From positions 84,608,357 through 84,672,356 of the forward strand of contig JARFYF010000084.1 of the NCBI GenBank assembly GCA_030265395.1: DNA of 64,000 nt. The letters are read 5' to 3'. Positions 1-64,000 of the stretch are shown here, in pieces. This DNA comes from Rhina ancylostomus (lineage: Eukaryota). Under the pieces are notes generated by a model. It had not been told where the DNA came from. It made no database searches and saw nothing but the letters and a program-made list of their open reading frames with translations. How positions within the stretch are numbered: the stretch's first letter is position 1; every line of letters begins with the position of its first letter. The position numbers were made by a program, and so were the translations under genes.

Positions 1-372
1 GGTAGAAGAGGCAACGGGCTGAAGAAGAAGGAGCCACAAAAAATTCTGCAGATGCTGGAATCTGGAGCAATACACAAAAAAGTTCGTCTTCTTCAGCCCT
101 TTGCCTCTTCTACCTTTCATCTCTCAATTTATTACATCTTCTTGCCCTCCCCGCTCACCTACCTTCCCCCTCTCACCTGGACTTGCCTGTCACCCGAACG
201 CACCTATCCCCTGCCTGCGTGTGCTCCCCCACCCCTCTCCCCACCTTCTTATTCTGGCTTCTGTTCTCTTCCTTTCCAGTCCTGATGAAGGGTCTCAGCC
301 AGAAGCATCAACTGTTTATTTCCCACCATGGATGCTGCCTGACCTCCTGAGTTCCTCCAGCACTTTCTTTTG
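1..372 (+). mobile_element. Penelope-like element terminal fragment with decayed hammerhead motif (277-314)
   Basis: cagtc-CTGATGA-agggtctcagcc-aGAAgc-atc-aactg followed by gatgctgcctgacctcctgagttcctccagca, a family motif repeated across the window. Confidence 0.65.
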
Positions 373-1464
373 TGAACTGATCCATGCTTTATTACCTCTG
401 GATGCGACTAAGTAAATGTATTTGCTGTATTTACATTCTGTAAACATGAGGCCATTGAAAACTGGCATCCAGTCACAAAGAGCCACAAGTCCCAGTTCAA
501 CATCAGCTGTGTGCCTGCTGACCTACATAGTGTCCCAGCTGAATAAGGTCTCAATTTTAAAGCTTCCAGTTATGGATTTCTCCCAACTTATTATAATCTT
601 CTCTCACCCTAGCATTCTCCATAATAGTTGTTCTCTTCCAATTCTGACATCCCAAGTATTTCTAATTTTAACTGCTGCACCACTGAAAGCCAGCCCTTAA
701 GCTGCCTGACTCTGGAATTTTCATCTTAAGCTCCTACTTCTCCAAATCCCTCTCCTGCTTTCAGCTTTACCTTAACCCTTTTATGACCTTGCTTCCCATC
801 GTGTGTCAAATATCTTATCATATAGCTCAGTGGGAATATTGTTTGGCAATCCCCAATTGTTTAGGCATAGTTAACTGTGGTAAGTTATGATACAGCATCA
901 GCTTGAGCACTGAGCTTCAATATGGCAGTGTGCTGGTAATCAAAACAGGTTTTCACACATACTGGTGTCATGATCTGCCTACTCTGAACACTGGTATAAT
1001 CAGGACGTTAGTGGTAACTAGGATGGTGTCATTTGTATAGAACTTACTTGTTTCCATAAATCCTAGAAACTTGGACACTTGTCACATGCTATTGCCTGCT
1101 GATCACAGAACAGCCCTATCCTCAACCTCCATCACCCCATCCNNNNNNNNNNNNNNNNNNNNNNNNNNNNNNNNNNNNNNNNNNNNNNNNNNNNNNNNNN
1201 NNNNNNNNNNNNNNNNNNNNNNNNNNNNNNNNNNNNNNNNNNACCCCATACCCTGTGCATTAACTCAGAGCCAGTTGCAACAACCCAAGGACTGTTGATA
1301 AATAGGAGCAGTGCAAAGACTGGCACTTACGGCACACACAAGGAATGGTTCGTGGATAATTTTGTGTTTTAGTCTTGAGTTGATGTGTAAATGTAGCTTG
1401 AAATAACAATGTAGTTGGACTGGAAATTCCAGGAGAATTAGCAACACAACTGATCTGGTGGTGT

Positions 1465-1631
1465 AGAAACAGAAACAGCTGAATAAACTCAGCAGGTCAG
1501 GCAGCATCTGGGGAAAGAGAAACAGCCAATGTTTCAGGTCTGTGACCCTTCATCAGAACTAGAGTTTTCTGGCATTTTCTGTTTTTCTTATCATTTCCAG
1601 CATTTGCAGTTATTTTGACTTTCATTTACTA
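1465..1631 (-). mobile_element. Penelope-like fragment with internal inversion and 12-bp flanking direct repeat
   Basis: ctcagcaggtcaggcagcatc motif; hammerhead-like core at 1523-1560 on the minus strand; atctggtggtgt at 1453-1464 and 1632-1643. Confidence 0.65.
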
Positions 1632-2569
1632 ATCTGGTGGTGTTTGCAGGAAAGTGTATGTGTATGAACAGGCTATTAGCACTCACTCACCAGGGCCAGA
1701 CCCAGGAATGAAAATAACCTCACGGATCAGGAGCTTGAGCATTGGCCCTGAAACCAAACACTGTGTAAAGTGACATCTTCGGGCGAGAAGGAGAGAAAAA
1801 GTTAGGAATACTAGTGGAAACTGCAATAAAAGCTCGGTTACTGTCAGCTAATATCTGACTGCTAAGAGAAAAACTGATTTCCAGCTTTTCATGCTCCTTC
1901 ATGCTTTGCTGTTAGTTCATGGATAATCACTCATGTGACTGATTGCACCTTCTCTGGGTGTTAGTTATGCAAAGCTGTCAGTAAGTCTCTTTTTGCAACT
2001 CCACTGATTGAGTTATTCAATCGATGAGTAAGCTGGAACGACAGTTCAGTATCTTAAGTGAAACAGTTCCAAGCAAATCAGAAGTCAATTGACCCTGGGA
2101 ATGTGATGCCCAAATTGCGTGACTTAAAAGCAGTTCACAGCAGGGAAAGACTGGAGGCTTTTATAATTGGGCTGCAGTTACCATGGAAATCATTACTCCA
2201 GAGGCCGCCAAGCCAGTGATTTTTTTCTCTCCTTTTATTCAAAGGAAAGCCTAATATGAGAAATGTTCTTTGGAACAGTTCTTTAATATGTCCTGACCCT
2301 AGCAGAATAACTTTGAAGTCCTGGCTAGCTGGCTCAACTCCTGCTTAAACAGAGAGAGAAAAATATTATAAGCAAGCTGCTTCAGGAAATCCCATCTACA
2401 TCCCTGTCAAATGGATTTTTTTTCCTTTATTTATCAGATGCCTCTGTTATTTGTTGACACAATAGAACTCAGGCAGATGCCAGCTCCTTTAATCATAAAG
2501 GTACAGTATATTAGTTAAGAGATGTCCATTATTTTCCTTAGAGAGCACCTTAATGAAGAAAAATGCACA

Positions 2570-2950
2570 TTTATATTGCACCTTATGTCATCTCAGGAAA
2601 ATCAAAATTGCTCTTCAGCCAATGAAGCATTTTTGAAATGTAAGCACTGTTTATGCATAGCAGGATCCTACATTAAACTGAGAAATAGCAACATTAATTG
2701 CTTCAGTGGTGTTAGACAAGAGATAATTTCAGGCCTGTATCCTGGAGAAGAATTACCCTTAACCGTGCAAGTTTTTAAATGAACTTGACAGGGCAGTTGG
2801 GACCTCAGATCAACATCTCATCCAAGAACTGGCACCTCCAACAGTGCAGTATCTTCTCAGGGCAGGCACTGAAGTGTCCGAAGTTTCCAGGGCCTGAATT
2901 GTGACTTGAACATTAACTTTGTGGTGAAGCTGACAGCACTGATCCACAAC
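2570..2950 (-). mobile_element. Old tRNA/Deu-domain-type SINE
   Basis: Similar to other copies in the window (7775-8160, 10100-10450, 52560-52880 on -; 22575-22970, 37200-37650, 61580-61800 on +), sharing the ggcacctccaacagtgcagta core and tttatatagc..ccaaagtgcttt tail. Family assignment from memory. Confidence 0.55.
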
Positions 2951-3134
2951 TAACTCTGACGAAAGAGGTGTAATTTACTGAGACCCGGAGAAAGAGTGAG
3001 ATTGAAAATAGAAGGCCTGGTTAAAATTAAGGTAGAAGGTGCTGGCAAAACGCCAGGTTTGAGTAGCGGAAAACAAATCTGTAAATAGGTCAAAGGTAAG
3101 TATTCAATGGGATTGGAAGAAGCACTGCATCCTG

Positions 3135-3665
3135 GCATAATAGAATCGTATAGCAGAGAAACAGGCCCCTCTGCCCACCAAGTCCATGCCAACTGTCAAT
3201 TACCCATCCACACTAATCCCATTTATCAGCACTTACCCCATTGCCTTCTATACCTTGGCAATTCAAGTACTCATTGAGATACTTCTTAAATGCTGTGAGG
3301 GTACCTGCCTCCACCACCCATTTAGGCAGTGTGTTCCAGATTCCAGAACATCTTCTGGGTGAAAAAAACTTCCTCAGATCCCCTCTCAACCTCATCCCCT
3401 TAACCTAAATATATCTTCTTGTTTTTGACACTGCTGTTATGGGGAAAAATAATCCTACCATCTACCCTGTCTATGGCCCTCATAATTTCAATCAGGAACC
3501 CGCTCAGCTTCCTGTGCACTAAGGAGAACAAACTAAATGTATCCAGACTCTTGTCATAAGCAAAACTCTCCATTCCAGGCAACATCCTGATAAATCTCCT
3601 CTGCACCCTCTCCAATGCAATCATGTCCTTCCTATAGTATGATGACCAAAGCTGCACACAGTGGT
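3135..3665 (-). mobile_element. CR1 LINE 3' fragment (ORF2 C-terminus and 3'UTR)
   Basis: YRKDMIALERVQRRFIRMLPG and GIWNTLPKWVVEAGTLTAFKKYL; tail WAEGPVSLLYDS. Confidence 0.85.
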
Positions 3666-6600
3666 CCTGTCATGGTTCTGAGTTCTGGCCCTCAATTTGG
3701 CTCCATTAATGCCTTGTTGTCCAGCACATGGATTCCATGCNNNNNNNNNNNNNNNNNNNNNNNNNNNNNNNNNNNNNNNNNNNNNNNNNNNNNNNNNNNN
3801 NNNNNNNNNNNNNNNNNNNNNNNNNNNNNNNNNNNNNNNNNNNNNNNNNNNNNNNNNNNNNNNNNNNNNNNNNNNNNNNNNNNNNNNNNNNNNNNNNNNN
3901 NNNNNNNNNNNNNNNNNNNNNNNNNNTATTCCTTTTTGAAGATCCAGTTTGTGTTGGGATTCCTCTTCAGATCTCTGAGGCAAGATTCCTTCCAGTTGCT
4001 GCTAGTGTTTGGTCCTAAGGAAGTATCCTGACTCCAGTCTTGTATCAGTGTGCCACATTTGGGTTCTCTGTGAGCTTGCTCTTTGCTCAACTTTGTGACA
4101 CTGACAAACTCACCAACATCACAAGCACTGTCACCAACTTCCTGGATTATTCCTGAGATTTATTCCACAATCAATGCTTTGGTCAACCTGAGAGTAAAAT
4201 CTGAGGGGCATTAGAAAAGATCATTTTCTTTGAACATTTTCAATTAATAGTTATAAAAGATATTAAAAATGAGAGGTTGTTTGATTGAATGCAAAATTAG
4301 GAGACAGAAGGCTATCTAATGTAATGCCACTTTGACCCATTGTGACACTGGACTCACTGTATTGTAACTGATTTTTAACCACTCATTGAATTGGCCTTGC
4401 ATAGTACTCAAGTCAAAGGCAAAAAGGGACAGGCAATAACTTCCAGTCTTGCCAATAACACTCACATTTTGTGAATTAAGTATCAAAAAAACTAAAACTT
4501 TTAAACCTGTTCAACTAAAATAGCCTTGAGGTAGGAAATGGGACATCAAGGCCAAGATGAATTTAGGATTAGCATTTGTGGCCAGAACTCTAGCATTTGG
4601 CAAAGTAGTCACATTATCTGGATTGGCCTCTTTGCCATGGAGAAGAAAAGAACATTGAGGAACAAATTCTCTGTTATTGGAGCATGCAGTTCGGGGGAAG
4701 GTAAGAGAGCAGCTTTTACAGAAAAGGTAGCAGGGTTCACAGACAGACTTTACCAATAGGAAAGTACCCCAGGGTCTCTTTGAATGGTTCCAAAGTATTG
4801 AATTGTTGGCACTACCATTTTCCCTACCAGTCCTCCACACCCACCACCTCCATGCCGACCCCTCACTCCATGTCAGCTCCTGTTTTACCAAGGAAGTTTG
4901 TTTCCCAGACAGCTAGTCAGCTCAGATGCTGAAGAAGTTATAAGATTCCATCCATGTATACATATAGTGTATATGTAGGAAATGTGTTTTAATCTCATAT
5001 AATTAAGGTTTATGCTTTAATTTTACCACTGTGGCTTGAAATTGAAGACAACTAAATTATTAATTCCCAGGGTTTCGGATCTCATTATGCAATTTAGTTG
5101 AATGTGCAGCTGAGGTGTGAGATGTGTAATTTGTACCTGTCATGCAAGATAGCTTTCAAACACGAAATGAGGCAAAAGGGCCAAGACACAAGCTGGCATC
5201 TGATTTTTGAAAGAACTATTTGGTTTCTGAGGATCTTGTTCACAATAACTGCCATCAGGACATAATCATTCAGGACTGAGGGTGTGACTAGAGCCCTGTA
5301 AAGCTCTCCTTCACAATTTGTGGAGAGATACAAAATGAAAAGATTTGATGAAGGCTATGAAATTTCTACTCAGAGAAAAAAGCAGCTAATTGTTCTTTAT
5401 TTTTCTGTATTGAATGGTTTAATTATTTTTCCACTTGTAACATCATTAAACCCTTTTGGATTGCTGTTTAGTAAGGCAAGCAACATGGAAACAGCAAGAA
5501 AGTAAACATCCTTGATTGAAGGCTATCAACACACAACAGTAGCGGCTAGTACAGAAGTGCATCAAAAGTCATTCTGTGCAGTACACATACTTCTTAAAGG
5601 CAAATGCACAGTCATCATATACTACCACAGCTTTCCCTAAAAGAAAAATAACATACCTAACCAACAGCAATCATCTACATAGAATAAATTATTTACAACT
5701 TGCTTAAATGCAAAATTATACAATTATCTAATTATTTATAATGATGCAGGTACATATGATTTTTACATGTAAATAGCCATAAATCCAGTCATTCCAGTCC
5801 TCTCAACTGCTTCCTAGTGCTGATAGTCTACTGGGGAAGTAATCAGTTGGATTGAGTATAACTAACTGCACATCCTGTACCACAGTTGCTACCTTGACTG
5901 AATATAATCATCATCCATTGTGTTATCATTTTCTAACATCAGTAGTAACCCAGACTTTAACACAAATATGCCCATTCTTTCCATAGTACTATAGTGACGT
6001 TACATAGTGACCTTTCCTAATTTGAATCCTTTCAAGGCACCCCATCTCAGTGTCCTTACTCTACACTCTATCCTGCACTTTGACTTCTACTTTATCTTCC
6101 CTTGAACAGTAAGTCTCTCCTCTGTTGTCCTCTTTAAAGTTAGAAGGTCCCTTCCCTTTCTGGTTCGTTTCCAGTGAATGTTCTTAGATCATACCTTTTC
6201 TCAGCCGATTTTGACATACTTTGCCTACACTGACATCAGTAAGCACAGGCCGAGAGTAGCATCACTCCTGGGATCATTAGAACTCTTGAATCACTTCCAC
6301 ATTGCAACATAATCCTTTCTCAAAACATCCAATTCAATTTATGCTTGATTCAGCCTATTTAGTAACTCCTCGAACATTGGAAGTCTTTTCCAAGACCTGT
6401 AGAGTGTCACCCGTGCAGCAGCGTCATTGAACTTGATAGAAATGGGCCTCACCGCAGTACCCCATGCCGAGAATTTCACCTTCTGCCTTATTAGTGGATT
6501 CTTCCAATGGTACATCCATCATCTTAACACTCTGATAAACTGGCTGTCTCATGTTGAACAAACAGATCACAGGCTCCTGAACTGCTTGCAACAGAGGACT

Positions 6601-7774
6601 TCGAATATGCTCATCGGTCAGAAAAAAGCAAGATTGTTGTCTCCACCATACTCCGGAATCAAACTGTTGATCAGGATTGCTTGGCACTTCAGGAGCTTTC
6701 ACTCTGATCTGTATTTGATGGGGCCTCAACAGAAAATTCTGCAATAGGAACATCTGCCCAGGAATATCACTGCTATTGTGTGAAATTCTGCCCTTTTCAG
6801 CACTGTTTCCATGTGTACGGTTCTTCTGCATGCTCCTTTCAATGTTAGGTCTAGCGGGTTAAACATTTTTGGTTGAATCTTCACATTTGTCAGCTCACAT
6901 AGCCTAAGGGAGAAATGTATAGAAGGAATACTGGTAACGTTGGAGGATACTTGTATGGAGCACAAACACAAAATCGCCTGCTTTTGTACTGTACATTCCA
7001 TGTAATTTTATTTAATTAAAGACAGTGTATCATTTTACAAACCTGCACAAAATGTTTGGCCAAGACAGTTATAAAGATCAGTAAATTTCAAACACTGCAC
7101 ATTTTAATGAGATGCAGTAGAATTTTGTTCTTCACATTGTTAATAATAATCCTGATTCATTTGTCTTTTAAAAATGTGGCTTTGAGGCATGTGGTTTAAA
7201 TTTGGACTTAACTGTGTGAAAAAACAGGCTCCATACTTAGATGCCCTGTTGCAGAAATATGGCTTAAGGCCGATTTGCTTAGCTAATTTATTAGTGAACC
7301 ACATCAAAAATGTATTACTTGTTCTCATCAGAGGTTAGTTTCACAGTTGGGCCAATAAATGGCTCCTCCCAATACAGGTATATATGACAGTACTACCAAA
7401 GTATTTGCATGTGACATAATGCAATGGTTCTAACTGTAGAAAAAAATAGTCAGGGCTAGGGGAAACAAATTTTTGAAAGTCCTGCAGTTCTAAAACTGAT
7501 GTTAAGTGTGTTTTTGATGGAAATATCATGACTTCTATCAATAGTATTTTGTATGTGTGTGTTAAATCATGTTTGACATCCAAAGTCCATAGAATATAGA
7601 CTTCACTGGAAAGTAGTAGTATTAGCATCATTGGATGTGATGGATAATCCATCATGTTAAGATTTTGAAAGCCTTGCACAACTATAAGAGCCAGGTTGCA
7701 GAGAAACATGACAAAACCAACTCAGGAGAGAGGTTGCCAGCTTCCAACTTTGACTTTGTCGAATACAATACAAG

Positions 7775-8160
7775 AAAGAATTTGTGTTTATATAGTGCCT
7801 TCCTTGACTTCCCCAAGTGCTTTATAGCCAATGAAGGTAGCTTTAAGTGTGGTAACTGCTAGAATGTAGGCTAATGGAGCTGCTAATTTGTGCAAGGTAA
7901 ACTGCATCAAACAGCAAAGAGATAACAATCAAGTCATTTATTTTAACTATGTTGCTTGAGGGATAAACATCACAACGGGAGTCTGACTCTGCTCTTGATG
8001 AATAGGGCTTTGATTTATTATGCCATAGAATAGCATCTCTGATTGGGGAATATTCTGTCTGTGAGTGTTAGCCTCAACTTTATGCTCAATTCCTCAGTAT
8101 AGGATTTGAACACACAGTTTTATGATTCAGAGATTAGTGTGGCTGCTGAGCTGTGCCTGA
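7775..8160 (-). mobile_element. Old Deu-domain-type SINE
   Basis: tttatatagtgcc..cccaagtgcttta tail and ggatttgaac (reverse B-box) head. Confidence 0.55.
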
Positions 8161-9449
8161 CATCTATAGTAGTGTATGCTGTATTCTGGACTGTCCCAAT
8201 TTACTTGATATCCTCACTGAGATGAATAATCTCAAACTTCACACAATTTTCCATCTCAGGGGCAGTGTGCCATCTTTGAGCCCTTGCTAATGTGAACATT
8301 AATCACTGGAAATATTCCACTTTGTATTAAAGAATAAACATACCTTGTGCCTTCAGTTAACGTGGTTTCCTCAGCTCCCAATAAGATACTCCTTCACTGA
8401 CCTGGTAATGATGCCACTCCTGTAGACTTCTTACCTTTCAAGGTTTGCCAGAAACTTGGTCAAAATCCTAAAACTCCCAACTTAAGAGTACTGGAGGAGC
8501 ACAATCATCATGCAGAATGTAGTGTTCAAGATGTTCCACCATGGCTACCTAGGAGTGGGCAATAAATGCCGGCCTTGCCAGCCTAATCCACAGATCAATG
8601 AATGATTAAAAATACTAATTAACAACACTTAAATGCAAAGAGGGCAACAGGGAACAGAGGAAATGGCTTTCAAGTAGACTGTTGGACTGGACTTCAAACT
8701 CAATGATCATCAAAACTCTTACTGAAATGTCAGTGCATGGTGGGTTAGGTATTAGAGAACATTGTTATAATCATATACGTACAGAGTAATATAATGGACT
8801 GATGACATTTAAGGACCCATCTTGTAATATTGGGAGTGATGAAGGCTTCAGGACTCTGGTGTGGGCCAGCCAACATTGCTCATATTTAGAGTTGAAAATG
8901 TGCCACCTGTTATGACTGTGAATGAGTGTTCCTCAGACCATGCAAAGCATAGGAGTATCAGATCAAAGTAAGTGGTGATGGTGGTGGCTGGGGGTATGTG
9001 AGGGGGGAGTTGCAGCTAGAAGTGATATCAGTGACTAGATTAAGTGTGTAAAGGTTTCATGGCATGTGTGGGCCACCAAAAATGGGGACTTTAGGTTGAG
9101 TGATCAGGGCCTCGGGTGAGAATTGGGTGTGGAATCAACACCATGGTTGACAGTACAGGGGTTGAACCTCAAGATCACGGGTAGTTGTGCATTCATAAGT
9201 GGGGCTCATCATTCATAATTGAGGCTGGGGATATGTTTGAGAGTCTGTGAAAATGGGGTGGGTGGTTGTGATCCAAAGTCAGGACAAAGATAATGTTCAA
9301 GAGGTTGAAGCAGTGGTTGGAAATTGGGGGAGTGAATGGGAGTCAGGCAGTGTTAAGAGCTGGATTAGGATGATGATCAACTGGGGACAGTGGGTGCTCA
9401 TTGGAAATTGGGATTGATGTCAGCTCTGTGTAAGGTTGGGCCTGGATAG

Positions 9450-9552
9450 TATAAGATTTCTTTATTAGTCACATGTACATCAAAACACACAGTGAAATGC
9501 ATCTTCTGTGTAGAGTGTTCTGGGGGCAGCCCTCAAATGTCACCATGCTTCG
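9450..9552 (-). mobile_element. 3' part of the V-SINE family seen at 18900-19199
   Basis: Reverse complement of the 19090-19195 tail (tttattagtcaca..acacacagtgaaatgcatc). Confidence 0.75.
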
Positions 9553-10569
9553 TACAAAGATGGTCAAGGACTTTGCTAATACAGTGACCTTTCCAACATG
9601 ACATTTATAAAACATGCTTGCTCTAGGAGTGTTCACCGATCATTAATTAAGTTGCTTATGAATATGTATCATTCAATTTTCTGCACAACTTTCCAAAAAG
9701 AACGTTGCACATGAAATGGATTATGATCAAAGCAAAGGTGAAAACGTGGCTGGAAGTAGTCAGTTGAATTTCTAGCCCTGTGTTAAACATGCCAAATAAT
9801 GTCACAGATGCCACACAGATCTCACTGTGCTGAAAAAAGCCATTATGATGGAATCTAATTTCCAAGCCCGTATGTGTTCCCATTCTGTTACTAACATTAA
9901 ATCATGAATAAAAATGCTAATTAGTATCTAATTCCAAGCATAATTAGAGGAAAAGGAAAAATAAAGAGAAATGTTGATTATTTTTTCTTTCCTTTCATAC
10001 TTAAACAAAGATTATAGATTTCTGTCCAGTTACTACAGTGGGTACTACAGTGACCGTCCATTCCTTTTCCACAACATTCTGAGCTTTACATTAGATGTCA
10101 CTTAAAAAAAAGTGCTTTACAACCAATGAATGCTATTTCAAATACAGCCACTCTTATGATGTGGGCACAGCATGGTCTCACAAATAGCAATGTGAGTTAA
10201 ATATTTTATTAGGGCACTGAAAGGTGCTCTCCTGCTCTTCACAAACTGTTTTGCAGGATCTTTTACTTCCACCCAGAGCTGATGTGCATCTCCTCTCACA
10301 GTGCGGTGTTCCTTCAGCAATGCAAAAAATGCTGGAGTTTTTGGGCAGGTCTTCTCTGACAGTGCAGTGTTTCTCCAGTAGTGCACTGAAAAACTCAAGT
10401 TTTTAGTGTAGTTTCCTCACTGAGAAATGAGAATGCTCGGGGGGTGAGACCAGACACATACTTAATCCTTAGATCACTGGATTGTTACAATAGTAGTCCA
10501 TTTGTATATAATTTCAGTGGTATTAAAAGGGAAATATTTATGTAATGTATTTCTCCTAGTTCTCACGAC

Positions 10570-10870
10570 AGAGGAGGCCATTCAATNNNNNNNNNNNNNN
10601 NNNTATCCTGGTTCTCAGAACAATCCCATCAATCACATTCTCCTATTTAGTTTCCTGTGAGCCATCTCTCTCACATGCCTATCAACACCACCCTGATTCT
10701 CCTACCAGCCACTGACACCAGGGATAATTTACCAATTAACCTCCCAACCAGCTCATCTTTGGGCTATGGAAGGAAACCAGAGCATACTGAGGAAACCTAT
10801 GCTACCACAGGAAAAACATGTAAACTCCACACAGACAGCACCAAAGGACAAGATAGAACCTGGGACTCTA
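10570..10870 (-). mobile_element. HE1/V-SINE-type element
   Basis: ggaaggaaaccagagcatactgaggaaaccta...aaactccacacagacagcacc is the reverse of the V-domain. Confidence 0.75.
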
Positions 10871-11141
10871 GTAACCAAGTTGGGATTCAGTGTCTCAGTT
10901 CAGCTAGCTATGACTTTTGCTGCCTTCCATTGTCAATCAGCTCTTTTCTTCTCCATCATTGACCTCAGTGACCTCCAGCAGTTAATGGATCACTGATCAG
11001 CACATTTCCAAATTCTATTTCCAATTTTTTAAAGGCATTTGCCAGTCCTTTTCCAGAGTTTTAGGTTTCTGCAGCTGAAGACAAATCATTGCCAATAATT
11101 TCAACATTCTACTGAACTAGTTTCATCTTCTTGTTTCTCAG

Positions 11142-11231
11142 GCTCTGGATGGATTTGTGCTGTTGGTGAGTGCTGACGGAATGGTATTTTATGTGTCTCC
11201 CACAATCATTGACTACCTGGGATTTCATCAG
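11142..11231 (+). CDS. AHRR: AHRR coding exon, start of PAS-A (equivalent to AHR exon 4)
   Basis: ttctcag| ... |gtaagg; 90 nt, phase 0/0; [30 protein letters not shown], typical AHR-family PAS-A. Confidence 0.95.
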
Positions 11232-13899
11232 GTAAGGAGCCCAGAAGTTGTTCTGCACCTTAAAAGGCACATTAAAGTAGTGTCACCTGAGGGACCCCTG
11301 CTTGTTTTGCATGTGTACAGCCTGCAGCAAAATTCCATTGTCCAGGAGGCCACTGATGCACAATTGAACAGGACTTGCACAGAAACCTTGAACAAATGCA
11401 CAAAGGCCTCACCTCCATTTGTGCCACCAGCTGGTGAAGGAGTCAGGTAGGTTGTGGTCACTGGTTGGGCTAAGTGGTTTTTGAAAGTGATTTGTGAGGA
11501 GGTGGGTAGTATAAAGAGGTTGAGAGCTTCATNNNNNNNNNNNNNNNNNNAGGTTGAAACATTGGGGCAGGATATGGATCAGGCTGGGGACAAATGGTGG
11601 AGGATCAACAGGATAACCATAGTGGGATTAAGCAGACTGTGCTGGACGATAAGAGAGAGATGAATATTAATCTTAAAGGGGGCAGAACAGTAGGAATATC
11701 TATGCAGTGGACCACTCGGCTATGGATCAGGTAAGGGTGGTCCTCTGCAAGTCACAACAAATTTGGCTCACCTGTCTTGTGAAGGTGACATTGATTGGTG
11801 TTTTACACACTCCTTGACAGGACAGTCCATGTTTGGATGACGTTATGCATACCTTACATATAGAAGGCAAACAGCAAATTTGATGTTCAATGTGAATTGT
11901 AACTTTCAGACAAAATGTTACACCAAGTTAAAGAATATCTAAGTCTGTGACTTTCATGCAGGTGATGTCACTATTCTGCCTTTGAGTTTTAAATCTATGA
12001 TCTTCCATTCCTTGAATACAAGGAACGTCAGCTGAGGATCAAACACCCTCTGAGAGGGACATGGTTGAAGTCTTAGAGAAAATAATCCCAAGCTGTTCCT
12101 TCTCAGTGGTCCAATGTCCCTTTTACAAAGTTCATTTACACTTGCATGGAGGGTGAATTGCACAGGCCACTCACGTGGAAGTAGCTCTTCACAAGAGAGG
12201 TGAGGCCTGCTTTCTTGTGACATGCTGGGAATCATCTTGACCTGGTCCATGGCCACCATGACCTGTCATGGAGTGGCTAATATCAGGGTCAAATAGTGCT
12301 CAGAAATCACTCTAAATTAGATACAACTGATATTTCTTTTAACTGAGGATGGGCATGCCATTAGGATGCCAATGACTGAAAGAGCTGGCCCACCTACTGA
12401 AAAATTGTAGTTCAACTAACCATACACTGTACAGCCTTAAATTCAAAATAAGTGCCACCTGGTACTCTGTTCCAAGAGCAGGCTAAGGAGAATGTGATTG
12501 CTGGCAGCCACACGGCTGTGTTGTGGCTGGCGGGGGAATAAGGGAGTAGGTGGTTGAGGGAGCGGGGAGCCTGACACTGATGGATGATTGGGTGTCGGTT
12601 GGGGGTGTCGTGGCAATCAGAGGGAGCCTCGCTCTGAGGGACAGATGATGTGGAAAGAGAAAGAGTTTGGAGGAACCACGTTATGGATGGTTGGAGGTGT
12701 GGGACAGAACTGGTTTTATGGCCTGGGACTTGGGTAATCATGGGGTAATTGACTTAGCTGGCATGCATGCCATTTAGAGGCTGGGTTGGGAAGACCACAT
12801 CATCCCAGGCAATGTGGTCCAAGTTTCCCCATAATACTCCAAAAGAAGCATTGCCAAAGGAATGATGTCACCCCAAGAGCTTCAGTACCTGGAAGTGACT
12901 GGTCAAACTTCCAGAGTGATACCAGACAATCTGGAAATTGTTGTCGTCACTCTTTGTTCTGGCAAAATAAATACTCAAATACAAAAGTCTGTAAATAAAG
13001 CACTTAGAATGAGTTATCTACAGTGCCTGGAAATAGGAAAATAAAAGAGACATGTTTTTCTTTAAAAGTTGCTCACATTTGAGAACTGCATCATACCATA
13101 GACATTAACAAAATTGACACATGTGAGTAGTTCTATGGGTACAAAACTGGCTAAGAGTATGAACAACTGCCTTCTATAAGAACACAGAGCTGTCACCACA
13201 GTGAGCCAAATTACATCCTTTTGTGTTTCACATTGTTGATGTTTAAGATGACAAGGATAGTCTGGGAGATGTTGAAGGGTGAGGGGAAGGGAATTTTTTA
13301 ACATCTGGGGTTCTGCTGAATGTAACAACAGTAGTTCATTTTTATTTTTCCTTTCATTTCTCACTCAGCCAGCAGCTGGATTGACAATGTGGCAGGCTGC
13401 TGTGCTGGAAACTAGCAGACAGGAGCTNNNNNNNNNNNNNNNNNNNNNNNNNNNNNNNNNNNNNNNNNNNNNNNNNNNNNNNNNNNNNNNNNNNNNNNNN
13501 NNNNNNNNNNNNNNNNNNNNNNNNNNNGGCATCAGTGAGATGGCAAGTTAAAGTCACCAACAGCAGTCAGAGGAGTCATGTAAAATCACCAATGTTCAGT
13601 CATAGAAAGTTGTAGGATATGCCAGTTCTTAATATAGACACTTGCAAAGTGCGCAGAGTAGGAAATCTGAAGACCTGTCGAATATGTGCCAGGTTTATGT
13701 GAGGTTCGTCGTAGACTGTGCACATCTGTATAGTGACACACATGATCAATTATGTCATTTGATATCACACATATTTGCACACAATTACATATATTGCTCT
13801 TAATGAAAAGAGATGAAACTAATTTAACAACATATAACAATTTATAAATTTAATCATTTCATTTTCTTCAAATTCTCTTTGATCTTATAAAGTACATTG

Positions 13900-15800
13900 G
13901 TGTGATTATATTGATCTGGGACATATCTACAGATTTTCTTGATGAGGCTTCCATCTCTGGATTCATTGAAGGTGTCATTTCTCGACTTTCAGATATGTTC
14001 TGCATAGACTCTTCTACCAGTGTAGGACTCCTTATTTTTAATCTTTTTCAGTGTTCTTGCGATGTTGGCACCCAATCTTCATCACTATTCTCTTGGGTAT
14101 TTGTGCTGAGATCATGTGGTTCACAGGAACCTTCCTGAACCTCTCACTAATTCTTACAAGATAACCTCTCTGATATCTCGTTTTCCCATTTCTGACCTGC
14201 TGGAGGTCTCAGCACACAACCTTTATCATGAAATACAAACCCCCTCCCTTTATTGCATGTGCTGTGATGTTTTAACTGCCTTTCTTCCACCTTTCCTTCC
14301 AGATTGAATTGAACTTGACTCAGATGCACACTGAGTCTTCTGTGCATCAGCACTTCTGCAGGAGTGTACCCTGTAGTGGAGTGTGGCTTCGATCTATAAC
14401 TCAGAAGAAAAGTTGTGAGTTGATATTTCATAGTAATATTTACTTTGCTTCCTAAGAGTTGCTTTTTCAGTGTATATACTGGAAGTATATATACTTCCAC
14501 TCTATATACTGATCTACCTGCTTCTCTATTTGATGCTTCGTTGCAATGAGATGTGAAGTAATATTCAATTCCATTTTGTATTACAATCTGCTCAAACTGA
14601 AACAACTAAAACTGTGGACCATTATCAATGCCCCATCTTTGCAAAGACCATGTATTGCAAGCATGGATCCAAATTCTTCTGTTATGCATTCGATGACCTA
14701 TGTGCTTTATCACAATTCACTTTGAATAACTGTCCACTAACATCATTCTCTCTCATTGTAGTCCATGTGGACTCACTGGCATGGTGTTGAGGGTCATTTC
14801 TACACTTGGACTGGAGCACATGAATGGGTATTTAGCCCTTGTGCCCCTTAATACCAATAAGAGAGTCTTTGAACACCTCTGCAGAGGTTCCAGAAGTTTA
14901 TCTAGACATGGTTGTAAAGTGCTCATTCTGAAGATGTTCTTCAAATCATTCTTTAATTCTCTAAGTATATCTTTCCTGAAAATGGCATTTTGCTGTATAC
15001 TTATTTGCATGGTCCATTATCATGCCAGAACTCTACTGGGCCCTGCTATGGTCGTAACTCAATTCTACCAACTGTTGATGAAGAATGAACTATAATAGTG
15101 GGGGATGGGAGTGTTCAAAGAAGGCGTATGACCTCAGCATCAGGATATACATACCTGTACTACCCAAGATAGATCAGTCAGCAGCTGTGTAAAAGTTTAC
15201 ATAGATAGAAAGGTAATTAACTTTTATTTTAACTTTAAAAATGCTGCCTTTCCTATTGATACTACAATGGCATCTCTACTGTTTAAAATTTGCTCTTCAG
15301 ACCAGTTACCAGCCTCAGCGTCATAGAGACTNNNNNNNNNNNNNNNNNNNNNNNNNNNNNNNNNNNNNNNNNNNNNNNNNNNNNNNNNNNNNNNNNNNNN
15401 NNNNNNNNNNNNNNNNNNNNNNNNNNNNNNNAGCCTCAGCGTCATAGAGACTTCTCCTTTGCAGTTTCCTTTTGTCAATATTTCCCTTTCTCGATGAACC
15501 CACTTGGCTGATACTATTGTGCCTTGCCATATGTATCTTTCATTGCACATTGAGGCAATGTACCTTTTCTTCTACAATTAAAGCATCTTGTTGGTATGTC
15601 TGTGAAGGTGATCTCCAGTATACCAGCAGCAGCTTTCGCTGTTCATCATGGTTTTTGTACTGCTTTCATTTACATGACCTGGGCTTAACAGCAAAGCTCC
15701 TGCCTTTGCTACTATCTTCTGCCCATCTGTTATGCACTAGCCAAACACCCTGGCATTTTCAGAAGCGATCTCCATTGATGTGCTATTTTATACATGCATT
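13900..15800 (-). mobile_element. Degenerate Ty3/Gypsy LTR-retrotransposon internal region (gag and integrase remnants)
   Basis: Minus-strand integrase motifs IDNGPQ (about 14610-14630) and FLLSYRSKPHSTTGYTPAEVLMHRRL (ORF 14147-14605); gag-like TSMEIASENA and decayed Cys/His knuckles at 15.5-15.8 kb. Many stops and deletions; no LTRs identified. Confidence 0.75.
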
Positions 15801-16061
15801 CAAATCTGTTCATCTGTTAAGCTACACATGACTTTGTCTCGCTACACTTGTCCAGAAAGGTTCCAAGGTTACAATGTTGTGACAAGTTCTTCAAGGCCAC
15901 TGTTTAATCACTATGGACCTTGCCTGACCTTTGAGTTCTGGTTGCAAGTTTACATATTTCTATGATCTCCAAGAGTGCTGGGTTAAATTGATTCAGTAAT
16001 CTCCATCAGCTCACCAAATGAAATATTTTTTTTGTTGTGTGCATCAGATCTAAGTCACTTA

Positions 16062-16157
16062 CTATCTGTGACTATTTCTATCAGTGAGGTTGTTTCCTTC
16101 TTTCTCTCTAGCAAAACAGTGACTATTCAAAATGCGCTGGAGGGAGATCTTGACCAT
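16062..16157 (-). pseudogene. OAZ1: Ornithine decarboxylase antizyme 1 (OAZ1)-like exon 1 fragment, nested antisense in an AHRR intron; functional status unknown
   Basis: Minus strand reads ggccggATGGTCAAGATCTCCCTCCAGCGCATTTTGAATAGTCACTGTTTTGCTAGAGAGAAAGAAGGA = [21 protein letters not shown], 20/21 identical to vertebrate OAZ1 [21 protein letters not shown]. It continues [10 protein letters not shown], then TA|gtaagt (a donor, or TAG stop if unspliced). Homology is very confident; the pseudogene call is less so. Confidence 0.85.
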
Positions 16158-16615
16158 CCGGCCTTAGGTTGCTCCACGGGACACCAGCTGAAAAGCGGTG
16201 TGGTGCCGGCGCTGGTCTGGTCGGGGGAGGGAGCGCAGACAGAGCGAGCACCTCGCACACGCAGCGGAGCCAGCCGGCTCTCTGTGACGCAACTCCCGCC
16301 GGGCGGGGGTATTTATAGGCGGCCGCCGCGCCGCCTCCTGGGAGTCGGGTCCGCGCGTTTTTCCCGCCTGTTTTTTTTTACAAATTCGCCTCGTCCGTTC
16401 ATCCCCAACCGCCGCCGGGACCCGGGGCAACGGCGGACACTTCTTCTGTTTAAATTATAGACAACCCAGCCGCCGACGCAGGTTAGCCAGCCCCGGGGCA
16501 TTGTGGGAGGCTCCGTTTAAAATGTCTGAATTAGGTTTAATTTTATGTTTAAAGTTGCCCCAGCTTCTTTTTTCGGAGGGGCGGGCGGTTTCGAGGGCGG
16601 CGGAGGGTTTTGGTT
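16133..16615 (-). promoter_or_regulatory. CpG island and TATA promoter plus 5'UTR of the OAZ1-like exon
   Basis: Dense CpG/GC block in a CpG-depleted intron. TATAAATA on the minus strand at 16310-16317, 160 nt upstream of the ATG, with no intervening ATG. GC boxes; E2F-type TTTCCCGC at 16360-16367; CRE-half TGACG at about 16285. Cut off by the gap at 16616-16733. Confidence 0.85.
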
Positions 16616-17139
16616 NNNNNNNNNNNNNNNNNNNNNNNNNNNNNNNNNNNNNNNNNNNNNNNNNNNNNNNNNNNNNNNNNNNNNNNNNNNNNNNNNNNNN
16701 NNNNNNNNNNNNNNNNNNNNNNNNNNNNNNNNNTTTGTGATAAAAATACAGATGAGGTACTGAGAGAAGATATTTAAAATCACCCAGGCCACATGAATCT
16801 CATAATCTATAGCCGTCTGGACCTCAGTGAGAAAGGGCATTTATAATCATCAAGCTGTTAAGTCAGACATGTTTAAAATTGGTCCAACCTCACTGAAGAG
16901 GTATTTTAAATATCGCAGGGTGGGGGTGAGGGGAGGGGGAATGGGTAGAATGGTCAGCTTGTCAGATTGTTCCTACACTTTAAATGAAATTAAAAGAAGA
17001 TCAGTATGTAGCATGAACTTCCCCTTGAAGTATTGCTGGCAAGAGCCCCGGGACCAGTTAAGTGCCAGTGGAATGTAGTGATTACTGGAATCTGCTGTCC
17101 TTCTGAAAATTGAACATCCCTTTATATAGCATATTTAAC

Positions 17140-17800
17140 ATAACAAAACATCCCAAGGGCTTCACAAGAGCTTTATCAAACAAAATTTGACACCAGCAAA
17201 TGAAAATCAAGAAGTTGAAAATGTTGGAAATCTGAAATAAAGACAGAAAATGTTGGAAATCTGAAATGAAGACAGAAAATGCTAGAAATTCTCAGCAAGT
17301 CAGGCATCATTTGTAGAAAGGGAAATAGAGTTAAATTTCAAGTCAAAGACTCATTGTCAGAAGTGAAATGTTAATTCTGATTCATTTTCCACAGATGCTG
17401 CTTGACCTGCTGAGTGCTGCCAGCAATTTGTTTTATTTAAAATTTGACACCAAATTACATAAGAGTAGATGATTGTAGAGGGTCAAAATCTTGGTAAAAG
17501 TTAGGGTTTAAGAAGTATCTTAGAGGTGGAAAAGGAGGCAGCAAACTACAGAGTTTAAGGGACCAGATTTCAGAGTTTGGGAACTTGGAAACTCACAGGG
17601 ATGTAGATGTAAAGGAACTTAAAAAATTATTACTGAACATGAAGTCAATATAGGTCAGTGAGCACCAAGATAATGGGTGAACGGGACTTGGCAAGATTTT
17701 GGGCACAGACAGCAGAAATTTGGATGACTTCCAGTTTGCAGAGAAGGGATCAATGGAGGCTGACCAATGTGTGTTGGAAAAGTCAGGGATTAATTTATTA
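17140..17800 (-). mobile_element. Old L2-type LINE 3' end, interrupted by a Penelope-like insertion (17196-17438)
   Basis: Host resembles 33890-34080. The insert has inverted gatgctgcttgacctgctgagt motifs and a 29-bp tandem duplication, and is flanked by aaaatttgacacca at 17182-17195 and 17439-17452. Confidence 0.6.
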
Positions 17801-18899
17801 AAGATAGAGATGAGCTTTTGCAACTGGATTTATCTTGAGACAGTAAAACTCATAGCAGAAAAAGGAAAGATTTGTTCATTTTCTTTGAATAAAGGCTGGA
17901 AATTGAATGCTTCAGCACTGCTCAGGACTCAGTGCATTAACTACAAATCTAGCATTCAAGTACTAATTTTCTGTTCACTTCAATGAAAGACGTATAAGGA
18001 TGAAGGTGAGGTTATATTAGGTAATTGCAGTAGGTTACTTATAATTGCAACCTTTGCATAATATCAAGCTTGTGCCAGAAGAAACACTCCAGACTCCTTT
18101 TCAACAGGCTGGTCTCATGCAATGGACATTCGATCCGCCAGCTGCAATGTTCTGTGATGTNNNNNNNNNNNNNNNNNNNNNNNNNNNNNNNNNNNNNNNN
18201 NNNNNNNNNNNNNNNNNNNNNNNNNNNNNNNNNNNNNNNNNNNNNNNNNNNNNNNNNNNNGCCAGCTGCAATGTTCTGTGATGTGTTTCAAGTGTTGGCT
18301 ACTTGTGACAATCGTGTACAAATGTTCAGTCATTGTTTTCTTCTATTCAGCCCATAGCGTGCCACAGCTCTGGAAAATATGGAAATGATAAATATTTCAG
18401 AAAGCCATATCACCCAAAGCATTCCTGTCAGTGAGGAGGGGGAGGGGAAAAACAAGTTTTATTTAAAGATTTTAGTCCATTGTAAAGTACAGTTAATCAG
18501 AAGAGGGAGCCACAGCTGGTGTTTACCCAAAGCCTAAGCACAGCAGGAGACTGATCATGCTGCTATATGTTAGGTGTGATAGTGCGGTATTCTTCTCTGC
18601 TAGTTTCAATGGCCCAAGTGATTTTTGATTGCATTTTTTCTTGAATGAAGCACTTAATTTAGGTGCCTTAGGTGGTGTAAAATATAACACTGTGTTCTTC
18701 AAGGAACTTCCTTGGCAAAATACTTATTGCTCAATCAGTCTCACTAGAACAAACTTTCTTGTCATTACTTAATTATTATTCTGAATACAAGCTGAATGCA
18801 GGGTTTCCCACATTAAAATGGTGAGAATCTTTCAGATAGCATGAAATCTAATTGCAGGGCATTTTGAGATGGACTGAAGTTGTGAAACCTGCAATATAA

Positions 18900-19199
18900 C
18901 ATGGCAGTGTAGCGGTTAGCGTAACACTATTACAGCACCAGCAACCCGGGTTCAATTCTGCCGTTGTCTGTAAGGAGTTTGTACGTTTTCCCCATGTCTG
19001 CGTGAGTTTCCTCAGCGTGCTCCGGTTTTCTCCCACATTCCAAAGATGTACAGATTAGGAGCAGTGGGCATGTTGGTGCTAGAAGAGTGGCAACACTTGC
19101 GGGCTGCCCCCATCACATTCTCAGTAATGCAAAGAGATGCATTTCACTGTGTGTTTCGATGTACGTGTGACTAATAAACAAATATTTTATCTTATCTTC
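18900..19199 (+). mobile_element. Near full-length tRNA-derived V-SINE (HE1-like), nested in the tail of an older SINE
   Basis: A-box-like gtgtagcggttag, B-box gggttcaattc, V-domain tgcgtgagtttcctcagcgtgctccggttttctcccacattccaaaga, aataaa and (ttatc)n tail. Confidence 0.85.
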
Positions 19200-19864
19200 T
19201 AAATGTAGGCTTTTTTATTTCATCCAATAGAAGATGAGACTTGTTTTATTAGATGAATAAAACATGTCTCATCTATTCATGATGAGAGGAAAGTGATAAA
19301 CAGTGAGAGGATCTTACGATAAAGTTAGCAATTATTCATGGTTTTGATTCACCAAATATACAAAGTTCTTTAACCAGGGGGGGAATAGTTAATAATGCTA
19401 ATTTCTAAACCTTTCTTGTTTTCCTACATCCCAGTCCTTTATTCAATCAGTAGTGAGATAACCTAAACTCAAGCCTATGCCACTCAGCTCAGTTACCAGT
19501 TACTAAGTGTTAACTGACTCAGGTGGATTTATCTTGTTTCTCCTGCTGAAGATATAGGGCTTAGCCTAATGGGCTGACACTAGCTGCGAACTGAAGATGG
19601 CGTGATCCAGGTGTGAAACTTTGCTTTCAGATGCCAGTACATAAATCACTATCACCTAGCATATACCATATACACAAGTGTATAAATCACATCACCAAGT
19701 CCCTACCAGTCAATGCACACCAGTATATCACTATTATCCAGTACACACCAGTATCTGCATCACCAACTCCCAGTGTACACCATTTAGTCCCCATCAGTAT
19801 GTAAGCCACCACTATTAAGCATATATGATACACTATTAAGCACACTGGATATAAATCACCAGCA

Positions 19865-19960
19865 ACAAACAAGGTGCTGGAGAAATTCAGCAGGTCAGGC
19901 AGCATCAGTGGAGGGAAATGGACAGTTGATGTTTTGGGTCAGGACCCTTCATCGGTCCAG
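19865..19960 (-). mobile_element. Penelope-like fragment with 8-bp flanking direct repeat
   Basis: cagcaggtcaggcagcatc motif, decayed hammerhead core, caccagca at 19857-19864 and 19961-19968. Confidence 0.6.
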
Positions 19961-20011
19961 CACCAGCACCTAAAATACACCATACAATGGACAGCTATAC
20001 ATACATATAAG

Positions 20012-20440
20012 TGCATTGTTTAGTGCTGATATATATTGATTTGGATTATATGGTATCAAATGGATTAAGGAATGTTGGGGGAATGGCAGGTATATTGGCA
20101 AGATAGTTTTAGATATGCATCCCAACAATACCCATCAGCTTGGGTAGTGTACAGAAGTGAACATTGCATACCAGAATATAATTTCCCAGCACTCAGTGCA
20201 CACCATTCAGACCACACAATGCTAGCACACAAAGTGTGGTGTAGAGGAACATGAGTAAGGTATTTAGCATCCCTACAGTGAAACACGTTCATTCATCTTG
20301 TTGATTTCATAAGCTGATGGGTATTGTTGGGATGCATATCTGAAACTATCTTGCCAATATACCTGCCATTCCCCCAAAATTCCTTAATCCATTTGATACC
20401 ATATAATCCAATTCAATATATATCAGCACTAAACAATGCA
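20012..20440. repeat. Long inverted repeat: two 130-bp arms (3 mismatches), 169-bp spacer
   Basis: 20012-20141 is the reverse complement of 20311-20440, compared base by base. Confidence 0.95.
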
Positions 20441-21881
20441 TTAAAAGCACACAGTGCATCCTAACAATACTCATAAGCTTATGACATCCAGAGACTAATT
20501 CACAGACATCCACAGACTAAATTATCTCACTGTTGTTACATTAGCCTTGAAACAAGCCAAGCCAAACCAGAATATCCACTCCTTCTACCATCATTGCATG
20601 CTAATAACAGTGTGTACTACCTTCCAGATGCACTGCAGCACATTGCCAACACTTTTTTGACAACACCTCCCAAATCTGCAATACCCATGCTCAAGAACAA
20701 AATGGGAAGCAGGTACATACGAATACTGCCACCTCCAGTTTTCATACAAACATATGAATTAGGAGCAGAAGTAGTCAGCATCTGCAGGATTTCTTGTGCC
20801 TCCATCGACCTTCAAGCCTGCTGCACTATTCAATGAGACCACGGCTGATCCAACTATATCTTCAATTCTACGCTTCTGTTTAACTCAAGAGTCAATCTAC
20901 CTCTGCCTTAAAAATTACTCAAAGGCTTTGCTTTGATTGCCCTTTGAAGAAGGGAGTTCCAGAGACTAACAACGCTCAGAGAAAAGATTTTGACACATCT
21001 CTGCCTTAAATGGACAACCCCTTATTTTTTTAACAGTGATTTCAAGTTCAAGGTTCTCTCACAGGAGGAAACATCCTCTCCATATCCACCTTGCCAAGAC
21101 CCCTAGGTCATACGTAATCCTCATTTAAAAACATGTTGCCTGCATTGTTACCAGATCAAGACCAAGGTAGTCTCTAGCTGTTAACATTATGAAACTGTGA
21201 AAGCATTGTCACTGCACTTTCCACAGAGGTTCAGGAATGAGGTATGTCACTATCTTCTTAAGGCAACTAGGGACATGCAATAAATGTTGGTCTTTCTAGT
21301 AATGCTCACATCTTGTGAATAAAAAGCCAAGAAAATTCTCGTGATCCCAGGAATCTCAGGTAGTTTGGGGAGAATGAAGTTTTGATACAATTGGCCTCTG
21401 CCTCATTTTCCCTTCTCTGTTCCTGAGAACATTCCCCACTGAGACAAACGAGGAATAGAATTATAGAATCATAGAAAATTTATGACAATGAAGAAGGCTA
21501 TTTTGCACTTCATCTACCAAGCTTTCATGCAGTGAGTTCCAGGCCCCGACTAACCTCTGGCTGAAATTTTTTTCCCTAATCTGTCCTTTAATCCTTCTAC
21601 CATTTACTTTAAGTCTATGTCCCCTAGTTTTTGATCCTATATTTAGGGAAGGAATATTTATTTTTCATTGCCTAAATGAACACTTAAGACTATTCTAGAG
21701 AAAACCAGGAATGATATTGATTTTCTGATCTTTATATTGAATGCAGGACCTGGTATATCTTCTCCATCCTATTGTATCTTTACCTTATCTTGATTAATTT
21801 GATCTGCACCATTAACCCAAAATCTGATTTCTGTTCATTGGTGCCAGCTTCAATGTAACTTGTCTACTTTTGTCTCTGCAG

Positions 21882-22017
21882 ACTGACATGATGCACCAGA
21901 GCGTGTACGACTTCATCCATGTCGATGATCGACAGGAGTTCCAGAGGCAGCTACACTGGGCCATGAATCCACCGCAGCAGGTGTCTGGGCAGGATCCTCT
22001 GGAGCAGGGAACTAGCA
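21882..22017 (+). CDS. AHRR: AHRR coding exon, PAS-A
   Basis: ctgcag| ... |gtgagt; 136 nt, phase 0/1; [33 protein letters not shown]... (HWAMNPP is AHRR-type). Confidence 0.95.
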
Positions 22018-23029
22018 GTGAGTACATTCAAACTATTTCCTTCTCATAGTGTAAAGTCAAGTGCAAGGAGTGTCCCTTGGATTTTACAGTCATAGTAAAA
22101 GACTAGTTTGTGATTGCATGCCATTCATTTTTCATAGCACATTTTGGCAAACATATGGATTTCTAGATTACTTCAGCTGATATTAAGAGTCCACAGAAAG
22201 CATGAGATGAAATCTAGTGTAGCTCAAGGTCACCTCAGGCTTGAAGATAAGGAGCCCATTGGATGTGAGTCACTTTGACTTTTATTTCCCTCCTAATATT
22301 CAGTTGCATTGACTTTGAATGAAAAGATGATGTTCAGTGGCCTACCAATTCCCTATTGCCCATTTTGGACTCTCATACATTCAAAATGACGTCCAGTGGT
22401 AGGTTTATATTGTAAACTGTTAATTTTCAAGGTTGCCCCGAAGAACTAGCCTACAAATTATAGACAGATTAAATATTAATTTCTATGATTAGTGTTTGGG
22501 GACTGGGGAAGTGGATTGTGGTGGTTGATGGAGGTCTAAACTCACAATTTCTTTGAGATTTAAATAATAAATTATGTCAGTTTGGCTCAGTTGGTCTCAT
22601 TTCTAGGTCAGGAGATTTTGGGTTCAAGCTCCATTTCTGGACTTGAGCCCAAAATCTAAACAGACAACTCATTACAGTATTTGGTGAATATTGCTTAGTC
22701 TGAGGCCCTGTTGCATTGTCTGAGGGATATTACATTGGCATTAGACCTGTCTATAAAGCTGGATGTTAAAGATCCTGCAGATCGATTTTAAATGGAGCAG
22801 AGGGAATGTTCCTCCCTCTCAGCCAACGTTCTTCCCTCGAGCTACACCACTAAGATGAATTGCATTCAAAATGATTGCTGTTCAGTCATGAATCAATAAT
22901 GATTATAATTCATTTGACATAAAGCACTTTGGGATGTTCTCAAATGTGTGATAATGTACTACATATAAAACAAAAATGCACCAAAAGGGCTGATGGTTCC
23001 TGTTGTTCAGCTTATTGTTTTATCTCTTG

Positions 23030-23330
23030 AAATATCAAAAGCAAGAAGGCATAGGTTTATGGTGTGAGGAAGGCATTTTAAAGGGCACCTGAGGGGGTAA
23101 ATTTTTTACACAGAGAGTGACTGATATCTGGAACATGCTGCTGGAGGAGATGGTGGAATCAGATAGAATTGCCACATTTAAGAGACATTTAGATAGATAC
23201 TAAATAGACAAGGCACAGAAGGATACAATCTTAATGCAGACACATGGGATTAGTGTAGAGGAGTAGAAAGGTCGGCAAGGATGTGGTGGGCCAAAGGGCT
23301 TGTTTCTGTGCTGTATAACTCTATGACAGA
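23030..23330 (+). mobile_element. CR1 LINE 3' end
   Basis: tttttacacagagagtg..tggaacatgctgctggaggagatggtgga..gggccaaagggcttgtttctgtgctgtataactctatga. Confidence 0.8.
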
Positions 23331-23377
23331 TGATCTTCTGGTGCTCGATGTATGATAGTGCTCTCATCCAATTTTAG

Positions 23378-23505
23378 GTGAAGAGTATCTGGGTTCTTTC
23401 AAAGCTTATGACCCAAAAGTTCTGCCACCAGAATTTTCTCCATTCCTGAACCGTTGTTTTGTCATCCGAGTGCGTTGCCTACTGGACAGCACTTCAGGAT
23501 TCCTG
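23378..23505 (+). CDS. AHRR: AHRR coding exon, PAS-A
   Basis: ttttag| ... |gtaggt; 128 nt, phase 1/0; ...[27 protein letters not shown] (LDSTSGFL is AHRR-type; AHR has LDNSSGFL). Confidence 0.95.
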
Positions 23506-24601
23506 GTAGGTTAACAGCTGAGGATGACGTGCAAGAGAAAGAAAGTCCATCTGCCAGGTGACTTAAGATAGAAACAGTGAAGTTAATATTGAGAACCTAC
23601 AATTTATGCTATGGTGTGGAGTTTTCAATTGCATGTGTCAGATCCATCACAGATCCGTCTGCAGCCTCACACAGCAGATATGATTGCATAAAGGGACCTT
23701 CTACCTACATTAAATGATCACTTGAAAAAATAAAATAATAAATCCAAAATTGTCATTCTTCCGACCACAGATCGGCTTGTATTTATTTAATAGCAATTAG
23801 ATTTTGTGGCCTTTATAAAACAGTGCCTTCCCACATCCACCACACCTCCCAACAGGATTAGTATTGAGAATGTGACATTTTCACTCATTGCAGCCCAGGT
23901 AATTACCTGTCTGATGTGATATTCATGTAGCTTAAAGTTAACTGATGGTTTGGGAAAGATTTGCAGCACTCAGTATGCATCCTTCTGAATAGCTTCTGTA
24001 GAGTACCTCCAACTTAAAATCACAGCTCTTTATTTCAACAAGTAACAACTACTGCTAACTCACAAAACCAAAAGTGGCAATGAAATGCTGGTGAAGGATA
24101 TTGCACAGACATTAAAGCAAACTGTACAGCACAGACACAAGCCATTCAATCCAGCTCGTACATACACATGTATATGCTTTGCATGAGACTCTTGCTTTGC
24201 CTTGTTCATCTTACCATCATGATACCCTTCCATTCCTTCCCATCAATTAGCCTCTTCCTAAGTACATTAATGATCCTTGCCTCAAATAATCCACATGGAT
24301 TCAGAGGTTCCACATTATAACCTGGTGATGCAGGACTCTTGTGGGGATAGGGTTAAGTTGGCAATATGTAACACTTGCTGTGTTAACTTACATGAAACAT
24401 ACCTTAGTTTAACAGAGCAGCATTCTTCTATCAAAGCCTCTTAGGACTTTTGATACTTGCTATCAAATTTTTACTTTTTCTCCAACGTAATGCTCTCTCC
24501 TATGCACATTTACCCCTTGAATCGTTCCCTCCTCACTCTCTCTGGTTCTTCCTGCTGCCTGAACTTCATTTCTTATTTCTCTCTTGCTCCACTGCACTCC
24601 T

Positions 24602-24660
24602 GGTAGGTCATCTGTAGTTCGATTAGATCATGGATCTAATCGAACTACAGATGACCTACC
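24602..24660. repeat. Perfect hairpin: 28-bp arms, 3-nt loop
   Basis: ggtaggtcatctgtagttcgattagatc-atg-gatctaatcgaactacagatgacctacc. Confidence 0.95.
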
Positions 24661-25064
24661 TTGTAGTTCCATAATCCTTAATGTTTTCACTCAGTAAAAT
24701 TTATTGATTTCAATTTTGAAAGATAAAGTTATCCCAGCACTTTTTTGGAAAAGAGAGTTCAAGAATTCCATTAACTTTTGTATGAAGAAGCCCTTCTTCA
24801 CATCATTACTCACCAGCCCATCTCTAGTTTTAAGATTATGCCCTCAGGCTCTGATCTCCATTACCAGAGATAGTTTCTTTCCATCTCCCCTATCAAATTC
24901 TTTAAACATCTCTTTTCAATAACCCTTAGTTATCTTCATTCAAGGGATGACATACCTAGTTTCCTCTTAATTAATTTCTGTTATCAGATTTCATGTTCAT
25001 TAACTTTTTTCAATGAGTTCTTTCCTTCTCTAATCCATCTCCCCATCCCCCCTACTCACAATAG

Positions 25065-25267
25065 ACGATGCAGTTCCAAGGCAGACTAAAGTACCTCCAG
25101 GGACAGAGGAAGAAAGACAGGTCTGGTGCTGCCCTTCCACCACAGTTGGGCTTGTTTTGTATCGCTGTACCTCTGCTGCTCCCATCCATCGGTGAAATGA
25201 AGCTGAAGAGCCTGCTCCTCAAGACCAAACACAAGCTTGATCTCAGCCCCATGACACTTAGTGCAAA
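25065..25267 (+). CDS. AHRR: AHRR coding exon, end of PAS-A and start of PAS-B-like region
   Basis: caatag| ... |gtaagt; 203 nt, phase 0/2; [17 protein letters not shown]...[45 protein letters not shown]. Confidence 0.95.
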
Positions 25268-28200
25268 GTAAGTAACAAAGTCCCAGTCATCTTGAAATGG
25301 CTGCCTGAAAGGGTGGTGGAGCTAGATTCATGAGTAAATTTCAAAAGGGCATTTGATATACATGAGGAAAGGAAAAGGTTTCAGGCTTTTGAACGAAATC
25401 AACAGAAGTGGGACTAACTGAATAGCTCTTCCAAAGAACTAATGCAAACCTTGTTAACCAAATGACCTGCTTCAGTGCGTTACAGATCAATGATTCTATG
25501 AAGTGGGGTTTAATTAATAAAGAAAATATCTCAGAACAGAAATTGTGTTTACTGTTTGAGATCATTTAGGTCAATCTAATAGAAATAGCTTGCAGACAAG
25601 CACACAATACAGGTAACCCTGTTGCATGAGTATATTTACTTACTAAGGATCTGCCACTATTCATTTAACAAAGAAATAAGGCACTATATTAATCTAAAAA
25701 AAACACTTGATTTTCATCTTAATATTTTACAAAATTATCCACAAAAAGGCTTAAGTTCACATGAATCTGGTGTATGACTGTCAGTGTTGACTTGGGTCCG
25801 GTTGTATAGTGATCACATAACTAAACTAGTAATCTAGAGAACATGAATTTGCATTGCATTGGAGGATTTGAGTTTAGTTTGATAAAATCTGAGCTAAAAA
25901 GCTGATGACAGTAAAAGGTTTTGTCTCAAAATCTGTTTGAGCATAGGTATTCTACAAAAGGTTGTAAGAATCAGGATGCCCAGATCTTGGGCTTTGGAAT
26001 TCACTTTCAGATTGGAACAGAGGACCATAGATGAAAATGGTTGTGAGATGATAATTCACCAAGGTCATCAATGACTGCATATAAGGACCACATAAACAGT
26101 GATGGTCTTAATCTGAGGGCTGTTTCAGGGTTAGATAAAGTGCTAACCCTCTCCTTCTGCTGCTAGAGACTCTGATGTGTACTTGGAAGGTGTCCTCCAT
26201 AACTTTCCTTTTAACTTATCATTCCCACCTCCTCCCACTCCCACCATCATCTGGCTGAACTACCTAGATGTTCATACCCCATTCTCCAGATAATCTTCCT
26301 CCGACCACTGCTGCAGTAACTCTTCCACGATGGTGGGTGACCGCATAGGTTGGGCCTGTTCCGCTGTGTACAAGAGCCTTGGGCTTCGGCGTGTTGGACT
26401 TGTTTGGGTGTCTTTACTCTAGATCAGAAATGTCCAACAGCTTGCTAATATCCTTTACAGAGTGTACCTGTTACCCACACCAGGTTTGAGGTATCCATAT
26501 CTCTGGGGTCACAAACCATCGAGGTTTACTTTTAACTGTGGTGGCTTAGCAAACCATTTAATGATATCAAACTGCTGTTCAAAGAGCAAAGCAGTGGACA
26601 ATTAATGCTGGCCTGACCAGCGACCCCTGTGTAAGTAATAAATAATAAAAATATTTAAAAACCTTATAATGGCCCTATTAATCATTCTATATTTATTAAT
26701 ATGAATTGCATTTATCATAAGCCAGACTGTCATTTACTTCTTGTGCTTTAATTTCTTTGTGGTGTTGGTTTTTCTTGACCTGTGGGTCTTGTTAAGTGCA
26801 TAGGAATGAAGCCCAAAACTAAGCACAGTGAAATCACCTTTGCTGATCCCAGCTTTTTATTTTCAGATTTTTTTTTTAAGTAACTTTAAATTCTGAAAAG
26901 GCCATGTTGGAATTTAAACAATGAACCAAGCCTCTGAACCACTAGCTCAGTAATATAAACACAACAGTATCTGTACTGTATATTGGTAACATTTCTCTGG
27001 ATGTAGCAATCAGAAATGGAATGAACGCAATAGTTATGATTGCTTTGCTTAGAGATTGGAGTTCACTCTCAGTGTGTGTAGTGCTATTGCTCACTTGAAT
27101 GTACTGAAAGCATTGGACAAAATTACTTTAAAGGTTGCACACTGATTCATGGGCTCATAGCCATCACATCACTGCTGTGCTGGACTCTGAGAAGGTGGTC
27201 AGACCTTAAAGAGCCTCTCTGCATGGCAGCCTCAGAACCACTGAGGAAAAGACTGCCAGAGAGATGAAGGAAAACACAGGCAGATGGAAACAGACAGCAT
27301 GTAATCCAATCCACTGATTTGGTCTTATGCAACGAGTGGCCTCACATCACTGCGAGGTTCCAGGCCAGTCTGATGGACATTGCAGCAAACTGCACTGAGG
27401 TGCACGACCTGAAACTGCCACAGTTATCACAGAGACACGCTGATCCTCCTGGATATGAGCAATGAAAATTTAGGTTGTAGAAGCTGTGAATTAACCAGGA
27501 ATCATTTCATTCTCATCTTATTGTTGGTCTGCATCAGAGTTTGTTCCCTTTAGTGTAATTGATAAGCAAAACTGTAGGTTGTATCCTTATGCACGAATTT
27601 AGTTCAGTAAGCACAGAAATGGCTGCTGTACAAAACTCTGTCCTGAAGCTGCATGACAGCCACTGGGCAAATGTTAGCCACTGAGAGGGAATTGTGCAGA
27701 GCAGTGCCAGGGCCAATTTCCCAATGAGAGCTAATTGACCTGGAAATGATTACTACTGGGAACTAATGAGAACAAAAGGGCACTGATGCACACAACATGC
27801 ACAGAAGAAACATACACAGATTGCTCCAATTTCGAGGCTGTAGTGTTGCTGCTACTGCCATACCTCCTCCTTCTCCTCCCAGCATCCCACCCCAGCCCTC
27901 TCTGCGACCTTTGCTGATCTCAGATACCGACAAAACAGAGTCGTTAACATCAGAAGTTGTCCTTCAAGGATTCAGCAAGGGTTGGGGGGCATCAGCTGGC
28001 TCCCAGAACAATTAAGGTATTACCTTCACCTCACTCTCTTGAATCCCCACCCCTGACCTATCCTCACATTTCCTCATCCCATTCTCCCCCACAGAAACAT
28101 TTGGGACTAAATCATGACGTGGTTCAGGTGCAAAGTGCTGCATCTCACAAGTTATGGAAAACTGGGTTGTGGGGAGTGGGAGGTGGGAAGAGCAGATAAT

Positions 28201-30487
28201 ATGATATTGAATAAGAGTATCAAGGGATTTGTTACCTGTTGAACATCTCTGTCCCTGCTTTCTGAAGGACTCCTGCTTCTTCCTGGCTTTTCCTGCTCAA
28301 ATGTGATTTATTGGCCAGTGGGCTGAATATTCACTGAAGAGATAAATTCATTTTGTTAGAATTGTGACAGGCAAAACCAAAGTCAGCAGTTTTTTGGCAA
28401 GTACAAAAATCACCTTGTCTGTACACAGGTGATGCCAAGGTCAGTGTTTCAAGCCTTGTCTGCTTTCCTTCAGTCCCTTGTCTCTAATTCCAAGTTCCTC
28501 ACCTCCTCCCCATATCGAAATATTTCAAAGGAACATATTCATCAAACAAATGTACAAAGATCAACATCACCATCTGCTGTTGACAACTGGAACTCTGCAA
28601 GTATTAAACTTGTAGCAAAATTGAAAAACTACAAAACCCAACAATTATTCTGCTTGGAGATGATTTTTACACTTTTCTTATGGACAACACAATCTTAAGT
28701 AAAATGGTGCCACCTCAATTTTGTCCTTGGTTCTACTCATTTTATTTCCTGCTAAACTTGATTCATTGTTTATACCAAACTGAAGCGGTTAGAAATCTGA
28801 AATGAAAAGACAAAATACTGAGCAGGCTTGGCAACATCTGTAGAGAGGGGAAAAAGTAAGGTCCTTGCTTCTGACACAACAATGATTTTCATTCCACTGC
28901 CAATGGCTTCAGTGCCTTCAGCTGCTAAGGGCCCTAAACTCTGGTATTCCATCTGTAGACCACTCCCCATTTCCAGTTCTCTTTTCTGCTTTAAGATGCT
29001 CTCTGAAACCTTTTTCTTTCACAAAACTTAAGCTCACTCCCCTAATATTTCCTTCATTTGCTCAGTGTCAAATTTTGTTTGTTGGTTCTTCTTTCATCTG
29101 CCTGTAGACATGTACAGAACGCACTTTTAATTTTATGTCAAGGTACCTAAGCATATCACAATAACATCTACTTTATAGTTGTGATTTATGTTTTTAAATT
29201 GAGTTAAGTGTGCTGGGTAAATTCAGGTGTTTAAGTCTTTAAGACAGAGTTTAATGTTGTGTGGCATCTCACAGTACATCCAGTGAACTTTTAGCAGAAG
29301 TTCATTGTTCATGTTGTGAGCCTGACCTGCCAGAGTACCCTTCACAAAAGTTAGGGGTCTGTAGAAGCTGTACACAAGGGAAGATGAAATGGCTGAAATG
29401 AAATTGGAATATCTGAATCTCATGGAGAGTCCAGAGCCGGAGGAATTGATTCCTCGTCATCTGGAGCTAAAGTTCTCCTTGAGGCAGTATTTTTTTGGTG
29501 GTTTTGGTCAGTAGAACTGCTGCACCTGTTCACCCAGGGCAAACACCAGCAATACTTCGACCTAAAACGTGCTAATAGTATTCATCTTGGAAGGTCTGCA
29601 TCCATGACTTTGGACAGTCAGGACCCCAAATCACCCTCTTTTTGTATAATAGAGAAAGTGTCCCAGAACCCAGCCCCAGACTGCAAATTTCTTCAGTTTC
29701 CAGCCTTCTCTACCATTCAGTTCAATCGCAGTTGAGCATCACCTTAAATCCATCTACCTGTCATGGTACTGAGATCTTTAATGGTCTTCCCTTGCTAAAA
29801 ACTATTAACCTCACCTTTAAAATTTTAAATAACATAGCCCAACAGTTTTTTTTTGAGGGAGACAGCTGTAGATTTTCATTATTGTTTGTGCAAAGTATTG
29901 TGTCATGACTTCCAATTTTAAGGATAAGCCTGCTTATTCTGAACTTCTTACCAAAAGAAATGGTTTCTGTCAACTCTGTCAAATCGTCTTCAACATCTCA
30001 AATTACTTCTCCCTTTGTAACCTCTTCTTATAATTAGAGCTTGATTTTGTTTTGTTATTTTTTATTTAAAGGTTCTGTTTGGGGGGATTTCTTTTTTTAT
30101 CATGGTAAATTGGGTATTTTCAATTATTGAAAAAGTTCATATATTAAGATTCTTCAACTTATAATTTCTGTATAACACAACTAAATTGAAATTGGTTATA
30201 GTAACAATTACAGACCAGTCCAGGCTTTACTTCAATATCACAAAATCATAATTTTCTTCCATGTCGTTGTACATAGCTTTCTAGTTTTGCCCCATTTCCA
30301 CTGATGCTTTTTTCATCACCATCCTGTCCACAGACAAATAGGACTGGTCGGTATGAGCATTTTTGAAAGGCATGTATGGTCTTTATAAAGCAAAATGAAA
30401 GACAGTGTGAATTATGTATATTTCATATTTATTCATGACACAGAGATTAATTGGTGAAAATAAAATTGATCTTTGAGATTTGATTTT

Positions 30488-30605
30488 CGTGTCTGCGTGG
30501 GTGTCCTCCGAGTGCTACGGTTTCCTCCCACATTCCAAAGATGGGTTTAAATGGGCGGTGCAGACTCGGGCCAGAAGGGCCTGTTAGCACGCTGTAAATA
30601 AAATG
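30488..30605 (+). mobile_element. 5'-truncated HE1/V-SINE with CR1-like tail
   Basis: tctgcgtgggtgtcctccgagtgctacggtttcctcccacattccaaaga ... gggccagaagggcctgtt. Confidence 0.75.
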
Positions 30606-30793
30606 TTAAAAAATGTAATTTAATTTCAGTGATGCTTTCTTTCAGCTTTTATATGTTAAAATTGAAAAAAAAATTCAAGCCCCACTTCAGCTACTGAGGT
30701 GTGGTGCTCAGAACTGAACATGCAGCCAAATCCAGTCGAGGAAGAGAATTACGTAACTCAAAAGTAACTTGTATCCCTTTGTGATGTACCTAG

Positions 30794-30900
30794 GGGCAAA
30801 GCAATTGCAGGATGGTCAGACACAGAGCACCGAACAAGATCAGGTTGCCATTACCTCCACTTTACGGATGTGCTGTGCCGTGCAGAGAATCAAATCCGAA
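30794..30900 (+). CDS. AHRR: AHRR coding exon, PAS-B-like (equivalent to AHR exon 8)
   Basis: acctag| ... |gtaagt; 107 nt, phase 2/1, in frame with both neighbours; GKAIAGWSDTEHRTRSGCHYLHFTDVLCRAENQIR aligns to AHR [36 protein letters not shown]. Confidence 0.88.
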
Positions 30901-31190
30901 GTAAGTTTGTCCTAAACCTCCCTGGCTCTCTCCTCCTAAAACCTGCCTCTTTGATCAAGCTTTTGGACACTCTCTCCTGAGGCACCTTGTTGAAATATTT
31001 TTTATGATGATCACTCTAGTGAAGCATCTTGGATGTCATACTACTTTAAAAGTGCTGTGTCAGTTGTCGTCAGGTAGATTCTCTGCTCTGCACTCCACGG
31101 AGCAAACATTTTCGTATGCAATTATGTACAGGAATCCTGAATGAAGTGACGCGGATCATGTTTGTTTCAAAAATGTTCATGTTCCCACAG

Positions 31191-31332
31191 GGATGAACAC
31201 TGGAGAAAATGGCCTCACGGTCTTCAGAGTGCTCACTAAAGAAGGTCAGTGGGTTTGGTTCCAAACTAATGGCCATCTTCCCCATAGGAACAAATCTGCG
31301 GAATTTGCCACAGTGCCTCAAGAGGAACTCAA
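31191..31332 (+). CDS. AHRR: AHRR coding exon, PAS-B-like (equivalent to AHR exon 9)
   Basis: ccacag| ... |gtaagt; 142 nt, phase 1/2; MNTGENGLTVFRVLTKEGQWVWFQTNGHLPHRNKSAEFATVPQEEL aligns to AHR [46 protein letters not shown]. Confidence 0.92.
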
Positions 31333-31599
31333 GTAAGTTAGTTATTTATAAATAGTATTTCTTTTGGAATTGTTCCTCAGTTATAATATCTCTCAGACTC
31401 CATGTTGTGTTTGAACAAGTAAGTAAAACCATTAAAAGAAGTTAAAAAAGGGCACAAACTTTCTTCATATCTGACGATTTATTTCCTAAATCACTTGCAG
31501 CAGTACTCTAAGGATTTATCTTTAACTCTTGGGAAATCTAGGGTTTTTGCCCAATTGTTTCTAGATGTACTCTAATCTGCAGTTAGTTGTAGCTTCTCA

Positions 31600-32060
31600 A
31601 ATCTGTCTGTATTTTACCTGGATCTCCATTTTTGATTCCCTCCAATCAAATTTCCTCCGTTGTCACAGTATTGAAACAGCTCTATTCAAAGGTGATTGTG
31701 ATTGTGATAAAGGTAGCCTTCTCAACCAGTTTGAGGCCTTTGACACGGTTGACCACACCATCTGCCTCCAATACCTCAGCACCATTTTACACCTTGATAG
31801 GACTACATTTTTATCTATCCAGTCAAAGTTAGTGAATCACCAGCAATGGCTTCTCACACGACCATGCCAATGGGCTGAAGGGCCTGTTTCCGTGCTGTAT
31901 GATTTAAGACTTTATGCTCCTTAAGACCTATCTTTCTGGTCAAGCTTCAGGCCAAGTGCCTTAAATCTCCTTGTGTGGTTCAGCAGCAGTATTTTTCATA
32001 ATGCCTCTGTGATCACCCTGGGACATGTTTGTTCTATTAAAGGTGTTGTCATCATTGTTT
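31600..32060 (+). mobile_element. Decayed L2-type LINE RT fragment with a short CR1-tail insert
   Basis: FDSLQSNFLRCHSIETAL...AFDTVDHTICLQYL in ORF 31565-31924. Confidence 0.7.
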
Positions 32061-32420
32061 TAACCCTACTCTACCTGAAGTAGTTTAGCTGGGTTTAAGT
32101 ATTCATGTAATTCAACATTAATGAGATGCTGCTGACTTATTTATTTACTTACTTGTATGTTCTTGCATCGACAAGTTGTGAAATAATAAGCCCAACAATT
32201 TCTAGCCCTAAAATATGTCACGTGTAAGACACTGAAACAAGCAACACTGAAGCTGACATTATTNNNNNNNNNNNNNNNNNNGTGGCTACTTTGACTAATG
32301 TTAGTAAATGCTTATTTTAAAAGCAAATATTTAAAGTGTTGGGGAACTGTACAGGAAAACTGGTTAACAACAAGCAGCATGTTGTCTACATGTTATATTC
32401 ATGGTTCTGATTTCCCACAG

Positions 32421-33651
32421 GGACACAGAGAGATCCAAGGAAGAGCATCTGAGGAACCAGTCAAACACTGACGAGTCAAGCAGCACCAATGGATTTATGT
32501 ACAGCAACTGCAGTGATATATCTTTGCAATTAAAACAACTGTATGACGAGGCCCCAACAAAAGAAGGAAGAGAAGAGAAATACGAGCCTGTTAGAAATGA
32601 TGGTGGTGTCAACCTGAACGAGCCCCTCAATTTTAGCACATCATTTCCCAGACCTGCAAAGGTTTCCATTGCAGATGACTTATGGGTGTCAGAGTACAGC
32701 AGAGGCCCATCGAATCTGCAGCCCCTGAGGCCCGTGGGCAGAACGAATAATGATCCTGCTCGAGTGGCTAAGGGCTTCTGTGGCAGAAGTAGACTGCTAT
32801 CTGAGCCTCAGCTCAGGGATAACACACAGACCTCCAGCTTTCAAAACATAGTCCAGAACTTCCGGTCTGTCGGAGAAAAGATGCAGCAAAGCCAACTGTT
32901 CAACCTGCAATCTACCAACCTGGAGAGCTACCCAGCTGAAAGCTGCAAATCGGAAGGTGTTACAGCAATGTGCAATCCCATTAGTCAAAGGTCAAGGGAT
33001 CTTCCTGCGGAGTACTGTAACAGCGCAGACATGTTTCAGGGGGTGCAAATCAAAAGCGAGTACAATGTGGAACTGCACAATGGGCTAGGTGGGCCCTTGG
33101 AATCTCCGAGTCATCTCTGGGTTGACAGCGAAATGGGAAAAAAGATGGTGGCAAGCTTTCCAGGACAGCAGCAATTAAAGTGCGATCCCAATACACCAGA
33201 GCAGGTGTCACCCTGTGAGAAACTGAAGGCTCTCCTGCCAACTCCATTCTGTGGAGCCAGCACAGCTAAGGGCAGTGGCGTGTGGATGGTGGGCAGTGCT
33301 TGCAACCACAGTAGGCCTTCAAAGCAAGGAATGGACATGGCTCACTTCAATTCACAGAGAGCCACCCATTCCCATTGCTCTCACAGTGATCAACCCACAG
33401 GCTGTTTGCAAGCACATGCCTTTCCCCGCCATACTATCCAGGATAAAGGTCCAGGTCAGGAGGAATATAAAGTACCACTGCAGTTCAAAGGTCATGATCT
33501 AGTCCACACAGTCATCAAACGAGAGCCCTCACCCTCTCCTCCTTGGTCTTGTGATAATCTGCACAACATACAGGCAGGCTTACAGAAAAATATGCCCAGT
33601 TGTTTGATCAATTCATTGACTCATAAGATTACACAAAATGCATATTTGTAA
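32421..33651 (+). CDS. AHRR: AHRR terminal coding exon, C-terminal repression domain, stop TAA at 33649-33651
   Basis: ccacag| acceptor in phase 2, inside ORF 32401-33651. Contains IKSE, SHLWV, SFPGQQQLKCDP and VIKREP..SPPW, matching AHRR C-terminal blocks (human IKME, SQVWL, TFPTRMHLKTEP, VVKREPLDSPQW, from memory). No AHR-type acidic/Q-rich transactivation domain. Confidence 0.93.
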
Positions 33652-35384
33652 TTTTTTTGAAAACAGAAGAAACCATTGTGCAGTTTTTAAAAGTGCTTGG
33701 TTTAAAGATTGTTGTCTTAAAGTCTGATATGTCACTCCATCGTTGAATTTTCAAATCTATCAGAGAATTTTATTATGAATTGCTTAAGACAATATTGCAT
33801 GTGGAAGTTTGATCTTGCAGCACATGGGAAACATTGAAATGTTCAGCTTTTTTAAAGTCAGTTTTCTTCAAGGAAGATGCTGTCAGAACAACAAGAACTT
33901 GCCTTAAATTGAATCACAGAAACATCATCAAACAAAATTTGACATTGAACCACATATTAGAGTAGCATGACCAATGCTTTGAAAAGTGTCTTAAGGAAGA
34001 AGAGGGAGAGTAGGGCAGAAAAAAATTAGGAAGGGAATTCCGGAGCTTTGGACCGGACCTCCGAAGATACAGCCACCAGTGAAAATAGAATGGAACCCAG
34101 TCTGATCAAGAAATGCATTATGTTCAAGTGGTCCAGAGCAAGTGGGTTTTATTCTCTTCCACTGAGTTCCTGCTCTTGTCCTAAAGACAGGAGCTCAGTG
34201 CTCTACTGATGATATCTTGTTCCAAAATCGATACTTCATCGTTTAAGTCTGTCACGCTGAACCAGTGTTAAATTTTTATAATCATACCTGATTTAGTTCA
34301 ACCATAAACATAAATATCCAGCACAGGATAACTAAACTGCAGTCAGAAGAGAGTGGCCAGACTTCATTCTAGTATGACAAGACTATAATTCTCTCTGTAC
34401 TGCTCCATAAATCCAGCACAGATCAGGAATTGTACCTTGGACCTACTTGACTCAGTATCATACCTGGTGTTTGGGTTTGTCTTCTATTTAACATTAAATT
34501 GGTTGCATTGTTATAATGTACAAGTGGCTCAGCGTGCACAATGTGCAGAAAGCTTTCTGTTCTTTCAAATGGAATGAAAGAAATTAGTTACCTTGCCTTG
34601 GGATAATTTTCTCCATTAAAAGGTACTAACCAAATACAAGTTCTTGCTATGATCATTACATAGAACAACAGAGATTGAGGATGAGTTGCAGACATGTATT
34701 GGATTTATATTGTCTTTGGGCTTATGTGCAGTATTACAATGTCCATCTGTAATAATCACAGTATAGAGATAGAGTAATTTTATTACTGGAGTAGTAATTC
34801 AAGTGCATGAATTCAAATTACCAGATAGAGTGATCATAAAATGGTCAAATTGTCATGGAAACTCATCTGGTTTGCTAATGAATTTCAGAGGAAAAGACCT
34901 ACTGTCCTTCCCTGTTACTCTTAATTCCACTCTGAGAGTGGCTTCACAAACCATTAGGTTATTCACCACCTCTCAAAGCATCCAGGATAGCCCATAAATG
35001 GCACCCTTATCAGTGGCATCCAAATACCATGTATACCTGCAACATAACTCTTTTTCTATGTAACAATTTCAGCAACAATTTGCATTTAAGTAGCACTTTA
35101 CATTCCCCTGGCAAGACGATGTAAATTTTTCTTTGAAAGCACCATTGGTCAAGAGAAGTAAAATTTATCATGAGAAAATAATTCTATCAAATTATTTAAC
35201 ACCAGCATAAAATAGAAGGACCATATTTTATCAACTGATTAGTATCTTAATACCATTTTCCAAATATATAACACACATATAAGAATGTCAGTATTATTTT
35301 TAACAATAAATATTGAGGCAACATTGAGGTCAGGGTTTTGTTTTTAAGTAACATTTTCTCCATTGAATCGCAGCATTATTAAAA

Positions 35385-35503
35385 ACATGATGATGCTGGA
35401 GAAACTCAGCAGGCCAGGCAGCATCGGTGGAGAAAAGCAGGAGGTCAACATTTCGGGTCAGGACCCTTCTTCAGGACTGAAGATGGGCAAGGGGGAAGCC
35501 CAA
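35385..35503 (-). mobile_element. Penelope-like element end with the best-preserved hammerhead motif (35442-35479)
   Basis: Minus strand cagtc-CTGAAGA-agggtc-ct-gaccc-GAAAT-GTT-gac; runs into the gap 35504-35835. Confidence 0.7.
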
Positions 35504-38500
35504 NNNNNNNNNNNNNNNNNNNNNNNNNNNNNNNNNNNNNNNNNNNNNNNNNNNNNNNNNNNNNNNNNNNNNNNNNNNNNNNNNNNNNNNNNNNNNNNNN
35601 NNNNNNNNNNNNNNNNNNNNNNNNNNNNNNNNNNNNNNNNNNNNNNNNNNNNNNNNNNNNNNNNNNNNNNNNNNNNNNNNNNNNNNNNNNNNNNNNNNNN
35701 NNNNNNNNNNNNNNNNNNNNNNNNNNNNNNNNNNNNNNNNNNNNNNNNNNNNNNNNNNNNNNNNNNNNNNNNNNNNNNNNNNNNNNNNNNNNNNNNNNNN
35801 NNNNNNNNNNNNNNNNNNNNNNNNNNNNNNNNNNNTGTTTGTTGCAGTTATACCTTGGAATTAATCATATGGGTTTCCACACATGTGCTTCTTAACATGG
35901 GAATCCTGAAATTAATGTCCATAATTCAGCCTTTCTCCACAGGCTGGAGCTTTGAGCAGCTTTTGCAAATGGAATCCAAAGGAAATTGATTGAATTGGCA
36001 AGAAATTCAGATCATTGTAAACTAGTTTCAGTATGAGTACTAAGGCTTATGTAAACATGGATGAGGCTGAGGATCAGCCATCATTTTATTGAATGGAGGA
36101 ACAGGCTTAATACCCCACTCCAGCTTCTGTCACTAACATTGTTATATTTTTAAACATTACATTTTTTTGCATTACATCTAACTGAGCATTTAATAGCATT
36201 CTAAATGATAACTACTACTCACCCAGTTCTTTGGCCAAAAAAACACATTTTACGGATGTGGATTGTAATTTCCTCAGGAAAAAAAATCAAAATGTGGTGA
36301 ATTTAGGTTAAATTAGTTTTGAATATTTAATTTATTATATTTTAGCTTTTACTTTATCATATGTGTACATTCCAATCTTTATTTTGCACTCTGCTAAATG
36401 TTTAAAATAGTAGCTTAAAAATGAGTTGTTTTCTTCCCGGTTTGGTGTTTCTGATAATTCAGGAACTGCCAGTTTGAGTTTCTGTCTGATAGCAACTGAT
36501 GTTTGTTAAGAGTGTTTCCATGCCTTAAAGATCATTAGATCTTTGCCGAGTTCAGTGGCATATTCCATTACTTCATGCTAACTGCAGAATTTGGGCCATA
36601 ATTTTCCTCATTTATATTTTCAGTACCTTCCGTTTGTTTCTTGGACATTGATTTTTTTCATGAATTTTCCATCACAGTGCAAAAAGGATTCACTTTTATT
36701 CCATCTACAACATCTAGTATTAAAATAAAATGTTGACAATAATCTTTGATTCAGGAATGTTTACTGACTGCTGAAATATGCTATCAATTTTGCTGCTCAT
36801 TTCTTGTAACTAAGTGTAAACAGCAAATAATGTATAGAAAGCACTTATTTATGTAACAACATCATTTAGTCTCAAAACATATGTAATATCCTTAATACTG
36901 TGCTTTTGTTTGCTTTATATAGATGAAAAAATAGCAGTGTTGTGTTGATTTCATTGAAACAAGCACTTGCAGGTCAAGTTCAGGTTGTTACATGGTCACT
37001 GCTTCAATAATGTGCCTTAAAAGAAACTTAATAAAAATACTGCTGTGGGAAAGAGATGTTTGGCAGGTCATAAACTATGATGATTAAACTTCTATTCCAT
37101 GCCATTTCCCCTCTTTACTTTTACAGAGTGCAGTATTTTTGTGCTAAGATGCACCATCCACTATTATTTTAGAGACTATTGAAGTGGATGTATCAGATCT
37201 TTTGCAAGCTTTTTAATCATATTTTATGTTCAGCTCCTGGTTGAAGTAGAGTTCTACACACTGAGTTGAGATGAAGGGCAGTTTCCAGGTGTGTCAGGGA
37301 CAATATAAGGAAGTTATGTCATGTCTTCTGCTGTTGTGACATTTCTATATGGATTGGTATGCCTGCATCTTTTAATGGAAATAGTCTGTGTTAAATCAAG
37401 GCCTCTGCGCACTTGGATGAAAATAAAAGGTCCTGCAAAATTATTTCGAAGAATATCAGGGAAATTCATCCCTGGTGCCCTGGCTCAGGCATCATTGATA
37501 AAACAGTTGATCTCATTATTTTCACATTGTAGGCTGTGAGAGCTTGCCATGTGGAGATTACCACACATCTTACATTAGAACAGTGACAAGAGGTCAAAAA
37601 TACTCTTGGAACTCCCTAAGACAGTGAAAGAAGTGCAAATGTATTTCTTCCTTTCCCTGTGTAAACTCATAATGTTCTATACCCCCTCACTTTTTGTAAC
37701 TCTTCAGTTCCTATTATAAATGTGGATATAAAGAATTTATAAAGATGACAGGACACATGTGCAAACAAAATACTTCTAGTTTTGAATTTTAAAGATATAT
37801 ACAACCACTGTTTTTCAGAAGCTTGTGGAGACAGTTTCCACTGAAAATCATATTTCAAAACATCAATGCAAAATAGTTTACAATATGAGCTTCATTATTT
37901 CCTTATTTAGAATTAAGAATATTTGCCTTAATATTTTTTATAGATAACATGAATTTAACAAGAAAAACACATAGAACATTCAAATTTTTCAATAAACAAA
38001 TATCCTTTAGAATCTTCCGGAGTGAAGGATTTTCATGTTTTTGCCATTTTGCTGTGTATTAATTATTATTTTATAGCTACAAAATATTGAAAATTGTAGT
38101 TTATAAAAACTACCTGGAATAAAAAACATTGTACATATTTTATCAAAACCTTCGTAATTGCTTCTATCAATGCAACTAACATATGCTTGTACACAACAAA
38201 AAAATAGTTAAAAGTACACAAAAAATGATGAGGGTGTGCTTGAAAAGAATGCACTTTGGTTATATATTTTAAATGAGAAACAATGGAAATGTGCGATTTT
38301 CTTCACTCAAAAGGGTAGAGGATAGAGGGAGCATTTAAGAAAAGTCAATGAATTGTGTTTGGGAAAGGGCATCCAAGGATCTGAAATAAAGGCAGGTAAT
38401 TGGAGATGAGTGTGGATCAACCATGATTTAATTCAATGGCAGGTGAATGGATTTTCCCAGATTACATGGAGCTTAAATTATGGCTCTGTCAAAAGACAAT

Positions 38501-40559
38501 GAGTTAAAATCTCGTTCAGAGATCTATCAAAATGAAGTCCAAGNNNNNNNNNNNNNNNNNNNNNNNNNNNNNNNNNNNNNNNNNNNNNNNNNNNNNNNNN
38601 NNAATACAAACATTTGATAACAGTGTTTTTAGAACACCCGTGAGATTGATTTTAACATTAAGCTGGCAGAGTGCCGCTACACCTTGTCCACTCTCCAGGA
38701 GATGGGGACAGATGGAGTGAGGCACTAGCCTGATTCACATGGTATCAGCAAACTGCTTCCTGCAAGTGGAGCATCTATTTAAATAATTCCTTTATTCTGT
38801 TGCCTACTCAAGTGTTTTAATTGCATTTAATTTTTTGTAATTGCAGCCTCACCTGTTAAAGGGAAATACTCCATTCAGGAAGCTCCTTGACTTAATTGTG
38901 AATTAATTCATTATTCTAATTTGTATAATTAGCTAGACTTTACTTGACCTGTTTAGGTTCTTTTGATTTGGTCTGCATCCTGGCCAATGTGTAATAGTTT
39001 GAATTGCTACATTGTCAGTTCAAATCAAATGAAACATTTCAAGTGTAACATATGATCCAATTATCCAGGATATATTCTTGTGCATTTTTGCAACTGATGA
39101 AGAGTCTCAAAAACATGTATGAAATTCATAATAAACTTAACAAAATAATGTTCATCGAATTTATGTTAACTAACAGAATAAAGTGTTGGATAGTTTTGTT
39201 TACTTTGGTATAGTTTTGGGTACAGCATTGGAATCATCCAGTTTAAAGGTGAAAAAAGTCAGAGCTCTATCAGGGCAGACAAGTTATTATTTTACTGAAG
39301 TAATTGTAAAAAAAATCATTATTTAAATTACATATCTTCAAAAACCATGAAGCCACATAAGCTCAGAGATACTCACTTGTCAATGCCCAGACATGAACAG
39401 TTCACACCTGTGGAAAGGTAGCTGGAGATAACAGGCAGCTGTGAAAATGTGCCAATGTCATTAAACAACTAACTGTGAGAGAAGCAAAAGGGGCCAGATA
39501 AAGACAAAGTGTTGGGCTTGATGCCATATACTTAAAGAATTTGATTTACATAGTAACTTTCATGACTTCAGGCTATCACCTGTCAAAGCTTCCATTAAGA
39601 CATTATAAGAAAACACTTGGCAGGATAGCTGGGGATTTACCTCTCCCCAAGGGTGTGAGGAGTCAGACGGTGATTTCCTTTCTTCCCTTCCATAACATTG
39701 TGGAACTTTAATATTAAACATCAATATTAAATTGAAATTTTAATATTAAACTTTAATATTTAACATAAATTTAATATGGTGGAACTGCTGGCCAGGTAGC
39801 ATTGCATCCCAAATTTCCAATTGGCAGCCGGATCAGTTCACTGTCTGCCGAATAGATTCTAGTAACCATGTTCTCTATTTCCAACTCCGCTTCATTCTAT
39901 CTATTTTCCAGGTTGTTTCTGACGCATGGATTTGTATTTCATCTTTCGCCTGATTACACAAATAGTCCCCAGCTATTATGAAGTGTTGACAAACCGTTGA
40001 CAGGTTTCAGTGAACGTTGTTCTTGGTTTGATTGCTGACATGTGTCGGAAACTGGGTATTGGTCGCCCATTTTCCAAAGCTATGAGGAGGAGGCCTGGGT
40101 GCCATCAAGCACAAGAACTCAACAACGTGACTGAGNNNNNNNNNNCCATGCATGGACTGCTCAGAGTAAACCGCAAAGTTAGCTGTGCATTCCTAACTGC
40201 ATTCTTGGGTTGCACACATTCCTGGAACAGATGACACATACTGCCTATTGACAGTTCACTGAAAAGGTAGCTCTGTAAGTGAATGGTTTGCTAGATTGCT
40301 CCAGAGGGTAGGTAGCAGGCAACTGAGGAAAGGCAGGGGCTGATAGCCATAAGTCCTCCCAAGTATCCAACCTCATCTATGCTAGTTCAGAAAGACTATG
40401 GAAAAATTGCTGCCTCCCATCAGTCGAGGCCAGGTAAGAAAGCTGGCAAACCCAAACCCCCGCCTATCTCAATGCTAAGTGATGCCTTGACATTGCTCGA
40501 AGTCTGAGCCATGATCATAGGTGATATTGTGCATAGCCATGAGATATCCCTCAGAATAG

Positions 40560-41065
40560 AAGAGTACTATTTAATTGGTGTGAAACTATTAACTGCTGTT
40601 GCTCAAAGGGACCTGGGGTTGTCATAAAAGAAACTAAAAGTTAGCACATTGGTGCACTAAGTAATCAGAAGCCAAATGGAATGTTGGTCTTCACTGAAAG
40701 GGGATGGAGTATTAGAGTAAGGATGTCTTGTAGTAACTGTAACTATGAAACCATACCCGGGTAGCCCTGCACAGTTTCTGTCTCCTCAGTGCAGTGGAGA
40801 ATCAACTAATAAATTCTTTAGGTAAAGGGTTTGTCCCATGATTCAGCACAGCAGACTGTGGGGTCTCTGGTTAGTTTAATGAGGTGTTCTCATTAAAGCA
40901 GTGGAGATACTGTGAGGATGTCTCCCCCTGATGGATGAGTCTGGAAATAAGAAGTCTTAGGATGAGGAAGACTTCCTTAATCTTTGGAAGGTTGCACCAA
41001 AGAGAACTACAAATGGTGAGTCATTAAGTATATTCAAGGCCAAGGCAGATAAATTCTTCAATTAT
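40560..41065 (+). mobile_element. Highly decayed CR1 LINE fragment
   Basis: agggacctgggg.., gccaaatggaatgttggtcttc.., agtcattaagtatattcaaggc motifs shared with the CR1 copy at 48.5-49.3 kb. Confidence 0.6.
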
Positions 41066-41749
41066 AGTGTTCATTCATTTGAAAGTCAAAAGATTTTGGG
41101 TTAAAATCCCCTTCCAACAGTAGCTCAAATCAGGAAAGAACCAGGAAGGGGGGGGGGAGGTGGTTCCAGTCATAATACACATACACTTCCTGTCTACCAG
41201 GATAATTAGCACCTGAAAAACAGTCACTTTGCAGTCAAATTTCTAGGTAAATACCACTGGGATGTTTGATGAAGTGTTGAATCTTTGTAAACTGCTGTTA
41301 AAGTCATTGAATCTTTTGTGAACTAATGCTCTGAGTGGTTTTAGGGCACAGGTCTGTTTAAAAACTATGCATTGTTACCCTGGGAATCTTCTTAACAATC
41401 CATTGGGTCTTTATAATATGTAACCTATTACCACAATGTGTAATTCAAGCAAATAGCACAGAAGGATGCCTTTGAAAGGAGGTTGGATAAAATTGTGAAG
41501 GATAAAGTGAACTGAGAGGATCTATTTAAACCATGAACATGTGCCTGGTCCAGTTTGATCACTGATTTGGTTCTGGGGTTTAAATTCTATGTAAGCACAG
41601 TAGTGCTTAAAGTAAATTAGAAATACAAAAATGTTAATGCAAAGGTACTTATTTCCCAGCCAGTACCTTCACATTTCCCTCAAAATGCACCAACTGTTTT
41701 ATCCCTTTGGCATTTAGATTTTCCTCTACATATTTTCATGTTACTAATT

Positions 41750-42345
41750 TGTAGGCAGTCCCTCAGAATCGAGAACTTGTTTCCACTTCAGTTCTGTCAG
41801 TTCTAAGATAGCCGATGAGGCCAATGTAAGAGCAGCAGATTGGGACAGAGGGTATCTTTCAGGAGAGGTGGGTATTCAGTGGCATTCGAAGGGTTTCTTC
41901 TCCACGTTGAACCATCACCTCACATGGATCCCCAGGAGTCAGTGGGGATGTTGCACTTTTTTCAAAGAAGCTTTGAAAGAAGTCTTGAATCTTTTCATTT
42001 GCCCAACTGGTAATCTCTTCTGACAAAAGAGCTTGAAATAGGGAAAGTCGTTCGGCATACAAACAACGTGACCTGCTCAGGCCAAGAACCCATGGAGCCT
42101 CAATGCTAGGCGTGTTGACCTGGGAGAGGCAAGAGACTGCAGATGCTGGTATCTGGAGCAACACAGAAGGTGCTGGAGGAACTCAGCAAGTCAGGCAGCA
42201 TCGTGAAAGGAAATGGACAGTCGACGGTTCGGGCCCAGACCCTTCCTCTAGACTCATTGATTTGCTTGTCCTACAGTGGAGGATCCTGCAGAGACTGCAC
42301 GAGTGGGATCTCTTCGGTGCATTGCGGCTGCTGCAGCTCTAAGAC
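41750..42345 (-). mobile_element. Decayed LINE (probably RTE-type) interrupted by a Penelope-like fragment at about 42128-42255
   Basis: gtaggcagtccctc..gagaacttgtttccact end motif. The insert carries actcagcaagtcaggcagcatc and a mutated hammerhead core. RTE assignment from memory. Confidence 0.45.
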
Positions 42346-42379
42346 ATCACATAAGGTGAACTGTTGGAGCAGAGACATT

Positions 42380-42830
42380 ACTTCGTCCTACAAGGCCGGA
42401 AATGATTGCAAGGGGCGGGCGTTATCGCCGAGCGTTCTGGGACTTGCTGTTCAACGGTGCGAACTACATTGCCCGGCAGGCTCAGCAGCTTCCGGAAGGG
42501 CAGGTGTCGGTCGGTTGGCGTGACGGGGGTCCACGCGCGGTCTCGGTCAGTGAACGTTCCATTACGTTATTGTTTCCCTCCGCGCGCGGTCACGCGCAGC
42601 GCCCGGTGCCCTGCAGCTCCGGCCGGGCGAGCGGCTCCGGGACTGGGGACTGGGGGCTGGAACCTGCGGCCTGGCCGTGCCGCTCGGGAAGGCACGGCCA
42701 GGGAGACCGAGGAGAGCCTCCGCAGGGACGGGCAGTCGATGTCACGGCAGCCTCGGGCTCTGGTGGGAGGACAGCCCCGCGGTTTGACAGCAGAGCCCTG
42801 CTGGTCGGCAGTTAGTTTCGGTGTCGTCTC
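42380..42830 (+). promoter_or_regulatory. EXOC3: CpG-island promoter and probable non-coding exon 1 of EXOC3
   Basis: High CpG density, GC box ggggcggg (about 42412), ETS cores ccggaa (about 42396 and 42492), ZNF143-like motifs. Candidate donor gca|gttagt at 42810/42811. Nearest island upstream of the EXOC3 ATG exon. Confidence 0.8.
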
Positions 42831-44249
42831 TGGCTACATCTGCTGCCTGCAGTTGAAGACTCTCGGAGCCTATGTTGTTGCTGTGCATTGTTGCAGTCTC
42901 ACAACCTTCAGTACTCAGCAGTGTGTATCAATGCAGCCTTTGGCACTGGGGTGGATTACAGTTCCAATGATAACCGCTGCATGCCATTGCAGTTTTGGTG
43001 TCTGACGCTGTTTTATCATCGCTATTCCACATTATCAGAATTTTGCGCATCCTTGTCAAGTATTACTATGCGGGACTCGTGATGCATTGTGCTGGTGTCT
43101 ACAGATGTGTTAGAGTTTCAGAGTGCAGTTCTACATGTTGTTTTGGTCTTGGGATGTTATGCTCCCCATTGCAGTGCATTGTATTTTTGTACACTTTGTC
43201 CTTGTTATTTGCATGGGATAGGAACACAGACCTCTAGTGGTTACCACTCAGGACTTGTGTGTGGAAGTATTAACGTGACCTCTCCCCAATCCTAAATCAT
43301 AGTTCTGTAAACTTTAAGATTATTGTGATGGGAGGGAGGGGTCTTGCTGAAATTCTCCTTTGTTTCCATAGCAATCTTCATCTTAATGACAATGCATATT
43401 GGAGGCTTCTCAAATTCCACAGATCCAACTCATAACGGTTACACATTGTTGCTGCCCTTTAGTTTTTGAGGTTTGCAATTGCTTTGCCTGAAGCTGGCAA
43501 GAATGGGAGGATTTCCAGGCATTGCATGTGTCACTTGGAGCTCAGTGCTGCTTCTGCTCCATGTCATTATGCCCTGATTAGGGAGAGGCTGGTTACACTG
43601 TCCTTTTCTTGGAAAGTCTCTGGCAGAAGTCTGNNNNNNNNNNNNNNNNNNNNNNNNNNNNNNNNNNNNNNNNNNNNNNNNNNNNNNNNNNNNNNNNNNN
43701 NNNNNNNNNNNNNNNNNNNNNNNNNNNNNNNNNCTGCCCATTAAACAGATGCCATAGGGAGGACTCTGGATGATTACGCAGTGTTTACCGACACTCCCAA
43801 TATTGCATGACTATGTGGATCCACGGAGTGCAGATCAACAAATAACAAGGACTGGGTTTATTGCTGTTTCATGAGGGATACTGTATCATCAGAATGGAGA
43901 AGGCATTCTTAAAAGGTATTTTGGAAACTTAATGCCATATGACCAGGTAGACATGGCCGTGGTTTAATATCTCTCTAGGAATGTCTCGCCTCCAGAAACA
44001 CACTCCCTAAGGGGGAAATTCAAATGTCAAGCACGTTTATCTGTTCAAACTCTACATCAGGGATTGAACTAATGACCTTCAGAACTGAAAATATTATCAC
44101 CGAACCAAGCTTGTTCTTGGTTATAATATTGAACAATGCTACCCTTGACTTACCCTGCAGTATTCTATTTACATTTTCTTATTCTAATTGCTTGACAATG
44201 GTCAGACTTTTAAAAAGTGTTGAGCAGCTGGTTCTTGGAGTGTATGATC

Positions 44250-44810
44250 ACTGTTTCCTGTTATTTCGTCACGTGTACTGAGACACAGTGAACCTTTGTT
44301 TTCTGCCATCCAGGCAGATCATGCCATACACAAGTTCACTGAGGTAGTAAAAAGCAAACAGAATGCAGAATGTAGTGTTGCAGCTCCAGAGAGAGTGCAT
44401 TGCAGGTAAACAAATAAAGTGCAATGGCTGTGACAAGGTAGATTGGGTGATCAAGAATTTATCTCTAGCATATGGGAGGTTCATTCAAGAGTCTGATAAC
44501 AGTGGGATAAAAGCTGTCCTTGAGTTTGGTGGTATGTGCTTTCAGGTTTGTGTATCTTCTGCCCAATGGGAGAGGGGTGCAGAGGGATTGACTGGGGTGA
44601 GAGGGATCCTTGATTACATTGGCTGTGGGAAGTGTGGGTGGGGTCAATGGAGGGAAGGCTGATTTGTGTGATGGATTGGATTGCATTCACTACTCTCCAA
44701 ATTCCTGTGGACTTGGGCAGAGCAGTTGCCATGCCATTCTGATGCATCTGAACAGGACGCTTTTTATATTCTTCTGTAAAAAATTGGTAAAAGTCAGTAG
44801 GGACATGCAG
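44250..44810 (-). mobile_element. Rex1/Babar-type LINE 3' fragment
   Basis: ANVIKDPSHPSQSLCTPLPLGRRYTNLKAHTTKLKDSFYPTVIRLLN. Confidence 0.8.
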
Positions 44811-44829
44811 GTCACACAAAGGATGTGAT

Positions 44830-45490
44830 TGCAATTTATAAGGTGCAAAGGAGGTTTGAGGATGGTGCTAGGTCTGATAATTATAGTGATTAGAAGATGC
44901 AGGCTAGGTTGAGTTTGTTTTCTTTGTTACATGGGAAAACTTGGATGATTTAATTGAGGTTTGTAAAATGAGAGGCCTGGATGGTGAAAAGGGATCACCC
45001 ATTTCCTTTCCTAGACAGAACAAAAATGAAGGAGCATAGATTTATGTTATGAAAGGATTAGAGGGGGTTAACAATTTTGTTTTTTCACATGATGGGGGCA
45101 TGGAACTCACTGCCTGAAAAGTTGGTTGAAGCAGAAATCGTTATTACATTCAATTTAAAATGAATGAACCTTTTCGTGGGAGAGTCACAAACAACAGAAC
45201 ATAGCTGAAAAATAAGGGGCTGGTCATTTAAAACTGAGGTGCATAAAAATTTCTTGTCTCAGAGGGTAGTGAATCTCTGGAATTCTCTGCCAGGGGGTGG
45301 TGGAGGCCAGCTCAATAGATATATTTAAGTTGGAGATAGATGATTGTGTGAAAGCTCAAGGAATTGAGGGTTATGGGGAACTGGCACAGAAGGGAATTGA
45401 GGCTGGCGTAAATCAGCTGTGATCATGTTGATTGGCAGGGCAGGGTTGAGGGGCCTGGTGATATACTTGTGTTCATGTTTTCTATTCCTA
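44830..45490 (+). mobile_element. CR1 LINE 3' fragments (nested)
   Basis: ttctt..tcagagggtagtgaatctctggaattctctgcc and 3'UTR motifs. Confidence 0.7.
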
Positions 45491-45809
45491 TTGCTGAGTT
45501 CCTCTAGTATCATGTTTTTCATCTAGATTCCAGTATCTGCAGTCTTTAGTTTCTCTCCCTATTTTTTGCAACCTAAGGCTATAGACTAAGAACTGGAAAA
45601 TGGCTTAACTTTAAAGTCCATATTTGGATACAACAAGCTGAATAGCTGCCCCCTTTGCCATAAATCTCTATGATGCACCTGTCTTATTCACATTATGTAT
45701 TATGGTACATAATTACACTAGTATTATGCTTTGCCTTATGCCGTAGTGCAAACAACGGTGTTATTTGCAGCATTATGATGCCTATATGGGATACTAACTG
45801 GTAGCAATA

Positions 45810-46660
45810 TCAAAGTTGAGTTTAGTGTCATATACACAAGTACATGTATGCACAGGTGCAATGAGAAACTTACTTGCAGCAGCATCACAGGCACACAGCA
45901 TCAGAAAAAGCAGCATTCACAAGAAAAACATAAATTATACACAATTTTTACAAGAAAAAAACAATTAGAACAAAATAAAACCAAAGTCCATTTTAGTGCA
46001 AAATGATCAGAATGGTCTTGGTGTTGCTCAAGTGTTGCTAAACTGTAATGGTGATTAGAATTTTGCTGGTTGGTTCAAGAACCAAATGGTTGAAGGGGAG
46101 TAGCTGTTCTTGAACTTGATGGTGTGAGACTTCAGGCATCTGTACCTCCTTCCCAATGGTAGCTGTGAAAAGAAGGCATGGCCTAGATGGTGGGGATCTT
46201 TGATGATGAATGTTGCCTTCTTGAGGCAGTGCCTCCTGTAGATAGTACCAATGGTGGGGAAGGATGTGCCTATGATGTATTGGGCAGACTCCACTACTCT
46301 CTGCAGCTTCTTGTGTTACTGCACATTTGAATTGCCATACCAGACCATGATGCAACCAGTCAGGACACTTTCAACAGTATATTTGTAGAAGTTTGTTGGA
46401 GTGTTCGGTGACAAGCTGAGCCTGTTTAACCTCCTAAGAAAGTAAAGACACTGGCGTGCTTTCCTTTTGATTGCATCTATGTGCTGGGCCCAGGACAAGT
46501 CTTCTGATATGTTAACACCCAGGAATATAAAGCTGCTGACTCTCCACTGCTGATTTCCCCCAATGTAGACTGGTGTATGTTCACCCTCCTCCTCCTCCCT
46601 GAAGTCAACAATCAGCTCTTTAGTTTTGCTGATGTTGAGTGAGATGTTGCTGTTGCGGAA
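45810..46660 (-). mobile_element. Rex1/Babar-type LINE 3' fragment (RT C-terminus and 3'UTR)
   Basis: SWAQHIDAIKRKARQCLYFLRRL...FYKYTVESVLTGCIMVWYGN and IIKDPHHLGHAFFSQLPLGRRYR. Confidence 0.85.
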
Positions 46661-47838
46661 TTACTTGTGTGGATTTTAAAGTTTGTAACAGAGAAGTGCC
46701 TTGTAAATACACCAGCATTATGGTTACTGAAGACAGCAAAATTTATTTTTGTTTAACTTGTACAGATTGATTGGACAGGTTGCTAGGAATACTTTTGGAA
46801 ATACCTGCTACTGATATCAGAATGCACTTGTAATGTTTATCATTTATTTGCACATATACCTAATTTATTTTTTTAATGTTTCCAAATTACACAATTGACT
46901 TCCTTTTTTCAGATAAGTTCTGAGAATTTATTCTCGATCTTGTGCTAATTATTTTTATGCAGTAAAATTGTAACTGCGTTTTTGTTGTTACTTTGAGGAA
47001 TGTATCTGCATTTTGAAAATGACTTCACAATTAACAGTGACAATAGTTGATGTATGGAACTGGAAATTTTTCTCATCTTGCAGTTTGTTGATTTTCTGCA
47101 GCTGATAAACTTCTGCTTTCCTGAAATAAATACAATTTTTAAAAAGATAGGGCATTTCTCACATTCACTTAGCTGCTGTGCTCAACATTAGAATTTTTTT
47201 TTACTGAGTTAGATTCTCACTCCATGTTTCTGCACCTCCATTCATTTATGTCTTTCTGCCCTTTGCTTCCCACATTATTACAATCTACATAATTGCAATT
47301 TAATCAGAACAAAATTAATTTTTTTTCAACTTGTCTTTTTTGATTTATGCGCAAATGATGGAGCTTGGCGTTACGGCAGTTGTGCCTATAATTCTTTGTA
47401 ATTTGCATCTATGACTCTGAGCTGACTGGGAAGAATGAAGCAATAGCAGCACACACTCCTGCCATCAAACAATAAGCAAGACGTGCATCCATCAAGCATG
47501 TAATATTTTCATTAATATATTATGTGCTTCAATGCATTGCTTGATGGGAAATGGGCAAAAGCTGGTATAGTACAACAAGATTAAAAGGTTAAGAGTAAAA
47601 CTGGTAGTTCATTGATTTTGGGCTTAATCTTTAAAAGCCAGAATATTGTAGGAGTTTAGTAAATAATGAATATAAGAGGAGATGGAGTGAGGCTTCTTAG
47701 TTTAAATACAGGGTGCTGGAAGGAAGCATGTACATCATTGGCACAATCAAGATTTGGAAGCAAAAAAAAGAGGATAAGTGACATGCATTTCAAACTTTCT
47801 ATTGCATTAACTAAATGATGTTTGTTTTTTTAATGCAG

Positions 47839-47886
47839 GTTGAATCTCAAGCATCAGAAGTCTCCAGAAATTAGCAGAAAACTGAA
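47839..47886 (+). other. Candidate 48-nt non-coding 5'UTR cassette exon of EXOC3
   Basis: Strong acceptor tttgtttttttaatgcag| and donor gaa|gtgagt; no ATG. Splice signals only. Confidence 0.4.
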
Positions 47887-48479
47887 GTGAGTGTGACGTA
47901 TTGCAGATATTATACCTTGTTTGATTTAAACCAGTGCAAGACTTATATAAAAATTAATTCATGTGGATCTCTGGAGTTACTTGAAATTACTAAAGTGAAC
48001 AGCATCTTAAAATGTTATCTTTTAAAAAAAATTATAGTCAATGACTCACAGTTGAGAGTTTTTTGGCCTTAAACCATAGTGCAAAGGTGTTATTTGCAGA
48101 GGTCATTCTGAGCTTTATGATGCCTATAATGGTATACTAACTCTGTAGCAATATGTGGAATTTAATGTTTGTAATAGAGAAGTGAATGAGAGAGATGAAT
48201 TTTCCTTCAGCTTAATTGTACAGTTATATAAAATCATCTTGCTGATGAATCATGGAATTAGGCATTTATTTTTACACTAGGTTGCAAGAAAAAAAATTGA
48301 TAAACAATTTATCCATGTGACATGGGTAGATTGGGTGAGTGCAGTCATGTATCATGTACTAATCTTTAAGAATGGTTCCCAAGTACTTCTGTACTGTAGA
48401 ATGCAAACTGCTGGATTTGAAAAATTGCTTTCTTTCTATATTGTCCTATTTCATCCAATGTCTTGTGCACCACTGGGGC

Positions 48480-49280
48480 TAACTAAAGGAGTTAAGGATA
48501 ATGTTGAATTGAAAGAACGTACCTACAATGATTATGTACTGTAGCCAAATTTACTGATGAAAGAAATATAGAATGGTTAACAAGTTTTGAGGAGGACACA
48601 GAGTTTGCAAAGGGATGTAGAAAATTTAATTGATTGGACATGAAATTGCCTGATGGAATATGATGTGGGAAAATTTGAAGTTATCTGGGTTTTAAAGGAA
48701 AAATGAAAAACAAGTTTCTATTTAAATAGGATGGGATTACAAGATATTGTAGTACATAGGAATCTACAAGTCCTGGTGCATTGAACGCAAAGGATTGGTA
48801 CACAGATATGGCAAATAATTAGTTTATTGTAAGGAATGTGGAATGTAAAAGAATGGAGGTTTTGATACAATTTTGCAGGATGTGGATGAAATGGGACCAA
48901 GAATGTGGTGTGGGATGAAGGGGTTGATGTACAAAGAGAAGTTGAGTTTATGCTTGTCAAAACATACAAGTCTGAGGATGATTAATAGAGAAGATATTTC
49001 CTTTCATGGGGATATCTAGAACTAAGGAACATAGTTTCAGAATAAGGGATCCCCATTTAACATGGAATTTCTTCTGAGGGTTGTGACCTTTTGGAATTCT
49101 TTACCTGAGAGAGCTGTGGAGGCAAAGTCATTGAATATATTCAAGCTGGAGATTGACAGACATTTGAACTTCAAGGTAGTAAAGGAGAATGGGTAGAGGG
49201 AGGTGCTGACGCCAAGACTGGGTCAGCTTTTCAATTATGCAGCAGTCTCGTGCGGCTGATTTGCTGTTTATTCTTATCCA
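48480..49280 (+). mobile_element. Decayed CR1 LINE ORF2 3' region
   Basis: gccaaatttactgatga (KF.DD), ttgcaaagggatgtaga, ttggaattct..gagagctgtggaggc..tcattgaatatattcaag. Confidence 0.7.
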
Positions 49281-50684
49281 GTAGATGACTTTCCACAATT
49301 GAACAAGCATTCTTTTGTTTCATATTTCCCACAACTGATGTGTTCTGTCTCTCATGGTTCCAATGTGTTCTTCTGCTTTATTTTTCCTCTCTCTGTCCTC
49401 GTATCTCTAACTAGGTAGCTCCAAAATCATTGTGTCCTCCAGACAACTTGGTCTCCACCCTATCATAGATGTTAACTCCATTTCTTTTTCTATAGATGCT
49501 GTGTAATCTGCTGAATATCTCCAGCATTTTTTTGTTATTTGGGAATTTAAGGAATATAAACAGGCATAAGCTGTACCGTCCAGCCAACTCTACCATTCAA
49601 TAACATGGCTGATCCTCTGTTTTGTCTGCTTTTGTAACCAATCCCTATACCTTCTGATTTTCTTAGGAGAGGTGTAATCGTGTATAAAATTAAAACCTGA
49701 TTCTATCCAGAGCCCACAAAATTTCCATTCCTGGTCTAAACCAATTATTGTTGGAAATATATCTATTTCAGGTATGTTCCACAAATGCCATAATGCCATG
49801 CAAATCATCTTGACTTGAATGAAGTTCCAAGGCAGCCTGGAATGGTATGGTCCGGCCTGAATGTCATAACAGAATAAGCACCTGACTTGACCTCAACCTG
49901 ACACACATGGTTGGGTTCTTTTGGACTTGGCAGCATCCCTGCTGTCTCCAAAAATTTGGTGAAGTCAGTCTTGAATAAACTTGAGATAGAATTCATGAAG
50001 GCACTTCAGCTGGTGTAAGCATCCTATTGATGATGCTCTTTAAATCTCTTTGATTCTTCCTTTGTGCTTGGCAAAATTGCAGAGGGTGTTGTGTGAAAGT
50101 GAAAATGTCCTCTGCTTATGAATTTGCTTTGTAGGGAAGTATTGTCTTGAAGTTGGCATTTGGGGAGGATGAGAAATTTAGAGGGTTCTTTCCAATCACT
50201 GATTTGCCTGCCTGAAAAGAGTTATTGACACTGAGTAGGAGCAGGTTGTCTGTTGTAGGTTTGGTAACTGTGTGTATATTCTTTCAGCTAGATGCCTGAT
50301 ACATGCAGAAACCATCACTTTGACTCCTATTTCATGTTACCCACTTTGATTTTGAAACAGAATACACACCCTCTTTTCCCCCCAAATGGTCACATAACAC
50401 TTTTCCCACATGGATAGCCATGTTACTTGTTACTATCACAAGTAGTCTACCTTGCTTTTTCAAGTTGGCTTGTTGGGTATCAGTGCAAATGACAGGTCTA
50501 CCCGTTGGTGCCGAGCCAACTGGGCAATCATCAAAAGCTTCCTTTTCATTGTGAGATATGCAACAATCAAAAAATTAAATGAAATGGCATGAAATANNNN
50601 TAAATGTTAGAACGGGTAAAATATAATTTGACTTAAATAAATATCCCAAAGGACTTAAATGCTCTTGCAGTAGACGTTGTGAAC

Positions 50685-50828
50685 ATGGAAGAAACTGATA
50701 GGGAAGCTGTGTCGACAGCTGCACAACGAGTGGCTGGAATGCTTCAACGACCTGATCAACTGGACAAAGTGGAGCAGTATCGCAGGCGAGAAGCTCGGAA
50801 GAAGGCCTCTGTGGAAGCCAGGCTAAAG
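50685..50828 (+). CDS. EXOC3: EXOC3 (Sec6) first coding exon
   Basis: aacATGg start; [48 protein letters not shown]|gtatgt; 144 nt. Confidence 0.97.
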
Positions 50829-51709
50829 GTATGTACACCAAATGAAGAGGAAACATCCATTTGCATATAACTCAAAAAAAAATCCTCCAATGTGTCTTTT
50901 GTATTGCTGTGTAGACAGCAATTTTACTGATAACTAGTCAATTTCCTGTGTCAAATTTGGCAACTTGAAGACTTATCTTCCACTGCAGGGGCAACATTGA
51001 CTGAAAGCAATAAGTCCAGGCCTTCAATACAGATATTTCTTAAAGCTATTCCAATATTGTAACAGATTGGGTTTCTTCTTTTCTGCTGAAGTTGCCTTGT
51101 TTTTAACATTTTGTTTAAGTAATAAATATATTTTCTAATTTTAATTAAGTTATAAATGATGCAAACTCCTTCCACTTAAAAGATACTTTAGGAGGATAAA
51201 GTTTAAATATTTCAGTAATTGTTCTACAGAAGGATTTGCAGTCTTAATTAGATAGGAACATTTTCAATGACAATTGCATAGTGAAAGTTGCCATTTTTAT
51301 CCATCTATTTACAATACGAACTATGTTGAAGATAATTAATCTAAATCTTAAATGATCTTCATTTTGAGGTCTGTATCTTTTCAATGCTGCATCATTGATA
51401 TTTAATGCATCCATGATCAAGAACTTGCTTAGCTCTAAATCTCATGTGGTAGAAGTTATAACGTGGAAACGGAATGTTTCTGCTAATATACATGTATCAG
51501 CTGTGGCTCTGCAGATGAACAGAGAAAAATGATTCAGAGTAGAATTTCCTATGGTTTTAACCTTCCAAATGTATATGTTCAAAATTTAAACCACAGCCGT
51601 GCACAGAAAATAGGAGCTCTCATGTGGTTTTCAAATCTGTGGATTTCAAAATATGTTAAATAGTATGTCTACCATATCAGTCATGGGAATATAGCATTGT
51701 TCAGAAACT

Positions 51710-52100
51710 GGACTTATTGGTATTGGTTTATTATGTCACTTGTACCAAGGTACAGTGAAAAACTTGTCTTGCATACAGTTCAAACAGATCAGTTCATTGC
51801 ATGGTGCATTGAAGTAGTACAGGGTAAAACCAATAACAGAATACAGAGTAAAGTGTCACAGCTACAGGGAAGTGCATTGCAAGTAGACAATAAGGTGCAA
51901 GGTCAGAATAAGGTAGATTGACTTCAAGAGTCCATCTCATCATATAAGGGAATCGTTAAATAGTCTTTTCACAGCGGGATAGAAGTTGTCCTTGAGCCTG
52001 GTGGTATATGGCCTCAGGCTCCTGTGTCTTCTGCCTGATGGAAGAGGGGAGAAGAGAGAATGACGAGGGTGGGTGGGGTCTTTGATTATGTTGGCTGCTT
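51710..52100 (-). mobile_element. Rex1/Babar-type LINE 3' end
   Basis: AANIIKDPTHPRHSLFSPLPSGRRHRSLRPYTTRLKDNFYPAVKRLFN. Confidence 0.8.
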
Positions 52101-52191
52101 CAAGCTTTGAATTTTTTTCCCAGGAGCTTCTGGAATTAGTTTTGTTTCTGTCATGCAGTCTTACATACATTTCTTTATAATTGTCTTTCAG

Positions 52192-52411
52192 GCAGCAATC
52201 CAGTCCCAGTTGGATGGAGTACGGACGGGGCTCAGTCAGCTTCACAATGCTTTGAATGATGTTAAGGACATTCAACATTCCTTGGCAGATGTCAGTAAGG
52301 ACTGGAGACAGAGCATTAATACTATAGAGAACCTGAAGGATGTGAAAGATGCTGTGGTTCAGCATAGCCAGTTGGCAGCTGCTGTCGAAAACCTGAAAAA
52401 CATTTTCTCGG
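52192..52411 (+). CDS. EXOC3: EXOC3 coding exon 2
   Basis: tttcag|[21 protein letters not shown]...NLKNIFS|gtaatt; 220 nt, phase 0/1. Confidence 0.97.
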
Positions 52412-53439
52412 GTAATTCCTATCATTTGGATTTTTGCTAATGGTTCTTGAATGATAGTTCAGGTGAAAAGGCAGATGGGGGTTGGCAGTGGAATAGTTTC
52501 AGGGTGAAAGCACTTTGGGTTGTAAGTTTGACAGTGAACAATTTTATCAAACTGAATTATATTTCTCAAATGACATTGATGATGTCAATATGTTTTAAAC
52601 ACTATATGGCAAATGAAATAGTTTTGAAGTATAGTCACTATTGTAATCCCAGCAGCCAATTTACAAGCACCAATACAATGAAAATCAATTTTAGTGACAT
52701 TGGCTGAGGGATAAATGTTGGCCAAGACACAGGCCAATTAATCTCAAATGAAATACCTCTGACAACTTAGAATTTCCTTGGTATACTTCTGGAGTGTCTG
52801 CTTAGATTTTTTGTGCTTAACCCTGGAGTGGGACTTGAACTTTCTAACTTGATGAGACTGTTGCAAGTGAGTCCCAGCTGACACTCTCAAATGTAGGTGC
52901 AGGAATTTTTAATTACTTCATGTACTTATAGCTTTATACAACTTTAAAATGGCAATTGGTTAACCCATACAATTGAACCACACATGATATAAAAGCCTTA
53001 GAAATGCTGTGTTCAATGTCTCAGAGCATTAATTAGTAAAGACAAAGTACAAAATCTAAACAGTGTCAAAATATTGTTCCGATGAGCACCAATGGGTGAA
53101 TATGATTCACTGGTTAATAAACAATATTTAGGAACAAGTAATTATTGGAAAATAGCATAAGATGCATTTTCCACATTTAACTGGGGAAGACTGTGACCTA
53201 ATTAGAATCACTGAAAGAAAAGTTTTTTTTTGCACTCTTGCTACTGTAAGGCAGCAGTTATTTTCCCACAGTTTTTTGCATTGCTATGCCTTCTGAGAGT
53301 CACTTCAAGGATGAATTCTTAAGCATATTTATCTTAAAATGTAATGTAGTAATTCTGTACTCAACAAACATCAGAAGTCCATCAGGTCTTTGTAGTTGAA
53401 CTTTGGAGCCATTCAGGTTTTGTTCTGCATATAGTACAT

Positions 53440-54370
53440 CATCAGAGAATTACTTCACACAAAAAGAGGGTATTTGGCCCATCCTTTTGAAAGGGCCCAA
53501 ATAATCCCAGTTACCCACAGGTCTTTTCCCTAGGTAAATATTCAGATCCATTTAATCAATTACTATTGAATTTGTTTCCATGAGCCTTCCATGAATCAAG
53601 TAATTCCAGATTATTATGAATTTTTGTATAAAAATTGTTCCCTTTTCCATTGTGGTCTTGTACCTTAAATGTAGGAACTTTGGTTATTGTCATAAAAACA
53701 TTTTTTAAAAAAAAGGAGCATTAGTGTCTGTTTGGCCCCTTGAGAAAGCCCCACCATTCAACACAATCACAGGCGATTCTCTGTTTTAACATAATATTCT
53801 CCTACCCCTAGATGCTTTTTGCATCTGGAAATCTATCTAATTCTTATATCTATTCAGTGACTTGGGCTCCACTGTGGTGGAGAATCTCATAGGTTCACCA
53901 CCCAATGAGTGAAGAAGTTTCTCATTTCAGTGTTAAATGCTTTGCCCGGTATTTTGTGACTGTAACCTCTCACTACAGAACCCCCAACCAAGGAAAATAT
54001 GAACCTTGCATCCAGTTTGTTCAGCCTATCAGAATTTTGAATGTTTCAATGAGATCTGCACTCATTCTTCTAAAGTCTAGTGAATATAGGCCTAGTCAAC
54101 CCATTCTGTCCTTGTACAACAGAACTACCATCCTAGGACTCAATGTGATGAACCTTTGCTGCACTCCCTTTGTAGCTGATGTTTCCTTTCCTAGGTAAGG
54201 AGACTATAATTACACATATTGCTCCAGGTATGGTCTCACCAGGACCCTGTATGATTATAGCATTGCAAGGCCCCTCTGTTCCACAGCACTCCCTGGGGCC
54301 CTGCCATTCACAGTGGAAGTCCTATCTGGATTTGACTTTCCAAAATGCAACACCTCACATTTATCTAAAT
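53440..54370 (-). mobile_element. Cluster of CR1 LINE 3' fragments
   Basis: aggttcaccaccc..gtgaagaagtttctc, ctccaggtatggtctcacca and tgcaacacctcacattta motifs. Confidence 0.65.
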
Positions 54371-54657
54371 TAATTTGGGCAATATCTGCAGTTTATTATT
54401 TTTTAAAAATTTAACATCATATAGACTAGCACTGCAGAACCAGTCCATTTGGTCGATTAGCTTCAGAGTTTTGCTTTAAAATGTCCATTCTTCAAATTAT
54501 GAGCTCTCTTAACTGTAGTAATCACAAATGTTGTAAACAATTTTGAAATTATGATCATTAATAGAAGATGCTTTTGAACATTTAATAATGTTTTAAATCA
54601 ATATTGTTGCTAATCCTGTGATAACACAACAGCTAATATTACTTACCTGGCTTTCAG

Positions 54658-55339
54658 TTCCAGAGATTGTGCAGGAGGCCTATGAGCTAATTGAACGCGG
54701 AGAACTGCTTTTAGCCCACCGAAAGCTGATGGACCTAGAGTGCTCCCGTGATGATCTAATGTATGAGCAATATCGTATGGATAGCAAGAATATGCATGAT
54801 ATGAAACTAATTCAGGCCTATTTCACTGAGGTGCAGAATCTCTCTGAGCAAATGGGCAAGCAGATTTGGATGCTGGTGCAAAGATCCTCAGTGACAGTCC
54901 GCAGTGATCCAGCCCAACTTGTCTCAATGATTCGAATCATTGAGAGAGAAGAAAAAATTGATAAGAAAATGCTTGACCGGCAGAAGCAGACTGGGTTCAT
55001 TCCTCCTGGCAGACCAAAAGAGTGGAAAAACAAATTGTTTGCCGTTTTAGAACAGACTGTTGCTAATCGAATTGAAGCCAGTCAGTCTGATACACGAGAA
55101 TTAGATAAAATGTGGCTTGTGCGTCACTTAGAGCTCACACGCAAATATGTTCTTGAGGACTTGCTGGTCATGAAGAACTTGATGGTGCAGTGTTTTCCCC
55201 CTCACTACAACATCTTCAGAAGGCTTCAGAATTTGTATCACCAGGCTCTAGTGGCACGTGTGGAAGAACTTGCATCTGAGGATCTGGAGGCCAATGAAAT
55301 TGTTTCACTTTTGACTTGGGTTCTAAATACATATCAGAG
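54658..55339 (+). CDS. EXOC3: EXOC3 coding exon 3
   Basis: tttcag|VPEIVQE...GFIPPGRPKEWK...EIVSLLTWVLNTYQ|gtgaga; 682 nt, phase 1/2. Confidence 0.97.
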
Positions 55340-56121
55340 GTGAGAATTTGATTTAGCGGTATTTAACATCAAATCATATTTACAGTACAGTAGGACACCG
55401 TTCAGTTCATCATGTTCATGCTGGCCAAAGGACATGGTCCATTTGGATGAATCTCACTTACCACCTCTCCGTCAATAGTCTTGTAGGTTACACCACCTCA
55501 GCACATTCAGGTACCACTTAAATGTTTTGCAGTTTTCCGTTCCACTCTTTAGGTAATTAATTCCAGACCCCCTTCCCTTGCCCATCTCCCAACCAGTCTC
55601 TGCATTTAAAACAAAATGTCTTTCTCAGTTCTCATCTGTTTCTACCAATTAACTTTAAATTTATGTCCTCTATCACTGAACTCTCTACTAAGGAGAATGG
55701 GTCCTTTCTGTCTAGGCCTTGCAGTATTATACACCTTGATTAAATCTCTCCTTGTGCATTGTATAAGACTGTAACTTTTCTCTTGTAATTTATTCTAGTA
55801 TGGCAAACTTCTGTTTTGGCCCACTTTATCAGAGAGTCAGCAAATTGCAGAAATAGGTAGCTAATAGGTGGGTGGAGGAGAGGAAAGTTAGGTGTGTTCC
55901 TATTAAACCAGAAAACCTACAGTGTGCTCTTTCAAAGACCAGTTTATCCTTCTTGAAGTGGGATGCTCAAAACTAATTAGAGTACTATAGATTCAATCTA
56001 AATTTGTACGACTGTCATAGTAAGCTGCTAAATTTTGCTAGCAATAGCTTGTTGAACTTTACCTTTGGTCTTAGTTGCTAACTTGAATTGTGTTTTGCAT
56101 TTCGATATATTTTCTGTATAG

Positions 56122-56239
56122 TGAGGATATGATGGGACACCCAGATCTTGCTCCAGAAGTAGAAGTGAAGACCCTGGAACCCTTACTTTCAAATGATGTG
56201 GCCAATATGCTTCTCAGCAAATACATGACAACTCTTACT
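56122..56239 (+). CDS. EXOC3: EXOC3 coding exon 4
   Basis: gtatag|EDMMGHPDLAPEVEV...KYMTTLT|gtaagt; 118 nt, phase 2/0. Confidence 0.95.
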
Positions 56240-57853
56240 GTAAGTAGAGCTTCTAAAAAGCAAAGGGCAGTGGAGTGAAACCTCTGCTTTTACTCATACT
56301 AAAAAGATGAAAGGTTTATCATTATATTTTCCATATTTTGCTGTTTAGTCAAAAGTCTGAATGAAGGAGCAAATACACAATTTGACCTTTATATAAATCT
56401 AACAAAGGTACAAAATTGATATGTATGGACCATAAAAGTTTAACTGACAACCATTCTAATGTCCAATCAAGTAAAATGATACTGCACCTTTATTTTTAAG
56501 AGATCTCCATCTTTAACGTGGAAAAATGCTGTTTTGCTGGTTATTTAATATCTTTAATGGGAGATAAATTTAATTTTGGTGTGTAGACCGGCAATTGTGT
56601 TCTGGGCACCTAGAAGATATATGCATAAAATCTTTGAATTGCAATTTTGACTTGTGCAGCAACTTCTTAAACAGGCTGGCTCTTCACTAAATGTTCCTTC
56701 ACCCGTTAAGTGAATAAACTACTGATGTCAAGATAGTTAAGGAAATTCTCAGATAATTTTGGATTAAAATCAATTGTGCGCTTGGAAAATCACACTATGG
56801 TTAACTAGAATTGACTATAAAGGAAAATTATGCTAGACAAAGATGGGAGGTGGGGTGGGGGAGGGACCAGGATTGTGGCTGAGGATAGGGAAAGGGTGTT
56901 TAGGTCTGTAACCAATTTGGAGGCTGGGTCTCAAGATGGGGTGGAAGTCAAGGGTAATATCAAGTGGTGGTGTCAGAGGTATGAAAGATAAAGAAAGAAT
57001 TTAATTTGATAGGGATCCAATCCTGCGTTAGAGTGAGAAGATCTAGTTGTGCCAGAAGGACCATCAATGATAGGTCCTGGGATAATTTGGACGAAATTCT
57101 TCTGCAGTGTTCCAGAAGGAGTATTGCTTGAGAAATGACATCACACCCATGCATCTTGAAATCATATTAGGGGTGCAAGGGTGGTTCACAACAGGAAAAT
57201 TCGGAATGAATTTCTGCAGTCACATGAAACAATTGGGAAGTGGTTATTAATCATGTTTCACTGTAACATTTTTTCACCAGCAAGAGAAAATCTCTGGTAT
57301 TGAATTTTTATACAGTCATTCTGAAATTCTCATTAAAGTTGACTGCATTCAGTTGTACATTTATGACCAGCATTGTGTTGCCTCTTGTGTGGGTTTAATT
57401 TGTCAAGTGTGTGTGTGTGCGGTTGCACTAGCATAATGAATCTTTCTGAAACCTTCCAGCTGAATCTTTTCTCCACTTTTTCTTTTTAGCTTTTGCAAAT
57501 TTTAAGATGAGATTTACTTACAATGTCAGCTGTTTACATAGATTAGGAACTAAGGATCAAACTGGCCCTTTTAAAGTTTTTACTCATTGATTAATCTTCA
57601 GCTTAATTAAAGATGTTTAGTGTGTAACTTCATTTGAGAATTTTGTAATCCCAGTTAGTGTGTTATGTTTTAACTTTAAATCCTTGAAAGCTACTGAGCA
57701 GGTTTATTGGTCAGGATCACCTCCTACTCCAGATCTCTTCTCTGTTCTTAAGTTTTTGCTGCATTGGTTATCCTTGGCTTGTCTCTGATCCATTATTCAT
57801 GCTTCAGCTTGTCCAAGGGAAATAGCAAAATAATAAGAATTTTCATTTTATAG

Positions 57854-57979
57854 TCTAATATTATTGGATGGCTACGGAAGGCACTTGAAACTGACAAGAA
57901 GGATTGGAAAAAAGAACAAGAGCCGGAAGCGGATCAGGATGGATACTATCAAACCACACTGCCAGCTATTGTATTTCAG
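57854..57979 (+). CDS. EXOC3: EXOC3 coding exon 5
   Basis: ttatag|[18 protein letters not shown]...[16 protein letters not shown]|gtattt; 126 nt. Confidence 0.96.
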
Positions 57980-58779
57980 GTATTTTAAACTTCCTCATTT
58001 ATACTTGGTGCAAATACTCAATATTCAATTTTTATCTTAATACCTTAGAAGTGTTTAAGCTGCAACCAGTTATAAACATGGCGAGCACTGGGGTTTGTAA
58101 GAGTGAGAGGTGATTGCATTGAAACAAGATTCTAATGCGGTTTAAGTGGCACTTTGCCATGGCCACGATCTCGAGCAGGAGCTGAAGATAAGGGATTGGA
58201 TAATGAGAACTGAGGACAGGAAGAATTTAATTACTCAGAGGCTTGTATATCCACTCCAGAGGGCTTTTGATCCTCTGTCATTGAATATATTCAATGCTGG
58301 AATCAATGGATTTTAGAATTCTTGGGAATCAAAGAATACGGAGGTTGGGCAGGAAGGAAGAGTGAAGGAGATTAGTCTGACTTGTTGGATGGTGGAGGGG
58401 ACATAAGGGGACTTGTGGCTCACACCTGCATCTGTTTCTTGTGTTCCTCTGTTTCTTCTCTGGTAGCATTTTGTTAGTCAAGTTAGGCTGGTCCTAATTG
58501 ATTTCAGGCTTTTTCAAAACTTGCATGCCCATTTTAAAATAGAGTGGCTCATTTCCATATTTGTATTTCATTTTGCAGAGCAAACCTGAACCATATCACT
58601 GCTCATTATTGTCATTTCTCTGTTGTGCATTTCACAAGTGCTTCGGAATCCTTGTGGGATTCTCATGGACTTCTGCCTTTACTTTGCCATGTAACATTTT
58701 GGTCACTAATGCTGTTGGTAATGTTAAGGAATTAGTTTGTTTTGTATATCAAGTATACCTGCATATTGTGTCCGTCAGA

Positions 58780-59240
58780 CTTGTATAGCACGGAAATGGG
58801 CTCTTTGGCTCACCATGTCCACGTCAACCATATATACAAATGTCATTTGCCAGCACTTAGGCCATAACCTGGTCATTCAAGTGTTCATCTAGATACTTCA
58901 GTGTTGTGAGAGTTATCTGCCTCTGCTTAAACTCAGACAATGTGTTCCAGATTTAAAGTACCCTCTGGTGAAAAAGTTCTTCAGAGGATCTCGTCTAAAT
59001 CTTTTACACCTTCCTCTCAGTCTATGGCCTCTAGTTTTAGAAAGTTCTGCCATGGGGAAGGCTTTCCTTTTATCTACCTTATCCATGGCCCTCAGAATTT
59101 TGTATACCTCTATTAGGTCTACCTTCAGCCCCTTCTGCTCCAAGGGAAACAACCCACCCTATTTAGTCTCTCCTCATCTATGAAACACTCCATCCCAGGC
59201 AACATCCTGGGGAATCTTTTCTGCACCTTATCCAGTGCAG
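58780..59240 (-). mobile_element. CR1 LINE 3' fragment
   Basis: DLIEVYKILRAMDKVD...SKTRGHRL...KNFFTR. Confidence 0.85.
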
Positions 59241-59455
59241 TCTGATGTGCTTGTACGAGGACAGGAAAGTATAAATGAATACTTTATACATGAAAGTATA
59301 AATGAAAGGTATATATGGTCCTGCTATTCAGACTTGTGCTTGCACAGGCCAGCAATTTCTTCATATTGGTAAATAGTTGTTTTGCTACTGATTTTTGGAG
59401 CCATAAAGTTTGGAAATATGTAGAATGTTTGATATGCACTCATGTTCTGTTTTAG

Positions 59456-59556
59456 ATGTTTGAACAAAATCTACAGGTGGCTGCTCAAATCAGTGATGAT
59501 CTGAAACTTAAGGTGCTAACATTGTGCCTTCAGCAAATGAACTCTTTCTTGAGCAG
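59456..59556 (+). CDS. EXOC3: EXOC3 coding exon 6
   Basis: ttttag|[33 protein letters not shown]|gtgagt; 101 nt, phase 0/2. Confidence 0.96.
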
Positions 59557-60746
59557 GTGAGTACATGTGCAATAAAGAGAGACCTTTTAAGAATGATTGA
59601 GCTAAACATAGTTTTGGTTCTGGTCTTCAGCTGATACCTGCAAAAATGATTCCCAATTTCCTGTAGTTTATGTCTGCCTTTGTTAGCTCTCAAATGTGAC
59701 ACTGTTCATACCAGGAAAGAGAATGGAAAATGGTATTTTCATGGGAATTATATCAATGTCTCTTGCAGATTAGGTTGATCTCAACATAACTAGAATTTCT
59801 TGAATTCATGGAGGTATTGAGTTAAAGTAATCCTTCTATAACATCTGCTATGATGCAGATCTGCTGAATTTTCCTGAGATGTCAGATTTTTGAAAGACTT
59901 GAGTGACTGAGAACCATGGTAACCATACTGCTTTCATTTTAGTAGAGTGCATGGATTTGTGTGTGTAGCCAATTCTTCTTTACCACCTCATTGTAGAGAA
60001 GGTTATGAGTTGGTGCAATAATCTGAATATATTTGTGAATGGAGTAGAGTACATCTCAATCAAAGCATCAGTAACTTCCTGCATGGTTAGCTGTGCCAGA
60101 ATTGGAGGACTAATGCTTCCAAACACTGCCAGAAGTGACGTAGAAATTTTAAAATCGCAACTAAGTCTGGGTCCCCTTTTCTGTGACACTCCTACACTCC
60201 TTTCATCCAAACATTTGACTTTAAAAGTAGGATGCCATCAGTAAACGATAAACCTCTTCCTTCCAGTTTAATGCACCAAAAACAAATTGATGAACTATGC
60301 ATAGATTTTTTTGTAGATGTTTTTGATGTTGAAATTTTGTGGTAAATAGTTTTATGGCCATGCTTAATGGCTAAACTGTACATTGAGTACATGGGGTTGA
60401 AAAGATCTAATGTGTTCAACAAAAACTTGAAGTTATGATTACTGTTGCAGCTGCTGTTTGGAGTGATATTTTAGGATACCTGATTGCAGATTGTTTCTGT
60501 TGCCTCGAGAATCGTATACCTTTCAAAATGGACATGGCGGGGTGGTGAGAAATAACATTTTAATAAAATAATTTTTCAAAAAGAGAATTTGTCTTTTAAA
60601 GGTGGAAGCAAATGCTTTTGGAGTAAGAGGAGAGAGGAGGACTGGAGACTTCTTATTTCTGAAAGAAGCAGCAGTTGGAATATGTCTGAATTACATAAAT
60701 GCAAATTTGCCTAAATAGTGAAATAATGGACTTTGCTTCTTGCCAG

Positions 60747-60857
60747 GTACAAGGAAGAAGTGACGCTATATAAAGATGATCACCTGAAAGATCGTCAACA
60801 TCCTCAGTTCTACATTCAATATATGGTTGCAGTTGTTAACAACTGCCAAACTTTCAA
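60747..60857 (+). CDS. EXOC3: EXOC3 coding exon 7
   Basis: tgccag|YKEEVTLYKDDHLKDRQHPQFYIQYMVAVVNNCQTF|gtaagt; 111 nt, phase 2/2. Confidence 0.96.
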
Positions 60858-61374
60858 GTAAGTGCACAGTTTTACTTCTTTACAAAACAGTATTTGGGAA
60901 TGAATTGTTTCTTTTAATGGCACAGCTGCCATCAAACAGTTTATTTAATTAGTATTACATGGTGACTAATACATGGTGTTGTAATGCTTATATTTAAACT
61001 ATACTAAGGAGGTCCACAGAAGTTTAACTAACAGTACTGCCTTTCTGCAGAATGGTAATATTTCTGGGAGTCTGTGCAGAAGTATTTAGAAATGCTTCTG
61101 GATTTTTAATAGGTTTGTTGATCTTTAAAGAGTTTATTTAACTTTTAACAATTAAACAGATCTTAACAATAAGAATGAAATGAACAAGTTCAACTATTGG
61201 TATTGATTTATTATTGAATTGGATGTTTAGAGCATTGTTTATGCCCAACAGTAGTTGGGTTTGGTGGTGGGGAGGGTGGTAGTAGAGGGGAGAGGAGTCT
61301 TAACTAAATGACAATGTGTATTTATATAACAACATAGTTAATGTAATCACTTAAGTTCATTTTGTATATTGCAG

Positions 61375-61531
61375 AGAATCTCTCAACAGTTTAAAGAGGA
61401 AATACACAAAATTTGAGATGGAGATGGAAGAAGAACATTATGGTAATCAGCCAACAATAGAGGGAACTCTGGATATTATTGCCAAAGATGGATGTGCCTA
61501 TCTGCTAGATGAAGTATTCCTTGATTTAGAG
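61375..61531 (+). CDS. EXOC3: EXOC3 coding exon 8
   Basis: ttgcag|ESLNSLKRKY...IAKDGCAYLLDEVFLDLE|gttggt; 157 nt, phase 2/0. Confidence 0.95.
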
Positions 61532-62072
61532 GTTGGTGTACACAAAATATCCCTTCAGTTGGAAACAAAATGTTGTATGAATTTTAGGAAGGGCTTAAGG
61601 GCTGAGTGATACTCTGTTACCAAAATACATATTTAAAACTCCATTTGCCAAGGCATATTTCTTCATGAAAGCTTATAATACAGAGGAAATACTGTAGTGT
61701 GGGAGGTACCATCTTTCAGATGAAAAGTTAAGCAATGGTCCCATTTGCTTGATTAAGTGGGCTTAGAGCAGAGAGCTGTCTCATAATTTCTGCCGATATT
61801 CATATGTGGTTAAACGAGATTAGTGTAGATGGGTACAATGGACATGATGGGCTGAAGGACCTGTTTCTTTGCTGCATGATTCTGATTCAAAGCCCATAAT
61901 GAAAATCTATGTGTTGCACAGATTGACAGCCATTGGATTTTGAATATTTGCATTTAAGATGTTTATGTTTTATGTTTATTTCCTCGACTGCAGGAATCTG
62001 CCAAGTATAGGATGGGATTGATTGCATCCTCAGTGGCTGTGCAATGCTAAGATGCACTTTTTTTCATTTCAG

Positions 62073-62195
62073 CCTCATCTTCAAGAGTTGATGACCAGAA
62101 AATGGCTTGCTGGGTCTAATGCTGTGGATATCATTTGTGTTACCGTAGAGGATTATTTCAATGACTTTGCTAAAATTAAAAGACCATACAGCAAG
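62073..62195 (+). CDS. EXOC3: EXOC3 coding exon 9
   Basis: tttcag|[41 protein letters not shown]|gtaaaa; 123 nt. Confidence 0.96.
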
Positions 62196-62799
62196 GTAAA
62201 AAGTTAATCTATAACTTAAAATAGTTTCTTTTCATTGCCTCTGCTGAAAAGTTAACTTCTGGAAAACTATGTTCTCACCGTTCATCTATATTCATTATGT
62301 TACCATTAATCTCTTCAGAACAGTGGTTCACGTTTTTACAGAAATACATTGCAGTATGTGAAAGCAACAAAAGATAATTAATAAAGTTACATTTTTTTTC
62401 TGGTGGAATTCTACAATAATCATTTTCAAACTAGTTTTAGCAAAGCCAGTTCAGGTTTTTTGACTGGTTAACTCAAGTTCCCTCTTTGCAAAGAATATGT
62501 CTTCAGAGAACAGGAAAAGTTTTTAAACAAAAACCCAATGTTTTAGAAGTGGGTCAAGTTTCTGACAGTGAATGTTAATAGGATAGGTTTCAGCTTAAGC
62601 AAAACTTAATTTATTTGTAGAGTAATTCAATGATTTGTTTCATGAGGAATGTTTCAAAACCTTAACACTATGCTGTAGGTGAAATGCAGAAAAAAATTTT
62701 TGCTTTTAACTTTCACTTGTAGATTGAATTACTGTTGTTTAATTTCTGACAATTTCCTTTTGAGGGGTTCATAACATCAAAAACATTTTTTTTGTACAG

Positions 62800-62961
62800 G
62801 ACATAACAATAGAAGCTCACAGAAGGGTTGTAGTGGAGTATATCAGAACTATGATGCAAAGAAGGATCACGTTCAAAGGTTTGGATGAACGCAGAGAAGG
62901 GGCTGAGAGAGTTATAAAAGATGCAGAGCAGTTTCGGTTCTTGTTTAAAAAACTTTCAGCA
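62800..62961 (+). CDS. EXOC3: EXOC3 coding exon 10
   Basis: gtacag|DITIEAHRRVVVEYIRTMMQRRITF...EQFRFLFKKLSA|gtaagt; 162 nt. Confidence 0.96.
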
Positions 62962-63701
62962 GTAAGTGCTTTGTTTTCTCCACAATTTCAATGATATTTC
63001 TGAATGTTATAAGCTCCATGAGATAATTGTGCAGATGGTAAGAGTTTAAGATTTTTAATTTTTTAATTACTGCCATTTCTTTATTTTACATTTAAATGTA
63101 CAAGAAAAAGAAATGGGAGTAATTAAAATGTGCAGTTAAATGTACAGCTAGGAGAATAAACTCAAAGGACCAGTTCACAAACTTGCTGGGGCTACATGTT
63201 GAGAATTCAGAATATGTTCACACAAATTCTTTCCAATGATTGAATTCGCACATCATGTTCCCGATGCAAACTTCTGCAGAATCAGTTATCAGCAACAGAA
63301 GAGATCTGATAGCAACTTCTGGAGTATGCACACGCAGTTAAATGTGGAAAATTCAGAAGTTGCTGTCACTGATTCTGACCCTTTTCCTTAGGGGGTGCTA
63401 TTTCTCCACCATAATCTTCAGAAATCGGTAAAACAATAAAAACTAGAAATACTGGAGGACTTAATGAGAGGAGAAAAGTTTAAAGGAAATGTGTGGGGCA
63501 AGTTTTTTTACACAGAGTGATAGGTGCCTGGAGTGGGCTGCCAGGGATAGTGGTGGAAGCACAGATGGAAAAAATGTCTTGTCCTTCGCTTTGTCCCTGT
63601 GGAGACCTGAAGGAAAATTGGTGTAAAATATGAGTATAATGTATTACATAACTATATTTTAAGTTTGTATAGAAGATATTCAATAGTTCTTTTACCTGCA
63701 G

Positions 63702-63829
63702 GGTTTTGGAGAAGATGCTGATCTACTGTGTGATGCTATCCCAGCTCTAGCTGAAGTCTTAAAGCTCACCGATCCATCTTTATTATGTCTTGAGGTCTCT
63801 ACGTTAGTTAATAAATTTCCTGACTTCAG
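63702..63829 (+). CDS. EXOC3: EXOC3 coding exon 11 (final exon lies beyond the window)
   Basis: ctgcag|GFGEDADLLCDAIPALAEVLKLTDPSLLCLEVSTLVNKFPDF|gttagt; 128 nt, phase 0/2. Confidence 0.96.
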
Positions 63830-64000
63830 GTTAGTCTTTTTGTTAAATGTGTCATCAAGGAAAAAGTTCTGTTGCATAATATCATGGGGAACAGCAGCTT
63901 AAGGCTGTCGCACATTACAGGTGGTGGCTCTCGCTCAGGTTGATGAATTTGATAAGTTTTACTGGTGGAGCCATAGATTGACTTCCAGAGCTATGTAATA

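Follow-up and report, generated by a model that had tools for sequence, protein, structure and literature searches.

The window analyzed here, a 64,000-nucleotide stretch of the genome of the ray Rhina ancylostomus, contains seven coding exons of an AHRR gene which, as judged by splice ends and frame, join into a single open reading frame whose sole stop codon is the terminal one (Table 1). The exon for the bHLH region is outside the window, about 92 kb upstream. The 203-, 107- and 142-nt exons and the last exon have AG/GT ends throughout, and the first three of these share one frame and splice, as stated in the preliminary description, to yield the PAS-B peptide reported there. The EXOC3 synteny that it noted is also present, in the form of a downstream exon on the same strand with a Sec6 domain, which we read as EXOC3-type; adjacency of AHRR and EXOC3 is presumably a mark of AHRR synteny. 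XREs, through which AHRR is induced, are not in excess within the window (7 versus 4.8 expected), the promoter lying outside it, and no Rfam match was found in the window.

Table 1. Features of the AHRR locus in the window (positions are those of the window).
Feature	Position	Strand	Basis and remarks
AHRR coding exon, start of PAS-A	11142..11231	+	90 nt; tblastn with relative protein P0001, splice ends, frame
AHRR coding exon, PAS-A	21882..22017	+	136 nt; tblastn with P0001, splice ends, frame
AHRR coding exon, PAS-A	23378..23505	+	128 nt; tblastn with P0001, splice ends, frame
203-nt exon: end of PAS-A, PAS-A/PAS-B linker, A-beta/B-beta equivalent	25065..25267	+	splice ends, frame, pocket alignment
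PAS-A/PAS-B linker inside the 203-nt exon	~25170-25214	+	threads HSP90 in AHR (PMC9668932)
107-nt exon: C-alpha to F-alpha equivalent	30794..30900	+	spliced contig of relative, frame, pocket alignment
142-nt exon: G-beta/H-beta hairpin (best-kept part) and eroded I-beta	31191..31332	+	AHR-chain match, spliced contig, alignment, model
Eroded I-beta, Pro at the T382 position	~31283-31330	+	inside the 142-nt exon
Last AHRR coding exon	32421..33651	+	acidic segment resembling J-alpha; long tail of low confidence, no Q-rich region; C-terminus of AHRR type; stop codon
SUMO-type motif 1, IKSE	33049..33060	+	tail motif comparison
SUMO-type motif LKCD	33175-33186	+	tail motif comparison
SUMO-type motif IKRE	33514-33525	+	tail motif comparison
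Neighboring gene, EXOC3-type open frame with Sec6 domain	54597..55343	+	PF06046, E 2e-45; synteny only

Phylogeny bears out the earlier identification of the gene as AHRR rather than AHR. A tree of the bHLH-PAS-A region places it in an AHRR clade of 28 rows (support 100/100), a tree of the 107- and 142-nt exons alone again places it in AHRR (100/99), and the combined tree recovers the AHRR clade at 100/100. AHRR rows follow the species order in both the bHLH-PAS-A and the two-exon tree, and a grouping of chondrichthyan AHRR with the AHR3-type genes, as we presumptively label a set of paralogs from sharks, coelacanth, lungfish, bichir, paddlefish and gar, is rejected by the AU test (p-AU 0.004). 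Five further AHR loci, separate from AHRR, are found in the Rhina ancylostomus genome. The best structural match of the bHLH-PAS-A model is AhRR (5y7y_A; Z 24.7, rmsd 1.5, 196 residues aligned, 73% identity), and the tail is likewise of AHRR type, with at most 8 Gln per 40 residues compared with 12-21 in three conventional AHRs (7 in an AHR3-type row), and with three SUMO-type motifs that are also present in 10 other AHRR rows checked and have the same spacing as in other AHRRs. The three motif positions are SUMO sites in mammalian AHRR. These comparisons identify the gene as an AHRR ortholog, and because both trees place it in AHRR, the two PAS-B exons were inherited vertically and not captured from AHR.

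Against a profile built from AHR PAS-B domains only, the ray segment of about 100 residues scores 90 bits over profile positions 2-94 of about 100, versus 140-176 bits for 15 held-out AHRs; all 12 chondrichthyan AHRRs score 84-112 bits, the next-best AHRR 78.5 bits and primate AHRRs less than 5 bits. Among solved structures, the 142-nt exon alone matches AHR chains (E 2e-7), and the 107-nt exon alone has no match. The PAS_11 search proposed in the preliminary description gave matches above the Pfam cut-off in the relatives P0002, P0005 and P0010, but the closest relative, P0001, falls below it; the matches end at 91-95 of 109 positions. The end-to-end alignment with one gap that had been described is reproduced between human AHR PAS-B and a relative's full AHRR protein, although its I-beta end is weak. 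The AHR exon lengths given at that stage (203/110/142 nt) hold for paralogs of the same genome, where the middle exon is 110 nt in four and lengths of 203 and 142 nt were read for three and four, respectively, but not for the fifth, AHR3-type paralog, which has a 107-nt middle exon and a tryptophan in common with the ray AHRR. The 107-nt length, and with it the alignment gap, is therefore not a sign of AHRR decay.

A close relative includes the PAS-B exons in its mRNA, as judged from spliced contigs of one study whose three runs were taken as RNA by guess, no holder of the last exon being recorded as RNA. A 3991-nt contig of run X1 joins the 203-, 107-, 142-nt and last exons in this order, runs X2 and X3 provide single inclusion joints each, and run X2 carries the 128-nt and 203-nt exons on one contig. 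No skipping joint occurs among those listed in the three runs, in which contigs drop rare skipped forms, and constitutive skipping of the 107- and 142-nt exons, the possibility against which the preliminary description had cautioned, is rejected on the strength of the inclusion joints.

Much of the ligand pocket has been altered. Only four of the eight conserved ligand-contact residues of AHR PAS-B (PMC11791172) are kept in the window, and three to five in the 12 chondrichthyan rows, versus seven or eight in vertebrate AHRs; the corresponding counts for indirubin contacts are 6/15, 5-7/15 and, in 17 vertebrate AHR rows, 12-13/15. Residues T289, H291, P297, G321, H326, D329, F351 and Q383 are kept, together with the HSP90-linker residues S276/I277, and the changes are F295L, Y322C, C333R, H337Q and L353V. 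The earlier account of the pocket thus stands for T289, H291, F351 and Q383 as kept and for F295, Y322 and C333 as changed, but not for the leucine of its VFRxL motif, since L353 aligns to the V of VFRVL. Of the three stacking aromatics, F295 and Y322 are lost, an arginine replaces C333 where the AHR pocket is described as essentially devoid of charge, and F295 and L353 are altered in all 12 chondrichthyan rows. C333 is retained in sharks, and Heptranchias has five of the eight universal contacts; in five of six sharks a Lys replaces Q383, and the chimaera lacks H291. The HSP90-face residues show mostly conservative changes, the ray protein has nothing equivalent to the XAP2 residues F404/F406, and the linker with S276/I277, which threads HSP90 in AHR (PMC9668932), is also kept in teleost AHRRs without PAS-B. 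On these contact counts, the ligand binding that had been entertained for this domain is unlikely, and the ray PAS-B is likely ligand-blind.

Nor is the description of the domain as full-length upheld, because its I-beta score is low, the PAS_11 match ends early and the predicted sheet is incomplete. The I-beta score per residue is 0.6-1.6 in chondrichthyan AHRRs, versus 2.6-4.1 in all AHRs (3.2-3.6 in insect-type AHR rows); the strand is variable, and 10 of the 12 chondrichthyan rows have a proline at the T382 position. The best-kept element, in every AHRR carrying the 142-nt exon, is G-beta/H-beta. An AlphaFold2 run on P0002 with an AHRR-only alignment (36 rows) gave G-beta/H-beta only, at a pLDDT of 45.8 that is too weak for much weight, and a run with an AHR-rich alignment gave the helices and the G and H strands but neither A nor B and no full I; its pLDDT values were 69-84 for residues 301-370, 83-96 in the PAS-A core and 50-62 in the A/B and I strands. 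This weakness may be a modeling failure, both runs being on P0002 alone. When the full model was used for fold searches, bHLH-PAS-A dominated the matches, and isolated PAS-B chains aligned to the PAS-A of the model; these searches are therefore uninformative on the PAS-B segment. Both I-beta and the pocket of chondrichthyan AHRR PAS-B are eroded.

Constraint was gauged by protein identity per region between batoid and shark, which is 70-81% from A-beta to H-beta, 83% in PAS-A, 43% in the linker and 55% in the last exon, and the segment is carried, open, by all 11 other cartilaginous-fish AHRRs retrieved. The PAS-B core is thus conserved about as strongly as PAS-A, and such conservation across the shark-ray-chimaera splits argues against a purely passive relic. 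Nor are the exons confined to sharks and rays: more decayed copies persist in coelacanth, sturgeon, amphibians, turtles and birds, and 35 of 122 bony-vertebrate AHRR rows retain remnants of 20-80 bits. AHRR is described as lacking PAS-B (PMC10570930; PMC4057711). This view, repeated in the preliminary description, applies to mammalian and teleost members and is not a criterion for the clade, since the bony-vertebrate rows just mentioned also have remnants, and the ray AHRR does not fit it. The segment is absent from all 60 named gar and teleost AHRR proteins. Chondrichthyan PAS-B is supported as the most AHR-like among the AHRRs sampled. No earlier report of it was found in the literature covered, the key AHRR papers being outside that coverage.

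Our preferred reading, to which we give a probability of roughly two in three, is that the ray AHRR is a ligand-independent repressor of AHR signaling with an inherited PAS-B that is eroded in part and has probably lost the ability to bind AHR ligands. As in mammalian AHRR, its bHLH-PAS-A would pair with ARNT and compete at XREs, and its tail would recruit co-repressors. The ancestral jawed-vertebrate AHRR would have had a whole PAS-B, of which the pocket and I-beta would have eroded in cartilaginous fishes and the N-terminal half in bony vertebrates, with both exons dropped in gar and teleosts, a loss tolerable because 107 + 142 = 249 nt keeps the frame. The kept core would have a structural or protein-contact role. 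The ‘evolutionary intermediate' first proposed is better seen as one branch of a split decay, in which bony vertebrates lost the N-terminal strands and kept I-beta better, and of the living relics of the ancestral PAS-B, that in chondrichthyan AHRR is most likely the best preserved.

An alternative that differs from this reading solely in the completeness of the fold is that the segment is a complete, ligand-blind PAS-B serving as a dimerization surface, for example with ARNT PAS-B, as in insect AHR. Insect-type AHR rows have only 5-6 of the 15 contacts, yet spineless PAS-B has solved structures, and the preservation of G-beta/H-beta would fit; however, insect-type I-beta scores are well above the chondrichthyan ones, and the ray lacks the aromatics of the C-terminal loop bridging AHR and ARNT PAS-B, which makes this proposal unlikely. 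That the segment is instead a complete, HSP90-chaperoned PAS-B binding a ligand, probably of a set unlike that of AHR, so that chondrichthyan AHRR would be a ligand-regulated repressor, is distinctly improbable: the domain-wide alignment, the PAS_11 matches of three relatives, the near-PAS-A conservation, the shark C333, the Heptranchias contacts and the conservative HSP90 face speak for it, but the contact counts, the universal alteration of F295 and L353 (both required for ligand response), the variable, proline-bearing I-beta, the lack of a full sheet in either AlphaFold2 run and the sub-threshold P0001 speak against it. Equally doubtful is its extension, in which such a ligand-gated repressor, with a ligand of its own, would stand in for a receptor-like ancestor common with the AHR3-type genes, transactivation having been lost before ligand binding. 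That the exons are neutral remnants, for the most part skipped or under no constraint, would agree with the frame-preserving double skip, the gar and teleost absence and the two-exon AHRR branches, several times longer than those of AHR, but is very improbable given the inclusion joints, the open segment in the other chondrichthyan proteins and an identity well above that of linker and tail. A mislabeled AHR paralog, or an AHRR that regained its exons from AHR by conversion, is in effect ruled out by the trees and the AU test, as well as by the five separate AHR loci, the AhRR structural match and the tail, even though an AHR3-type paralog matches its 107-nt exon and tryptophan and one source names P0002 ‘AHR-like'.

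Although absence of PAS-B routinely serves to define AHRR, the sequences form a graded series: sharks, rays and the chimaera have an almost entire domain, that of coelacanth, sturgeon and most tetrapods is half-decayed, and gar and teleosts have none. Natural proteins can therefore be used to test in which order activation, ligand binding, chaperone dependence and the domain itself were lost as a receptor became a repressor, a conversion that the ray relic would record. The series is also relevant to the regulation of dioxin and PAH responses in elasmobranchs, and a shark domain that still bound ligand would be an extra control point in their AHR signaling.

Compared with vertebrate AHRR (human 5Y7Y), the ray gene shares the orthologous clade, the lack of a Q-rich region, the three SUMO-type motifs, the C-terminal motif and the Sec6-type neighbor, and differs in possessing PAS-B residues. 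The AHRRs of coelacanth, sturgeon, bichir, amphibians, turtles, crocodilians and birds have homologs of both exons that group with those of the ray, but their A-beta/B-beta and C-alpha to E-alpha are far more decayed and their I-beta is often better kept; their profile scores are 29-79 bits. The AHR3-type genes resemble the ray AHRR in the 107-nt middle exon with Trp at the same place and are sister to AHRR in the combined tree (91/80, a node not starred), but have six to eight of the eight universal contacts, an intact I-beta and a clade of their own. The PAS-B of AHR/AHR1/AHR2 (7ZUB, 8XS6-8XSB) shares with the ray the exon phases, the 203- and 142-nt lengths, a colinear alignment and H291, P297, G321, F351 and Q383; in contrast, it has a 110-nt middle exon, and the ray protein differs from it by the five pocket substitutions, the eroded I-beta and the absence of F404/F406 and of a transactivation region.

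The 203-, 107- and 142-nt exons that the preliminary description assigned to an AHRR gene with a full-length, AHR-like PAS-B domain are confirmed in place by their splice ends and by a single open frame, which runs from three upstream PAS-A exons through all three into the last coding exon, with AG/GT ends everywhere; the same contig holds the bHLH exon, ca. 92 kb upstream of the window. Because the 107- and 142-nt exons total 249 nt, skipping both would preserve the frame. Inclusion rather than skipping is what spliced contigs of a close relative display (runs X1, X2 and X3 of a single study, labelled RNA by guess, none of the runs holding the AHRR last exon being recorded as RNA). One 3991-nt X1 contig (95% likeness) joins the 203-, 107-, 142-nt and last exons by three GT-AG joints, of which two recur in X2 and one in X3. 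Among the contigs of these runs, an assembled form that drops rare variants, an exon-skipping joint is nowhere listed. The X1 contig carries 730 bases 5' of the 203-nt exon, fitting the 717 coding bases expected of a full-length transcript.

Exons of AHRR (window positions, + strand) and AHR-family loci elsewhere in the ray genome (G000, by contig)
Feature	Location	Remarks
AHRR exon, 203 nt	25065-25267	AG/GT ends, open frame
AHRR exon, 107 nt	30794-30900	AG/GT ends, open frame
AHRR exon, 142 nt	31191-31332	AG/GT ends, open frame
AHRR last coding exon	32421-33651	after 142-nt exon, open frame
AHR-family tandem pair	C1:63.65-63.95 Mb
AHR3-type gene	C17:44.43-44.48 Mb	107-nt exon
AHR-family locus	C81:7.93-7.95 Mb
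AHR-family locus	C84:62.54-62.66 Mb	AHRR's own contig, ~22 Mb from AHRR

The AHRR introns also contain short high-copy repeats (23102-23327, 30488-30611 and 31868-31905; contig depth very high). The intron from the exon at 11142 to that at 21882 holds a CpG island at 16200-16615 (obs/exp 0.99 over 16001-16500), which includes a TATA-like run near 16310, extends into an assembly gap and may serve as an enhancer within the intron or as an internal promoter. A second island, at 42000-43000, is probably where the downstream Sec6/EXOC3-type gene has its promoter.

Retention of PAS-B is real, although a full-length domain is not supported. We scored 122 rows on an AHR-only profile (the window, 119 rows from the top 120 of 1686 matches, and two sharks from the PAS-B-region search), all predicted proteins, in which exon loss is read at the protein level only; P0009 (1378 aa), possibly a fused gene model, was excluded from these counts. 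Chondrichthyan AHRRs score 84-112 bits (12/12 rows), compared with 140-176 bits for held-out AHRs (n=15). Within this set, drawn largely from the best 120 of 1686 matches, 35 of 122 rows fall at 20-80 bits, led by sturgeon (78.5) and coelacanth (76.4) and otherwise comprising amphibians, turtles, birds, bichir, gharial, tuatara, a marsupial, platypus and some lizards; 75 of 122 score below 20 bits or not at all, including every named gar and teleost protein scored (60/60). Chondrichthyan AHRRs keep A-beta to H-beta, with I-beta at 0.6-1.6 per residue versus 2.6-4.1 in all AHRs, whereas most bony vertebrates have lost the N-terminal strands and better kept I-beta (2.6 in sturgeon), so that by profile score the decay is complementary between the two groups. 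The ends of the Pfam PAS_11 matches agree with this picture of I-beta erosion: in three chondrichthyan AHRRs the match stops at 91-95 of 109 (108 in AHR), and P0001, the closest relative, falls under the cut-off. G-beta/H-beta (31191-31280) is well kept (2.3-3.1 per residue) in birds, turtles, amphibians, coelacanth and sturgeon (P0014, P0016, P0023, P0069, P0103), and its survival where other parts of PAS-B decayed may point to a separate role in tetrapod AHRR.

That the segment folds completely while remaining ligand-blind seems unlikely. With 80 rows, mostly AHRs, AlphaFold2 on the relative's protein P0002 gave a PAS-A core at 83-96 and, at residues 301-370, PAS-like helices and G/H strands at 69-84; the A/B region (50-52, partly helix) and I-beta (53-62) both failed, and an alignment of 36 AHRR rows yielded no more than the G/H hairpin (pLDDT 45.8). 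Neither run produced a five-stranded sheet. Since both lacked a folded AHR control, a complete fold is disfavoured, not disproved, and the modelling leans against it.

Less probable still is a ligand-gated repressor. Of 15 indirubin contacts, as given in the available text of PMC9668932, the window keeps 6 and chondrichthyans 5-7, versus 12-13 in vertebrate AHRs; six ligands share 8 contacts (PMC11791172, available text), of which the window retains 4 versus 7-8 in those AHRs. Every chondrichthyan row (12/12) lacks Y322 and has F295 and L353 replaced, and H291 is missing in the chimaera. C333 is kept in sharks (Arg or His in rays) and Q383 in rays (Lys in 5/6 sharks); the leucine of VFRxL, earlier counted as a kept pocket residue, is L354, not a pocket position. 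The HSP90-threading linker is conserved, but is not diagnostic because teleost AHRRs without PAS-B conserve it too, and XAP2 residues F404/F406 have no counterpart.

A neutral leftover is very improbable. Between batoids and sharks the A/B strands are 81% identical, the 107-nt exon 70% and the G/H strands 80%, with PAS-A standing at 83%, the bHLH-PAS-A linker at 43% and the last exon at 55%. In comparison with the chimaera, the same three regions give 58, 69 and 75%, PAS-A 76% and the last exon 40%. By regional protein identity the core is constrained, and I-beta (63% batoid-shark, 38% against the chimaera) lies near background.

A mislabelled AHR is extremely unlikely: the bHLH-PAS-A tree (59 rows) places the window among rays within a 28-row AHRR clade (100/100), as the preliminary description had proposed. 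The last exon retrieved eight elasmobranch proteins of 791-799 aa (best P0001, 95% identity), and the PAS-B region two further sharks and one chimaera. The tail has three SUMO-type motifs, as in other AHRRs (in mammalian AHRR such motifs act as SUMO sites), and no Q-rich stretch; a Sec6 exon follows downstream, and the modelled N-terminal half best matches AhRR 5y7y_A. Among source labels, P0002 is called AHR-like but is an AHRR, and P0207 is named CLOCK yet aligns as an insect AHR.

The 142-nt exon by itself matches AHR chains (E 2e-7), and the proposed one-gap alignment to AHR PAS-B was recovered between a relative's AHRR and human AHR. The two-exon tree (42 rows over 80 columns, with gar, teleost, mammal, Anolis and some near-duplicate rows excluded) unites chondrichthyan and bony-vertebrate AHRRs (100/99) in species order, and an AU test rejects (p 0.004) a topology that puts the chondrichthyan exons together with AHR3-type genes; on these sequence grounds, the segment is inherited. 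The middle exon is 110 nt in four of the five AHR paralogues elsewhere in this genome; in the fifth, of the clade we presume to be AHR3, it measures 107 nt and carries AHRR's tryptophan. The gap of the 107-nt form is common to 8/8 invertebrate rows and is probably ancestral. Sisterhood of the AHR3-type clade and AHRR, found in the combined tree (91/80, not starred) and unresolved both by the bHLH-PAS-A tree and by the two-exon tree, is neither shown nor rejected by the sequences. The clade is recognised as such in PMC8708342, whose available text confirms nothing beyond this, and the available part of preprint 10.1101/2022.07.13.499904 pairs AHRR with AHR2 instead.

Cartilaginous-fish AHRRs appear in that preprint part with no remark on their PAS-B, a subject on which the available text of PMC13747243 is also silent for AHRR. 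A keyword search at abstract level turned up nothing on an AHRR that retains PAS-B; earlier mention is possible, e.g. in Hahn reviews, Xenopus AHRR or AhRR-ARNT structure papers, and in public annotations these proteins are already tagged PAS_11 or PAS_3. The observation is of moderate interest, mainly to AHR and domain-evolution specialists.

We favour, at a probability of roughly 0.7, an ordinary AHRR-type repressor, in which bHLH-PAS-A would pair with ARNT and the tail would act, the PAS-B segment being a constrained, partly folded, ligand-blind relic. The repression part of this reading is by analogy with mammalian AHRR, whose mechanism is described in the available portions of PMC10570930, PMC4057711 and PMC12808330, the first two of which describe AHRR as lacking PAS-B.
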